Assembly (NCBI GenBank): GCA_963722735.1
Contig: CAVROH010000016.1
Location: 127,962-191,961, forward strand
Source of the DNA: an uncultured Chloroflexia bacterium
GTDB taxonomy: Bacteria > Chloroflexota > Anaerolineae > Anaerolineales > UBA11579
Direction of reading: 5' to 3'
DNA length: 64,000 nt
Positions 1-64,000 of this stretch are shown here, piece by piece; position 1 is the first letter of the stretch; each line of letters begins with the position of its first letter. A model generated the notes under the pieces. It worked only from the letters and a program-made list of their open reading frames with translations, made no database searches and was not told where the DNA came from. The position numbers were made by a program, and so were the translations under genes.

Positions 1-1
1 C

Positions 2-1164
2 CAGCCCGCGCTGAAAGCGCTGCAATTGGGGTATGATGTCCTCCTGGAAAAACCCATGGCCCACCGCCTTGAGGACTGCATCTCACTGGTGCATGCAGCC
101 GAGAAGCACGGCCGTTTACTCCAGATCGCCCATGTGTTGCGCTATACCCGATTTCTTCCAGCAGGTCCACCAAATCGTCAACCGCGGCGACTTGGGGCAG
201 ATCATTACCGTCTCCCACCGGGAAAATGTCTCCTCCTGGCACATGGCGCACAGCTTCGTTCGTGGCAACTGGCGTCGCGAGGACATCTCCAGTCCTATGA
301 TCTTGGCAAAATCCTGCCATGATCTCGATATCCTGTACTGGATTCTCAACAGCCCGATCCAAACCCTCAGTTCCAGTGGCGGGCTGCGCCATTTTACCTC
401 GAAAAATGCACCTCCCGGAGCGCCGCAGCGGTGCCTGGACGGCTGTCCGGCCGCCGATACCTGCCCCTTTTACGCCCCAGCGCTCTACATGGACCTTGAG
501 CCGGTTTTCCAGGGGCTGGCCAACGCCCATGATCCGTTCATCCGTGTGACAAGCAAGCTCACCCGCCGCGCTCCGGGATTTGATGAGGACGGTCGGTAAA
601 GCTATACCCTCCCTCCGCCGATTAACCGATTACCAGGGTTGGCCGCGCTCGATCATCACCGACCAGCCAGGAGACGAAGCCAGCCTGCTCCAGGCCCTCA
701 AGACCGGGCCATACGGTCGCTGTGTCTACCATTGCGACAACGATGTCGTCGATCACCAGATCGTTTTGATGACCCTGGAGAACGGTGTCTTGGTCTCCTT
801 CACCATGCACGGCCACAGCCATGAAGAAGGCCGCACCATCCGCATTGATGGATCAGAAGCCACCTTGCTGGGCAAATTCAGTTGGAACAAAACCGTCATC
901 CAGGTACACGGCCACCGCAGCGGGAAAGTCCGCACCATCGAGTTGCCCAATAACATCGAGGAAGGCGGGCATGGCGGTGGAGACAATGGTTTAATGCAAG
1001 CCTTCGCCAATACTCTCAACGGGGAAACCCCCGACACCCTTACCGATGCCCGTTCCGCCCTGGAGAGCCACTTTCTGGCTTTTGCTGCCGAAGAAGCGAG
1101 ACTCGCCGGGACGGCCATCCAGATGGCAGACTTCAAAAAGAACGCTGAAAGCGCACGCCAATGA
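2..1164 (+). pseudogene. Gfo/Idh/MocA-family NAD(P)-dependent oxidoreductase; 5' end lies outside the window and the reading frame is broken twice
   Basis: Frame 2 from nt 2 reads QPALKALQLGYDVLLEKPMAHRLEDCISLVHAAEKHGRLLQIAHVLRYT. The protein continues in frame 3 (DFFQQVHQIVNRGDLGQIITVSHRENVSSWHMAHSFVRGNWR) after the CCC run at 147-149. It continues in frame 1 from ~585 (GPYGRCVYHCDNDVVDHQIVLMTLENG ... ALESHFLAFAAEEA). The stop overlaps the next start (ATGA at 1161-1164). Confidence 0.8.
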
Positions 1165-1907
1165 ACATCCTTCAACAAATAACAGATGGGCTAACGGACC
1201 GCAAAGTGGAAAGGATCTGTGTAGGGGCAAATTGGTCTGCGGTCGTGGTGGAAGCAGAGGGACAGCGCCGTTGCGGGTTGGCTTCCAATCCAGTCAAAGC
1301 ATTCGAATTGAATCAGGCTCAGCAGAAAACTATATCGGAATACGAGAAGCTAACCGCCCTGGAAGCAGCCCGGTTAGTTCTGGATCAGGACCCCGCCCTC
1401 TCCGGGGTCGGCATGGCAGCCATCAACGCCCTCCTGCCCCACACACCCGATCAATGGGTAGACGCCAACGCCGGGGATCTTATCGCCGCCAAGGGGAAAG
1501 GTAAACGCGTCGCTCTGATCGGCCATTTCCCTTTCGTGGAGGACCTCTGCCAGCGGGTCGGCCAACTGGATATCCTTGAACTCCGGCCGCGTGAAGGCGA
1601 CATCCCTGCAAGCTTTGCGCCTGAGATCATCCCCCAAGCAGATGTTGTCGCCATCACCAGTATGGCCTTCGTCAATGGCACCATGGACGGGCTGCTGGAG
1701 CTGTGCCAGCCGCACTCCTATGTCATCGTTCTCGGCCCAAGCACACCGCTCAATCCCCTGCTTTTCTCTGCCGGTGTTGATATGCTCGGCGGCAGTATCG
1801 TCGAGAAAATTGATCCCGTTTGTGACAGCATCCTCAATGGAGACAGCTTCCGGCAGGTCAAGAAGCACGGTGTTCGCCTGGTGGCTATCGAAAAGCCTGG
1901 AGATTGA
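1161..1907 (+). CDS. DUF364/DUF4213-type Rossmann-like protein (putative metal-chelation domain family)
   Basis: Intact 248-aa ORF, translationally coupled to the upstream gene. The pattern KRVALIGHFPF ... ADVVAITSMAFVNGTMDGLL ... VIVLGPSTPL matches my recollection of the DUF364 family. The assignment is family level only. Confidence 0.55.
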   Translation: MNILQQITDGLTDRKVERICVGANWSAVVVEAEGQRRCGLASNPVKAFELNQAQQKTISEYEKLTALEAARLVLDQDPALSGVGMAAINALLPHTPDQWVDANAGDLIAAKGKGKRVALIGHFPFVEDLCQRVGQLDILELRPREGDIPASFAPEIIPQADVVAITSMAFVNGTMDGLLELCQPHSYVIVLGPSTPLNPLLFSAGVDMLGGSIVEKIDPVCDSILNGDSFRQVKKHGVRLVAIEKPGD

Positions 1908-2137
1908 GCAAGAATCCTCGAACTTCCAATAAAAATACCTTAGAATATTCCTTTCCAATTTTCCATATACTTACTCGTACCGATCGTTCTGCGTCAGGAA
2001 AGAAAACCGTTTTAAGCGCCAACACAGGAACATTGCCATCAAATTATGTATTTTTATTTCATAGTGGCAAATTGAGATAAATAACTACGCCTCCTCGAAA
2101 ATCGAGAAGCGCTTTGACATCATTCTCCATATTAGGT

Positions 2138-3196
<1,059 letters not shown>

Positions 3197-3277
3197 CTCT
3201 CATTTCTGGATCATCGAACTCTCAATCGATTATACTCCAACACCCTGACCGAACCTCCTGCACCATACGAGAAACCT

Positions 3278-4837
3278 TCAGGAGATTTTCTCCGCCTTGG
3301 CAAGGATCTCGCCGACCTTTTCATACAATGGTTTGACCCGCTTGTACAATTTCTTGTAGATCTCCCGGTACAATTGGTCATAGATCGCCTGGTTTTTCGG
3401 GTCCGGCTCAAAGGTCTCACTCACCCGGGTCATCTCACCTACCGCCGTGGAAAAATCCGGATGCAGCCCTGTTGCCACCGCTCCGACAATTGCCGCTCCT
3501 AACCCCGAAGCCTCATACACATGCGGACGGGAAGCTGGCAGCCCGAAGATATCCGCGGTGATCTGCATCGCTGCCCGGCTCTGGCTGCCGCCTCCAGCCA
3601 CCCGAAGCGCCTTGATCGGCACCCCACTGCGTTTCACAGAACTCTCCGCCCCATCCCGCAGTGCGTAGGCAATCCCTTCAATGATCGCCCGGTAGATATG
3701 AGCGCGCGTATGCACATCTGAGAAGCCCACAATGCTGCCCCGCGCCTCCGGGTTGCGTAGGAATGGAGACCAGTATGGCTGCAGCACCAACCCATCAGAT
3801 CCCGGCGGGACGGCATCAGTCAGCTCATCGAACAGGTCCTCAGGCTCTATACCCTTCTCCCGGGCAATCCGTTCTTCCCTCAGGCCGAACTCCTGTTTGA
3901 ACCAGCTCACCATCCAATATCCCCGATTGACCTGTATCTCCAGGCTGTAATGCCCGGGCACTGCCGCCGGAAAAGGCGGAATCAGCGGGATCGGCTCGAT
4001 ATATTTCTTATGTGTGGTATTGATCGTTGCAGTGGTTCCATAACTCAGACAGGCAATATCCGGCTCCAGGCATCCCGCCCCCAACACTTCGCAGGCTTTG
4101 TCCGCCGCAGCCGAGATCAGCGCCAACCCCACCGGTAAACCGGTCGCATCGCTGGCTTCAGGCGTAATCTCGCCCAGGGTCTCGGTCGGAGGAATCAACT
4201 CGACCAGTTTCTCCTTGGTTACCGGTGCCGCAATCCATTTCCAGTCCCAGGGCTTGCACCAGGCTAGGTTCTTGTAATCGAAGGGGATGAACCCCACCTG
4301 TGCTCCGACGGAATCCACAAAGCGGCCGGTAAGTTTGAGGGTCAAATACCCGGAGAGGAACATATATTTATACGTCTGCTCCCAAATCTCTGGCTGGTTG
4401 CGGATCAACCAGTTCACCTCCGCCTCTGCCTGCAGGTACTTGACGGTTTGAGACATCCCCACCAAACCGAACGCCGCCCCCCACAGGCCGCCCACTGGCT
4501 TGAGTCCTTCAGTCCTGCGTTGATCCAGCCAGACAACTGCCGGACGGAGCGGCTTCCCATGCTTGTCCACATTCAGCAGAGTGCTTCTTTGGGTGGTCAG
4601 AACCACCGCTTTGATGCTATCCTTCTCCACACCGGGCTGCTGCCATAGCTGCTGGCAGGCTTCGCAAACCCCATTCCAGAATACATCCGGATCCTGTTCC
4701 GCCCATCCGGGCTGGGAGGAGGTATATGGCTCGATGAACACCTGGGACTTGACGAGCAGGTTACCTTGAGGATCGAATAACAGCGCCCGCACACTTTGCG
4801 TGCCGTGGTCAATTGAAAGGATCGTATCAGTCGTCAT
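3278..4837 (-). CDS. FGGY-family carbohydrate kinase (xylulokinase/ribulokinase-like)
   Basis: Intact 519-aa ORF. The N-terminus is [17 protein letters not shown] and the C-terminal half contains [23 protein letters not shown]. Both are typical FGGY kinase signatures. Confidence 0.85.
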
Positions 4838-4898
4838 CTCGCCTCCTCAGGTTCACCCTGCTTTCAGGAAATACAATTAACCTTGAACCACCGCCTCA

Positions 4899-5870
4899 TC
4901 ATTGCGACCACTCTGTCGGCGTCCGGTCCCAGCGGTGACCTTTCAATTTCGCCATCAGGGTATCCTCAAGCGGACCGGCATCACTGGTGGCAATGTTGGC
5001 CTGCACATGCCTCAGCTTCCGCATCCCCGGAATGATCGTGCTCACCGCGTCATTCCCCAGAATGAAGCGCATCGCAATCTCTGCCATCGTCATCCCAGCC
5101 GGCACCATTGGGCGCAAGGCATCCGCATGCGCCACGCTGGACTTCAGGTTGTCGGGGACGAAGTAAGTGCTGCGCCAGTCATCGTTAGGCCAGGTACTCT
5201 CAAGGGTGATATTCCCGGTCAGGGTCCCTTCATCGAAGGGTACCCGGGCGATCACCGCCACCTCCTGGGCCTCACACGCCGGAAAAAGCTCATCTTGCGG
5301 GTTCTGATCGAAGATATTGTAGATCACCTGCACAGCATCGATCAATCCGCTCTTCACCGCCCTGACGCCGTTCCACGGTTCCCAACGGTTGATGCTGATC
5401 CCCACCGCATTGACCAATCCCTCGGATTTTAGTTGGTCAATCTTCTTCGCCCAGCGCTCATCCTCTGTCCAGCTGTCTTCCCAGGTGTGGAACTGGATCA
5501 GATCCATCGAATCCAGCCCCATGTTCTCCAGACTCTTCTCCACATACTCCTGAATATGGTCTGGCGGGAAGCAATCATCCAAGGTGAATTCACGCCTGCT
5601 CGGCCAGATGAAATTCTTAGGCGGGATCTTGGTAGCTGTGTACAGCTTCTTCCCCGGATTGGCACGTACCAGGCTGCCCAGCAATCCCTCGCTGTGACCG
5701 GCTCCATAGCCCCAAGCGGTATCAAAGAAATTACACCCCAGATCGACTGCCGCCTGCAGGGAGGCCATCGACTGCTGATCATCAGACCCGGTCCAACCTC
5801 CCATCCCCCACATCCCAAATCCCACCTCGCCGACCTGCCAGCCTGTACGTCCAAATTTTCGGTACTTCAT
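4899..5870 (-). CDS. aldo/keto reductase
   Basis: The ORF read from the internal Met is MKYRKFGRTGWQVGEVGFGMWGMGGW ... DTAWGYGAGHSEGLLG, a canonical AKR N-terminus. I placed the start at the second ATG (5870) rather than at the ORF-track maximum of 5915. Confidence 0.85.
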   Translation of the reverse strand: MKYRKFGRTGWQVGEVGFGMWGMGGWTGSDDQQSMASLQAAVDLGCNFFDTAWGYGAGHSEGLLGSLVRANPGKKLYTATKIPPKNFIWPSRREFTLDDCFPPDHIQEYVEKSLENMGLDSMDLIQFHTWEDSWTEDERWAKKIDQLKSEGLVNAVGISINRWEPWNGVRAVKSGLIDAVQVIYNIFDQNPQDELFPACEAQEVAVIARVPFDEGTLTGNITLESTWPNDDWRSTYFVPDNLKSSVAHADALRPMVPAGMTMAEIAMRFILGNDAVSTIIPGMRKLRHVQANIATSDAGPLEDTLMAKLKGHRWDRTPTEWSQ

Positions 5871-5943
5871 CAAATCACCTCTCAAGAATCGTATTAATTT
5901 CTGCCACACCCTCAAATCCGATCATTCATCACAATACTAAGGA

Positions 5944-6982
5944 TCACATCGTCCTGGTCACTTTGGTCAAGCCGCGCGGCGATTCAGTATCGATCTTTCT
6001 AATCCGGGTCAGATGATAGCAGAACAACTGCGCCGCTATGATACTCACAATCGGGCTGATCCATTCAGGCATCCCCTCCGGCAACTTGAGGAACACATCC
6101 GCCCAACCCTCTGCCTCAGCCTGATTGGAGAGGATCAGCAAAGATGCCTGCTTCTGGTTCTTTAATCGCTCGACTACACTCACCAATTCAAGATAAACTG
6201 CCCCACCTGGCATAATTACCATCACCGGGAATTGGCGGTCCACCACCGCGATAGGTCCATGCAAGAAATCCGCAGATGAATATGGTTCCGCACTGATATA
6301 GGTCAATTCCTTTAACTTTTAACGCCCACTCAAAGGTGGTTGCGTAGTTGTAACCCCTCCCCAGCACAACGCAGGTCTCCATATAGTAATAGCGCATCAC
6401 TGCCTGGCTGATCAGACTCTCTAGCGCCAATACCTTGCGCATATAGCCTGGCAGCAGTTGAAGCTCCTCCCATCGCTGGTCATCTCCAGCCAAAGCTGTT
6501 GAAAGCATCGCAATACTTAACAACTGGGCGGAATAACTTTTGGTGGCCGCCACTGCCCTCTCTACCCCGGCGCGGATATCGATGACCTCATCCGAAGCGT
6601 GTGCCAGCGGGGAATCCGGCGCGTTGGTGATCGCCAAGGTCATGGCGCCTTGCTCGCGTCCGGCATCCACCACCCCGACGATATCCGGGGACATCCCCGA
6701 CTGTGAGATCCCCAGCACCATCGAACCGGCCAGGTTGACCGATTTTTTATAGATTCCGAAAATTGATGGCGCTGCCTGGGCGATTGCCATCCCGTTTTGG
6801 ATCCCAAACAGATACTTGGCATACAGTCCAGCATTATCCGAGGTGCCGCGGGCGGTCAGAAAGATATACTTGATTCCCTGCTCTTTGATCCTCCGGGCGA
6901 TCCTTTCGATCTGATCCCTTCCTTCCTTCAACAACTGTTCTCCAACTTCTGGCTGCTCAAAAATCTCATCCCGTAAACCCAT
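5944..6982 (-). CDS. double-SIS-domain sugar-phosphate isomerase/deglycase-like protein (GlmS C-terminal / AgaS / FrlB type) with one apparent frameshift near 6303
   Basis: MGLRDEIFEQPE ... FLTARGTSDNAG ... LGISQSGMSPD is the first SIS domain. The ORF 5944-6306 continues with YISAEPYSSADFLHGPIAVVD, the second SIS domain. The join TFEWALKVK/ELTYISAE needs removal of one base in AAAGGAATT. A GGAGGA sits 7 nt upstream of the ATG at 6982. Confidence 0.75.
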
Positions 6983-7060
6983 CGTCGAATCCTCCAACCA
7001 ATCGTTCTTCTCATATGAAGCCGTCGCCTCTATTGTACGATGAAACTCCATTTTCCATTC

Positions 7061-7099
7061 CCAGCAAAAAGAAAAGACCAGCGAGACTCTCGCTGGTCT
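7061..7099 (-). terminator. intrinsic terminator after the ABC ATPase gene
   Basis: An 11-bp perfect stem (AGACCAGCGAG / CTCGCTGGTCT, 7075-7085 and 7089-7099) with a 3-nt loop. On the minus strand it is followed by CTTTTCTTTTT. Confidence 0.75.
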
Positions 7100-7126
7100 T
7101 GATCTCATCTTCCTTCCAGCCGGTAC

Positions 7127-8671
7127 TTATCCAGTCACCCCGGCCATCAGCAAACCCAGCTTTTCCGGGGTTGCATCTGCCCGGTCGATCAAACCCATCA
7201 CTTCGCCTTCAAACAGCACCGCAATCCGGTCCGCCATCGCCATGATCTCATCCAGGTCTTCCGAGATCAGCATCGTGGCCGTACCCTCCTCACGCTGTTC
7301 CAGCAATCGCAGGTGGACATATTCTGTCGCCCCGATATCCAGTCCGCGGGTCGGCTGGGCAGCGATCAAGGTCGATGGTTTTCGCGAAATCTCTCGCGCC
7401 AGCACCAATTTTTGGATATTGCCGCCCGAGAGACTATTTGCTGCCGTTTCCTGGGATGGTGTTTTCACATTATAATCGGCTATTAATTTAGCCGAGTGTT
7501 CGGAGATCTTTTTAAGATTCAGGAACCCCTTGCTGGAGAATGGCATTTGATCATGCTCGCGCAGGATCAAATTCTCAGCGACAGTGAATTCCTTGATCAT
7601 CCCATCTTTCATCCGCTCTTCAGGGATATACGACAGGCTGCGCTGCATCATCTGTTTTGGCGTGAACCCTGTAACATCTTCATCTTCAAGAATGATCTTC
7701 CCGCTGGTGACTGGGCGCAAACCGGTGATCACCTCGGCCAATTCTTTCTGCCCATTCCCGGAAACCCCGGCAATCCCCAGAATCTCACCGGAACGCACAT
7801 CCAGGCTAACATTCGTCAAAGCCGGCGTGCCCCTCTCACTCAGCGTAGAGACGCCTTCCAGCACCAGACGTCTTTCCGTTGTATCTGTCTTGAGGCGCGA
7901 TTTGGTAATCCCCACTTCACGCCCAACCATCATCTCGGCCAGTTTATTTTTGGTCGCCCCTTTCGTCGGGATCGTTCCGATCATTTGTCCATCGCGCAGT
8001 ACCGATACCCGTTGACTGATTTCCAACACTTCGTGCAGCTTATGCGAGATGAAGATCAGGGCATGTCCGTCATCGATCATCTGCCGCATGGTTACAAAAA
8101 ATTCATCCACTTCTTGCGGGGTCAGCACCGCAGTAGGCTCATCCAGGATCAGTAGAGCCGCCCCCCGGTAAAGAGCCTTGATGATCTCTACCCGCTGCTG
8201 CTGGCCGACTGCCAACTGCCAGATGTACGCATTTGGATCCACCTGCAGACCATAGATCTCGGCTAGTTCATGGATCCGCTCGGTTACTTTATCCAGGTCG
8301 GTCAGTAAACCGCGCGAGGATGGCAGCCCCAGGGCTACATTCTCTGCCACGGTCAGCGACTCCACCAGCATGAAATGCTGGTGGATCATCCCGATCCCCA
8401 ACCCAATCGAATCGACGGGTGAATGAATCTCTACCTGCTTTCCATCCAGCTTCACATGTCCTTCCTCGGGCTGATAGAGACCGTAAAGAACCTTCATCAA
8501 GGTGGATTTCCCAGCGCCATTCTCGCCCAACAGCGCGTGGACTTCCCCCGCACGCACATCAAAATTCACCTTACTGTTAGCAATCACGCCAGGGAAGCGC
8601 TTGGTGATGTTGACCATCTCAAGCGAAGAGATCTGAGGTTTTCCGGAGGGAAGGGTTTTAGGTTCTGTCAT
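7127..8671 (-). CDS. ABC transporter ATP-binding protein with duplicated ATPase domains (sugar/nucleoside CUT2 type)
   Basis: Intact 514-aa ORF. It has Walker A GENGAGKST, the signature LSGGNIQK, and a second half containing GVSGNGQKELAE. Confidence 0.9.
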   Translation of the reverse strand: MTEPKTLPSGKPQISSLEMVNITKRFPGVIANSKVNFDVRAGEVHALLGENGAGKSTLMKVLYGLYQPEEGHVKLDGKQVEIHSPVDSIGLGIGMIHQHFMLVESLTVAENVALGLPSSRGLLTDLDKVTERIHELAEIYGLQVDPNAYIWQLAVGQQQRVEIIKALYRGAALLILDEPTAVLTPQEVDEFFVTMRQMIDDGHALIFISHKLHEVLEISQRVSVLRDGQMIGTIPTKGATKNKLAEMMVGREVGITKSRLKTDTTERRLVLEGVSTLSERGTPALTNVSLDVRSGEILGIAGVSGNGQKELAEVITGLRPVTSGKIILEDEDVTGFTPKQMMQRSLSYIPEERMKDGMIKEFTVAENLILREHDQMPFSSKGFLNLKKISEHSAKLIADYNVKTPSQETAANSLSGGNIQKLVLAREISRKPSTLIAAQPTRGLDIGATEYVHLRLLEQREEGTATMLISEDLDEIMAMADRIAVLFEGEVMGLIDRADATPEKLGLLMAGVTG

Positions 8672-8758
8672 CGCCGGTCACTTTCTAATACTCTGGTAGT
8701 TATGTTCAAAATGATTGCATGGGAGGCAGCGTTACACTGCCTCCCGGTGTTTCAAAAA

Positions 8759-9745
8759 TTATGGTAAAACTTTGATTGAGCCGTCCACAATGCCGTCGAT
8801 CGCTGCCTGGGCAGCGGCTTTGACGTCATCCGGCAAGGCATAGTCTGAATTGAATTCGACTTCCAACCCGCCGTTCGCTAGTGTGATCAGGAAGGATTGA
8901 CCGCCGTAGGTGCCACCATCGATCAGGGTGAGCATCTCTTTCAGGACCACTTCCCAGTGGTAGACCTGATTGGCAACCACGATGCTGGGCGCTAGAGAGG
9001 TCTGGCTGGACTGGGTACCAAACCAGAGCACACCGTTTTCCTCTGCCACACCAATCGCTCCGACCACCATCTGGGCAGTACCGGTCATCACATCCGCACC
9101 TGCGCCGATGTGGGTCTGGGCAGCCTCAGAGGCTAGGGCTACGTCTGAAAAGGAACCGATCCAGTTTGAATTCACCTGGGCATCACCGGTCGCGGCTACG
9201 CCGGCAGCGAAGCCATCTACATACAGCTTGGCATCGCCAGTCTCAATCGGGCCAACCACACCGATAAAGCCACTCTCAGAGAGCATCTCTGCCATCACGC
9301 CCATCACATAGCCGCCCTCTTCAGAGCGCGCTTCGTAGGCAAACACATTCGGCAGCCCAAAGGTGTCAACCGTGGTACCCCAGGCGAATGCGGTTTCCGC
9401 GAAGTCAGGGGCGATTTCCTGCAGTGAACTGCCGTATTGCGAACCATGCGCAATGATCAGGTTAAATCCCTGGCTGGCATAGTCGCGGATCGCGGCGGCG
9501 GCATCATCCACCACAAACATATTCTCGGAATAGACAAACTCAAACTTGTCGGCCCCGCGTTCCATCCGGATAGCCACCAGGGCATCATACATGGATTGGC
9601 TGAACGCCAGGTCGTTGATTGCACTCGGCATCACTACAGCTACGCGGAATACTTCGGGGGCCGCAGCCTCTTGCCCACCGCCGCAAGCCACAAGAAGCAC
9701 GGTAGCAACAGATAGCAGGACCAATAGTTTCAAAATCTTTTTCAT
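8759..9745 (-). CDS. BMP-family (PnrA/Med-like) ABC substrate-binding lipoprotein
   Basis: There is a lipobox LLVACGG after a signal peptide. The pattern VAVVMPSAINDLAFSQSMYDAL ... IIAHGSQYG is typical of basic-membrane-protein nucleoside/purine binders. Confidence 0.85.
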   Translation of the reverse strand: MKKILKLLVLLSVATVLLVACGGGQEAAAPEVFRVAVVMPSAINDLAFSQSMYDALVAIRMERGADKFEFVYSENMFVVDDAAAAIRDYASQGFNLIIAHGSQYGSSLQEIAPDFAETAFAWGTTVDTFGLPNVFAYEARSEEGGYVMGVMAEMLSESGFIGVVGPIETGDAKLYVDGFAAGVAATGDAQVNSNWIGSFSDVALASEAAQTHIGAGADVMTGTAQMVVGAIGVAEENGVLWFGTQSSQTSLAPSIVVANQVYHWEVVLKEMLTLIDGGTYGGQSFLITLANGGLEVEFNSDYALPDDVKAAAQAAIDGIVDGSIKVLP

Positions 9746-9817
9746 CTTTCTATCTTCTCCTAATTACTGGTGAGTAGTCTCGTAATCAAACGGATATTTT
9801 TGAGGTTGCCTCCTTTT

Positions 9818-10750
9818 CTAATGACCGCGCTCAAACGGTTTGCTAAGCGCTGAGGGCGGTCGAACCCTTTGAACTGTGATAACTAATGCAATAATGGTCA
9901 GCACGTAAGGCATCATCACGGCAAAATCGGATGGGATCGGGATATTCAGCACCTGTACCCATAACTGCAGTGAGTTGACCATCGAGAAAAGCAATGCGCC
10001 GCCCATCACCGCAAAGGGACGCCACCCGCCGAAGTAAACCAGTGCAACCGCAATGAAACCCAATCCGCTGGTCATATTTTGTTGGAAGACATTCAGCAAG
10101 GCAATCGAGAGGGAAGCCCCTGCCAGCCCTGACAGCGCACCGCCCAGTGAAACGGTGAAATACCGCACCCGGTTGACACTCACACCCAGCGAGTCAGCCG
10201 CTTCAGGCGATTCACCCACCGCTTTGATCTTCAAGCCCAGCGTGGTCTTATTTAATACAAACCAGGCCGCCACCACCATCAGGTAAGCCCCATACACCAA
10301 GACATTCTGGCTGAAGAAGATCTTGCCGACGATCGGGAGATCACTCAAAACCGGGATATTGATCGGGCGGAACCCACTTACCGTCTCCACAGTGCCGAGC
10401 ATCTTCTGGAACAGCAGGTCGCTCAGGCCAAGACCGAACAAGTAGAAACCGATCCCGCTGATCCCCTGCTCGGCCTGTAAATTGATACTCACGAAGGCCA
10501 TCGCCAGTCCCATGATCAGACCAGAGATGATAGCTGCCAGTACTCCCAGCCACAGATTGCCGGTGCTAAATGAAACGTAGAAGGCGGCAAACGCCCCAAT
10601 CAGCATCTGACCCTCCACCCCCAGATTCAACACCCCGCTGCGCTGGCTGAAAGTCTCGCCGATAGAGGCATACAGATATGGGGTCGCCAACCGGATACCG
10701 GAGGCCAGGATCCCCACAATGACCGCTTCAGTGAACAGGTTTCCAATCAT
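9818..10750 (-). CDS. ABC transporter permease (BMP/CUT2 type)
   Basis: 310-aa polytopic ORF whose start overlaps the upstream permease stop (10747-10750). The motif NLGVEGQMLIGAF is typical of this permease family. Confidence 0.85.
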   Translation of the reverse strand: MIGNLFTEAVIVGILASGIRLATPYLYASIGETFSQRSGVLNLGVEGQMLIGAFAAFYVSFSTGNLWLGVLAAIISGLIMGLAMAFVSINLQAEQGISGIGFYLFGLGLSDLLFQKMLGTVETVSGFRPINIPVLSDLPIVGKIFFSQNVLVYGAYLMVVAAWFVLNKTTLGLKIKAVGESPEAADSLGVSVNRVRYFTVSLGGALSGLAGASLSIALLNVFQQNMTSGLGFIAVALVYFGGWRPFAVMGGALLFSMVNSLQLWVQVLNIPIPSDFAVMMPYVLTIIALVITVQRVRPPSALSKPFERGH

Positions 10751-11916
10751 GATGCCTCCTCCTCTCCAACAGATCCGCCAGGTTCAGGCGGCGGATTAAT
10801 AGGCACCGGGTTTGATTCAATCGTTGCCTCCGTGCTTCGTTTTGCTTCGCGTCGGCGTCTCCAGATCTCGCTGCTGACCACAAAGATCACCACCAGACCA
10901 TTCAAAGCCGTGATCATAGCCGAAGGAACCTGGACCACACGCTGCATCTTATTTGCGCCAACAAGCAGAGCACCAAACAAGAAGGATGCCGGGATCGTTC
11001 CCAAGGGGTGCAGTTGCCCAAACAAGGCAGCCACGATCCCGTTGAACCCGGCGCTCCCGGTAAACCCGGTCGCCGATCCATCCGTGATCATACGGTGATT
11101 AACTCCAAATACCTGCACCGCTCCTGCCAGGCCCGCAAACGCCCCGCTGAGCAGCAGTGCCAGCACCACCTGCTTCTTCACGTCAATCCCGGCATAGCGG
11201 GAAGCATGCGGATTTTCTCCAACTGCTCTGATCCGATACCCGATCGTCGTCCGCCAGAGCAGAATATAAACCGCCACAGCCAGAACTACGGCAATCAAAG
11301 CGCCAAGGTGTAATCGGGTGGGGATTAGTCTGGGGAGGTCAAACGCCAGCGCCAGACGGGCAGTCTGCGGGATCTGAGAGTCTCGATCAGCCATAACCGG
11401 ATCAATCATCGGTCCGGCCAGCATGAAGTTCATTAGCTGGACGGCGATGGCGTTCATCATGATCGTGCTCAGGATCTCATTGACCCCAAAATAAGCCTTC
11501 AATGCACCTGGGATCCCACCCCAGAGCGCTCCGCCCAGAAATCCCATGACCATCGCCATGGTGATCATCACAATACCCGGCCATTCCGGAAAAGCCAGAC
11601 CGAGTGCGGTTGCGGCAAGCGCCCCGATGATCATCTGTCCCTCGCCGCCGATATTGATCACATTACCGCGAAACGAGATGCAGATCCCCAGTCCAACCAG
11701 CAGCAAGGGAGTCGCCTTGACAACCGTATCTGCCAGCGCATTAGGGCTGCCAAAAGCCCCCTCCAGGAGCGCACCGAAGGCTTCAAGCGGATTAGCGCCT
11801 AACAGGATCAACATCACCGCCCCCACAGCAAGCGCTGCCAGCACAGCAAAAACAGGCAGCAATGCATCCATAATCTTCGACATCACCTCAGATTGACGTC
11901 TTCTCTCCATAAGCAA
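10747..11916 (-). CDS. ABC transporter permease with a charged Pro/Glu-rich C-terminal tail
   Basis: Polytopic ORF with the motif INIGGEGQMIIGA. The start could also be the ATG at 11883 (MSKIMD). The tail reads RRRREAKRSTEATIESNPVPINPPPEPGGSVGEEEAS. Confidence 0.85.
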   Translation of the reverse strand: MLMERRRQSEVMSKIMDALLPVFAVLAALAVGAVMLILLGANPLEAFGALLEGAFGSPNALADTVVKATPLLLVGLGICISFRGNVINIGGEGQMIIGALAATALGLAFPEWPGIVMITMAMVMGFLGGALWGGIPGALKAYFGVNEILSTIMMNAIAVQLMNFMLAGPMIDPVMADRDSQIPQTARLALAFDLPRLIPTRLHLGALIAVVLAVAVYILLWRTTIGYRIRAVGENPHASRYAGIDVKKQVVLALLLSGAFAGLAGAVQVFGVNHRMITDGSATGFTGSAGFNGIVAALFGQLHPLGTIPASFLFGALLVGANKMQRVVQVPSAMITALNGLVVIFVVSSEIWRRRREAKRSTEATIESNPVPINPPPEPGGSVGEEEAS

Positions 11917-11951
11917 ACCTTCCTTGTGCTATTCAACTGTGATTGTTGATC

Positions 11952-14744
<2,793 letters not shown>

Positions 14745-14748
<4 letters not shown>

Positions 14749-15668
14749 TGCTGGCTCCTGCCGTCTGTGGTCTCTTGCAGACCTGCGGATTTTCGCAGAC
14801 CCACCCGTTCCCAGGCAGACTGGAAAGTGTCAGACAAGAGCACACCTGCCATTGCCTCACGGTAGGCTTTTGTTGCCCGATGCCGGCTGGTTCGAAAACT
14901 GGCTTCTTCTAGGATCGCCTGATAGGCTTCCTCAATCAGATCAGCTGAGTACGACTCTCCGCGAAGCACACTTTCTGCGCCGGTCAGCCGCCGCGGAGTC
15001 GGGCCTGACGGCCCAATCGAAATGCGCACATCCTTGATCAGATCGCCTTCCCGGTGCAGCCAAACAGCGCAGTTCAAGATTGCGATCGCTACACCCTGCG
15101 GGCGCATCACCCGCTTGAAAGAGGAGGCCTGGCCCTCTTCCGTCAGCGGCAGCAGGATCCCGACAAGGATCTCGCCCCTCGGGTCGAGTGTATTCTGACC
15201 TGGCCCCCTAAACAATTCTGCCAGGGGAGCAATTCGCCTGCCATTCTCAGCGGCGATCTCAACCCTGGCATTCAATGACATCAACGCAATCGTTCCGTCA
15301 GCAGCCGGCAGCGCATGAGCGACATTCCCGCCCAAGGTCGCCACATTGCGCACCTGTGGCCCACCGATCAGCCCGCTGGCTTCAGCCAATGCCTGGGCAT
15401 GCTCAATGATTAAGGGATCATTCGTGATCTTGCGATGGGTCACTCCGGCTCCGATGAAAATCTCATCCCTGCGCAATTCAAGTCGATTAAGCTCAGGGAT
15501 ATTGGTGATATCCACCATCAGGTCGACAACAGAATGGCGCCCCTGCTGGATATCCAGCAGCAGGTCCGTACCACCAGCCAACACGGCTACATCACCCGCG
15601 CTCTGCCTAATCACCGCGAGGGCGTCATCGATCGTATTTGCATAATGGAAATTGTTACAAGTTTTCAT
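14745..15668 (-). CDS. FAD-binding subunit of the xanthine dehydrogenase/CoxM family
   Basis: 307-aa ORF with AVLAGGTDLLLDIQ ... VRNVATLGGNVAHALPAAD. Its stop overlaps the start of the Moco subunit gene (14745-14748). Confidence 0.85.
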
Positions 15669-16032
15669 GGGTCGGCGGAGGAACTAGCGGCACTTTTCGA
15701 GGGACTAACTTCCCACGCCGCAGCAGACTCAGTTTTGCCCGCTGCGACCGCCGATCCAGCACCCTCATTTTAGCATAAAAACCTTCCAGGCAATAAGTTG
15801 TCTATACAAACATTTTAATCTCAGAACAACAACTCCTCCGTACGCGTGTATGAAACTTGCCATAAATGGATTCTTCCTATGATAAGATAACCATGAAAGC
15901 GATTGAACGTCGAAACACCGGTCACCCAACCAGACAAGGACTGGAAATTCCAACTTGGACCATGGATCTAAAACCATCACCGATCATCTGCGAATCCCAA
16001 AATACACCTAAAAAGGACATGAGGAGAAATTG

Positions 16033-16887
16033 ATGAGCGATAGAAAGAAAGTAACCTTATCCACTCTTTTCAGCAAGGCAAAGAAGAGTGAACCAATCAG
16101 CTGGCTAACCTGCTACGACTACCCCACTGCTTACCTGCAGGAGCAGGCTGGCATCGATATGATCCTGGTTGGAGACAGCCTGGGGATGACTATGCTGGGT
16201 TACGACAGCACCCTCCCAGTCACGATGAGTGACATGATCCGCCACACCCAGGCCGTGCGCCGGGGTGCCCCGGGTGCGTTCCTGATTGGGGATATGCCCT
16301 ATATGAGCTACCAGGCCAGCTCAGAGGATGCCGTCCGCAACGCCGGTCGTTTTATGGCTGAAGCCAGTTGCGACGCAATCAAACTCGAAGGCGGTCGAGA
16401 AATGGCAGACCGCATCAAAGCCATTGTCGCTGCTGGAATTCCAGCCATCGGCCACCTCGGCCTGACCCCCCAGAGCGTAGCCGCCCTCGGTGGTTTCAAG
16501 CTCCAGGGCAAAGGCGCTTCCCAAGCCCAGCGCATCCTTGAAGATGCTAAGATCCTGGAAGAAGCTGGGGCTTGCATCATCCTGCTGGAACTGGTTCCCG
16601 ACCGGCTCTGCAAGCTGATCACCGAACGCGCCGAGAACACCCTCATCATGAGCCTCGGCTCCGGGCCAAATGCCCACGGGCAACTGCTCATTTATCACGA
16701 TATGTTCGGTCTATATCCCAAGTTCACTCCCAAGATGGCCAAGGTCTTCGGCAATGCCGGAGAGGTGATCCTCAATGGACTTCAAGCCTACCACAAGGAA
16801 GTTAAGGACAAAACCTTCCCTGCCGAGGAAAACTATTTCGGCATGAAGGATGAGGAATACGAAGAGCTGCTCAAAGCGATAAGCTGA
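16033..16887 (+). CDS. panB: 3-methyl-2-oxobutanoate hydroxymethyltransferase
   Basis: ISWLTCYDYPTAYLQEQAGIDMILVGDSLGMTMLGY ... DAIKLEGG ... GHLGLTPQS are canonical PanB blocks. I used the ATG at 16033, preceded by GAGGAG at 16021-16026. Confidence 0.9.
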   Translation: MSDRKKVTLSTLFSKAKKSEPISWLTCYDYPTAYLQEQAGIDMILVGDSLGMTMLGYDSTLPVTMSDMIRHTQAVRRGAPGAFLIGDMPYMSYQASSEDAVRNAGRFMAEASCDAIKLEGGREMADRIKAIVAAGIPAIGHLGLTPQSVAALGGFKLQGKGASQAQRILEDAKILEEAGACIILLELVPDRLCKLITERAENTLIMSLGSGPNAHGQLLIYHDMFGLYPKFTPKMAKVFGNAGEVILNGLQAYHKEVKDKTFPAEENYFGMKDEEYEELLKAIS

Positions 16888-16906
16888 CCCTCCGAAACTG
16901 AGTAGA

Positions 16907-16941
16907 AAAACAAGACCGGCTGCAATCTCCGGTTTTGTTTT
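16907..16941. terminator. bidirectional terminator between convergent panB and the btuD-like gene
   Basis: AAAACAAGACCGG (16907-16919) pairs with CCGGTTTTGTTTT (16929-16941), with one G-U pair and a 9-nt loop. The A-run and T-run allow it to act in both directions. Confidence 0.7.
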
Positions 16942-16983
16942 AATTCAGACCTCAGCCGTCATCAATCGTTTAAAAACAATACG

Positions 16984-17763
16984 CTATACTCCCGGCGGCT
17001 TCTGCAGGATGATCGGATTGGAAGTTAGGGGATGGGGGATCACATCCAACTCAGTGTGAAAGGCTTCGCCAATGATCTCTTCGGTGAGCACTTCTGATGG
17101 ATGGCCGCAGGCATGCAGCCGGCTATCCACCATCAGAGCGGCTTTGTCGGCAAACAGAGACACCAGGTTGAGATCATGCAACACCATCAGCACAGCCAGT
17201 TGCCGCACCCGGCACTGCTCTTTGACCAAAGAGAGGATCGTGCCCTGATGTTGTAAGTCCAGGTGATTGGTGGGCTCGTCCAGAACCAGTAAAGGTGTAT
17301 CCTGGGCCAAAGCCCGGGCCAGCATCACGCGTTGCTGTTCTCCACCGGAAAGTTCGGCGATCCGGCGGTCAGCCAGTGAAATGGTGCTGGTCACCTGCAT
17401 AGCCTTCTCCACCTGGCGCAGGTCTTCCTCATCCGGTTTTCCCAGCCAGGACATATGCGCCGTGCGGCCCATCATGACCGCCTGCTTGACTGAAAAAGCG
17501 CCGCCAACAAAGGAGACCTGCGGCACAACCGCCATGATCCGGGCTCGTTCGGGCGGCTTGAGGGCGGTCAGATCCTGCTCTTTGAAAGTCACCTGACCGG
17601 CAGTCAAATCCGTCACCCCACTGATCCCGCGCACCAGGGACGTTTTTCCCGCCCCATTCGGGCCGATCAGGGCAACAACTTCTCCGGGCTGGACGACCAA
17701 CGATACTTGATCGACCACCCGGTGAGAACCGTAATAGATCACCAGATCCTGGATCTTGAGCAT
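16984..17763 (-). CDS. btuD: ABC transporter ATP-binding protein (BtuD/FecE/HmuV type)
   Basis: 259-aa ORF with Walker A GPNGAGKTS, signature LSGGEQQR and Walker B LLVLDEPTNHLD. It is the last gene of the riboswitch-controlled operon. Confidence 0.8.
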   Translation of the reverse strand: MLKIQDLVIYYGSHRVVDQVSLVVQPGEVVALIGPNGAGKTSLVRGISGVTDLTAGQVTFKEQDLTALKPPERARIMAVVPQVSFVGGAFSVKQAVMMGRTAHMSWLGKPDEEDLRQVEKAMQVTSTISLADRRIAELSGGEQQRVMLARALAQDTPLLVLDEPTNHLDLQHQGTILSLVKEQCRVRQLAVLMVLHDLNLVSLFADKAALMVDSRLHACGHPSEVLTEEIIGEAFHTELDVIPHPLTSNPIILQKPPGV

Positions 17764-17764
17764 A

Positions 17765-18766
17765 TTACCAGAAGACCTCCGTTTTGGCCCGGCGCAGGAT
17801 CCATAGGAAAAATGGGGCTCCGATCAATGCAGTTACAATCCCGACAGGCAAGACGCGCGGCGCCATAACCCAGCGGGCAAGCACATCTGCCGCCAGCAGC
17901 GTTGTGCCGCCTAACAGGATCGAAAGAGGGATCAAGCGGCGGTAATCCGGCCCCCAGATCATCCGGATGACATGCGGTACCACCAGCCCGACAAAGCCAA
18001 TCACCCCGGAGAAGGATACCGCTACTGCTGTGGTGATAGAAGCCACAACAATGATCAGCGTTTTGGCCCGTTCCACCGGCAGACCCAGTTGTTTTGCCTG
18101 CTCATCCCCAAACTGAAGCAAATTCAGCGGGTATCCCAGCAGGGAAAGGGCCCCCATTCCTATCACCATATACGGCAGCGTGGCAAACACTGGCGCCCAC
18201 CCAGCCATCTGCGAGCCGCCTAACAGGAAAGCGATCGCCCGGTGAATCTGCTCCTGATCCCAGAGCATCAAAAAGGATGTCAGCGCTGAGGTGAACGATC
18301 CAACCGCAACTCCTGCCAGGATCAGGGTGGTCAGCGGAACAAGATTGCCTACCTTTGCCAGACGGTACACCACCAGCACGGTCAGGATTGCCCCAATAAA
18401 AGCGCCGACCGGCACCAGGTAGAATCCCAGCAAACTCTCCGGCCAATTCAATGAAAAGGCGGCGATAGCCCCCAGCCCAGCGCCGGAAGCCACCCCGATC
18501 AAATAGGGATCAGCCAGCGGATTTCGGAACAAACCCTGGTAGGCCGCCCCGCTGCTGCCCAGGGCTGCACCGGTCATCATGATCAGCAGGGCATGCGGCA
18601 GACGGATACTTAGGACGATCGTCTCATAGTGAGCAGGCCAATCCGGGAAGATCTCCCAAAACGGGAGTTTGCTGGCCAGGATGCGAGTCAGGGTCCCAGG
18701 TGGAATAAAGACCGCACCAATCCCAATATTTAACACCAAAACCACTACCAGAAGGATCAGGTTCAA
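17765..18766 (-). CDS. btuC: FecCD-family permease (BtuC type)
   Basis: 333-aa polytopic ORF with RNPLADPYLIGVASGAGLGA and the typical C-terminal GAPFFLWILRR. Confidence 0.8.
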   Translation of the reverse strand: MNLILLVVVLVLNIGIGAVFIPPGTLTRILASKLPFWEIFPDWPAHYETIVLSIRLPHALLIMMTGAALGSSGAAYQGLFRNPLADPYLIGVASGAGLGAIAAFSLNWPESLLGFYLVPVGAFIGAILTVLVVYRLAKVGNLVPLTTLILAGVAVGSFTSALTSFLMLWDQEQIHRAIAFLLGGSQMAGWAPVFATLPYMVIGMGALSLLGYPLNLLQFGDEQAKQLGLPVERAKTLIIVVASITTAVAVSFSGVIGFVGLVVPHVIRMIWGPDYRRLIPLSILLGGTTLLAADVLARWVMAPRVLPVGIVTALIGAPFFLWILRRAKTEVFW

Positions 18767-18835
18767 CCAGAAGGGGGAAATTTTTGATTTCAGTACTTAT
18801 CATTATAGTACACAGTTCTACCAGTGGAGACAACC

Positions 18836-18866
18836 CCTGAGATGGGGAACTATACCCCATCTCAGG
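18836..18866. repeat. perfect 12-bp inverted repeat between the btuF-like and btuC-like genes
   Basis: CCTGAGATGGGG (18836-18847) and CCCCATCTCAGG (18855-18866) flank a 7-nt loop. No T-run follows on the minus strand. Confidence 0.8.
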
Positions 18867-18889
18867 TCACCAAGGCTCCGATGGTTATT

Positions 18890-19926
18890 CTATTCAAACA
18901 GTTCAGGATGGAACAATTGGGCCATCTCTTCAAGCCCATCCACCAGGCGGGGACCAGGACGGCTGGCAAGATCATCATTGAAAGGGTAGACCGTGCCATT
19001 CGTCAATGCGCTCAGTCCATCCCAACCGGCGCGCTCGCAACCGACTCAACCGTTACACCCCAGATCGCATCCCCCAGCAAGATGACATCCGGGTCGCGGG
19101 CGATCAGTTCTTCCACGCTGAGCTGCACCCACTCACCTTCCAGATCAGCAGTCACATTCTGGCCGCCAGCCATCGTAATCAGGGTATCGATGAATGTACC
19201 AGGGCCAGTTGTCCACGGAGCAGCTGGGTCGGAGGTGCCATCCAGTTCATAAAACACTACCGGGATAGTCTCTGCCTCAGCGATCACAGCCATCACCGCT
19301 TCCACGCGAGTGACCAGCCCCTCGATCAGGGTTTCGGTCTCTTCCTCATGCCCGGTGATCTTGCCAGCGGTGCGCAGCAGATCATACATCTCCTCCATCG
19401 TTGTCGGATTGGGCATAAGGAACACATTCAACCCGACATCGGTCATCGAAGCCACCTGCTCTGTCGTGGTCAGTGGGGCAGCCAGGACCAGATCCGGTTC
19501 GAGGGCTAGCATCGCCTCGGTATTCAGATCGCCCCAGGTGCCACCAATGGAGGGCAAAGCCAGGGCTTCTTCCGGATAGTTGGTGAAATCCTCCCGGCCA
19601 ACCACCTGATCGCCAGCGCCAATCGCAAAGAGGATCTCAGTTGTAGAAGGCGCCAGGGAGATGATCCGCTGGGCAGGGGCTTCAAGAGTCATCAAAGTGC
19701 CAAGCGCGTCAACCACCTCAATTCCTAATACAGAGACTTCAGTCGGAACCTCAGCCTTGTTCAAATCCGGTTCAGGATCCTGTACCTCAGCCAGCTCATC
19801 CTCTGCGTTATCAGCCATCGGGCTTGGTGTCATTTGATCGTTGACTGGCATTGCCCCTCCGCAAGCGGTAAGCAACAAAGCCAGCCCCAGAATAACTATA
19901 CCAAACAGGGAAATCCTTCGTTTCAT
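18890..19926 (-). CDS. btuF: periplasmic-binding-protein-type (BtuF/FhuD class) substrate-binding lipoprotein with one apparent frameshift near 19040
   Basis: Lipobox LLTACGG. ORF 19012-19926 ends ...GVTVESVASAPVGMD. Another frame continues AGWDGLSALTNGTVYPFNDDLASRPGPRLVDGLEEMAQLFHPELFE to the TAG at 18890-18892, a typical BtuF C-terminus. An AGGAGGA lies upstream of the ATG. Confidence 0.8.
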
Positions 19927-19981
19927 GCTATCTTCCTCCTATGTTTTTATATCGCCATAAACTGTCACGAGTCGATAAAAT

Positions 19982-20262
19982 AAAAAAACTGCCGTCGGGC
20001 AGTTTTTTGAAAGATGGGGGAAATCAGTAGTGATTTCTGTGTTCCAAATCCTGGCCGCGAGGATCGAGTACAGGTATTTTTCACCTGAACTTACGAACTT
20101 GACCAAAGTGTAGGCCTGGCTTGTGAAAGGCGATCCTTCGGATCTTTCCCTCTCACTTACAGTTGCGGGACAGCGCCGGACTTACGATCTTGATCGGTCA
20201 CCGGCTTCTCCAGAGAGTTATTGGGCTCTCTTGCCAACCCATCCGGGGGTTTAGGCACAATG
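19982..20262 (-). promoter_or_regulatory. cobalamin (B12) riboswitch with a terminator expression platform
   Basis: The minus strand reads GGTTGGCAAGAGAGCCC ... GGAGAAGCCGGTGA ... AAGTCCGGCGCTGTCCCGCAACTGTAAG ... AAGCCAGGCCTACAC (a B12-box-like element at ~20108-20123). Next comes the hairpin ACTGCC-CGAC-GGCAGT plus T7 (19982-20008), ~55 nt before the btuF-like ATG. A possible extended -10 (TGGTAAAAT) lies at ~20295-20303. Confidence 0.8.
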
Positions 20263-20393
20263 GGCAATTCAATATTCAGTTGTTAATCTTTGCGGATTTT
20301 ACCACAAATCGCTGATCAGGCAAATTACCACCCCCATCCTTCTGTGCATGAATCCCTAACTTGCCGCCTCACCCATCGCTTCGCAGTGAATTC

Positions 20394-21892
20394 CTAATCG
20401 TCATCGCCACCATTATCATCTTCATGCTCCTGCCCATCCCAATGGCAACGCACGCAATCATTCAGATTGGACACACCCTCATGCTCATTCCGGATATCAG
20501 CAGGACTGTGCTCATGGCATCCATAACAGGTATAGGCAGGGTATGTATTATTGGTGTGGCACAGATCACATTGCTGGTTAGCATCCCCGTGATTGAGCGG
20601 GAAGGTATGATCAAAACTGGCCGGCTCCCAGGCGCTGGTTGAATGACAAATAGAGCACTGACCGCCAAAATGGTTGGCGGGCTTATCAGCCGTATGGCAG
20701 GAGAGACAGTCCACCGCGCCTGATGCCTGGTGGTCGAACGTTGCTGGGCGCCAGGCAGATGTAAGGTGACAGGCTGAACACTGCCCAGCGTAATGGTTAG
20801 CGGGTTTATCAGCGGAATGGCAAGCAGTACAATCCGCGGCATACTCACCTTGATGTGAGAAAATTACCTCCTGCCAACTGATGACAACATGACAGGTGGC
20901 GCAGTCGCTGCCAAATTGACCATTATGCGGCTCATCCTCAAGGTGGCACGAAACACACAGCGGATCTACTCCCTGATAGGTCGCCGTTGCATGGCAATTT
21001 TCACAATCCAGATCCGCATGCCCGCCTTCCAGCAGGAAACCTGTGGAGCTGTGATCGAACACTGCCTCTTTCCAGCCTGCTGGGTCATGGCAGACATCAC
21101 AGTTCTGACCCAGCTCGCCATTATGGGCGTCGTCTTCCAGATGGCAGGAGACACAAAGCATCGAGGTCAACTGCAAATCGGCCAAACTCCTCGCGGAAGG
21201 ATGGCATTCTGCACACAGAACATCTCCGTGTTTACCGGCCAACGCAAACTGGAAAGCATTGTGATCGAAATTCTTCCCATAGGAATCCACTCCGTCGTGA
21301 CACACAAGGCAATCCAACCCAAATAACTGTGTATGGCCAGAGATGAAAGAAATCCCCACATCCTGATGGCAGGTCAGGCAGATTGAAGGCAAAAAATCCG
21401 CGAAACCATCAACATGGCAGTCTGAACACACAATCTCCCGTTCCCACTCAATCTGGCTGTGCCCGGCCAATGAATATCCCACCAATTCATGCTCAAAGTC
21501 ATCTGCCAGATATTCTGTCGTGCTGGCATCCAGGCCGCCATGGTCTGTATGACAATCGCGGCAATCAATTTTATTCGAATCCTGACAATGACTGCGCTAT
21601 GCAGCGAAGACCCATCCGCAAGCTGCCCGATGATATCCTGATGACACTCCAGGCAAAGGTCCGTCATGATCGTTTTTTGCCAGAAAGCCGGATGGCAAGC
21701 AGCGCATTCGGCTTCCAGTTCTGCATGCGAGTGCACCCCGCCGATCTGCTTCCCGGAAGATTGTGCATTTAAATCACCCGGGCTGAACATTCTATTACCG
21801 GTTGCTGCATAACTGAATCCCACCGCGATGAAAGAAAATACCATTGCAATCAAGCCACCGGTGGTCAGACATCCCAAGCCTCTCCGCTTCAT
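20394..21892 (-). CDS. signal-anchored multihaem c-type cytochrome with 19 CxxCH motifs; one apparent frameshift near 21595
   Basis: The N-terminus MKRRGLGCLTTGGLIAMVFSFIAVGF is a signal/anchor. There are 2 CxxCH before the frame break, CRDCH just after it, and 16 more in ORF 20394-21485. The protein has repeated CxxCH...W...FDH modules and an acidic tail DDNGGDDD. AGGAG lies 8 nt upstream of the ATG. Confidence 0.85.
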
Positions 21893-21905
21893 CTGAAACT
21901 CCTAA

Positions 21906-22676
21906 TTACCGCAGTAAGGTGGCGTAATAAAGCGCAGCACCGATATGGATGAAGGCAATCGCAAACATCGCTACCCCTAATGGGATGTGCACCGTATGCC
22001 ATACCGCCAGTAGTTTTCTGGCAGTAGCAAATTGCATCATCTGGCGATTGAGGAGAGCTTGCTGATCCCAACCCTGGCTCAGTTTAAGCACCAAAGCACG
22101 ATCCTCACCCCCGAGGCTGCCTACCAGTCTCTTCCAACCTATCCGGAATCTGCCCCGTCGAGAGTTCGCAGAGAACAAACCTTCAACCTGGCGGTAAATC
22201 TCAGGACGAGACTGCTGCAATGCTGCCAACCTATGCTGATTTTCTTCTGCTAGCTGGCGCAATTGTTCCAATTCCACCTCGGCCCCATCCACCGACCTTG
22301 GGATAGCTGTGTAAAAATACCGACCAACAAACCCGCTGAGCACGATGATCAATGTCATCAGGGTCAAGATCCCTGCCAGGCCATTGAACTTCCAGGAGGT
22401 ATGCAGTAAAACCAGATAAGGTCCGACCAACCCGGTGAAGATATGAAATGAGAGCCAGCTTTCCATCTTTCCCCAGCGAGCGAATTGGTATCGTTTTCGA
22501 AGGGAATAAAGCACCTCGGTCATCAACATCATTATGAAACCCAGGATCCCAAGTGAGTGGCCCAGCAGACCGCTGGCAGAAGGGATTTCAGTCACCGCTG
22601 CTGCGCCGAGATAGAAAACCGTGATCCCGAAGATCGCCAGGAAAGCTAACCACAATTCCAGGTTTCTAATTCGCAT
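21906..22676 (-). CDS. His-rich integral membrane protein with 5 predicted TM helices and a long coiled-coil loop; putative haem-b carrier
   Basis: Read from the internal ATG at 22676 (MRIRNLELW). Hydrophobic helices carry GHSLG, SFHIFTG, LLHTSW, WHTVHIPLG and FIHIG, six His in total. A ~90-aa charged loop separates TM4 and TM5. I do not recognise a named family, and the haem-binding role is inferred. Confidence 0.55.
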   Translation of the reverse strand: MRIRNLELWLAFLAIFGITVFYLGAAAVTEIPSASGLLGHSLGILGFIMMLMTEVLYSLRKRYQFARWGKMESWLSFHIFTGLVGPYLVLLHTSWKFNGLAGILTLMTLIIVLSGFVGRYFYTAIPRSVDGAEVELEQLRQLAEENQHRLAALQQSRPEIYRQVEGLFSANSRRGRFRIGWKRLVGSLGGEDRALVLKLSQGWDQQALLNRQMMQFATARKLLAVWHTVHIPLGVAMFAIAFIHIGAALYYATLLR

Positions 22677-23985
22677 CAAATTGCCTCCATCTCTGCCAAT
22701 AATTGAACAGGATACTGCCAAGATCAGCCCCTGAGGTGACCAGAGAATCCCGTATCGAGGAAATATCCACCCCTTCCCGCACAAGATCCTCCAGAGCTTT
22801 GGATAGGGATTGATCTCCCATCAACAAAGCGCCCTCCAACTTTGTTTTTCCTACCATCACCCGCAAGCGGTTGACATCAAAGCTGTTCTGGCAGAGGACC
22901 GCATCAGGCATTTGTTGCCAGGCTTCACTCTCCCCGCGGACAATCGAGAGATCCTCCTCACCACCTTTCTCGCCCGTCCCCACCCTGCCTATGATTGTTG
23001 TGGTCAGTCCCGTCAGGCGTGTGACATTCAATGCGTTCTCCCTGAGATAGGGCCGCTGCTCTCCAGCCATATTCATCCCCGCCACATGCCCCTGGTTGCG
23101 AGCAGGGTTCCACAGGCTGTCAATAATCCAGCCCTCTGATACCGGGTCAAAAGATTCGGTCACATCCCCAGCGGCATAAACATCCTGTGCACTGGTCTCC
23201 AGATATTCATTCACCCTAACCCCTCGTCCAGCTTCCAATCCGCTCTTTTTTGCCAAACCAACCCGAGGCAGAACCCCAATGGCAAAGGCGACCATTTCAG
23301 TCCGATGCAGACGACCATCTTTTGTCGCGACTCCAGTAACGCGGCCATTTCTGCCAATGATCTTTGCCACCTCAGTATTTTTATGGATTTTCACCCCATC
23401 ATGCCGCAGCCTGGATTCGATCATCCCAGATTCGATCTCATCCAGCACCCTGTTCCAATAACGTTCGCCACGGATGAAGAAATCCACAGCAACCCCGCGA
23501 GCATTCAGACCTTCAACGATCTCGATCGCTGTGATCCCTCCGCCAACCACCACCGCTTTCCTCTGCCGCCGGGCTTGTTTGATCATCAACCTGGTCTGAG
23601 CCAGCGAATCCAGATAGACAACACCATCCAGATCGACCCCCTCGATCGAAGGGCGAACCGCTGCCGCGCCGGTCGCCACCAGCAACCGGTCATAGCGCAT
23701 TTTTCTCCCATCCTGAAGGATGATCTCATGGTTGGTTGAATTAATCCCATTGACATGGTTGTGATAGAAGTTGATCCCCCGAGCTTTAAAATCAGATCTG
23801 CTAAAGGGGTACAGCGATTTCTCGCCTAATTCTTTACTAAGGAAATATGCCAGCCCGGGGCGAGAGTAGTATCCTTGCTTTTCAGCAGAGATACACACGA
23901 TCTCACTGGCGCGATCCAGATTCCGGATCGATTCGGCCGCCGCAATGCCAGCAGCACCTGCCCCGATGATCACATAGCGTTTCAC
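22666..23985 (-). CDS. FAD/NAD(P)-binding pyridine-nucleotide-disulfide-family oxidoreductase
   Basis: 439-aa ORF with a GTG start overlapping the ferredoxin stop (GTGA). It has dinucleotide folds VIIGAGAAGIAAAE and VVVGGGITAIEIVE plus the FAD motif VYAAGDV. Confidence 0.85.
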   Translation of the reverse strand: MKRYVIIGAGAAGIAAAESIRNLDRASEIVCISAEKQGYYSRPGLAYFLSKELGEKSLYPFSRSDFKARGINFYHNHVNGINSTNHEIILQDGRKMRYDRLLVATGAAAVRPSIEGVDLDGVVYLDSLAQTRLMIKQARRQRKAVVVGGGITAIEIVEGLNARGVAVDFFIRGERYWNRVLDEIESGMIESRLRHDGVKIHKNTEVAKIIGRNGRVTGVATKDGRLHRTEMVAFAIGVLPRVGLAKKSGLEAGRGVRVNEYLETSAQDVYAAGDVTESFDPVSEGWIIDSLWNPARNQGHVAGMNMAGEQRPYLRENALNVTRLTGLTTTIIGRVGTGEKGGEEDLSIVRGESEAWQQMPDAVLCQNSFDVNRLRVMVGKTKLEGALLMGDQSLSKALEDLVREGVDISSIRDSLVTSGADLGSILFNYWQRWRQFDAN

Positions 23986-24245
23986 CTTGCAACTTCCTTA
24001 TCGCTTTTTGGGATCTGCCCGAAATGAAGCACGCCGCGCGGGCAACGGCTGACACACTCGCCACAGGTGATACAATGGCTGTCCACGATCGGTTTCCCAA
24101 TCCAGGCGAAGCGCCTGACATCAATCCCGATCGGACAATTATACGAGCAGATACCGCACTGCACGCAGCGAAATGGATCAGGAACCACCTGTCCTGTTGA
24201 AAGCACTTTATAGCGTCTGGATCCTTCAAAGTTGGCGAATTTCAA
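23982..24245 (-). CDS. 2x[4Fe-4S] ferredoxin
   Basis: 87-aa ORF with CVQCGICSYNCP and CITCGECVSRCP. Confidence 0.85.
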   Translation of the reverse strand: MKFANFEGSRRYKVLSTGQVVPDPFRCVQCGICSYNCPIGIDVRRFAWIGKPIVDSHCITCGECVSRCPRGVLHFGQIPKSDKEVAR

Positions 24246-24349
24246 TCAATCCTCCAATTATGGAAACCTAACCAATTATACGGTGACAATTTGATTTTGC
24301 CATAGCTCTACTGGGCTAAATCCCCAAAAATCCGATTATTTCTGTCCCT

Positions 24350-24375
24350 AAAAAAAAAGACCCCACCCAGGAGTC
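24350..24375 (-). terminator. intrinsic terminator after the RACo-like gene
   Basis: The minus strand reads GACTCCTGGGTGGGGTC, a 6-bp stem including one G-U pair, followed by T9. Confidence 0.65.
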
Positions 24376-24418
24376 AACTGGAGCTTCCTCTTCAAACCAA
24401 ACAATCCCCTCTCACTCT

Positions 24419-25981
24419 TCAAACCCCAAATTGCAGCGATTCGATGAACAGCTCCTGGAATTTGGCGTTATAATCCAGATCAATTTGCTTTGTGCGATTG
24501 GCCAGCCTCTGGGCAAGCTCCTCACCGTCAGCCAGAAGGAATCTGGCGGCTCCAAATCCGGCTCCATTGGCAATATTCTCAACTCTCTCCGCCGATACCT
24601 TCGGCAGCATCCCCAATCCAAGGACTGAAGACACATCCAGTTGGCCGCCGAAAGAACCGGTCAGGATTATCCTATCCAAGTCTTCAGGCTGAACAACCAA
24701 ATCCTTCAGCAGTATCTCCACCGCCGCCCGGATCGCCCCCTTCGCCTTCTGTAATTCCCGCACATCCTGCTGGGTCAGCCAGACCGAGTGGTCTTCGGTC
24801 AAAAAAACCGCCTTCTTTCCCTGGATTTGGTCTATCGGTAACTCGCAATTCGCTGCACAGAATTTGCCGCTGGGGTCAATTACACCGATACGCACCAGTT
24901 CATCAACCACCTTCAGCAATCCAGAACCAGTCAGGCCACGGGGAAGCTCATCTTCGATGGTTTTGAACTCGAAGCGGCCATTGGCAAACACCGCATCTAC
25001 GATCGCACCTGGTACTGCCCGCATCCCACAAGAAATATCCACCCCTTCAAAGGCTGGGCCGGCAGCCGTAGATGCCGCCACGATCCTGTCACCGTCCGTC
25101 AGGAGTACCTCCCCATTGGTGCCCAGATCTACTGTCAGCACCGGGTTTTGAACTTTATCATATCCAAAATAAGCCAGACAGGCCAATGCATCCGAGCCTA
25201 CAAACCCCCCGATCATCGGTGGGAGGATGACCTCAACGTCTTCCTTGAACATCCCGCCCAATAAACCGCTGGCATCCTTGATCAACGCCTTTTCAAACGG
25301 CTGGAAGGGCATCATCGCGATGGATTTCACAGGTAAACCCAACAAGAGATGATGCATCGCCACATTCCCAACAATACTGACCCGCTCGATTCGCCTTTGT
25401 AGAGATTTTGAGAGTTTCAGGGCATCAATCGCCTGGTAGATCGAAGAAAGCGACAGCCGCTGCAACCGCTCCTGATGAGCACTGCTGTTCAGGGCCGCCG
25501 ACAGGCGGGAGATCACGTCGGCGCCATACACCCGCTGCTGATTGAGTGCCGCGCCTCCCGAGACCACCTCACCGGTATCCAGCAGCGTCAGATAGGCGGC
25601 AACCGTGGTTGATCCCAGATCAATCGCCAGACCAAGCGGTACCCGATGATCTCTTTTATGCCGCGAACCCGATCGGAAAACTTTGTTGGTATAGACCTCA
25701 ATGGGCGAGAGCACAACCTGGGTATCCGAAATCACCTTTGCCCGGCAGGCCAGGCGTGTCCCGAGAGATAATTCGCTATCGGTCAGATACTCTCGTTCTA
25801 TCTCGTCCGGGCTGCCGGCACCCTTCTCCACCAGCATTTTGCACCGTCCGCAGGTACCGCGGCCGGCACAAGGCTGTTCCACCGGCATCTCTGCCGACGC
25901 GATCACATCACCCAGCAACGCCCCCTGGGCGGCTTCAACCTCAACCATTTTCTCACCAAGCAAGATGGTCACTTTACTCAT
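24419..25981 (-). CDS. RACo-type corrinoid reductive activase ([2Fe-2S] ferredoxin domain plus ASKHA ATPase domain)
   Basis: The N-terminus has CAGRGTCGRCKM ... LACRA (plant-type 2Fe-2S). Then come GLAIDLGSTTVAAYL and DLGTNGEV, which are ASKHA phosphate-binding motifs. The ATGA overlaps the DUF1638 stop. Confidence 0.8.
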   Translation of the reverse strand: MSKVTILLGEKMVEVEAAQGALLGDVIASAEMPVEQPCAGRGTCGRCKMLVEKGAGSPDEIEREYLTDSELSLGTRLACRAKVISDTQVVLSPIEVYTNKVFRSGSRHKRDHRVPLGLAIDLGSTTVAAYLTLLDTGEVVSGGAALNQQRVYGADVISRLSAALNSSAHQERLQRLSLSSIYQAIDALKLSKSLQRRIERVSIVGNVAMHHLLLGLPVKSIAMMPFQPFEKALIKDASGLLGGMFKEDVEVILPPMIGGFVGSDALACLAYFGYDKVQNPVLTVDLGTNGEVLLTDGDRIVAASTAAGPAFEGVDISCGMRAVPGAIVDAVFANGRFEFKTIEDELPRGLTGSGLLKVVDELVRIGVIDPSGKFCAANCELPIDQIQGKKAVFLTEDHSVWLTQQDVRELQKAKGAIRAAVEILLKDLVVQPEDLDRIILTGSFGGQLDVSSVLGLGMLPKVSAERVENIANGAGFGAARFLLADGEELAQRLANRTKQIDLDYNAKFQELFIESLQFGV

Positions 25982-26736
25982 CTGAATAATTCCTGTTTCA
26001 GAGTCTCCCCTGGTTTGATCACAATGAATTTGTCATCTACAGGCTCAGATCCAGCCAGTGTATCTTCCAGTGCAAGGAGGAAATCAGCCACCCCTAAAAT
26101 CTCCTCGTAAACCATCCCCCACCTTTCGCAAAATTCTGCTACCTCCAGGGCCTGTTCCCGGAAACCGTCCAAATCAGCCTGATGATTTGCCACAAAAACC
26201 AGACGGCGATAATGCCTGTACTGCTGGTCCATAACAAACTCGGCGGTTTCCATCCCATACTTCTCCACGTATCCGCGATACTCTCCAAGGGGATGGGTTC
26301 CTGCCTGCAGCCAACCTTTGGTCAGATAATAGGTGCCTGGTTCTTTTTCGTGCTCAGCCAGATAGGCTTCCCGCCCACCCATGAACATGGCGATACAGTC
26401 ATCCATCCTGGGGATAATCAAGATATGCTTTCCGGCGCGGATATCGTGCAAGCCATTCCCACACAAGCCATATCCCAGTATGATCACACTTGGCTCTTCG
26501 ATCCTATCGATCTGTTCCTGCACCTGGGCATGGAGCAACTTGGGAGTGGCATGCAATCCCGCATCCAGGAAAAGGGGCTCTGGTCCGAGTCGCGTTTTTG
26601 GTGTGACGCCAACCAAGCCTTTCAATACCTCGCAGGATAAGAATACCGTCGGCTTTTGGCTGAAAATTTCTTTACTCAATAACCTGCCTCTTGCGAAAAT
26701 CCTTGATCCAGCGCATCCCGTATTCATCCCGGCCAA
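25978..26736 (-). CDS. DUF1638-family protein
   Basis: ILGYGLCGNGL ... ILIIPRMDDCIAMFMG matches my recollection of DUF1638. The maximal ORF overlaps the upstream gene by 65 nt. A TTG at 26679 that overlaps the upstream stop is an alternative start. Confidence 0.6.
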   Translation of the reverse strand: MAGMNTGCAGSRIFARGRLLSKEIFSQKPTVFLSCEVLKGLVGVTPKTRLGPEPLFLDAGLHATPKLLHAQVQEQIDRIEEPSVIILGYGLCGNGLHDIRAGKHILIIPRMDDCIAMFMGGREAYLAEHEKEPGTYYLTKGWLQAGTHPLGEYRGYVEKYGMETAEFVMDQQYRHYRRLVFVANHQADLDGFREQALEVAEFCERWGMVYEEILGVADFLLALEDTLAGSEPVDDKFIVIKPGETLKQELFR

Positions 26737-27538
26737 GGGCCAGGTCCGCCGCCAGGACTGCGGTTCTCACTTCTGTTAAAAGCGGATTGGTGATCGGGCA
26801 GGTCAGCCCGGATTGGATCGCCATCGCAATATACGCAGCATTAATATATTTGCGGTCCGGCATCCCGAAGGAGATGTTGCTGGCGCCCATAGTGATATTG
26901 ACACCAAATTTCTCCACCACCAGCAGCAAGGTATCCAGGGCCACCTTCCCGGCAGTGTGATCGGCTCCGAGGGCCATTGCCAGCGGATCGATGAGAACGT
27001 CTTCCGGCGGAATCCCCAGGGCGCTAGCGCGTTCGATGATCCGTTCTGCAACCAGCAAGCGCTCGGCAGGCGTGGACGGGATCCCATCATCAGAAATGCA
27101 CAGCCCGATCACGGCTGCGCCATACTCTTTGGCAATCGGAAGCACAGCCGCCAATGATTTTTCCTCGCCATTGACCGAATTGATCAGTGCTTTTCCGGGA
27201 TAGATTTTCAATGCAGCTTCCAGAGCTTCAGGATTGGCAGTATCAATACACAACGGCACATCCACCACAGACATCGCCTCAGCCATGACCTTTGGCAGCA
27301 AGGTGAATTCATCTGAACCTGGCACACCCGCATTAATATCCAGAACTTTTGCCCCCGCCTCAACCTGGGCAAGCGCATCCTTTCGCACAATGCTGAAATC
27401 ACCGGCTTCCAGAGATTTGAGCACGGCTTTTCGCCCGGTTGGATTGATCCGCTCACCAATGATCACCGTCGGTAAATTTCGGTCGATGACTACCGTTTGT
27501 GATCCTGTGGATAGTGTGGTTTTCAGATTTTCAGTCAT
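26672..27538 (-). CDS. pterin-binding (MtrH/AcsE/MetH-domain type) methyltetrahydrofolate:corrinoid methyltransferase
   Basis: 288-aa ORF with IIGERINPTGRK ... VLDINAG ... LCIDT ... LINSVNGE ... GASNISFGMP, the blocks of the DHPS-like pterin-binding barrel. Confidence 0.85.
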   Translation of the reverse strand: MTENLKTTLSTGSQTVVIDRNLPTVIIGERINPTGRKAVLKSLEAGDFSIVRKDALAQVEAGAKVLDINAGVPGSDEFTLLPKVMAEAMSVVDVPLCIDTANPEALEAALKIYPGKALINSVNGEEKSLAAVLPIAKEYGAAVIGLCISDDGIPSTPAERLLVAERIIERASALGIPPEDVLIDPLAMALGADHTAGKVALDTLLLVVEKFGVNITMGASNISFGMPDRKYINAAYIAMAIQSGLTCPITNPLLTEVRTAVLAADLALGRDEYGMRWIKDFRKRQVIE

Positions 27539-27540
27539 AG

Positions 27541-28167
27541 TTACTTCATTAAGGATTTTGCCAGAGCAGCAGCCCGGCTGGCATCAGCTGCAAAGCCATC
27601 CGCCCCGATCTTATCCGCATACTCTTGAGTGACCGGTGCACCACCGACCAGGATCTTGACCGTGTCTCGCAAACCAGCTTCTTCAATCGCCTCAATCGTC
27701 TTTTCCATCGAGCTCATCGTGGTGGTCAGAAGCGCCGACAGACCAATCATATCCGTCCCTTCCCTGACCGCTTCGACGAAGGCTTCGGGTGTAACATCTG
27801 TTCCCAGATCCACGACCTCAAAACCTGCCCCTTCCATCATCATTCCTACCAGGTTTTTGCCGATATCGTGCAGGTCTCCCTTCACAGTACCGATTACCAC
27901 CTTGCCAGAAGACTTCACATCCTCAGCCGCAAGATGAGGTTTCAGTAAACCCAGCCCGGCCTGCATCGCCCTAGCCGCGATCAGCATTTCAGGCACAAAG
28001 AACTCGCCCTCCTCGAAACGTTTCCCGACTTCCTTCATTGCCAGGATCAATCCTTCCTGAAGGATCTTGTCCGCTGAAGTTCCTCCATCAAGAACTGCCT
28101 GGACGCTTTCCTGCACGCCACCGGCATCCCCTGCCAGAACATGATCAAATATGGTCTGAACATTCAT
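27541..28167 (-). CDS. cobalamin-binding corrinoid protein (MtbC/MttC/MtaC type)
   Basis: 208-aa ORF with an N-terminal helical cap, the B12-binding motif GDLHDIGKN (DxHxxG) and a following ALLTTT block. Confidence 0.9.
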   Translation of the reverse strand: MNVQTIFDHVLAGDAGGVQESVQAVLDGGTSADKILQEGLILAMKEVGKRFEEGEFFVPEMLIAARAMQAGLGLLKPHLAAEDVKSSGKVVIGTVKGDLHDIGKNLVGMMMEGAGFEVVDLGTDVTPEAFVEAVREGTDMIGLSALLTTTMSSMEKTIEAIEEAGLRDTVKILVGGAPVTQEYADKIGADGFAADASRAAALAKSLMK

Positions 28168-28316
28168 CGATACTCTCTCCTTGTTGTTTCCTGTGTCTAT
28201 GCATCCGATCCAAGGGTGCGCTTGGCCAGGTGATGATCAATGCTAAGTATATTAACATATTTTTCTAGATAGCCAAACCAATTGGCGTAGATGGGCAATA
28301 CCGGAGTCGAAGGCTT

Positions 28317-28344
28317 AATAAAAAAGACCAGCGAGAGCCGGTCT
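28317..28344 (-). terminator. intrinsic terminator after the 124-aa orphan gene
   Basis: The minus strand reads AGACCGGC-TCTC-GCTGGTCT followed by TTTTTTATT. Confidence 0.65.
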
Positions 28345-28365
28345 TGAGGCTGGAATAAATCCGGG

Positions 28366-28740
28366 TCAGGCGCTCGCCTGATCGCTGATTAACAAATTAA
28401 GGGTCTTACGGACGGCAGCAAGCACCTCGACGGTGTCGAAGGTAGCAGCCTGCTCTGCCTTTGAGGCTGTCTCAAGGGCTGCCAGAAATGGATCCTTGCT
28501 GAGGGCCCTGCCGGCCACCTTGACCTGGGTCCAGTACGGCTGGAGCTGATCTGCCCATTGGTGGTAGTGATACTTGATGGCATAGCGCAGGCTTCCGAGC
28601 AGATCGAGATCATCGTCCCTGGCCTGGCCGGATGTATAGATGGAGACCAGCAGCTCCTCAAACATAACCCAATTGGCGAGAAATGTGCCCATCGGGGAGT
28701 CTTTCATCTTCAGAAAAATAGTGTTTGTTGATAGTGACAT
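28366..28740 (-). CDS. hypothetical helical protein (124 aa)
   Basis: The ORF has its own terminator and shows coding-like composition. I recognise no family. Confidence 0.45.
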   Translation of the reverse strand: MSLSTNTIFLKMKDSPMGTFLANWVMFEELLVSIYTSGQARDDDLDLLGSLRYAIKYHYHQWADQLQPYWTQVKVAGRALSKDPFLAALETASKAEQAATFDTVEVLAAVRKTLNLLISDQASA

Positions 28741-28946
28741 ATCAACCTCCTTTGGAAATTATACCGGAAGGCTGCAAAAAAGATATATGATATTTGTCAT
28801 GGACAAGTATGAGATAAGTAATCAGGTACCGGGGCAACCAGTGATCAGGAGAAACCAAAAACCGAATTTGTTCCTGTTCGCCAAGTGACTGAATCAAAAA
28901 GCCGACCTGGAATGCGGATCGGCTCCTGAATGATGATCTGGTCGGC

Positions 28947-29819
28947 CTACTTCTTCCATTTCTTGTCTTTACTGCGTTCGTAGTTCTCCGGGCCGGGGCG
29001 CATGAAGGGCAGCTTGATCTTTTCAAAGCGTACCATCAACAGGAAAGCGCCTGCCAGAGCCATGATCATGGCGATCAGGCGGGAGTAGCTCAGATCGGTG
29101 CCGGGGATGCGGGGCTGGTCCGGGCGGAAGAACTCCAGCCAGAAACGGCCAACGCCTTCCAGCAGCAGCCACGAATAAAAGGCCGCGCCGGGTTTGAATT
29201 TAGGTCCGAATTTACGCACAAACCAGATGATCAGGACGGCTGCAAGCAAATTCCAGATGCTCTCATAGAAGAAAGTCGGGTGGAAGCGGGTGGTCTCCAC
29301 GGGGAAGGCTGCCAGATCATTCCAGGGGAGAATGCGGTTCTCGGCGGCGATGCTGACACCCCAAGGGAGATCGGTCGGCGGGCCGTAAAGCTCCTGGTTG
29401 ATGAAGTTTGCCACGCGGCCCAAAGCCTGGGAAATGAGCAGTACCGGTGCGAGGGAGTCAAGCAGCATCCAGAAATCGAAGCGGCGGCGGTTTGAGTACC
29501 ACCAGGCAGTCAGGATGCCGAAGAGCACAGCACCATAGATATGCAAGCCACCCTCCCAAACGCGGAAAATACGGACAGGATCATCGGAGAAATAAGGGCT
29601 GCCGCCGGCGAGGTCATTGACCACGTACCAGAGGCGGGCACCGATGATGCCTGCCGGGACGACCCAGATGATCAGGTCCCAGATAAAATCTGAATGCCCG
29701 CCGCGCTGCTTGATCTCGCGCTCGGCTAAAAAGGTGCCCACCATCACAGCAATGGCGATGATGACACCGTACCAATGAACGGATAAATTTCCAATTGTGA
29801 AAATAACGGGATTGATCAA
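28947..29819 (-). CDS. lgt: prolipoprotein diacylglyceryl transferase
   Basis: HWYGVIIAIAV ... GIIGARLWYV ... IWEGGLHIYG-like block (VWEGGLHIYGAV) ... GRVANFINQELYG are canonical Lgt motifs. Confidence 0.9.
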   Translation of the reverse strand: MINPVIFTIGNLSVHWYGVIIAIAVMVGTFLAEREIKQRGGHSDFIWDLIIWVVPAGIIGARLWYVVNDLAGGSPYFSDDPVRIFRVWEGGLHIYGAVLFGILTAWWYSNRRRFDFWMLLDSLAPVLLISQALGRVANFINQELYGPPTDLPWGVSIAAENRILPWNDLAAFPVETTRFHPTFFYESIWNLLAAVLIIWFVRKFGPKFKPGAAFYSWLLLEGVGRFWLEFFRPDQPRIPGTDLSYSRLIAMIMALAGAFLLMVRFEKIKLPFMRPGPENYERSKDKKWKK

Positions 29820-29855
29820 AACTTACCTCCTGCTTGCGTAGATGTGGGCACTATT

Positions 29856-31054
29856 CTAATCGATTTCGCGTGATTTTTTACTCAGTTCTGCCATCAACTC
29901 TTCGGTGCGGGGGTCGAAATCGAAGCGAGTAAAGATCTCCTCAAACCTAGTCAGCACCGGCTCGGGCTGGTAGCCCATGCGGATGAGGGAATATTTGTGC
30001 TTGCTGACATAGCTGCGGGCTTCTTCCACTGCAACAGCCAGCTTCTCCTCAAAAGCCGGCGTCATCGGGATGTGGAACTGGTCGTATATCAGCCGGGTGC
30101 TGGTATCCAGATGCTCGACTAGCTGGCGATACTTCATCACCACGTACTCGGTGTCGGGCAGCTTCTCCAGGGATGCGAGCGTATCCACATACCAGCCGTA
30201 GGTGAGATCGAGGAGCATGTCCTTGAAGGGATAAGGTTCCAGCGGGTTATTGAAATAATTCCAGATAAAGGAGAAAAAGCTGGTCTTGGAGGCGAGCATA
30301 TCGACCGGGTTTCGCACCAGATAGATGAACTTGGCATCCGGGAAATACTCCCGCAGGGCGTGCACCTTGGAGCTGAACGCCGGGTTCTTGGCAATGTAGC
30401 GCCTCCCGCCATGGTAATAGACATGCTTCTGAACCATCTTCTTATAAAAGACCATCGCCCGGCGCTTCTCTTTGGCGGTCATCTCATCATCGAAGTGAAG
30501 ATAAGGCCCGAGCAGCTCCATGAAGGGGAAAGGGAACATCAGGAAGGAGGAAGTCCAGTTGTGGCAGAGGATGCCTTCGTCCTCATCCACATCCTGCAAG
30601 GCGACGCGGTGCATGGGGATGCTGTTGAGGTTCTTGGCTTCCACGCGGGTGACGAGCTTGTTGAACACCCCGCGGAAGAGCGCCCGTATCCACCTTGCCG
30701 GCTGCCTTCCAGAAGACCCGCTGGGTGATCGAGGGGGCGATGTAGATCTCCAGGGTCGTCATGGCAGTGAGATGTTCCTCGTCCTTCGCCAGCAGGCGCT
30801 GCAAAAGGGTTGAACCTGACCTGAAATTACCGATGATGAAGACCGGGGCTTCAATCTCCTGCTGTCCGATAGCCGCGGAAGAAAATCTCATCCAGGCCAA
30901 AGCTGATCCAGGTGAGCAGGTTGTGGATCGGGATAATGAAGAACCAGAAGAACAGCGATTTAATGCGTTTGGGGGTTAACCGGGCGTGGGTGCCTTTGGT
31001 CTTGAAGAGTGACCAGTAGAGGAGCTTGAAGTAGAGTCGGAAGTTGTAGCTCAT
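29856..31054 (-). pseudogene. PAPS-type sulfotransferase with the reading frame broken twice (~30865 and ~30665)
   Basis: There are three consecutive fragments. The first is MSYNFRLYF ... GLDEIFFRGYR, the second is QEIEAPVFIIGNFRSGSTLLQRLL (5'-PSB loop), and the third is ...YIAKNPAFSSKVHALREYFPDAKFIYLVRNP (3'-PB region). Confidence 0.75.
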
Positions 31055-31200
31055 GGTGGGTCGCCGGGGCAAAAGTGCCACAGGCAACTATATCATATTG
31101 CAGGTTAGTCGGGTAGTCGTTGGTCGATTTCGATAAAATCCCTGACCATTTCTCAGCAACCATCGAACAATCTGCCAAAGGACGGATTATAATAATCGCT

Positions 31201-32951
31201 ATGAACAACCGAGACTTAGCCAACACCTTCACACTGATCGCCGATCTGCTGGAGATCCGGGGCGAAAATTTCTACAAGACGAACGCCTACCGTAAAGCCG
31301 CCGAGAACCTGGTGGAACTCTCCCAGGATGCGAGCAGATCTGGGAGGCGGGGGAACTGCAATCTATCCCCGGGGTGGGCAAGGCGATTTCCGAGAAAATA
31401 GACGAACTGCTGCGCACCGGCGAATTCGCGTATCCTCAACAAGCTGACCGCCGAGGTGCCCGCCAGTCTGGCGGAGGTGCTCCAGATCCCCGACCTGGGA
31501 CCGAAGAAGGTCAAGCTGTTCTGGGAGGAACTGGGGATCACCACTGTGGCGGAACTGGAAGCCGCCGCCAAAGCGGGCAAGCTGGCAGAACTGCCGGGGA
31601 TGGGCGAGAAATCCCAGGCCACGTGTGCTGGCAGGGATCGAAGCGCTGGGCCGGCGGCAGACCGGACGGACGCCGCTGGGGGATGCCTGGCCCTTCTGCC
31701 AGGAGCAGTTCGCTTTCCTGCGGGCCCTGCCCGGAGTGACTGCCGCCGAAGCGGCAGGCAGCCTGCGTCGGATGCGGGACACCGTCGGGGACCTGGACAT
31801 CCTGGTGGCGGCGGCAGACTCCGAACCGGTGATGGATGCCTTTGCCAGCCAGCCGATCGTCTCGCATATTGAGGGGCGCGGCGCGACCAAGACCAGCGTG
31901 GAATTCAGCAACGGCTTGCGGGCACAGGTGTGGGTCCATCCGCCGGAACGCTTCGGCACCGCCCTGCAGTACGCCACCGGGTCCAAGGATCACAACGTCA
32001 AAGTGCGGGAGCAGGCCCTGAAGAAAGGCTTCTCGCTCTCCGAGCATGCCCTGACGCGGGAGGACGGCAGCGAAATGCTGTGCGCCACCGAGGAACAGGT
32101 CTACCAGGCGATCGGCCTGCCCTACATCCCACCGGAATTACGCGAAGACCGCGGCGAGGTCCAGGCCGGGCTGGCCGGAACTCTTCCAGAGTTGATCACC
32201 CTGTCGGATATTATCTCCGAGCTGCATTCCCACTCCACCTGGAGCGACGGGCGCGGCAGCGATCCGGGAGATGGCCGAAGCAGCGATCGCCCGCGGCCGC
32301 AAAGTGCTGGCGATCACCGATCACAGCCAGAGTCTGGGGATCGGCAACGGGCTGTCAGTCGAACGTCTGATGGCGCAGAAAGACGAGATCGAGAGCTGCG
32401 GGAAGAATTTGAAGGACGGATCACGATCCTGCACGGCACCGAGATGGAGATCAAAACTGACGGCACGCTGGACTTTCCCGATGAGGTTCTGGCGGAGTTG
32501 GATATCGTGGTCGCTTCGCTGCACGTGGGCATGCGCCAGCCGCGCGAGCAGGTCACCGAGACGGATGCTGACCGCGATCCGCAACCCGCACGTAGACATC
32601 ATCGGCCACCCGACCAACCGGCTGATCCCCGACCGGGCGGGGTCTGATCTGGACATGGAAGCGATCTTCCAGGCCGCCGCCGAACACGGCACCGCACTGG
32701 AGATCAACGCCAACCCGCAGCGGCTGGATCTGAACGACATCCATGCCCGGCGGGCGATCGAACTGGGCGTGCTGCTGGCGATCGACACGGACGCACATGC
32801 CCCCGAGCACCTCGATCTTCTGCACTTCGGGGTGGCCACCGCCCGGCGCGCCTGGGCAACGAAAGAAAACGTGATCAATACCTGGCCGGTGGAGAGATTG
32901 CTGGACTGGTTGAGAAACAGTCCCGAGCACATGACTAACCCCCACCCCTGA
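31201..32951 (+). pseudogene. polX: family X DNA polymerase with C-terminal PHP domain; the frame is broken at least six times
   Basis: The fragments read in order as follows: MNNRDLANTFTLIADLLEIRGENFYKTNAYRKAA, EQIWEAGELQSIPGVGKAISEKIDELLRTGEF, LNKLTAEVPASLAEVLQIPDLGPKKVKLFWEELGI, then GSLRRMRDTVGDLDILVAA. These are followed by ELHSHSTWSDG, AITDHSQSLG, ILHGTEMEI and DIIGHPTNR...LEINANP...IDTDAH. Junctions lie near 31325, 31430, 31620, 32265, 32395 and 32565. Confidence 0.85.
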
Positions 32952-33018
32952 GAACGCTAGCGTTTTATTGCCCTTTACCTCTTCTTAGGAAGAGGAATTT
33001 TGAACTGAGGACAAAATT

Positions 33019-34022
33019 ATGACTGAGAAAATATCACATCGAGAACGGATGAAGACCTGTCTGGCCGGGGAGATACCCGACCGCGCCGCCGGTGGCGCTG
33101 TGGCGCCACTTCCCGGTGGATGACCAGCGCGGCGACACGCTGGCTGCCGCCCATTTGCAGTTCCAGCGAACTACGACTGGGATTTCCTCAAGGTGACTCC
33201 GGCCAGGGCTATTTTGTGTATGACTGGGGCGTGGAAGACGCAATGGAACGGTCACCCGCACGGCACGCGTGACTATACGAAACGAGTGATCCAGGAACAG
33301 AAGACTGGACCCGGCTGGAACAGCACTCCCCTTATTCCGGCCACCTCAAGGAGATGCTAGACGGTCTTGCAACGGATCGTGGACGCAATCGGCGAAGCAT
33401 ACGCCGGTGATCTTCACGGTGTTCAACCCGCTTTCGCAAGCCAAGAAGTTGGTCGGGGACGAGCATCTCAGCGAACACCTGGGCAAATATCCGGATGAGG
33501 TCAGCCAGGCGCTTGAGACGATCACCGAGATCGACCAAAGAATTTGTTAACGCGGTGATCAATCAGGCAGGCGCAGACGGGATCTTTTACGCCGTGCAGC
33601 ACGCCCAGACCGAACCTGATGAGACGAAGAAGAGTATCTCCGCTGGGGACGGACCTATGATATCCCCGTCCTGCAGTCGGCGGCAGATGGCTGGCTGAAC
33701 GTGCTGCACTTGCATGGGGATGATGTCTATTTTGACCAGTTCATCGACTACCCGGTACAGGTGATCAACTGGCACGACCTGGAGACCCCACCAGACCTGA
33801 AGACCGGCCTGGAAAAGTTCGGCGGCGTGGTCTGCGGCGGGATCCGGCAGGAAGCCACCCTCAATCTGGGAACGGCAGAAGATGTGCCGCAGAGAGGCGC
33901 AGGCAGCGATCGAGGCCACCGGCGGGAAGCGCTTCATCCTCGGCACCGGCTGTGTGGCCCCGACCACCACCCCGCACGGCAACCTGATGGCAGCGCGCAT
34001 AGCCGTGGAAAAAGCCAAATAA
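33019..34022 (+). pseudogene. uroporphyrinogen-decarboxylase (URO-D/MtaA-like) family protein; the frame is broken at least six times
   Basis: The pieces, in three frames, are MTEKISHRERMKTCLAGEIPDR, PPVALWRHFPVDDQRGDTLAAAHLQFQR, YDWDFLKVTPA, GTRDYTKRVIQE, and IFTVFNPLSQAKKLVGDEHL. These are followed by GADGIFYAVQHAQ, NVLHLHGDDVYFDQFIDYPVQVINWHD and GKRFILGTGCVAPTTTPHGNLMAARIAVEKAK. Confidence 0.7.
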
Positions 34023-34178
34023 TCCTATTTCCAGCCACCAATTTCTGGATAAAGCGAGGTTGAGCCTGTACAATTATGTAAAGTGTGTATCCAATAACCT
34101 GAAGTGGTGTTATTGAATACTGGGTATATCCTGTTTTTATTTATCATCTATCACTAAATACATAGAGCGAGGAGAATA

Positions 34179-35315
34179 ATGGTCACAGTAGAAATGATTG
34201 ACACCAGCGACCGCCGGCAGGTAAAGCGGTTCATCGATATCCAATTCAAGCTGTATCAGGACTGCCCCCAGTGGGTTCCTCCGATCCTGATCGACCGGCG
34301 GGCGCAGCTGAATAAAAAGAAACACCCCTTCTACGAACATTCCGAAGCCGACTTCTTCATCGCCGTCAAAGATGGCGAGGATGTCGGCTGCATCGCAGCG
34401 CTGATCAATAAACCCTACAATCAATACCAGAACAAGAAGCAGGCCTCCTTCTACCTGTTCGACACGATCGACGACCAGGAAGTGGCAGACGCCTTGTTCA
34501 AGGCAGTCTTCGAGTGGGCAAAGGAGCGCGGTATGACCCAGGTGGTCGGCCCGAAAGGCTTTGGCCCGCTGGACGGGTACGGCATCCAGACAATGGGTTT
34601 CGAGCACCGCCAGATGATGACCATGATGCATTACAACTATGACTATTATCCCGTGATGATGGAAAATCTCGGTTTCCGCAAAGAAGTGGATTTCCTCTCG
34701 GACTATTTCGACATCAGCAAGGTGAAGGAACTCTTCCCGGAGCGGATCCACCGCATCGCCGACCGGGTGCAGCAGCGCGGCACATTGAAGGTCAAGCGCT
34801 TCAAGAACAAAAAAGAGCTGGCTGCCTGGGGGCAGCGGATCGGCGAGGCATATAACAACGCTTTTGTCAACAACTGGGAGTATTACCCGCTCTCCAAATG
34901 GGAGATCGATTTTGTGGTCGAGAATATCCTGGTGATCGCCGACCCGAAGCTGTTCAAGATCATCATCCACGGGGATGAGGTGGTCGGTTTCCTGTTCTCG
35001 TTCAAGGATATCTCCAAAGCGCTGCAGCGCAGCAAGGGGCGGATGTTCCCGTTTGGCATTCTCCATATCCTGTGGGAACTCAACCACACCGAGTGGATCT
35101 CATTCAACGGCACCGGAATTTTGCCGGAATACCGGGGGGTTGGCGGCAACGCCCTGATGTACTCCGAGATGGCGAAATCCATGGATGAGTACCCCTTCGT
35201 GCACGGCGATCTGCCCCAGGTGGCGGAGACGACCAAAGAAATGCGCGCCGACCTGGAGAACCTGGGGGGCGTGCCATACAAGAATCACAGGGTCTACATC
35301 ACAGAAATTCCATGA
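34179..35315 (+). CDS. ~378-aa double-GNAT-like protein, paralog A
   Basis: Intact ORF with GAGGAG upstream. The conserved N-terminus is FIDIQFKLYQDCPQWVPPIL. The C-terminal acetyl-CoA-type motif is GILPEYRGVGGNALMY (GNAT motif A). Confidence 0.7.
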   Translation: MVTVEMIDTSDRRQVKRFIDIQFKLYQDCPQWVPPILIDRRAQLNKKKHPFYEHSEADFFIAVKDGEDVGCIAALINKPYNQYQNKKQASFYLFDTIDDQEVADALFKAVFEWAKERGMTQVVGPKGFGPLDGYGIQTMGFEHRQMMTMMHYNYDYYPVMMENLGFRKEVDFLSDYFDISKVKELFPERIHRIADRVQQRGTLKVKRFKNKKELAAWGQRIGEAYNNAFVNNWEYYPLSKWEIDFVVENILVIADPKLFKIIIHGDEVVGFLFSFKDISKALQRSKGRMFPFGILHILWELNHTEWISFNGTGILPEYRGVGGNALMYSEMAKSMDEYPFVHGDLPQVAETTKEMRADLENLGGVPYKNHRVYITEIP

Positions 35316-35382
35316 GGCAATCGATCATAAATTTTCACAGTTGAACAAATTCAAATTACACTAATAACAATCTGGATACAAT

Positions 35383-36516
35383 ATGCAGATTCGGAAAATT
35401 GACCTCAATTCCAGGCGCGATGTGCGCAAGTTTGTGATGTTCCCATATCACCTATACCGGAAGAGTGACCACTGGGTGCCGCCGTTGATCTCCAGCGAGA
35501 AGACCCGGCTAAATCCGGCGGCACACCCGTTTTACCAGCACTCCACCTGCGATTTTTTCCTGGTAGAGGACCAGCGCGGCAAGGTTCTGGGCCGCGTCGG
35601 TTTGCAGCATAACATCCGCCACAACGAGCAGCTTGGCTTGAATAACGGGATCGTCAGTTTCTTAGAGGTGGTGGAAGACCAGGAGGCGGCCAATCTGCTA
35701 TTTGAGACGTCTGAAGACTGGGCCCGGGGGAAAGGCTTTTCCCAACTGGAAGGGCCTAAAGGACTGCTCAACACAGAGTCTGGCGGGGTATTGATCGAAG
35801 GATTTGAGCACGATCCGGCGATGAATGTGCCTTACAACTACCCCTATTACCAGCAATTCTTTGAGGACGCCGGCTATTACAAGAAGCGGGACAGCCTCTC
35901 CGGCTATCTGGATGCGACCAAAGTCGATGTGCCCGATCGGGTGCGCCAGATTGCCAAACGGGTTATGAAGAGACGCGGCTACTCGATCAAACACTTTGAA
36001 ACCAAGGACGAGATGCGGGCGATGGTCAAGCAAGCCCAGTCGGTTCTGAACGAGTCCTTCCAGGATGGGGTCAGCTTCGTGGAGATGACTGATGCCGAAT
36101 TCAATATGGCCGCCGAAGATCTGATCACGATCGCCGATCCAAAACTGATCAAAGTGGTGATGAAGGACAATAAAATCATCGGCTATCTGTTCGCTTACCA
36201 CGACCTGCGTGAGGGGCTGAAACGAGCCCGCGGGCGGTTATTCCCATTTGGCTGGTGGTATCTGACGCAGGATACCAAAAAAACCGTGTGGATCAACATC
36301 AACGGCCTGGGCGTGCTGCCGGAGTATCAGGGGATGGGCGCTAACGCGATCATGTATATGGCGCTGGGAGATACAGTCAAGGGCGAATATCAGCAGTTTA
36401 AGCATGCCGATACAGTCTTCATTGGCGAGGAGAACTTCAAGAGCTTCTCCGATAATGTCACTATGGGGGTCAACTGGTATAAACGTCACCGCATGTATGT
36501 AAAGGATCTGAAATAG
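35383..36516 (+). CDS. ~377-aa double-GNAT-like protein, paralog B
   Basis: Same architecture as 34179-35315: FVMFPYHLYRKSDHWVPPLI ... GVLPEYQGMGANAIMY. It lies in tandem, 67 nt downstream. Confidence 0.7.
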   Translation: MQIRKIDLNSRRDVRKFVMFPYHLYRKSDHWVPPLISSEKTRLNPAAHPFYQHSTCDFFLVEDQRGKVLGRVGLQHNIRHNEQLGLNNGIVSFLEVVEDQEAANLLFETSEDWARGKGFSQLEGPKGLLNTESGGVLIEGFEHDPAMNVPYNYPYYQQFFEDAGYYKKRDSLSGYLDATKVDVPDRVRQIAKRVMKRRGYSIKHFETKDEMRAMVKQAQSVLNESFQDGVSFVEMTDAEFNMAAEDLITIADPKLIKVVMKDNKIIGYLFAYHDLREGLKRARGRLFPFGWWYLTQDTKKTVWININGLGVLPEYQGMGANAIMYMALGDTVKGEYQQFKHADTVFIGEENFKSFSDNVTMGVNWYKRHRMYVKDLK

Positions 36517-36662
36517 CGTGGGGTCAAAGGCGGGGGGGGTAGTAAAGAATTACAGATACGATCATAGTTACGACTAGGGATATTTAGAAGATGGAATCCT
36601 GGCAGGAGATCGCTTTACCCCTTCGGAGATCGCAAGGACACAATAAATTAATCAGAATCAAA

Positions 36663-36694
36663 ACAGGGAGCCCGGTCGGTTGACGACTCCCTGT
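36663..36694. terminator. hairpin shared by the convergent paralog-B and HD-GYP genes
   Basis: ACAGGGAG (36663-36670) pairs with CTCCCTGT (36687-36694) across a 16-nt loop. T-rich tracts follow on both strands. Confidence 0.5.
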
Positions 36695-36715
36695 TCGTTT
36701 TCAGGCACCTTGCCC

Positions 36716-37816
36716 CTAAGTGCCCGAGGCTACCATTTCCAGGAAGATTTCGGTTACACGAGGATCGAAGTGAATGCCCTGCTGGCTGCGGATGTAGCTG
36801 ATCACGTGGTTACGCTCAAATTTCTTCCGGTACGGCCGGTCGACGAGCATGGCATCCCAGACATCTACAATTGAGAAGATGCGCGCCGAGAACGGGATCT
36901 CTTCCTGCTTGAGACCCAGGGGATAGCCGCTTCCATCCCATTTCTCATGATGGGAAGAAGGAATCTCCAGCACTTCCTCAGGGATATCAAAATCCTTCAA
37001 CAGATCCTTGACGATGCGGGGATGGAGCTGCATGATCTTCCACTCCGAATCGGATAATGAGCTGGGTTTATAGAGAATCTCATCCGGGATGACGATCTTG
37101 CCAATATCATGCAGCAGCGCACCCCGGCGGAAATTCTTGAGAGCTTCGTCATCCAATTTCAACATGCGGGCCAACTTGACCGCCAGACCAGCAACGCGGA
37201 TGGTATGGCTGCGGGTTTCCTTATCCCGTTTATCCAACAAGTTCACCCAGCTATCGATGATCTCGTCGAGAGCAAGCTCACTGGGAGCAGCTTTCACCAA
37301 CCCTGTGACCGTGTCATGGAACTGTGGTGAGGATAAACTGCGGTTGATCACCTGCCCGGCTGAATTGGCCTCTGTCAGCCCCCGGAAAAACATCAGCCAG
37401 TAGCCGCTGGTGGCGAGAAAATCATTCACCCGATAAATGCGTAAATACTGGTAACCAGCCTGGTTGACCAAAGTCTGCATTTTAGGCAGACGGGTGACCA
37501 GGTTGTGCAACCTGAGGACATTTCCATTGAATTTCAGCTTATCATTGGCGATCAGGTTGCAAAATTTTGAAACCTCGTATTCCACAGAAGGCAGGATCGG
37601 TGAGAAGCCAACGGCTGAGGAGATGTAATAGGCATCTGGGGGGCGTGAGAAGATTACCATGCCGCCATCCACCTGCAGATTTCGCAATAGGGCAAGATGA
37701 TATGAATCCGAGAAAGCCACACTGGCAAAAGGCAGCGGGATCGATTCAATGAACGATTCCTTGGATTCAATGATCGTGGCCCCATTGGAAGCAGGTTGTT
37801 GATGTGGCATAGACAT
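36716..37816 (-). CDS. HD-GYP domain protein (c-di-GMP phosphodiesterase type) with an uncharacterised ~175-aa N-terminal domain
   Basis: HTIRVAGLAVKLA ... GALLHDIGKIVIPDEIL ... HHEKWDGSGYPLGL ... IVDVWDAM are the HD and GYP motifs. Confidence 0.85.
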   Translation of the reverse strand: MSMPHQQPASNGATIIESKESFIESIPLPFASVAFSDSYHLALLRNLQVDGGMVIFSRPPDAYYISSAVGFSPILPSVEYEVSKFCNLIANDKLKFNGNVLRLHNLVTRLPKMQTLVNQAGYQYLRIYRVNDFLATSGYWLMFFRGLTEANSAGQVINRSLSSPQFHDTVTGLVKAAPSELALDEIIDSWVNLLDKRDKETRSHTIRVAGLAVKLARMLKLDDEALKNFRRGALLHDIGKIVIPDEILYKPSSLSDSEWKIMQLHPRIVKDLLKDFDIPEEVLEIPSSHHEKWDGSGYPLGLKQEEIPFSARIFSIVDVWDAMLVDRPYRKKFERNHVISYIRSQQGIHFDPRVTEIFLEMVASGT

Positions 37817-37845
37817 GATGTTCCTACTTTTGCATTGGCCTAAAT

Positions 37846-38073
37846 TTAGATAGCCTGGTCTATAATCGCATACAACCCCTGAATGAATTGTCCAACATTT
37901 TTAGCCCGGATATTCATGACTTCCTGCTGGACAAACTCTGGCAGGGGGTATTCCTGAATTTTCTGGGAGCGTTTTCCGTTGAGAACACCGGCTTTGAAAT
38001 CTTCATCGATCAAAGCGCGGGTCGCAATCGCATTAAGGTGAGCTTTTGAAGCTATTTGAGTTTGAGCAAGCAT
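37846..38073 (-). CDS. 75-aa small protein resembling NHLP-clan (nitrile-hydratase-leader-like) small proteins
   Basis: The ATG at 38073 is preceded by GGAGGG. The core RALIDEDFKAGVLNGKRSQKIQEYPLPEFVQQEVMNIRAKNVGQFIQGL follows the RAL.D..F...LL......L..Y.L.......L..I.A.....F pattern I associate with that clan. This assignment is from memory only. The track ORF with a TTG start at 38109 is the alternative. Confidence 0.45.
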   Translation of the reverse strand: MLAQTQIASKAHLNAIATRALIDEDFKAGVLNGKRSQKIQEYPLPEFVQQEVMNIRAKNVGQFIQGLYAIIDQAI

Positions 38074-38077
38074 TTTC

Positions 38078-38233
38078 TTACCCTCCAATACCACCAGGGG
38101 CTGGGCCAAGGGTAGCCATCACATCAGTGCCTGAAATCAGGCTGGATGCGAGTACCAATGAAATGAATACAATCCTGATCACCAGGGATAATTTACCGGA
38201 AACAATTAGTTGTTTGAATTTGGCAGCGTACAT
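38078..38233 (-). CDS. 51-aa membrane-anchored peptide (below the ORF-track size cutoff)
   Basis: Hand translation gives MYAAKFKQLIVSGKLSLVIRIVFISLVLASSLISGTDVMATLGPAPGGIGG. AAGGAG lies 7 nt upstream of the ATG at 38233. The stop at 38078-38080 is 4 nt before the next ATG. Confidence 0.4.
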   Translation of the reverse strand: MYAAKFKQLIVSGKLSLVIRIVFISLVLASSLISGTDVMATLGPAPGGIGG

Positions 38234-38392
38234 TTCTTTCTCCTTAAATAGTTTTCATCATTTTAGTGGACATGTTATGAACGAAGTTCTGAACAAATTC
38301 GGGTTATTTACCTCCTTTCTTCTCAAAACGAGCGTACCTTGCTTTTTTGTCAGGTTTTTCCAGGCAATCTGATCCAAAGATGCGCAGATACT

Positions 38393-38429
38393 TAAACAAA
38401 AATTGGGCTGGTGATGAAGATACCAGCCC
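38393..38429 (-). terminator. intrinsic terminator after the ANT(6) gene
   Basis: The minus strand reads GGGCTGGT-ATCTTCATC-ACCAGCCC followed by AATTTTTGTTT. Confidence 0.65.
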
Positions 38430-38492
38430 CCCTTCTTTCCTTGTTAAGGCGAATGGATAATTAGGATAATGTGATCAGGATGCCATTGCACT

Positions 38493-39368
38493 TCAGGGAT
38501 CGAAGCTGGATACATCTGGCGGCAATGTCTGGATCAAGGCAATAAATTCCGTTACGCGTAAATCATCCTGATGTGGATACGAAAATCCAAAATGATGGGC
38601 AACATCCTGGGCAATGCGACGGAACAAATCTCCCATAGTATATAACGATTCCCATACATTTTCGGAATTTGCACCCGAAAAACAGGATTTCAGCACCCCC
38701 CAGAGGTCATAGTTAAATTGCTGTTCGAAGAAGCGGCCCAGTTTACCCGGTGAGCGGGAAAAATCTGTTTGGATTCCGTAATACCAGGTGAGCATTTTTC
38801 GCAATTCCCCATGGAGGATTACATCCTGGTAATATTTGGGGGCAATCATCTCTCTTCGCCAGAGACCTTTGGCTGTATAGGGCATCAACCACCAGAATTC
38901 ATTGCAGCAATCATCGAATTGTTTCTCTGTGGGCGGCACTGGCAGATACCCGAGATCACTCGGAGGCAGAATTTTTCCGCAGCGGTCGTCCTTGTCGAGG
39001 AGGATTTTACTGAGGCCATCGCCTTGCAGGGCTTCCTTCAGCTGTGATAGCAAGCAAAAAGTGAGGTCAATCCGGTTCCCATCGGTAAACTGCATCAGAT
39101 ACGCATAGCTGGATGTACTTCGGCTGGCAGCATCGCCCATTTCGTCAGGCAACTGGTAGATAATCGTATCGCCAAAATAACGGATGATCGCAGGGTTGTG
39201 AATATAGGGGGCAATATCATCGACAAAATAAACAACATCGAAATCCTGGAAGATATCTCTGGGCATATTGGGGTTAACCCGCGACCCATTCAAGACCACT
39301 GCCCGGATGCGCTCGTCGCTGCGGGCTAATTCTAGGATCAGATCAAACATCAGGGCTTCGCTGCGCAC
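38493..39368 (-). CDS. aadK: aminoglycoside 6-nucleotidyltransferase family protein (ANT(6)/AadK-like)
   Basis: Alignable by eye along its length with Bacillus AadK as I recall it: ERIRAVVLNGSRVNPNMPRDIFQDFDVVYFV, GNRIDLT, LLDKD and FDDCCNEFWW. It starts 21 nt after the stop of the upstream regulator gene. Confidence 0.85.
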   Translation of the reverse strand: MRSEALMFDLILELARSDERIRAVVLNGSRVNPNMPRDIFQDFDVVYFVDDIAPYIHNPAIIRYFGDTIIYQLPDEMGDAASRSTSSYAYLMQFTDGNRIDLTFCLLSQLKEALQGDGLSKILLDKDDRCGKILPPSDLGYLPVPPTEKQFDDCCNEFWWLMPYTAKGLWRREMIAPKYYQDVILHGELRKMLTWYYGIQTDFSRSPGKLGRFFEQQFNYDLWGVLKSCFSGANSENVWESLYTMGDLFRRIAQDVAHHFGFSYPHQDDLRVTEFIALIQTLPPDVSSFDP

Positions 39369-39389
39369 TCAACTACCTCCCGGGATCGA

Positions 39390-42300
39390 TCAACTAAGCT
39401 GTTGATAGAATTCTTTAAGACTGGGATCAGGCTCCATTCCCATTTCTTCCTTCAGGGTAGCCTGGTAGCGTTTGTAATGTTTCCGCGCTCCCTTTTTATC
39501 TCCCAGGGCAGCCAAACACTGAATGATCCTGAGATGATAATCGTCCTGGTAAGGATCGAAATCTATCGCCCGCTGGTAGATCTCAAGTGCAGTTTGTAAT
39601 TTGCGTTTCTCATAATAATCTTCACCCATCTCACCGAGGATCTGACGGAAGCGGCTCTGAAGCTCAAAGCGGCGTTTATCCGCCCAGGGCATGTCAATAT
39701 CTTCGAGAAAATCGGTCTGGTAGAGTTCCACAACCCGGCGCATGGTCGTACGGCGTTCGACGGAAGCGTCCAGCTCATCCAGGTCTGACAACAGCTTCTC
39801 GACTTCATCCACATCATAATAGATCTGAGCTTCAGGAGAGAACTGATAATATCCATCCTGGAAGACAATGATTGTCTTGCTTCCCAGAGCTTTGCGCACC
39901 CGCCACAGGGTTGCATGAAAATTACTGTTGATCTTGGCCTGGGAGAAATCCGGCCAGAAGGCCAGGGCAATCTCATCCTTGGTGACCTTCTTGCGGTCGA
40001 GGATCAAATAGAACAAAGCCCGCGCACCTACAGAACTCCATGCTCGGTGAGGCAGATTGCTCCCGTTCAACCGAATCCGCCCCTGGTCCAGCCCAAAGAC
40101 ATTCAATTGTACAGATTCCTCTTCTTCTTCCTGCTTCTCCGTTATCAAATCGTCTAAGGTCGGCAAAGACTGATTTGCTCTTTGGATCATGGAGTCAGCC
40201 TGAGGTGAATGGAGCTTTATAATCTGATCACCGATGGTGTCGAAATTGCTACGAATAGCATTTACTAAGAACTGGTCATAACCCAGAATAGCCGTGACCT
40301 CCAAAGCCTTTTGTAAATACTCCAAAGCCAGATCATCTGAACCCTCGTTGCGTAGAAGAATGGCATAGTAGAAATGCAATTCGACCTGATTTTGGGAGGC
40401 AGATATTTTTTCTTCCTCAATTTTTTTCTGAAGAGAGGAGAAGATATTTTGTGCAAGGCCTGATTGTCCCATAGCCAGGTAGAGCCTGGCAAAGCGCAGC
40501 TGATAAGGAAACTCCTCAATGTCCCCTTTCTGGATCCTTGCTAGCTCTCGGATATGATACATTGCAGAAGTAAAATCCTGTTTATGGATCTCAATCTCAA
40601 TCATTCCAGAGAAAGCATCAGCCTGGGCGGCCAGTTCATTATGTTTCTCTGCGTGCTGACTCGCATACTGATAAAAATCCTCAGCCTGCTTCCACTCACC
40701 AAGTTCCCGGAGTAAATCAGCCTGACCGTTGTAAATATACGCCATCAACCGACTATTGTTATTGTATTTTGCTACCTCCAGACCCTGGAGGTAATGCACC
40801 CACGCTTCTGAATACTTTCCCATCAAGAAGTTTAGATACGCATAATTATTATGCCCGGTAGCTAAGTCTGTGAAATTTGTTCTGGTCCTGCGAGCAAGAT
40901 CAAGGGCTTCCCGGTAACTGACCTGGGCCTCGAAAATATCTCCAGCATCAATAGCAATAAAGCCAATATCCGCCAGAGTCATAACCAACTCATGTGCCTG
41001 GCGCGGATGAAAGGTCTCCTCCAACATCTCTCGAAGAGCATTGGCGGCTTGCTTCAAACATGTCAGGGCGGCGTCAGGGTTTCCAAGAAAATACGAGGTC
41101 ATCCCTTTCAAGCGTTCAGCCTGATACCAGTAATAGCGGTCCAATCCGAATTCCTCAACTTTTTCCTGAACCGATTTAGCCCAATTTGCAGCCTCCTGGT
41201 AATGACCCGAAAACCGCAATACCATCCCCCGGCTAACCATTAGATTGCAGTAAGTATTATGATCGCCGTTCGCGATCAAAATCTCTTCAGCAATATCCAT
41301 AAGTTCAAGGGCCAGATCGAATTCACCTCGGGTAACCTTGTATTTTGCCATGTTCAGCAACAGATCCGGGGCGTGGACGACCAACTCCGGGGCGTCGGCG
41401 ATCTGGGCATACCACTCCTCCAGCAGCCGGGCCTGCCCAGAGAGATAGATCTCACCGGACACCTGATCGACCAGGGATACAGCAGAAGCCCGATCCTCAG
41501 CAAGGAAGTAATGAGAGATCGCCTTGACCAGTTGGCTTTCCTGCTGGTACCAGCGGGCAATGCAACCATGCAGTTCTGGCAGCCGCTCCGGGTAAGTCTC
41601 CGCCAGCCTGCCCTGCAGGAATTCCGAAAACAGTTGGTGGTAGCGGTAATGGGTTTCTACCTTGGATTCGGACGAGGACGAGAGGAAAAGGTTAAGCTCA
41701 TCGAGTTGTTTGATGATCTTCCTGGCATCCTTGATCCCAAGGATATGATTAGCCAGCGGGATGGAAAATTCATCTACCAGGCTGGTCGCGAAGAGGAAAT
41801 CGATCAGGGACTCCGGCAGGGAATGGATAACCTCATCTGCCAGGTAGGTATAGACATGCTCTCTGGCTCCTGTGATCTTAGGAATCTCGAGGGTGAGGTT
41901 CTCAGAACGCAGCGCCAGCAAAATCGCCACGATCCAACCTTCGGCCTGGTCCAGGATCGCTTTAGACTGATCTGGAGTAAGCTGGATGTGGTAATACTTC
42001 CAGCACAGCTCTACGATCTCCTCCTGGCGGAACTTGAGGTCTCCTTCACCGATAATGGCTAGCTGTTCCTGGACGTAAAGCAGGGCAGTCGGGATGCCAT
42101 AGACATTGCGGGAACCGATTAGGATGCGCAGGTGATCGGGAAGGTAATTGATGAAGGCCTCGATGAAAATCTGCGATCTCCGGTTCGTCAGAGACGAGGT
42201 GGTAATCATCGAGGACGAAGATACTGAAATCCTGAAGGGTTTCTTCGAGCTGGTTGACCAATCGATAGGCTAATTCCTGGGGAGAAGGAAGCCCTTGCTC

Positions 42301-42597
42301 CAGAGAGAGGGCGAGGTCATTGCCAAATTCTGGGTGGTGAAGCTGGAAGGACTGAAGGACATTCTCGTAGAAGATCGCCAGATTATTATCTTCCGAGGTG
42401 ATGCGGTACCAGTAAACCACTGCATCGATATCCTCGGCAAAATCCACCAGAAGGGTTGTCTTGCCGTACCCGGCCGGGGCGCAGACAAATAACACCTTGC
42501 GGTGGATATTGTTATGCAAGGTGTCAAGCAATCTCAGACGGTGAAGGGTTCTCGGCTGCCGGCGCGGTGGCACCAGCTTGACATTTGGGGAGAGCAT
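39390..42597 (-). CDS. large STAND-type regulator: MalT-like N-terminal P-loop NTPase, helical/TPR region, and C-terminal winged-helix plus BTAD (SARP-type) module; one apparent frameshift near 42180
   Basis: ORF 42046-42597 reads LVPPRRQPRTLHRLRLLDTL ... VCAPAGYGKTTLL ... FVLDDYHLV (Walker A and B). ORF 39390-42209 continues IFIEAFINYLPDHLRILIGSRN, then repeated TPR-like helices. It ends with RIRLNG ... ARALFYLILDRKKVTKDEIALAFWPD ... FHATLWRVRKAL (OmpR/SARP wHTH) and a BTAD-like end (YQTDFLEDIDMPWADKRRFELQ ... YQRAIDFDPYQDDYH). Confidence 0.8.
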
Positions 42598-42707
42598 CTC
42601 GCTGCCTTTCCAGGCTGGTTAATTAAAAAGCGATCACAGTGTATCGAGATTCAAATAGCTTATAATTTATTATATACAAAGATTGATAATAACGGGTGAA
42701 AGTGGGG

Positions 42708-43586
42708 TTATTTACGCCCAGGCTGACGAGAATGGAGCCATCCTTCGACAGCAAAGATTATTAATGCCAACCAGACGATACTGAACCCGATCAATCTCTG
42801 GGTAGAAAGGGCCTCCCCAAAGACCACCACCCCAATGAGGAACTGGCCAGTGGGCGCTAGATACTGTAAAATCCCGATCATCGAGAGAGGAATTGCTTGA
42901 GCCGCAGCGGCAAACATCAGGAGTGGGACAGTCGTCACCACCCCGGCGCCGGCCATAAGCAGGTCGGAAGTCAGACCGGTATGCAGAAAAGCGCCATCCC
43001 CGCGCATCTGGGTAAAGATCAGCCAAGCCAGGGCAAACGGGAAGAGGATTCCGGTTTCGAGTGTCATCCCCTGGATGGGGCCAAGCGGGGTGATCTTTTT
43101 GAGCAGGCCGTAGATCCCAAAAGTGAAGGCCAATGAGAGTGAGATCCAAGGGAGAGAACCAACCTGAAAGGCGAGGAAGATCACCCCAATGGCTGCCAGT
43201 CCGATCGGAACCCACTGCCAAAGGCGCAGCCGCTCCTTGAGGAAAACCACACCCAGTGTGACGCTGACCAGCGGATTGATGAAATATCCCAGGCTGGCTT
43301 CAACGATAAAACCGGCATTCACCGCCCATACATAGATTGACCAATTGACACCGATGAGGATGGCGATCAGCAGGAAGGTCCAGCGGATCTTAGGAGAGGA
43401 CGTTTGCTGGCGGAAGCGATCCCAGCGGCGGGTGATGGTCATGATCCCCAGCATGATGAGGAACGACCAAGCGATCCGATGAGCGATCAGCTCCAGAGCA
43501 GGGACATGCTGGAGCCACTTCCAATAAATCGGAAATACCCCCCAAATGATGTATGTGCCAATGCCAAGCCAGATACCACGTTTCAT
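42708..43586 (-). CDS. rarD: EamA/RarD-family transporter
   Basis: GIGTYIIWGVFPIYWKWLQHVPALELIAHRIAWS is the RarD-type N-terminus. The protein has 10 predicted TM segments. Confidence 0.8.
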   Translation of the reverse strand: MKRGIWLGIGTYIIWGVFPIYWKWLQHVPALELIAHRIAWSFLIMLGIMTITRRWDRFRQQTSSPKIRWTFLLIAILIGVNWSIYVWAVNAGFIVEASLGYFINPLVSVTLGVVFLKERLRLWQWVPIGLAAIGVIFLAFQVGSLPWISLSLAFTFGIYGLLKKITPLGPIQGMTLETGILFPFALAWLIFTQMRGDGAFLHTGLTSDLLMAGAGVVTTVPLLMFAAAAQAIPLSMIGILQYLAPTGQFLIGVVVFGEALSTQRLIGFSIVWLALIIFAVEGWLHSRQPGRK

Positions 43587-43613
43587 GTTCTTTTCGGGGA
43601 GGGGATCAAGCTG

Positions 43614-44739
43614 CTAGAGCTTCTTCTTATAGACCCGGTGGGTCTTAACCCACTCGGCGCCAAAGGTGAGCTGGTCGTTCATCGACCGGGTGTTCTCGGT
43701 TCCGACCTGCACCAGGTCTGCGTGCCAGTACTGTGATTCGGTGACCACGCGGGCCAATTCAGTGTACATCACGGCGTTTGCGCCGCGCCCCTGGTATTCC
43801 GGCAACACCCCGACTCCGTTGAGGATCACCCAGTCGGTGGTCTTGTAGGCGCGAAGGATATGATACCAGCCAAACGGGAAGAGGCTGCCGTTTGCCTTTT
43901 GCAGACCGCCGGAGATATCCGGATAAGCAAACACGAAACCAACGACCTCCTCATCCTTCATCACCAGGGTGATCAACCCTGGGTCGGCGATCTGGATGAG
44001 GTCCTCGGCCATCCAGGCAAATTCTTCATCCGTCATGGGGTAATAACCGGGGATTTCGACAAAAGCGCGGCGGTGCAAGTCTCCTATGGCGGGGACGATG
44101 CTGCGCAATTCCTGTTTGGACTTGAAATGCCGGGCATAAAAACCAGAGCGTTCAGCCATCCGTTTGGAGATGCGCAGCACCCGCTCGGGGACATTGCCTT
44201 CTTTCTTTCGGTGAATGTGCCCGGATAGGGTATCGCGGTACGGCTGGTAGTCGGAATCCTGGATACAGGCATCATAATAAGGATAGTTGTAAGTTACATC
44301 CAGGGCGGCACGCAGATCAAAGCCTTCCACGAGGACACCGCCGGCGAATGCACCCAGCAGTCCCTTGGGGCCGATAAATCGTATCCAGGCCGCGGGCGGA
44401 AGCCCATTCATCCACCTGGCGGAAGATCATCCGGGCAGCCTCGATATTCTCCGCAACATCAAAATAACCGATAAAAGCCGCTTTCTCCTTCTGGTAGCTG
44501 TTGTAAGCGGTATTCTCCATCACGCAGATGCGGGCAAGGACCTGATCGCCTTCCTCAACGATGAAGAAATCCGCCTCAGAGTGCTTGAAGAAGGGATGTT
44601 GGGTCTTATCCAGCAGCTTGCGCTGCCCAGCTTTGAGCATCGGGACATAATAGGGATGGTCCTGATACAGCTTAAAAGGGAAATCTACGAAGCGGTTGAC
44701 CTCGCGCTGGTTGGTGGTATCGATCAGGTGGATTTTCAT
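43614..44739 (-). CDS. ~375-aa double-GNAT-like protein, paralog C, with one apparent frameshift near 44372
   Basis: MKIHLIDTTNQREVNRFVDFPFKLYQDHPYYVPML ... ARGLDTIY joins to GPKGLLGAFAGGVLVEGF ... GVLPEYQGRGANAVMY. Removing one C restores the frame. By eye it is most similar to paralog B. Confidence 0.7.
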
Positions 44740-44849
44740 GGGAGGAATTATAACCCAGTCGATATACGAGAATGCCCTCCAAAATCCGTTGCTTGGCAAA
44801 GAGATAGTATAGAATAGACATACAACCTTAGATTGACACTGGAGATGCA

Positions 44850-46049
44850 ATGAGCGAAAAATACAAACTCTACGGATACCGCTGGGTCGTGCTGGCAGTT
44901 TTCATGTTCACCAACCTGACAATCCAGGTCTTGTGGATCTCGTATGCACCGATCACCGGGGATGCGGCCCAGTTCTACGGCGTCACCGACCTGCAGATCG
45001 GACTGCTCTCGATGGTGTTCATGATCGCATACCTCCCGCTCTCGATCCCTGCCTCATGGCTGATCGACACCTACGGATTCAAGATCGCAGTGGGGATCGG
45101 GGTGATGCTGATGGGCGTGTTTGGTCTGCTGCGCGGCTTTGCAGGCACGAACTATACACTGGTACTGTGGAGCACGATCGGGATCGCAGCAGCGCAGCCC
45201 TTCCTGCTAAACGCGTGGACGACGCTACCCGCCAAATGGTTCCCGGTGGAGGGACGGGCGACTGCTGTGGGGATCGTCACATTGGCGAATCTGGTCGGCA
45301 CGGCGCTGGGGATGGTACTGACTCCGGTGCTGATTGAGAGTATGTCGATCGCCAGAGTGCAGCTGGTCTATGGCGGATTTGCGGCTTTCTCATCGGTGCT
45401 GTTCCTGCTTCTGGCAAAGGAAAAACCAGCCACGCCACCTTGCGAGGAAGGCGGAGAAACCAGGGCATTGATGCTGGACGGGCTGAAGCACGCCCTGACG
45501 ATCAAACCCTTCTGGCTGTACCTGGCGGTTTCATTCATCGGGCTGGGAATTTTCAACGGGATCACAACCTGGGTGGAACTCATCATCCGGCCGCGTGGGT
45601 TTACACCAAATGATGCCGGCACTATGGGCGCATTGATGGTCTTGGGCGGGCTGATCGGGGCGGTGGTGCTGCCAGCTCTGTCTGACAAGGCCGGGAAACG
45701 CCAGCTCTATCTGATGATCGCCTTCATCGGCGCAATCCCCGGACTGGTGGGGGTCACCTTCGCAACCACACCACTGCTGTTATTCGGTTCTGCGGCAGTA
45801 ATGGGGTTCTTCCTGGTGAGCGCTTTGCCGATCGGGATGCAGTATTCTGCCGAGATCACCTACCCCACCCCAGAAGGCACTTCCAATGGACTGATCCAAC
45901 TGTTCGGGCAGGGAGCGGTGGTGTTTGTGTACATCATGGAAGCAATGAAGAGCTCTGACGGCTCGTTCACCCCTTCCCTGCTGCTGGCAATCGGTCTGCT
46001 GGCGCTTAGTGTGTTGATCTCGACCCAATTGAAAGATCCGGTAAAATAG
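44850..46049 (+). CDS. MFS transporter
   Basis: 399-aa ORF with ~12 hydrophobic segments arranged as two six-helix halves around a charged central loop. Confidence 0.8.
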   Translation: MSEKYKLYGYRWVVLAVFMFTNLTIQVLWISYAPITGDAAQFYGVTDLQIGLLSMVFMIAYLPLSIPASWLIDTYGFKIAVGIGVMLMGVFGLLRGFAGTNYTLVLWSTIGIAAAQPFLLNAWTTLPAKWFPVEGRATAVGIVTLANLVGTALGMVLTPVLIESMSIARVQLVYGGFAAFSSVLFLLLAKEKPATPPCEEGGETRALMLDGLKHALTIKPFWLYLAVSFIGLGIFNGITTWVELIIRPRGFTPNDAGTMGALMVLGGLIGAVVLPALSDKAGKRQLYLMIAFIGAIPGLVGVTFATTPLLLFGSAAVMGFFLVSALPIGMQYSAEITYPTPEGTSNGLIQLFGQGAVVFVYIMEAMKSSDGSFTPSLLLAIGLLALSVLISTQLKDPVK

Positions 46050-46062
46050 CAGATTACAACTG

Positions 46063-47022
46063 CTAATCGCCCTCAGAACTGGCACAGCGAAAACCGAAAT
46101 AATCAAATCGGGTCTCAGGATCTACCGATGGTCGGGCGGCTGCGCGGCAATAGGTGGGATGTGCATACCAACTGCAGCCTTTGAGCATCCTTTCACTCCC
46201 TTCAGGCGGACCGGCAGGATTGAAAACAAAGCCGGGCTGGTATTCGCCCATCCAATCCTGCACCCATTCCGATACATTCCCTCCAAGATCTAGCACCCCT
46301 GCCCAACTGGCTCCGGCTGGGAAACTTCCCACCGGAGATGTCTGGGGAAATCCTTCATCAAAGCGTTGATCGGCAAATGAAAGCGAGCAATTCGCGTCAC
46401 AGTAATTCAGCTTGGATCCATCAAATTGGTCTCCCCAGGGATAGATGGCGCTTGCCTCCCCGCGGGCAGCATATTCCCATTCGGCTTCGGTAGGCAGACG
46501 CTCCCCAACCCACTGGCAGTAACTTTGGGCCTCCTCCCAGCTTACACAGACGACAGGATGGTCTGATTTAGTTTGGTCTTCAAAAGTCGCATCGCCCTTT
46601 CTGCAAGTCAGCGGTGGGGCACAGACACCCGCGTCGACACACAACTGGTATTGGGCATTGCTAACCTCTGTCTGGTCGATCCAGAAATCATTCAGGGATA
46701 CCTGGTGCTGCGGACTTTCCCGCTGATAATACCAGCGGTTGCAGGTTTGATAATGCTGCTTGCACAATTCAATCGCGGCTTCCACCTGGGAATCCGAGCT
46801 CCCCATTTGGAAAACGCCGCCAGGGATGAAGACCATCAAGATGCCATCTTTGGGTCGGAGTTCGGACTCAGGATCAAGATCCTTCGGTGTTGGTGTGCTC
46901 AGAACCTCCACTTGCTGTTCAGCAGGCATTATCGCCGTATCTGATTCAAACGTCTCCCCCCGACAGGCGCTAATATTAAGCGCCAACATGAGGCCAAACA
47001 ATACTAATCTGCTTCTGCTCAA
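46063..47022 (-). CDS. formylglycine-generating-enzyme (SUMF1/FGE) family lipoprotein
   Basis: Lipobox LNISAC. The blocks GGVFQMGS, HQVSLNDFWIDQTEVSNAQY, VSWEEAQSYCQWVGERLPTEAEWEYAARG, GNVSEWVQDW and GFRCA are FGE-sulfatase domain blocks. Confidence 0.85.
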   Translation of the reverse strand: MSRSRLVLFGLMLALNISACRGETFESDTAIMPAEQQVEVLSTPTPKDLDPESELRPKDGILMVFIPGGVFQMGSSDSQVEAAIELCKQHYQTCNRWYYQRESPQHQVSLNDFWIDQTEVSNAQYQLCVDAGVCAPPLTCRKGDATFEDQTKSDHPVVCVSWEEAQSYCQWVGERLPTEAEWEYAARGEASAIYPWGDQFDGSKLNYCDANCSLSFADQRFDEGFPQTSPVGSFPAGASWAGVLDLGGNVSEWVQDWMGEYQPGFVFNPAGPPEGSERMLKGCSWYAHPTYCRAAARPSVDPETRFDYFGFRCASSEGD

Positions 47023-47178
47023 TAGTCACCACCCGATTCAATTTCACCCTGAAAGTTACTGGATTGAGATCCAAGGTATTTTCAGTATAGAGGATTTTTA
47101 CCGAAATATAAATTAGCCGATGATTAATCGGATGCGTCGTTTTCTGGGACCTCTAATTTCCTGTATAATAAATTCAAG

Positions 47179-48165
47179 ATGCCAACCAACCTGCCCCCAG
47201 AATATTTTGCGGTAGAAGAGAAATATAAAGCCGCACAAACGCCCGAGGAGCAGATCGAATTGCTGGAGGAATTGATCTCCACGATCCCGAAGCACAAGGG
47301 CACCGACCATTTACGCGCTGATCTGCGCAGGCGTCTCTCGCGGATGAAGGAGAAAAGCCAGACGCAGAAAAAGAGCGGTAAAGGGGCGGTTTCCCCTTAT
47401 ATCATCGACAAGGAAGGCGGCGGGCAGGTGGCCCTAATAGGGTATGCGAATGTGGGCAAGTCGACACTGGTGGCCGAGTTGACCAACGCCGACCCGGAAG
47501 TCTCTCCTCACCCGTATACCACCTGGCAGCCCACCCCGGGGATGATGATGATTGAGAATGTGCAGGTGCAGCTAATCGACACCCCGCCGGTGAACCGCGA
47601 ATTCGTGGAGCCGGAGTTCTATGTGATGCTGCGACGGGCGGATATGATCCTGCTGATGGTCGATTTGGAGGCGGATGCCCTTACCCAACTGGACGCGACC
47701 ATCAAGCTGCTGATCGAGAACCGGGTGGTGCCGATGCACCTTAAGGAGCAATTTGATGAACCGGGGAATAAATTTATTCCGCTGCTGGTGCTGGGCAACA
47801 AGTATGACGATCCATCCGCAAATGAGAATTATCACATCTTCTGTGAGTTGAGGGATGATGAGACCCCCTGCCTGCCGATCTCAGCGCTGACCAAACGCAA
47901 TATCGACAAGATGAAGCAGCGCATCTTTGATACATTGGCGATCATGCGGGTGTATTCCAAATCTCCGGGTGACGAACCAGACCACACTGCCCCATTCGTA
48001 ATCCACAAAGGAGCTACGGTGGAGGAATTTGCCCTCCAACTGCACAGGGATTTCTACGACAATCTGAAGTCCGCCAGAGTATGGGGCAGTTCGGATTTTG
48101 ACAGCCAGATGGTCAGCCGGGAGTACGTGCTGCATGATGAAGATGTTGTTGAATTGAAGATATAA
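47179..48165 (+). CDS. DRG/Rbg-like OBG-HflX-superfamily GTPase with a C-terminal TGS domain
   Basis: G1 is GYANVGKST and G3 is DTPP. The N-terminal helix HKGTDHLRADLRRRLSRMKEK resembles the DRG N-terminal motif. The TGS-like end is IHKGATVEEFALQLHRDF ... VLHDEDVVELKI. Confidence 0.75.
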   Translation: MPTNLPPEYFAVEEKYKAAQTPEEQIELLEELISTIPKHKGTDHLRADLRRRLSRMKEKSQTQKKSGKGAVSPYIIDKEGGGQVALIGYANVGKSTLVAELTNADPEVSPHPYTTWQPTPGMMMIENVQVQLIDTPPVNREFVEPEFYVMLRRADMILLMVDLEADALTQLDATIKLLIENRVVPMHLKEQFDEPGNKFIPLLVLGNKYDDPSANENYHIFCELRDDETPCLPISALTKRNIDKMKQRIFDTLAIMRVYSKSPGDEPDHTAPFVIHKGATVEEFALQLHRDFYDNLKSARVWGSSDFDSQMVSREYVLHDEDVVELKI

Positions 48166-48217
48166 ATGTAGGCAATCAGCAGTAGGTAGTTGGCGGCAGG
48201 AAAGCTGGAGGAACAAT

Positions 48218-48469
48218 ATGCCTGGATGGACATTACGAGAATTGGACTGCACCCACTGTGGGGGAACTTTCACCGATATGGAGGGTGACCTGATCCTGCC
48301 ATTGCCGCGGCTGTGCGATGCCTGCCTGATAGCCCTCTGGGATCTGTCCGACGAGGTTTTGGAAAGCCTGGAAATCAATGCGGCGAACCGAGGGCTGCTG
48401 AATTCAATTCGAGAGCTGCAATCGCTGGCGGAGATCCTCTCACAGCGGAAGCTCAACCGTGGAGATTAG
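48218..48469 (+). CDS. 83-aa zinc-ribbon protein
   Basis: CTHC (residues 11-14) and CDAC (33-36) are followed by a predicted helical tail. The gene lies 52 nt downstream of the GTPase on the same strand and is followed by a strong terminator. Confidence 0.5.
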   Translation: MPGWTLRELDCTHCGGTFTDMEGDLILPLPRLCDACLIALWDLSDEVLESLEINAANRGLLNSIRELQSLAEILSQRKLNRGD

Positions 48470-48483
48470 CCAAACATAGCAAA

Positions 48484-48510
48484 ACAGCCAGGAAAATGCT
48501 TCCTGGCTGT
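48484..48510. terminator. bidirectional terminator
   Basis: ACAGCCAGGAA (48484-48494) pairs with TTCCTGGCTGT (48500-48510) across a 5-nt loop. The hairpin is flanked by AAAA and TTTT. Confidence 0.8.
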
Positions 48511-48534
48511 TTTAGAGACTGTTATCAAAAAGGG

Positions 48535-49436
48535 TTAGTTCTCCAGATGCCAAATGTCCACATCGCTGAAATTGCAGCGGGTCCCATAATCCTTGTTGGA
48601 TCCGGAAGCCACTTGGTAAAACATTGAACCTTCGACCAATTTTTCACCATAGCGAAGGTCTATCCTCTCCAGGTCACCATTGAATACCTGGAAGGTTTTC
48701 CCCTGGGCGGTGAGAATAATGGCGGTGCTGCCTTTCATATGTTCAATTTGTCCCCAATTTGCTTTGGAGAGGATGATGCTATTATAGCCTTTGAGCAGCT
48801 GGGCAAAATTGAGCTTGCCATCCAGAGTGAGTTGGAAGTTATAAAATTCATCCATATCTTCAGTTACACGGAAAGCAATCCACAACCGGAGCGCAGTAAC
48901 TCTTGGCGCTTGTCGGAAACCTCCCAGGATACATCCATCACCATCACAAAATCCTTAACAAATCGAATCCGGGATCGGAATTGTACGGATAGTAACCGAT
49001 CTGGGCAAATTCTCCCTCATAAGGCGGAAGCTGCTGGAAGGTCCCGTCCTCTACTGGTGATGAATCCCTGGTCATAAAGATCCTGCACGACAGTGTAGAT
49101 GCTTTCAGCTGCTTCTGTAGCCTGGGCTTTGGCTATCTGTGTCCGTGCGACAAGGGTTTCTTGCTCACCTGCCAGCCGAGTAGCTTTGATTGCAGCGTCT
49201 GTAGCTTTTGCCATTTCTGTGGCTTCCTGGGCTTCACTGGTCTTGGCCAGTTCAGCCTCGTAAGCCAGGGTCTCGGCCTGCTGTGTACTGACGACATTGG
49301 CAGTCTTGGTGCTTTGGTCAAAAATTTCCGCAGACACGGCAGTTTGTGTCTGGGTAAGTTTCGAATCAGCCCCTCCACAGGCCGATACAAACACCAAAAT
49401 AAGCAGCACAGTAACAACAATGGTTCCCTTTTTCAT
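48535..49436 (-). pseudogene. lipoprotein of unknown function with the frame broken about three times
   Basis: Signal plus lipobox FVSACGG, then an Ala/Glu/Thr-rich helical region. After YDQGFITS the sequence continues in other frames: VEDGTFQQLPPYEGEFAQIGYYPYNSDPGFDL, then VKDFVMVMDVSWEVSDKRQ, then IAFRVTEDMDEFYNFQLTLDGK... (ORF 48535-48885). Confidence 0.55.
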
Positions 49437-49612
49437 CGAAAGTATTCTCCTTGTGCGGTTTGAGGTTGTTTTGGATGTTCTCCCAATATGGGAATTTTAT
49501 CACAATAGAGTTACAAGCCTGATGGTTTATTCCTTATTGTTATGTCCGCTGAAGGACCTAATTTTCACATTTGGATTAGAAGAAAACTTCGGACATTGTT
49601 CACTTATGCAGA

Positions 49613-50440
49613 TTAGACAGATCCTTGGTTGATGATCGCCTCATATCGCTTTTCAAACAAGCTCAACGCAAATTCATAGATTTCAATGTCGAGTTGAACC
49701 CTTTGCTTAATCCCCTCTATCACATTTGGATCGATCGCATCTCTTGCCGGTTTCCTTGGTGTAACATTCAACTTACCTTGCGATTCTGCTGGAGGATCCC
49801 ATTTCAGCAAATAGGACAATAACTTAATCGATCTGTCGTATTGTTCCGTAATGCCCAAGAACAAACATTCATTTTCCAATCGCTGTTTCACCAATTGGAC
49901 CAATTCAACGGTAGAATTCTCACTACGTTTGAATTTTTTCTTATCCTGTTCACGATAAATGAATTCGGAATCGACAAGATTATTAAATTGGTTGTTGGTA
50001 GTGATCTGGTCAGTTTCAGTGGATTCAACAAATTCCAATAGAGTGCAAGTGCCAGCAATTTCCTGAATCCGGTAAGCAAAATGCCTTTCTTTGATCGGTT
50101 TGGCGTTTCGTAAGAAATAATAATGGGAGATGACTCTCTCAATTGGGTCCCGCAGCATCGTGACCCACAATGGTCTTCTTCCTTCTGGAAACAGAGAAAG
50201 GAAATGGTACCCAAGATGCCCAATATAGAGCCGGATATTTCTATCTGCAGCTGCCGCACTGGCTCTTTTTACAGGATACCCTGTAGGAACATTGATCCTT
50301 AACGTTTCATCAGGGGTGAAATGGCTTTTAAGATAATCCTCGAACGAACGCCCAGCCGTTTTACCAATATGCAAAAAATACAAACTGTCATCAGGTGTGG
50401 GCTTGTACGGAATCTGATGGAATAGAGGTTTTTCAGCCAT
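49613..50440 (-). CDS. sulfotransferase-family protein (family-2 type)
   Basis: Read from the ATG at 50440 (MAEKPLFHQIPYK). The blocks FLHIGKTAGRSFEDYL and MLRDPIERVISHYYF match the PAPS-binding blocks of this family. The DNA is markedly AT-rich. Confidence 0.7.
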   Translation of the reverse strand: MAEKPLFHQIPYKPTPDDSLYFLHIGKTAGRSFEDYLKSHFTPDETLRINVPTGYPVKRASAAAADRNIRLYIGHLGYHFLSLFPEGRRPLWVTMLRDPIERVISHYYFLRNAKPIKERHFAYRIQEIAGTCTLLEFVESTETDQITTNNQFNNLVDSEFIYREQDKKKFKRSENSTVELVQLVKQRLENECLFLGITEQYDRSIKLLSYLLKWDPPAESQGKLNVTPRKPARDAIDPNVIEGIKQRVQLDIEIYEFALSLFEKRYEAIINQGSV

Positions 50441-50679
50441 AATATCCTCTCTGCGTGGATTAATATAGGATGTATTATACTCTGATAAAGAATACCAGGA
50501 TTTGGATAAAAAACCGATCTGCTTACCATATGCGAGACGATTCAACGATGGATCAATCTCTCGCTGAAGAGGAAAATAGATGATATGTGGAATATTGGCA
50601 AAATCATGCAACCGTTTGCATCGGTTTGAGGTAAAATAAATTAGCGCACAAGATTTATCTATCCGACACAGGCCGAAAA

Positions 50680-53600
50680 ATGAAAATAACGACACCCCTA
50701 TCCCCCACCCGTTCAGGGCATTTTGAGTTCCATATCTCGCGCAATGCACGGGATATCCATGAGTTCGACCAGGCGATTTACACCATCAACGGGAATGTGA
50801 TCCTGGCCGATTTTCAAGCCGCCCGGCTGTTCACCCAGAGACTAAATCAAAAACGCAGCCCCGGTACCCCGGCCTTCAAAGCCGGACAGGTGAATGCCAT
50901 GGGGCTGATCGACGAGATCCTACATTTGGTGGTCGGTATGTACAAGCAGCAAGTCAAACCCCGGGTAATGTCGGAAGCCCTGGAATGGGTCTCTTCCCGG
51001 TTGGGTGAAGAGGCCACCGACCAGGCCCTGGCAACATTCAGCATACAGTTCCCCGCCCTGTCAGTTTACCGCCAGGAACTTAACGAAAAGGAGTACTTCA
51101 ACGCCGAGACTGACGGGGTCCCCAATAAAGAGATCATCCTGGAAGAAATGCTGATGCTGTGGCTGGCCAACGCCAACCCAGCCTTCAGCCCATACGCCCT
51201 GCTGTTTGATGATACTGCGCTGAAAGAGAATTCGGTCTATTCCCAGATCATCGCCCAGTTGGACCAATTCTTCAACTACCAGCCGACCTTCGGGCCGCAT
51301 AACCAGCAATTGATCGCCATGCTGCGCAGCCCAGCGCTGGAATCCCCCCCACTCCCTCAGTGGACAGCTGGACTACATCCGCACCCACTGGAGTGTGATA
51401 ATCGGCGAGTTCCTGCAGCGGCTGCTCTCCAGCATGGACATGATCACTGAAGAGGAACTGATGCGCTTTGGACCCGGACCCGGCCCGGCGGAGGTGGATC
51501 GACTTCAATGCCTGGGGGCTGGGCGATGCTCCGGAACATTTCAGCGAGGACAGCGACTGGATGCCGCGCCTGGTGCTTCTGGCAAAGAACGCTTATGTCT
51601 GGCTGGACCAGCTCTCCAGGCAGTACCAGCGCCAGATCTCCCGCCTGGACCAGATCCCGGATGAGGAACTGGACCGATTAGCCAACCAGGGAATCACTGG
51701 GCTGTGGCTGATCGGCCTGTGGCAGCGCGGCAATGCCTCCCGCCGGATCAAGCAGATGATGGGCGACCCGGATGCAATCGCCTCGGCCTATTCGCTGGAT
51801 GACTACGATATCGCAGACGAACTGGGCGGCGCACAATGCAATCGATAATCTGCGCCAGCGGGCGATGCGACGCGGCATCCGCCTGGGTGGGGATATGGTC
51901 CCCAATCACATGGCGATTGACTCGCGCTGGGTGATCGAACACCCGCAGTGGTTCATTGAGTCTGGACCACGCCCCTTTCCCCGGCTACACATTCAACGGT
52001 CCTAACCTCTCCGGTCGCGAGGATGTTGGCATCTACCTGGAAGACCAATACTACTCCCGTAGCGATGCCGCCGTGGTCTTCAAGCGAGTCGATTTCTGGA
52101 GCGGGGAGGAACGATATATCTACCACGGAAACGACGGCACCAATATGCCCTGGAACGACACTGCCCAGTTGGACTTCACCAAACCGGAAGTCCGCGAGGG
52201 CGTGATCCAGACGATCTTGCATGTCGCCCGGCAGTTCCCGATCATCCGCTTCGACGCCGCCATGACCCTGGCCAAGAAGCATATTCAGCGTCTGTGGTTC
52301 CCCACACCGGGCAGCGGAGGCGCAATCCCCTCCCGGGCCGGGCATGGGATGACCCAGGAAGAATTTGACCGGGCGATCCCCAAGGAGTTCTGGCGTGAGG
52401 TGGTGGACCGGGTAGCCGAAGAAGTGCCCGACACCTTGCTGTTGGCCGAGGCTTTCTGGATGATGGAAGGTTACTTTGTTCGCACACTGGGGATGCACCG
52501 GGTGTACAACAGCGCCTTCATGCACATGCTGCGGGACGAGGATAACGCCAAATACCGCGACCTGATCAAGAAGACCCTGGAATACAATCCGCAGATCCTC
52601 AAGCGGTATGTGAACTTCATGAACAACCCGGACGAGGAGACTGCCGTTGAGCAGTTCGGCAAGGGAGACAAGTATTTCGGGATTGCCACAATGATGGCGA
52701 CCCTCCCCGGGCTGCCGATGGTCGGACACGGGCAGATCGAGGGCTACTCCGAAAAGTACGGGATGGAGTATCACCGGGCCAAGTGGCAGGAGATGCCGGA
52801 TCAAAGTCTGGTGGAACGTCACGCTCGGCAGATCTTCCCACTCTTCCACCAGCGGCGGCTGTTTGCCGGGGTGGAGAACTTCCTGCTGTACGACTTCTAC
52901 AGCACTTCCGGAAACGTGAATGAGGATGTCATCGCCTTCTCCAACCGGTTAGGCGACCGGCATGGATTGGTGATCTATCATAACCATTTCGGGGATACCC
53001 GCGGCTGGATCAAAACCTCGGCAGCCTATTTGGAAGGCAGCAACGGGGACAAGAATCTAATCCAACGCAATCTGGGCAAAGGGCTGAACCTGCCCAATGA
53101 CCCAAATGCCTACGCGATCTTAAAAAACCTGGTGACAGGCAAGGAATATATCCGCAATTGTGCTGAAGTGCACGAGAAAGGCATCTTCGTGGAACTGTTC
53201 GCCTACCAGACCTATGTCTTCATCGACTTCCGGATAGTGTTCGACTCACCGGATGGACGCTACAACCGGGTGAACGCCTATCTGGGCGGGCAGCCGACCG
53301 ATAGCGTGGAGGAAGCCTTGCAGGAAATGTTCCTCCAGGTGATCCACCAACCCTACCGGGAGCTTGTGAACGCCGGGATGCTGCGTTTCCTGATCGCCAA
53401 CCGGCGGGGCGAGGTCGATGAGAAGTTGGACAGCACACCACTGGACCAGGTGGAACAAAAAGGTACTTACCTGATCCGGGCAGTCTCCGGCTTCCTCAAT
53501 CTGTCACCGGATGCACAACCGATCGCTGATACGATTCGCCAGCGTACGGAGGCAATCCTGTCTTTGTCCGTATTGGGTAAAGACTACCCCTGGCCGCGCT

Positions 53601-54193
53601 CCAGGAAGTATACCGCCCTAACCAATCGAGTGACCGAAAAGTTGAATACTGATGTATTCAACTGGGCCGTTTTGTTAACCTCTGCACTGACCAATGCACT
53701 GGGACAGGTCGTGGGTAAAGATTGCCCCGAGGCGGCAAATGCCAGCCAGACCTGGATCGATGAATGGCTGCTACGCAATGTGATCCGCGAGAGCCTGGAA
53801 CAGCTGCCGGCCAGCCCGGCGGCAGCGGAATACGGTGTCAGGCTGGTACGGCTGCTGACCGGACAATGTGACTGGCGGCTGATCCCCTCCAGCAAAGCCG
53901 GAAAGCCGCGCACGGTGATGGCTGAGTGGCTGGCGGATCCTGGAATCCGCGAATTCCTGCGGCTCAATACCTACAATGGACTCGAATGGTTTAACCAGGA
54001 AGCGATGGAGACCTGGCTGGACTGGATGACAATTCTGGGTGTGATCAATGTGATCAACGATGAAAGCATCCCCGCCGAAGAAAAACCCAGACAGATGGTG
54101 CAGATCCACGACTGGATCCTTAGAATGGAGAAGGCCGTCAGCCTGGCCGAATACCAGGTAGGCAGCCTTGAAAACCAACTCAAAGGAAAGTGA
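50680..54193 (+). pseudogene. very large (~1160 aa) GH13 alpha-amylase-family protein with the frame broken four times between 51345 and 51965
   Basis: GH13 regions are GIRLGGDMVPNHMA (I), IIRFDAAMTL (II), LLLAEAFW (III) and NFMNNPDE (IV). The first break is at the C7 run at 51344-51350 (ALESP / HSLSGQLDYIRTHW). The others lie near 51490, 51830 and 51960. Confidence 0.85.
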
Positions 54194-54194
54194 A

Positions 54195-55628
54195 ATGGCG
54201 AAAAAACTCAAAGTTCTATTTATAGCAGCCGAAGCCGCTCCGCTGGTGAAAGTCGGCGGATTGGGTGAGGTAGCCGGAGCACTGCCTCCAGCGCTGCGCA
54301 GCCTGCCTGAAAAGCCGGATGTGCGGCTGGTGATCCCGAAGCATAAACAGGTCGAGCTTGGAAAGCGGACCCTTAATCTGGCGGCAGAGTTCCAGATCAG
54401 GCACAAGAAGGGAAAGCTCGGTGTCAAGGCATGGGAGACCAAGGTCGGTAATACACCGGTGTATCTGATAGACAGCGAACCGATCCGCAAAGCGGGGATG
54501 GTGTACAGCTCAGATGACCAGTTGGACGGCTACAAGTACACCCTGTTCTCTCTGTCCGCCCTGGAACTGGCAAAACAGCTCAATTGGGTACCAGACGTAA
54601 TCCATGCCCATGACTGGCACACTGCCCTGGCAGTGTACGCCCTCAAGACCACGCTGAAAGAGGACGAATTGTTTACCAATACCAAAACCCTGCTGACGAT
54701 CCACAACCTGCCCTATCTGGGCACCGGGGCTGGGCCGGCGGTAAAAGAATTTGGGCTCCCCGCGGCGGAAAACAGCGCACTTCCCTGGTGGGCGCAGGAT
54801 ATGCCCCTCCCAATGGGCTTGCTGACCGCGGACAAGATCAATACGGTCTCGGAAGGGTATGCCAAAGAGATCCTCACCGAAGCGTATGGCACCGGTCTGA
54901 ATGAATTCTTGGCTACACGCAAAAAAGACCTCTCCGGGATCCTCAACGGGATCGATATCCAAAGCTGGGACCCGGCGACCGACAAAGCCCTGGCAGTCAA
55001 CTACTCCGTAGACAGCATGGCGCCGCGCAAAGAGAATAAACCCGCCCTGCTGAAAGAATTGGGGCTCAACCCGGACCCGAAGATCCCTCTGTTAGCCTTC
55101 ATCGGGCGGATGGACCACCAGAAAGGTATTGAGATCGCCCTGGAAGCGCTGCAGCATAGCAAAGATGAGAGCTGGCAGGCGGTCTTCCTGGGTACCGGCG
55201 ATCCCGAGATCGAAAAATGGACCCTGGCGCTGGCAAACGAATTCCCCGGACGGGTGGCGGCAGTGGTCCAATTTGACAGTGATCTGGCCCGCCGGATCCA
55301 CGCCGGGGCGGATATTATGCTGATCCCCTCGCGCTACGAGCCTTGCGGGTTGATCCAGATGTCGGCGATGCGCTATGGGTGCGTACCCCTGGCCCGCGCC
55401 ACCGGCGGTCTGCGTGATACAATCACAGATCTGAAAGACTCCAAGGAAGGGACCGGCTTCCTGTTCAACGAAACCACCCCCGAAGCGATGACCAAAGCCC
55501 TGAAGCGCGCCCTGAAAGCTTATGCCGACCGTCGCCGCTGGCCGCACATTCAAAAGCGCGGCATGAAACAAGATTTCTCCTGGGCGCGGTCTGCCCAGAA
55601 ATATCTGGACCTATACCGGTCTCTGTGA
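54195..55628 (+). CDS. glgA: glycogen synthase
   Basis: MAKKLKVLFIAAEAAPLVKVGGLGEVAGALP (KxGGL motif) ... HAHDWHTA ... IPSRYEPCGLIQM. The ATG lies 2 nt after the upstream stop. Confidence 0.9.
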   Translation: MAKKLKVLFIAAEAAPLVKVGGLGEVAGALPPALRSLPEKPDVRLVIPKHKQVELGKRTLNLAAEFQIRHKKGKLGVKAWETKVGNTPVYLIDSEPIRKAGMVYSSDDQLDGYKYTLFSLSALELAKQLNWVPDVIHAHDWHTALAVYALKTTLKEDELFTNTKTLLTIHNLPYLGTGAGPAVKEFGLPAAENSALPWWAQDMPLPMGLLTADKINTVSEGYAKEILTEAYGTGLNEFLATRKKDLSGILNGIDIQSWDPATDKALAVNYSVDSMAPRKENKPALLKELGLNPDPKIPLLAFIGRMDHQKGIEIALEALQHSKDESWQAVFLGTGDPEIEKWTLALANEFPGRVAAVVQFDSDLARRIHAGADIMLIPSRYEPCGLIQMSAMRYGCVPLARATGGLRDTITDLKDSKEGTGFLFNETTPEAMTKALKRALKAYADRRRWPHIQKRGMKQDFSWARSAQKYLDLYRSL

Positions 55629-55665
55629 CCGAAATTCTTTATCCATAAGGAGTACCACCTCAGCT

Positions 55666-57168
55666 ATGAGTTTTAATCGTTCTTCTGGTATCCTGCTCCA
55701 TCCCACCAGCCTGCCCGGCGAGTTCGGGATCGGCGATATTGGCCCGGCAGCCACCCGTTGGATCGACTTTCTTGAATCCAGCGGTACCAAACTGTGGCAG
55801 GTTCTGCCGCTGGGGCCGACCGGTTACGCCGATTCCCCTTACCAATCCTTCTCGGCGATGGCGGGCAATCCCTATCTGATCAGCCCGGAATTGCTGTACC
55901 AGGACGGCTTGATCACCAAAAAGCAGATGAATACGCATCCAGATTTTCCAGCGGAGCAAGTGGACTACGGCACCTTGATCCCCTGGAAGATCGCCTTACT
56001 GAAAGAGGCCTACCAAAAACACAAGAAAACGGGCAAGCTGGCGGCTGAATTTGATGCCTATCAGGAAAAGAACGCTGCCTGGCTACCAGAATTCGCCCTT
56101 TTCATGGCGATGAAGCAGGCCCACGACCTGCGCCCCTGGGTGGAATGGCCGGAAGCACAGCGTGACCGCCAGCCCCAGGCAATGACTGCCTTCAAAGATG
56201 CCAACCAGGGCGGGATCATCGAGCAGCACGCCTTCGACCAGTTCCTCTTTGACCGACAGTGGACCACGGTGAAGGAGTATGCCAACGGGAAGGGGATCCA
56301 GATCATCGGTGATATTCCCATTTATGTGGCGCATGACAGCTCGGATGTGTGGGCAAGACCGGAACTGTGGCAGCTGAAGAAAGACGGCCAGCCGATCGTG
56401 GTCGCCGGAGTGCCGCCGGATTACTTCTCCGAGACCGGCCAGTTGTGGGGCAACCCGATCTATGTCTGGCCGCTGCACGCCAAAGAAAACTACGCCTGGT
56501 GGAAGAAACGCATTGAGGCTGTTCTGGGACAAGTGGATATCATCCGCCTTGACCACTTCCGCGGCTTTGCTGGCTACTGGGAAGTACCCGCCTCAGAAAA
56601 GACGGCGATCAACGGCCGCTGGCTGCCCGGGCCAGGCGCGCTGATCTTCAAAGCGCTCAAGGAACATCTCGGCGGCTTGCCGCTGATCGCCGAGGATTTG
56701 GGCGTGATCACCCCGGATGTGGTCGCCCTGCGCAAGCAGTTCGGGCTGCCAGGGATGAAGATCTTCCAGTTTGGGCTGGAAGGCGGCAACGATGATCCCT
56801 TTGTGCCGCACAACTTTGAAGAGAACTGCGTCGCCTACACCGGGACGCACGATAACGATACCTCTGCCGGCTGGTATGCCAAGGCTATCCCAGAACACCA
56901 GGGGTTTGCGCAGTATTACCTGGGAGTAGACAAAGCCGCCAAACCCGCTTTTGTCGCCTGGCGGATGATCGAGAAGTTGTGGGAGTCGGTGGGGAACTTT
57001 ACCCTGGCCCCGATGCAGGACTTCCTCGGCCTGGGCACAGAAGCACGCATGAACTACCCTGGAACGACATCGGGTAACTGGCAGTGGCGCATGAAGGCAG
57101 AGGATACGAGTGGGGCGCTGGCCGAGAAGATTGGAGAGTTGAATAAGAGGACGGGGCGGTATGTATAA
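55666..57168 (+). CDS. malQ: 4-alpha-glucanotransferase (amylomaltase)
   Basis: SGILLHPTSLPG ... WQVLPLGPTGYADSPYQSFSA ... IIGDIPIYVAHDSSDVW ... IRLDHFRGF ... AYTGTHDNDT are GH77 signatures. Confidence 0.9.
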   Translation: MSFNRSSGILLHPTSLPGEFGIGDIGPAATRWIDFLESSGTKLWQVLPLGPTGYADSPYQSFSAMAGNPYLISPELLYQDGLITKKQMNTHPDFPAEQVDYGTLIPWKIALLKEAYQKHKKTGKLAAEFDAYQEKNAAWLPEFALFMAMKQAHDLRPWVEWPEAQRDRQPQAMTAFKDANQGGIIEQHAFDQFLFDRQWTTVKEYANGKGIQIIGDIPIYVAHDSSDVWARPELWQLKKDGQPIVVAGVPPDYFSETGQLWGNPIYVWPLHAKENYAWWKKRIEAVLGQVDIIRLDHFRGFAGYWEVPASEKTAINGRWLPGPGALIFKALKEHLGGLPLIAEDLGVITPDVVALRKQFGLPGMKIFQFGLEGGNDDPFVPHNFEENCVAYTGTHDNDTSAGWYAKAIPEHQGFAQYYLGVDKAAKPAFVAWRMIEKLWESVGNFTLAPMQDFLGLGTEARMNYPGTTSGNWQWRMKAEDTSGALAEKIGELNKRTGRYV

Positions 57169-57190
57169 CCAAAGAAACCTATCCACGAAT

Positions 57191-57220
57191 GGGAGAGCAG
57201 ATTGCCCTCCCATTTTTTTT
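57191..57220 (+). terminator. intrinsic terminator after malQ
   Basis: GGGAGAGCA-GAT-TGCCCTCCC followed by ATTTTTTTT. Confidence 0.7.
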
Positions 57221-57252
57221 GGAACCACATTTTCAATCAAAGCAAAGAAGAT

Positions 57253-57879
57253 TTATTCTACCGGACGGCCATAGAAGGGGCGGTCGAGACTGCAACCTTC
57301 ATTCTCACTTTTTATTGATCCCTCCATCCAATCATAACGGCCTTGTGTATCATACCGGAAAAAGAAAACATCATAATTGAGCGTTACTCCATCTATTGTG
57401 ATTGATGAAGTGTAATTGGCACCACCAGGACCTTTTTCAAACAATTTAAATTCCAGACGCTGCCCGGTAGTCAGATTGTCAAAATAGATAATATTGTGGT
57501 CCTCTGCAATAGAAATGGTAACGATTTCAGGATCAGGCGGAGAAAATGTTAATGTCCCCTCAGGGCAAACGGTGGTTAGAGTCTCATAGGTGACTGTCCA
57601 GTCCACTAAGAGCGGGATATCGATTGTGTCCTCAGACGGAATAACCTCTTCGCCCAGATCGATGACATCAGATTCGGGATCCTTCTGCTCTTGGACATCA
57701 TTGATCGCATCAACCTCATCCTCGGTGAACTCAAACCCATCGTCGGCATTGTTAATGCTGTCAACCTCGTCCTCTGTGAAGACCATTTCGTCCGGGCTGT
57801 TAGTAATTCCTGTAGGGCCAGAGCATGCAGATAACCCAACCGCAATGAAAACACCGATAAACAATCCAATTTTTCTCAT
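57253..57879 (-). CDS. lipoprotein of unknown function with an acidic duplicated FTEDEVD(S/A)IN segment
   Basis: Read from the ATG at 57879: MRKIGLFIGVFIAVGLSACSG (lipobox). The DNA is AT-rich. Confidence 0.55.
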   Translation of the reverse strand: MRKIGLFIGVFIAVGLSACSGPTGITNSPDEMVFTEDEVDSINNADDGFEFTEDEVDAINDVQEQKDPESDVIDLGEEVIPSEDTIDIPLLVDWTVTYETLTTVCPEGTLTFSPPDPEIVTISIAEDHNIIYFDNLTTGQRLEFKLFEKGPGGANYTSSITIDGVTLNYDVFFFRYDTQGRYDWMEGSIKSENEGCSLDRPFYGRPVE

Positions 57880-58140
57880 ATACCTATCCTCTTGGTAATT
57901 AATTCTCATAATTACGATCTAATTTATCATTTATTATAGCATTAGACAACAGGATAGCGCTAAAGTTATAGATTTATTTAGTTGGGAGTTAGGTTCGCCC
58001 TAGACTGCATTTGGGAGATTGCTTCGCCCTTCACAGCTTTGCTGCACGGGGCTCGCAATGACACTGAAAACTTGACTAATCCTCAAAAAAAGGCACCCTT
58101 CTCACTTTGAGGGGGAACGGTTGGGATTATGGGTATTCCT

Positions 58141-59055
58141 CTAGTCCTCGCCCTTCAGCACATCCGGATCGAGGTTGAAGTTCTTGCGCCATTCGCGCAT
58201 GCGTTTGCCAGGCTTCTTCCAGAATTTGATCCGGGCCGGGTCAATTTTGCGTTTGATCAGCCACTTCCGGACGGCATAATACACGCCAAAGTTGAATCGC
58301 CGCCAACTGACTGGTTTCTCATTCCGGTACCAGATATCAGCGACCATTTTTCCCATTTCCTTCTCCAGGAATTCCGGATCGTTCTTGATCCGATCCATGA
58401 TCTCTGGCTGGTCAGTGGCGCGGGTGTAATCCCTGGTGTAAACGTGCAGCTTTAAGGCAGTCAGCCTGGGGGCGAGGACAAACTTCTTGCCATTGAACTG
58501 CGCCCGCATGAAATAATCCGCCCGCGGAAAAGTATATACCTCCCAGGGACGCTTCCAGTAGCCAATATCGTTAATCACATCCTTGCGGTGCATCGTCTGA
58601 GTGGCTTCAGGAGGAAAGGGCGAATCCGGGTAATGCGGCGCGACCGGCTGGGTGAAATTCTCCGGCAGCGGGTCGTTCTCATCGTAGATCCACTCCATGA
58701 TCGAGTAAGCAAAATCGGCGTTGTGGGTCTGGATGGTGTCCAGCAGCACTTCAAGATGGTTGGGCATCCAGATATCGTCGTGGTTGAGGTAGGAGATATA
58801 GGTGCCCTTCGCCCGGCGCAAACCTTCGTTGGAGGGTTCCGACTGGTCTCCGGTGTTCTGCGGCAGGTTGTACCAGTTCACCCGGGGATTGTCAAAGGTT
58901 GCCATGAGTTCCTCGGTGCCGTCGGTGCAGCCATCCCCGATGACCCAAAGCTCGAAGTCCTTCATCGTCTGCCAGAGAACGCTCTCCACCGCGTATTTGA
59001 GGGTGGATTTCTTGTTATAGGTTGCGATGATCACAGTGACGAGAGGATCAGCCAT
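58141..59055 (-). CDS. family-2 glycosyltransferase
   Basis: VTVIIATYNKKSTLKYAVESVLWQT ... VIGDGCTDGT ... YLNHDD is the GT-A fold with a DxD motif. The ATG overlaps the upstream stop (ATGGCTGA). Confidence 0.85.
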   Translation of the reverse strand: MADPLVTVIIATYNKKSTLKYAVESVLWQTMKDFELWVIGDGCTDGTEELMATFDNPRVNWYNLPQNTGDQSEPSNEGLRRAKGTYISYLNHDDIWMPNHLEVLLDTIQTHNADFAYSIMEWIYDENDPLPENFTQPVAPHYPDSPFPPEATQTMHRKDVINDIGYWKRPWEVYTFPRADYFMRAQFNGKKFVLAPRLTALKLHVYTRDYTRATDQPEIMDRIKNDPEFLEKEMGKMVADIWYRNEKPVSWRRFNFGVYYAVRKWLIKRKIDPARIKFWKKPGKRMREWRKNFNLDPDVLKGED

Positions 59056-60334
59056 GCTTCTGGTCCTCCGCCAGGGCTTTGAGATACAGGGAGATGGCGT
59101 ACTCATCAGGATCGAAGTCAATATCGTCCCAGGCGATGCGCTCATCTTTGGCAATCTCCCGCTTGAGGGTCATATTCTCGGCAATGCAGATCGGGACGCC
59201 GGGTTTATACCCGGGATCGCCAAGATTTTCGATCATCCCATAAGCCGCGTACCCGCCCATGCCATCGAGTACATCGCCAGCCTTGAGATCAACCTTGGCA
59301 TACGAGAACACATTGGTCTTATAGCCGTAATCCGGCTTGAGCACCGATCGGTGATCCAGCACGGCCCTGGCGACGGTCTTCATGGTCTCAAAATGGCCGA
59401 GGTGGTAGGGGCGGTAGAACAGGTAGAAGGGTCCCGGACCCATATTGGGGGGGAACCAGTCCAGAGTGTGCATCTGGTAGGGGTGGTCGGTAAACCCGAT
59501 GGCGAAGACGCCGCCGCTGGGCTTGGCCCCGAGGACGTAGTCCACCAGGCCGGTCTTGCCGTCCCAGAGCGCCTCGAAATCAAAGTGGTCGAAGATATCG
59601 TGGATGCTGGCCATGCGCGGGCCGCACATCCCCGGTTTGGCGGTACGCAGATCAAGGCCATTTGCCAGCACAGCCATCTCTACACACAATTTGGAGCCAT
59701 CGGTGTAAGAGGAGCACATCTTGTGGTCCAGGTCGCGCTTGTCGGCTTCCGGGGCGATCTTGGTGGGATTGGTATACATATCCATGAAGCCCTTCATGTT
59801 GCCGGCCATGACCAGGTCGAAGCCCATGAACTCCAGATCCTCGATCAGATGCACGAGCACGGTTGGCTGATCGCCGTCCATGACGGTATAGACGAGACCT
59901 TTCTCCTCGGCGCGGCGCATCAGATACGGGCCATACATCAGATCGGCTTCATAATTCATCATCAGGATATGCTTCTGATGCTCGATGGCGGTGAGGGCGA
60001 ATTGGGCTCCAGCGGTGACTGAGCTGGTAGCCTCGATAAAAACATCGATCTGCTCGGACCTTGCGATCAGGTCGCCGTCCTGGCAGACAGCCAATTTGCC
60101 TTTGAGAATTGCGTTATCGAGCTGGTCCAGGGTCTCAGCGACCTGGTAGTCGCGGCCAAGCTCCTCGGCCCAGTCTATGGCGCGTTTGAGTTCGATGTCA
60201 CAGATCGCCATGCAGCGCATCCCGGAAGTGAACTCGGGCTGCAGTACCATGCCCTTGCCGATCGACCCGATCCCAATCACCCCAATGGAAATATCCTTTT
60301 CTAATTGCTGTAATCGTTCCGTTAGGCCATCCAT
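59048..60334 (-). CDS. NAD(P)-binding dehydrogenase with a C-terminal SAF-like domain (homoserine-dehydrogenase-like predicted oxidoreductase)
   Basis: The N-terminal Rossmann motif is IGVIGIGSIGKG. The overall length and the C-terminal YAKVDLKAGDVLDGMGGY segment match my recollection of the SAF-domain predicted dehydrogenases. The assignment is family level only. Confidence 0.55.
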   Translation of the reverse strand: MDGLTERLQQLEKDISIGVIGIGSIGKGMVLQPEFTSGMRCMAICDIELKRAIDWAEELGRDYQVAETLDQLDNAILKGKLAVCQDGDLIARSEQIDVFIEATSSVTAGAQFALTAIEHQKHILMMNYEADLMYGPYLMRRAEEKGLVYTVMDGDQPTVLVHLIEDLEFMGFDLVMAGNMKGFMDMYTNPTKIAPEADKRDLDHKMCSSYTDGSKLCVEMAVLANGLDLRTAKPGMCGPRMASIHDIFDHFDFEALWDGKTGLVDYVLGAKPSGGVFAIGFTDHPYQMHTLDWFPPNMGPGPFYLFYRPYHLGHFETMKTVARAVLDHRSVLKPDYGYKTNVFSYAKVDLKAGDVLDGMGGYAAYGMIENLGDPGYKPGVPICIAENMTLKREIAKDERIAWDDIDFDPDEYAISLYLKALAEDQKHG

Positions 60335-60482
60335 CTCAAATTCTCCTTAAGCCTTTTTGTTAAAAATGTGAAGGTAAACTAAAATAAGATAAATTTTATC
60401 ATGTTTTCACCTATCGGTTAAAGGGACGAAGAGAAAATTTCTTAGCATTGGGATTGATTTTAGGGTAAAGTTGGCAGGTTAC

Positions 60483-62219
60483 TTAACGCGCACCGCTACG
60501 TCCGAACTGGCGTTCCAGCAAATCAATGGAGAGGTGGATCATCGTCGGGCGGCCATGGGGGCAAGTGCGCGGCGACTGGCAGGCTTCCAGGTCAGTGAGC
60601 AGGGCGCGCTGTTCATCCTGGGAGAGCAACTGGCCAGCCTTGACCGCCGCCCGCTTGCAGACACGCGCAATGATCTTCGCTTCGATCTCGCCCATCAGCG
60701 GGGTCTCGTCCTCCTCAAAATCCTCGATGACCACACGCACAGCGGCAGCGGGGTCCACCCCAGAGAGGAGCACAGGGATGCTGCGCACCTTGAAGGTATT
60801 GGGACCAAAATTCTCGATCTCGAAGCCGAGCCGGGCCATCAGGGGCAGATTGTCCTCCAGCAGACGGGCGGCAGCGGCCTCCAGTTCGAGGGTAGCGGGA
60901 TCAAGCAGAGCCTGTGAGGGAATCTCCTGTGCCCGTTCGGCCATAAACTTCTCGAAGAGAATTCTCTCATGGGCGGCATGCTGGTCGATCAAATAGAGGC
61001 CGTCTGGCCCTTCGGCGACCAGGTATGCAGTGCCGACCTGCCCGATCAGGCGCAGCAGGGGCACATTCCCGGCAGGCAGGGCAGGCTGGTCCTTGTCCTC
61101 GGGGATCAGCGGGGCAGCCTTAGCAGAGCTATCCGGGGTGCGTTCCGGGGGCTGCCAGCCTCCCTGCCCGGGCATCCGTTGGGGCGGGGTCAGCGTCCAG
61201 CGGAGCTGGCCTCCCATCGCAGGTACCGGGGAATGGGCCAGCAAGGCACGCCGCGCAGAGCTTAAAACGCCTTTGAAGATCTCATCCCGGTCCGAGAAGC
61301 GCACCTCAGTCTTGGTGGGATGGACGTTGACATCGACCTTGTCCGGAGGAAGCACAATGAAGAGCACCGCCAGCGGATAGCGGCCGACCATCAGCATGGA
61401 GTGGTAGCCCTGGATCAAAGCGGTGGCGAGGGCGATATCCTGCACCCATCGGCCGTTGATGAACAAAGTGATGCCCTGGCGGTTGGCACGCGTCAGGCTG
61501 ATCGGGGAGATGAAGCCATACACACGGTAATCGTCATACTCGGCGTTGACCTCGAGCATCTGCCGGGCGATCTCGGCGTTGAAGAGCGAAGCCAGTACCT
61601 CGCGCCTATCGCCGCTGCCGGTGGTTTGCAGTACAGTGCGCCCTTCCTGGGTGAGCTGGAAGCGCACCTCCGGGTATGCCAGGGCGTAGCGGGTGACGAA
61701 ATCATCGATCTGTCGGCGTTCGGTGGTATCGGTTTTGAGGAATTTTCGCCGGGCAGGTAAATTGTAGAACAGGTCTTCGACCCGCACCACCGTCCCGGCA
61801 GGAGCTCCGATGGGCACCGGATCCCCCTGCATCACACCGCCCTCAACGGTCAGACAGGCGCCGGCGTCTTCCTCCCGAGTACGGGAAGTGATCGAAAATC
61901 GGGAAACGGAAGCGATCGAAGCGAGTGCCTCTCCCCGGAAACCAAGCGTGCGGATGTTGAAGAGGTCCTCTGCCGAGGTGAGCTTGCTGGTGGCGTGCCG
62001 GGCAAGGGCGATATTGAGCTGACCGGTGGGGATTCCGCCCCCATTGTCGGCGACCTCAATGAGCTGCTGCCCGGCCCCCTCGACCGTGATAGTGATGTGG
62101 TCAGCGCCGGCGTCGAGGGCGTTCTCGACCAATTCCTTGACCACCGACGCGGGGCGTTCGACCACCTCGCCGGCAGCGATCTGGGAGGCAACTTCATCGG
62201 GGAGGATCTGAATGGGCAT
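60483..62219 (-). CDS. mutL: DNA mismatch repair protein MutL
   Basis: Read from the ATG at 62219: MPIQILPDEVASQIAAGEVVERPASVVKELVENALDAG ... TLGFRGEAL. The C-terminal end is CPHGRPT. Confidence 0.9.
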   Translation of the reverse strand: MPIQILPDEVASQIAAGEVVERPASVVKELVENALDAGADHITITVEGAGQQLIEVADNGGGIPTGQLNIALARHATSKLTSAEDLFNIRTLGFRGEALASIASVSRFSITSRTREEDAGACLTVEGGVMQGDPVPIGAPAGTVVRVEDLFYNLPARRKFLKTDTTERRQIDDFVTRYALAYPEVRFQLTQEGRTVLQTTGSGDRREVLASLFNAEIARQMLEVNAEYDDYRVYGFISPISLTRANRQGITLFINGRWVQDIALATALIQGYHSMLMVGRYPLAVLFIVLPPDKVDVNVHPTKTEVRFSDRDEIFKGVLSSARRALLAHSPVPAMGGQLRWTLTPPQRMPGQGGWQPPERTPDSSAKAAPLIPEDKDQPALPAGNVPLLRLIGQVGTAYLVAEGPDGLYLIDQHAAHERILFEKFMAERAQEIPSQALLDPATLELEAAAARLLEDNLPLMARLGFEIENFGPNTFKVRSIPVLLSGVDPAAAVRVVIEDFEEDETPLMGEIEAKIIARVCKRAAVKAGQLLSQDEQRALLTDLEACQSPRTCPHGRPTMIHLSIDLLERQFGRSGAR

Positions 62220-62447
62220 AGGAGTGTCCTCGCATTTTTTTAACCACTTCCTGACCGCTTCCTTCCCCTGAGAGGGGCAGTGAAAGAAAAGAAGGGTACT
62301 TGAAATCAATTTTACCGTACAATTGGCATGGGCAACTGAACGGCAAGAGGAGGAATTCGATGTTCAAGCCTTTGCCAACCAGGGTTTAGCTACATAAGTG
62401 AAAACTCTATTCAGGACAACACAACGAGACAGACCTACTGCCCTACC

Positions 62448-63773
62448 CTACTGATTACTCAACAACATCACCAGCATGGTTTCGTACAGTTGGGTGAGGT
62501 GATATTCCCCAGCCAGCATTTCGGCGTGCGGCCCCTGGGCGGTGACCGGGATATTGGCGCTGGTGTGCGCCGTGCCTTGCCAGTCCACCCAGAAAGGCGT
62601 CCCGTCAGGCATGCTGTAGGGACCATCCTCCCGGAATGACCCCGATCCATCCAGGTTGAGGCTCATCCCGCCGGTCTCATGATCGGCAGCCACGATCAGC
62701 AGGGTGTTCTCCCGCTCCAGAGTGAAGATCATCGCCATCGTCACAGCGGTATCCAGTCCGATGGTGAACTGGATTGCATTCTCCGCGTTCATCTCATGGC
62801 CAGCCCAATCGATCTGCCCGGCTTCGACCATCAAGAAGAAGCCATCCGGGTCCTGTGAGAGGATTGCCAGGGCGGTCTGGGTCATTTCTGGCAGGGTCGG
62901 AGAATAAGGGACAAGCATCTCCTCAGCGCCAAACAGGCCCAACAGTTGCGTCTCTGGTTTGGTGTCCACCGAGAGCAGTTCCTCCCGGCTGCATACGTAG
63001 CTGTATCCCTGCTGGATCGCCGGGCCGACCAAACCGCTCCCCTTGGGCTGATTGCCATTACCCGGGAAGCAGCCATTCTCATCTTTACTGAAGAAATCAT
63101 CTTCCCCCCCACCGAGGAGCACATCCACACCCTGGGAGATCATCTGGCGGGCGATCTCGGGTAAATCACTGCGGTCCGAGTAGTGGGCGGCAAAAACAGC
63201 GGGAGTGGCATGCGCCATCGGGACAGTTGTCACCAGCCCGGTAGCCCATCCGGCCTGCTCCGCCATCTCCAGGATGGTAGTCAGCGGCTGCTGCTGTGCG
63301 TCCATTCCGACGTAGCCGTTATAGGTCAATTGACCGGTCGCCATTGCTGTACCAGCCGCGGCCGAATCAGTGGTAGTGCCTTTGATATTGACCGTCTGCG
63401 CCCAGCCGTGAACGGGCAGACTATCCATTGCCAGCGCTCCGTCCTTTCCCTTGACCAGCCAGGTGGCTGCCTGGCGCTGAGCTGCACCCATCCCATCCCC
63501 AATGAACAGGATGATTCCGGGCGGGGAGGGCGGTTCTTGCGTAGGGATGGCAGTTTCTGTGAGCAGCGGCGTCTCTACTGACAAGGTGTTTTCTGTGATG
63601 GGCAGAGTTGGGACTGAGGTCTCCGTCGGCAGGATAGTTTCAGTCGGCAGAGGGGCAGGCGGCTCGCTGGGCACGTCTGCCAGCGGCGGACTACTGCATC
63701 CAGCCAGGAAGATCAATATCAATACGAGCGCACTAATTCTTCGGTTTGTCATCTGATCGAATTTTACCCTCAA
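62448..63773 (-). CDS. alkaline phosphatase (PhoA family) lipoprotein
   Basis: Lipobox FLAGCS, metal/active-site blocks FIGDGMG and TDSAAAGTAMATG, and ADHETGG near the C-terminus. Confidence 0.85.
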   Translation of the reverse strand: MRVKFDQMTNRRISALVLILIFLAGCSSPPLADVPSEPPAPLPTETILPTETSVPTLPITENTLSVETPLLTETAIPTQEPPSPPGIILFIGDGMGAAQRQAATWLVKGKDGALAMDSLPVHGWAQTVNIKGTTTDSAAAGTAMATGQLTYNGYVGMDAQQQPLTTILEMAEQAGWATGLVTTVPMAHATPAVFAAHYSDRSDLPEIARQMISQGVDVLLGGGEDDFFSKDENGCFPGNGNQPKGSGLVGPAIQQGYSYVCSREELLSVDTKPETQLLGLFGAEEMLVPYSPTLPEMTQTALAILSQDPDGFFLMVEAGQIDWAGHEMNAENAIQFTIGLDTAVTMAMIFTLERENTLLIVAADHETGGMSLNLDGSGSFREDGPYSMPDGTPFWVDWQGTAHTSANIPVTAQGPHAEMLAGEYHLTQLYETMLVMLLSNQ

Positions 63774-63794
63774 TCTACGATCAGAGCTTGCTGC

Positions 63795-64000
63795 TTACGG
63801 CAGGAATTTGGGCTTTCCGTGCATTGCAACGCTGATCTTGCTGCCTTTTTTATCCTTGGCCGTGTACATCGACCGGTCGGCCAGGTCCACCAGGCTTTCA
63901 AAATCCAGGTTTTCATCCTCCGGCCTCGATTCCAGACCTGCAAGCCCCATACTGACCGCCAGCGGCATCGTCTTGGCGCCCTGCCCGATCTGCACCTTGT
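63795..64000 (-). CDS. C-terminal fragment of a GGDEF-domain diguanylate cyclase; the gene continues beyond the window
   Basis: VSMGLAGL ... SLVDLADRSMYTAKDKKGSKISV matches the last strand and helix of GGDEF domains. The frame stays open up to the window edge. Confidence 0.65.
   Translation of the reverse strand, partial: KVQIGQGAKTMPLAVSMGLAGLESRPEDENLDFESLVDLADRSMYTAKDKKGSKISVAMHGKPKFLP

Follow-up and report, generated by a model that had tools for sequence, protein, structure and literature searches.

A putative four-part transmembrane electron-transfer module encoded by an Anaerolineales operon

By what route might electrons from cytoplasmic NAD(P)H or ferredoxin reach a multihaem cytochrome on the outer side of the membrane? 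The question is raised by a four-gene, minus-strand operon (ferredoxin, flavoprotein, membrane protein and cytochrome, in that order) of an Anaerolineales bacterium (Chloroflexota), which lies in a 64,000-nucleotide window of contig CAVROH010000016.1 (assembly GCA_963722735.1). An earlier note on this window had described four tightly packed genes, their overlaps, a Shine-Dalgarno-bearing gap and an upstream terminator, and all of these were borne out when the sequence was checked. The GTG start codon of the flavoprotein gene overlaps the ferredoxin stop codon (GTGA, 23982-23985), the end of the flavoprotein gene overlaps the start of the membrane-protein gene by 11 nt (22666-22676), and the 13-nt gap between the membrane-protein and cytochrome genes (21893-21905) contains AGGAG, 8 nt upstream of the cytochrome ATG. 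The terminator-like hairpin listed in Table 1 closes the upstream corrinoid-methyltransferase/RACo operon and is the 5' boundary of the operon considered here.

Table 1. Features of the operon and its upstream boundary (coordinates are those of the window)
Feature	Coordinates	Strand	Evidence
Terminator-like hairpin followed by T9	24350..24375	-	Stem 24375-24359, 6 pairs, then TTTTTTTTT
Promoter-like ATGGCA-17-TATAAT, 5' of the ferredoxin gene	24275..24303	-	10/12 consensus positions; consensus match only
2x[4Fe-4S] ferredoxin, 87 aa, cytoplasmic	23982..24245	-	Fer4_7 E=2e-10
FAD/NAD(P)H oxidoreductase, ferredoxin/rubredoxin-reductase type, 439 aa	22666..23985	-	Pyr_redox_2 E=3.9e-50
5-TM protein of undescribed family, 256 aa; putative di-haem b carrier with ~95-aa cytoplasmic helical insert	21906..22676	-	
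Cytochrome, 5' part: signal anchor and 2 CxxCH	21597..21892	-	Frame of ATG 21892
Single-frameshift zone breaking the cytochrome gene	21567..21596	-	LH-to-DCRDCH codon distance 32 nt, against 30 nt in three intact orthologues
Cytochrome, 3' part: 17 CxxCH, c7-type repeats, acidic C-terminal tail	20394..21566	-	Cytochrome_C7 E=3.5e-19

The two proteins at the head of the operon were found much as the earlier note had assigned them. The ferredoxin ORF, with a TTG start preceded by GGAGG, encodes two CxxCxxCxxxCP motifs (at residues 27 and 58). The flavoprotein has its two dinucleotide-fold motifs at residues 8 (GAGAAG, GxGxxG) and 148 (GGGITA, GxGxxA), with YSRPGL at residue 40; it contains only two cysteines and no CxxxxC motif. 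Scanning found neither a hydrophobic nor a signal segment in either protein. (The ferredoxin sequence SRRYKVL was considered as a Tat signal and rejected, no Tat-like hydrophobic stretch following it.) In profile searches the flavoprotein is PadH-like over its full length (best NCBIfam match, E=2.8e-49, although at 168 bits it falls far below the equivalog cut-off of 475) and is paired with a PadF-like ferredoxin. The pair resembles the δ/ε (PadF/PadH) relay of phenylglyoxylate:NAD+ oxidoreductase, in which a Pyr_redox_2-type FAD/NAD(H) flavoprotein works with a small 2x[4Fe-4S] ferredoxin; the ferredoxin/rubredoxin reductases (NorW, HcaD, AndAa, the N-terminal part of NirB) are likewise among the closest known systems. 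In those systems the partner is a 2-oxoacid oxidoreductase or an oxygenase, whereas here it is a membrane protein and a cytochrome.

The membrane protein matches nothing in NCBIfam and nothing above threshold in Pfam, and neither profile search nor Foldseek finds a relative in the PDB, so that its assignment as a di-haem protein rests on histidine pattern and context; its matches number about 2767 clusters at 50% identity. In its AF2 model (pLDDT 92.6) residues 6-28, 37-62, 71-92 and 99-124 form helices, residues 136-187 a helical insert and residues 190-253 one long helix. Histidines occupy positions 40, 78, 92, 227, 230 and 244, with H148 inside the insert. The six intramembrane histidines of the earlier note are not all equally constrained: H78, H92, H230 and H244 are invariant in 60 family sequences, down to 29% identity, and the other two are retained in 48/60 and 50/60. 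H78 and H92 lie on TM3 and H230 and H244 on TM5, the members of each pair 14 residues apart and the two pairs at matched membrane depth in the model. This is also the spacing in cytochrome b of bc1 and in NOX/FRD proteins. We infer that the protein binds two b-haems as bis-His pairs. Among the 60 family members the only recurrent Pfam matches, all of them weak and sub-threshold, are to three b-haem membrane families: Ni_hydr_CYTB (24), DUF4405 (10, best E=0.0018) and Ferric_reduct (8, the window's own protein being unmatched). No known non-redox family claims the protein.

The absence of a family or structural relative would also suit a protein whose four invariant histidines bind a non-haem ligand (a metal ion, for example) or are structural, and whose only task is to anchor the cytochrome and flavoprotein, with no part in electron conduction. 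Such a role is highly improbable: the 2+2 histidines on two helices form the classical di-haem signature, the weak matches are to haem-b families exclusively, and at about 100 independent loci the gene sits between those for Fe-S/flavin and c-haem proteins.

Mean K+R content is 5.2 in loop 2 of the membrane protein and 0.5 and 0.9 in loops 1 and 3, which by the positive-inside rule places the N-terminus and the insert inside and the C-terminus outside. The strongest conservation (LYSLRKR, WLxFH, GRYxYTxxPR and WHxxHxP) falls on the cytoplasmic face. The flavoprotein and ferredoxin would likewise be inside, and the cytochrome, which has a hydrophobic N-terminal anchor, outside; covalent attachment of c-haem takes place outside the cytoplasm. 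The predicted topology is thus the opposite-sided one that the earlier note called for.

The four genes travel together. Matches were found in 546 species genomes; ferredoxin, flavoprotein, membrane protein and a multihaem cytochrome (counted as such with at least 8 haems) are found together on one strand at 64 of 68 evaluable Anaerolineae loci, and at 92% of 71 loci no more than 20 nt separate the flavoprotein stop from the membrane-gene start, and the two mostly overlap. In a remote branch of the family, one member of which comes from a Bacteroidales MAG, ferredoxin and flavoprotein are fused and the order is changed to membrane protein, fused 2x[4Fe-4S]+Pyr_redox_3 flavoprotein, cytochrome; the set is kept in this form at 35 of the 36 loci whose downstream sequence is long enough. 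Another family member is a Fer2 (2Fe-2S) fusion abutting an ORF weakly matched by NAD_binding_1 (FNR-type), with a c7-type cytochrome adjacent. Independent rearrangements of the gene set preserve the same logic; against it stands one distant member (L088), which has DUF362 in place of the flavoprotein. Clustering of flanking ORFs at 80 loci brought out no further conserved redox partner and, in keeping with what the earlier note had seen in the window, no NrfD-, NapC/CymA- or bc-type quinol-oxidising partner.

These neighbourhoods also bear on another reading, in which the membrane protein would act as a CbcL- or FdnI-like cytochrome b, coupled to quinol/quinone and passing electrons from menaquinol to the multihaem cytochrome, with ferredoxin and flavoprotein reducing quinone there or being loosely accessory. 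The Pfam family to which it bears a weak likeness, Ni_hydr_CYTB, consists of quinone-reactive proteins, and the known routes of extracellular electron transfer in Geobacter and Shewanella begin at quinol dehydrogenases (PMC6295460). We nevertheless consider quinone coupling unlikely. The overlap of flavoprotein and membrane genes is conserved, and in every fusion or rearrangement an NAD(P)H-type flavoprotein and an Fe-S module stay beside the membrane gene, a constancy that points to direct electron hand-over. Moreover, the membrane protein is most conserved on its cytoplasmic face, and we could identify no quinone-site motif in it.

The cytochrome requires separate comment. The earlier note had described a signal-anchored protein with 19 CxxCH motifs, and this number is reached only once an indel is repaired; as it stands the gene is not intact, a frameshift dividing the motifs into two and 17. 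ORF 21374-21892 encodes the N-terminus and then runs out of frame, while the frame holding the 17 motifs is open from 21596 to the stop at 20394-20396; an A4 run (21569-21572) lies inside the frameshift zone. (The earlier note had hinted at a break near 21595 and yet treated the gene as intact.) The module in this sequence is therefore either inactivated in the strain or mis-assembled. That it is a decaying pseudogene cluster, with a real frameshift and no exported 19-haem cytochrome, is possible if rather doubtful. Besides the frameshift itself, one 41-aa two-haem repeat is absent by comparison with the closest relative (L004, GCA_046259605.1), whose intact orthologue has 538 aa and 21 CxxCH, and an exact-pattern scan of metagenome contigs found no intact allele. 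On the other hand, the number of haem repeats varies naturally (8 to 51 CxxCH among orthologues), and the two parts of the gene are 74% identical to residues 1-106 and 69% identical to residues 99-531 of the intact orthologue, with no additional stops. The ferredoxin, flavoprotein and membrane-protein genes are all intact and closely coupled, and a second apparent frameshift, at about 13,880-13,960 in a conserved gene of the xanthine-dehydrogenase family, suggests indel errors in the assembly.

With moderate confidence, then, the operon may be read as a four-part transmembrane electron-transfer module running from NAD(P)H through FAD, 2[4Fe-4S] and two b-haems to a c-haem wire. The ferredoxin-reductase-type flavoprotein would oxidise NAD(P)H in the cytoplasm and pass single electrons to the ferredoxin, for which the docking site would be the membrane protein's helical insert together with its conserved cytoplasmic face. 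Two b-haems stacked across the membrane, the inner held by H78/H230 and the outer by H92/H244, would carry electrons to the anchored c7-type cytochrome on the outside, which would wire them through the envelope to external acceptors, for example humic substances, Fe(III)/Mn(IV) minerals or partner cells. The scheme would need no quinone step. Haem binding, the order of carriers, outward flow, acceptor and quinone independence are all proposed from sequence. The route that the earlier note had suggested is supported by all four of the tests set there, in that the genes are syntenic elsewhere, four of the six histidines are invariant, the membrane protein falls in no non-redox family, and flavoprotein and cytochrome are predicted on opposite sides.

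Flow might instead be inward, with Fe(II), reduced humics, a cathode or a syntrophic partner as donor to the external cytochrome and with the electrons then passing through the b-haems to ferredoxin and flavoprotein, and so to NAD(P)H or reduced ferredoxin. The PadF/PadH-type module, which is nearest to the present pair, works in the direction of NAD+ reduction in phenylglyoxylate dehydrogenase, and the Tmc and Hmc complexes also bring electrons in. Both anodic and cathodic electron transfer have been seen in a cultured Chloroflexi isolate (PMC5808234). Inward flow would, however, oppose the membrane potential, and reduction of NAD(P)+ (-320 mV) or ferredoxin is uphill from typical c-haem potentials; the flanking-ORF clustering brings out no conserved energy-coupling subunit in the cluster. 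This direction seems distinctly improbable.

A literature search found no paper describing the four-part module, as the earlier note had supposed. Conceptually the arrangement is related to NOX/MsrQ, Tmc/Hmc and Rnf-MmcA. In NOX, FRE and MsrQ-Fre a cytoplasmic NAD(P)H flavoprotein likewise feeds two membrane-stacked b-haems with an acceptor outside, and the haem-holding histidine pairs are 13-14 residues apart on TM3 and TM5. Unlike these, the operon specifies separate polypeptides with a 2x[4Fe-4S] ferredoxin between flavin and haems, a membrane protein with five TM helices (rather than six) and the cytoplasmic insert, a family below the Ferric_reduct threshold, and as acceptor a multihaem cytochrome in place of O2, Fe chelates or MsrP. 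For the Tmc, Hmc, Nhc and Ohc complexes of sulfate reducers, a single operon supplies a multihaem cytochrome c in the periplasm, a cytochrome b in the membrane and an Fe-S protein in the cytoplasm, and similarly the redox pools on the two sides are connected with no dedicated quinone step. Their cytoplasmic partner is an HdrD-like CCG protein serving DsrC, in contrast to the flavoprotein and ferredoxin here; their cytochrome b is NarI/HdrE-like, Hmc adds an NrfD-like subunit, and flow is thought to be inward.

CbcL (in which a di-haem b domain is joined with a multihaem c domain), ImcH and CbcBA of Geobacter and CymA of Shewanella are also cytoplasmic-membrane entry points to multihaem c-type cytochromes, but draw on menaquinol without an NAD(P)H flavoprotein or ferredoxin, and the operon has no significant sequence similarity to them. 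The repeated c7/c3-type modules, long haem chain and variable motif number of the cytochrome recall GSU1996 of Geobacter, a polymeric c7-type 'nanowire' cytochrome; the present protein differs in being membrane-anchored, in its 41-aa two-haem repeats and in sharing an operon with a b-type carrier.

Small membrane proteins with four central conserved histidines are also found among DUF4405, MsrQ-like, PepSY-like (FoxB) and FezC proteins, a class proposed to hand electrons across from the cytoplasm to redox proteins outside the cytosol and for which haem b binding has been shown experimentally in DUF4405 and FezC (PMC11334425). Those proteins are associated with flavinylated proteins, ApbE and ferrosomes, whereas the present family, which matches the DUF4405 profile below threshold only, is linked to multihaem cytochromes and consistently coupled to an NAD(P)H flavoprotein and ferredoxin. 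In Rnf-MmcA of Methanosarcina acetivorans, low-potential electrons from cytoplasmic ferredoxin cross a membrane complex and reach a multihaem cytochrome, encoded alongside it, that is able to reduce extracellular acceptors (PMC6703419); Rnf differs in being a large ion-pumping flavin/Fe-S complex with no di-haem b subunit, and the proteins are unrelated.

Large multihaem cytochromes of Anaerolineales have been noted previously (PMC7399161), and the earlier papers recorded these big proteins but not their membrane and cytoplasmic partners. The gene set described here is probably a so-far undescribed transmembrane electron route, recurring in hundreds of genomes.

The ferredoxin, flavoprotein and membrane-protein genes are intact and closely packed on the minus strand of the window, as judged from the ORF listing and direct reading of that strand. 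The ferredoxin and flavoprotein genes share GTGA (23982-23985), the flavoprotein and membrane-protein genes overlap by 11 nt (22666-22676), and 13 nt with an AGGAG (21893-21905) separate the membrane-protein gene from the cytochrome ATG; these junctions agree with those described in the earlier note. The four-gene set that it proposed stands for these three genes and their junctions but not for the cytochrome, which had been taken for one ORF and is split by a frameshift.

Features of the electron-transfer operon and its flanks (window coordinates)
Feature	Position	Strand	Remarks
Upstream operon	24419-28167	minus	corrinoid methyltransferase system
Terminator-like hairpin with T9	24375-24359	minus	ends the upstream operon
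Promoter-like site ATGGCA-17-TATAAT	24303-24275	minus	between the upstream operon and the ferredoxin gene
Ferredoxin gene	23982-24245	minus	87 aa; TTG start with GGAGG 5' of it (ORF listing and direct strand reading)
Flavoprotein gene	22666-23985	minus	439 aa; GTG start
Membrane-protein gene	21906-22676	minus	256 aa
Cobalamin riboswitch RF00174	20092-20275	minus	33.4 bits (gathering score 31.5), E=6.8e-6
Strong 11-bp terminator	20008-19983	minus	just 3' of the riboswitch; probably its expression platform
Peripla_BP_2/permease/ATPase genes	19926-16984		probably controlled by the riboswitch platform

The cytochrome reading frame that starts at ATG 21892 specifies a hydrophobic N-terminus and two CxxCH motifs and then runs into unrelated sequence. 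The remaining 17 CxxCH are in another frame, open only from 21596 to the stop at 20394. (The 19 motifs counted in the earlier note are thus recovered once the frame is repaired, but are distributed over different frames in the sequence as it stands.) Set against three intact orthologues, the window sequence has one indel, located somewhere in 21567-21596: between the LH and DCRDCH codons it has 32 nt and the orthologues 30. An A4 run is at 21569-21572. The closest relative, locus L004 of the Anaerolineales MAG GCA_046259605.1, whose membrane protein is 81% identical to that of the window, has a cytochrome of 538 aa and 21 CxxCH in an unbroken frame. Before and after the shift alike, the window cytochrome has 69-74% identity to this orthologue; it is without one 41-aa two-haem repeat that is present in L004, and no tandem repeats were found in the cytochrome gene at the DNA level. 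Programmed frameshifting is rejected, in that the three orthologues compared directly are single-frame and most related loci have full-length cytochrome ORFs. The shift may be a real mutation, and metagenome contigs scanned by exact pattern for an unbroken allele at this site gave no match; it is probably an assembly error, because the two halves of the cytochrome are otherwise clean and because a second apparent frameshift is found at ~13,880-13,960 (minus strand). The latter lies in a conserved gene of the xanthine dehydrogenase family (genes 11955-13964 and 13864-14829), with Fer2, Fer2_2 and an aldehyde-oxidase 'hammerhead' domain in one frame and MoCoBD_1/2 in another; the two frames overlap by ~100 nt ('...ALEALEADRD*' versus '...KLIETEIEELPPITDP'), which suggests assembly indel errors or gene decay.

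The repaired cytochrome, with its hydrophobic N-terminal anchor, is a multihaem protein of the c7/c3 type (Cytochrome_C7, 68.8 bits against a cut-off of 24.8) that also matches c3_2 and CIII in Pfam. Co-operonic cytochromes of related loci (L005-L084 and L091-L170) have 8 to 51 CxxCH, the commonest numbers being 18 in Anaerolineae and 20 in a remote branch of the family; there are also second cytochromes, of 26-51 haems. The signal-anchor motif LGCLTxGG was considered as a general docking helix and discarded, being present in only 8 of 119 cytochrome ORFs.

The cobalamin riboswitch lies between the cytochrome stop and a btuF-like gene, and the terminator just 3' of it, which might have been taken for the operon's own, is reinterpreted as probably part of the riboswitch; in the interval from the cytochrome stop (20394) to the riboswitch no other terminator was found. 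On the other flank, the corrinoid methyltransferase operon encodes a RACo reductive activase (Fer2, RACo middle and ASKHA domains), a DUF1638 protein, an MtrH-like pterin-binding methyltransferase and a B12-binding protein. A functional tie of the module to these genes was considered and is ruled out: RACo adjoins the module only in the window and at one related locus (L001), is absent from the conserved neighbours of 80 loci, and is separated from the module by a terminator and a promoter-like site. GC skew is negative throughout (-0.05 to -0.20) to ~28 kb and near zero or positive beyond (window 1-28000 compared with 28000-64000). The change coincides with a near-continuous run of minus-strand genes (2.3-30.7 kb) and may be an effect of gene orientation or a replication-related switch.

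The ferredoxin is of the 2x[4Fe-4S] type, with CxxCxxCxxxCP at residues 27 and 58, a Fer4_7 match of 41.4 bits (cut-off 27), Fer4 dicluster matches in Pfam and a weak match to PadF in NCBIfam. Its SRRYKVL sequence was considered as a Tat signal and rejected, since no Tat-type hydrophobic stretch follows; no hydrophobic or export segment was found in either the ferredoxin or the flavoprotein. The flavoprotein is a Pyr_redox_2 protein of the ferredoxin-reductase type (171.3 bits against a cut-off of 26.1, E=3.9e-50) with dinucleotide-binding motifs GAGAAG at residue 8 and GGGITA at residue 148, and with a YSRPGL motif, which is typical of ferredoxin and rubredoxin reductases. Its only cysteines are C31 and C365, and the CxxxxC motif of a redox-active disulfide is absent. 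The best NCBIfam matches (PadH, the N-terminal part of NirB, AndAa, HcaD and NorW) are all far under the equivalog cut-offs. That to PadH (NF045765) is full-length (E=2.8e-49) and scores 168.1 bits against a cut-off of 475; the resemblance to PadH is one of architecture only. The second Rossmann strand ends R-G-E-R, with no acidic residue there, and by analogy with the glutathione reductase family this may favor NADPH.

The membrane protein has no match in NCBIfam, and its sole Pfam match, to PF01292 (Ni_hydr_CYTB), is sub-threshold (23.6 bits against a cut-off of 30.1) and confined to residues 216-252, that is, to TM5 (profile positions 130-166). It is one of a very large family without annotation: a word-indexed search yields 4,678 proteins at E<=1e-3, every one of which that carries a source-supplied name is called 'hypothetical protein', and an exhaustive search yields 2,767 clusters at 50% identity at E<=1e-3, 1,293 of them at E<=1e-10. 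(In some members, including P0123, P0130, P0145 and P0152, an N-terminal zinc-ribbon or GYF_2 domain is fused before the membrane domain.) When 60 members, the most divergent at 29% identity, are aligned, ten columns are invariant, and four of these are histidines: H78, H92, H230 and H244. An AlphaFold2 model based on this alignment (pLDDT 92.6, pTM 0.83) has TM helices at 6-28, 37-62, 71-92 and 99-124, a helical insert at 136-187 and a long helix at 190-253, of which the last third is TM5. The mean content of Lys and Arg in the 60 sequences is 5.2 for loop 2 as against 0.5 and 0.9 for loops 1 and 3, which by the positive-inside rule predicts a topology with the N-terminus and insert inside and the C-terminus outside. 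H78 and H230 would then lie towards the cytoplasm, and H92 and H244 towards the outside. Each pair of histidines on one helix (H78/H92 on TM3, H230/H244 on TM5) is separated by 14 residues, or ~21 Å. His pairs so spaced are the classical pattern of di-haem b proteins, such as cytochrome b of the bc1 complex and the NOX/ferric-reductase domains. H40 (window 22557-22559; kept in 48 of the 60 members) and H227 (21996-21998; kept in 50) lie at opposite faces of the membrane, outside and inside, respectively, and are therefore unable to ligate one haem together; conceivable roles are contacts with haem propionates or a part in an entry or exit site.

Prokaryotic cytochrome b561 of the FdnI/HyaC type (Ni_hydr_CYTB) has a four-TM core with haem-ligating histidines on TM1, TM2 and, twice, on TM4. 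The invariant histidines of the 5-TM protein are instead arranged 2+2 on TM3 and TM5, and, as for the window protein, the Ni_hydr_CYTB matches of its relatives (24 of 60) are below the Pfam gathering threshold. The histidine pattern of PF01794 (NOX/FRE/MsrQ), taken as two TM helices that each carry a pair of histidines at a spacing of 13-14 residues, is present, with a spacing of 14, in all 60 members. The window protein has no match to the PF01794 profile, eight of the 60 relatives have sub-threshold matches (the best at E=4.8e-4, 20.6 bits against a cut-off of 28), and the model has five TM helices instead of a six-TM core. Matches to DUF4405 (PF14358), in ten of the 60, are likewise sub-threshold (best E=0.0018, 19.2 bits against 26.7). 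The recurrent weak Pfam matches are all to b-haem membrane families, and in the window protein and ten distant members they fall mostly on the last helix, with its two histidines. Foldseek comparison of the model with the PDB gave nothing at E<=0.001 (the best matches being helices of ABC transporters and BAR domains); the full-length profile retrieved from PDB sequences only coiled-coil noise, such as haemagglutinin HA2, and a profile of the TM core retrieved nothing even at E<=10. The di-haem b assignment is accordingly a well-motivated inference, as distinct from demonstrated membership. DUF4405, MsrQ-like, PepSY-like and FezC proteins were grouped in 2024 as four-His transmembrane electron carriers, with haem b demonstrated in DUF4405 and FezC (PMC11334425).

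A pattern scan restricted to one genome per species found a relative in 546 genomes, the best 80 all being Anaerolineae/Chloroflexota MAGs. In 64 of 68 evaluable loci (those with 1.8 kb or more of sequence to each side), the genes of the ferredoxin, flavoprotein and membrane protein share a strand with that of a cytochrome of at least 8 haems. Of these loci, 31 have the cytochrome downstream, 20 have it upstream and 13 have cytochromes on both flanks. The flavoprotein stop is within 20 nt of the membrane-protein start in 92% of 71 loci, and the genes overlap in nearly all of these. All-against-all clustering of neighbourhood ORFs puts the membrane protein in all 80 loci, cytochromes in 76 (173 ORFs), the flavoprotein in 73 and the ferredoxin in at least 63. 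Regulators also recur: ECF sigma factors and anti-sigma-like proteins (20 loci each), and, as a pair, a response regulator (17) and a histidine kinase (16), which hints at dedicated regulation. (Examples of an ECF sigma factor with its putative anti-sigma partner are at L033, 8811-9530, and L054, 10990-12204.)

In the remote branch (29-35% identity) the membrane protein is followed by a fusion of 2x[4Fe-4S] ferredoxin with a Pyr_redox_3 flavoprotein and then by a 524-aa c7-type cytochrome. This arrangement is found at 35 of the 36 metagenomic loci with enough downstream sequence, often with 20- and 41-haem cytochromes; one member of the branch is from a Bacteroidales MAG. Another family member is itself fused to a 2Fe-2S (Fer2) domain; directly upstream it abuts an ORF that weakly matches NAD_binding_1 (FNR-type), and downstream lies a c7-type cytochrome. 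One distant family member (L088, 1335-8876) is followed by a c7-type cytochrome and, in place of the flavoprotein, a DUF362 protein; this member adjoins the haem-biosynthesis genes hemA, hemC and hemD/cobA. In these rearranged loci the type of flavoprotein varies (Pyr_redox_2, Pyr_redox_3, possibly FNR-type) and the context of Fe-S protein, membrane protein and cytochrome is kept. Of all the evidence, this speaks most strongly for electrons passing from pyridine nucleotide to cytochrome.

The module resembles NOX/FRE and Fre-MsrQ in combining an NAD(P)H flavoprotein, two (here putative) b-haems and an acceptor outside, and resembles Tmc/Hmc in that a single operon specifies a multihaem cytochrome, a (here putative) cytochrome b and a cytoplasmic Fe-S protein. 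The module belongs to neither group, because every threshold test failed; for Tmc/Hmc, no HdrD-like CCG subunit, NarI-like cytochrome b or NrfD-like (Hmc) subunit is encoded in the operon or by the conserved neighbours of the 80 loci. The proteins of Rnf-MmcA are different ones. The Geobacter and Shewanella pathways include a quinol dehydrogenase, in contrast with the module. The earlier note had seen no quinol-oxidising partner, and with NapC/CymA, ImcH, CbcL and bc-type pathways as the points of comparison this holds: genes of NapC/NirT, NrfD or Rieske/b type are absent from the operon and from the conserved neighbour clusters. A quinone site hidden within the module itself is conceivable. 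All feasible tests supported the wider interpretation offered in that note, of the operon as an electron conduit.

Electrons would pass from NAD(P)H through FAD and the 2[4Fe-4S] ferredoxin to an inner haem b (H78/H230), then to an outer haem b (H92/H244), the chain of c-haems and an external acceptor. Candidate docking sites for the ferredoxin are the conserved cytoplasmic-face motifs LYSLRKR, WLxFH, GRYxYTxxPR and WHxxHxP together with the helical insert; for the cytochrome, the candidate site is a conserved outer loop, LLHxSWKFNGLAG. Outward flow is thermodynamically downhill and favored by the membrane potential, and would allow NAD(P)H to be re-oxidised without recourse to a quinone pool; inward flow through the same carriers is also conceivable. 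It is tentatively proposed, as a possibility somewhat short of an even chance, that a new di-haem b family couples cytoplasmic NAD(P)H directly to giant multihaem cytochromes by way of a dedicated flavoprotein and [4Fe-4S] relay, and that this constitutes a widespread, undescribed and quinone-independent form of extracellular or periplasmic electron transfer.

Large and variable cytochromes of Anaerolineales have been noted (PMC7399161; bioRxiv 10.1101/2021.08.23.457424; PMC3971608); their membrane or cytoplasmic partners are not described in these papers, and no description of the module was found in the limited collection of literature searched. The module defines a large unannotated family (~2,800 clusters at 50% identity, all 'hypothetical protein'), and the same gene set occurs in a second branch. 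Anaerolineae, which abound in sediments, aquifers, digesters and anode communities, possess very large multihaem cytochromes, whose link to metabolism has so far been unexplained. The conserved ferredoxin-flavoprotein-b-haem-cytochrome module offers a concrete hypothesis, testable by cloning. If it is correct, the module would supply the missing cytoplasmic-membrane step for Anaerolineae and add to the known routes of electron export one that is driven by NAD(P)H and independent of quinones. Fermenters could then pass reducing equivalents to minerals, humics or partner cells with no need of a respiratory quinone pool, which is of relevance to syntrophy, to the cycling of iron and humics and to bioelectrochemical engineering.
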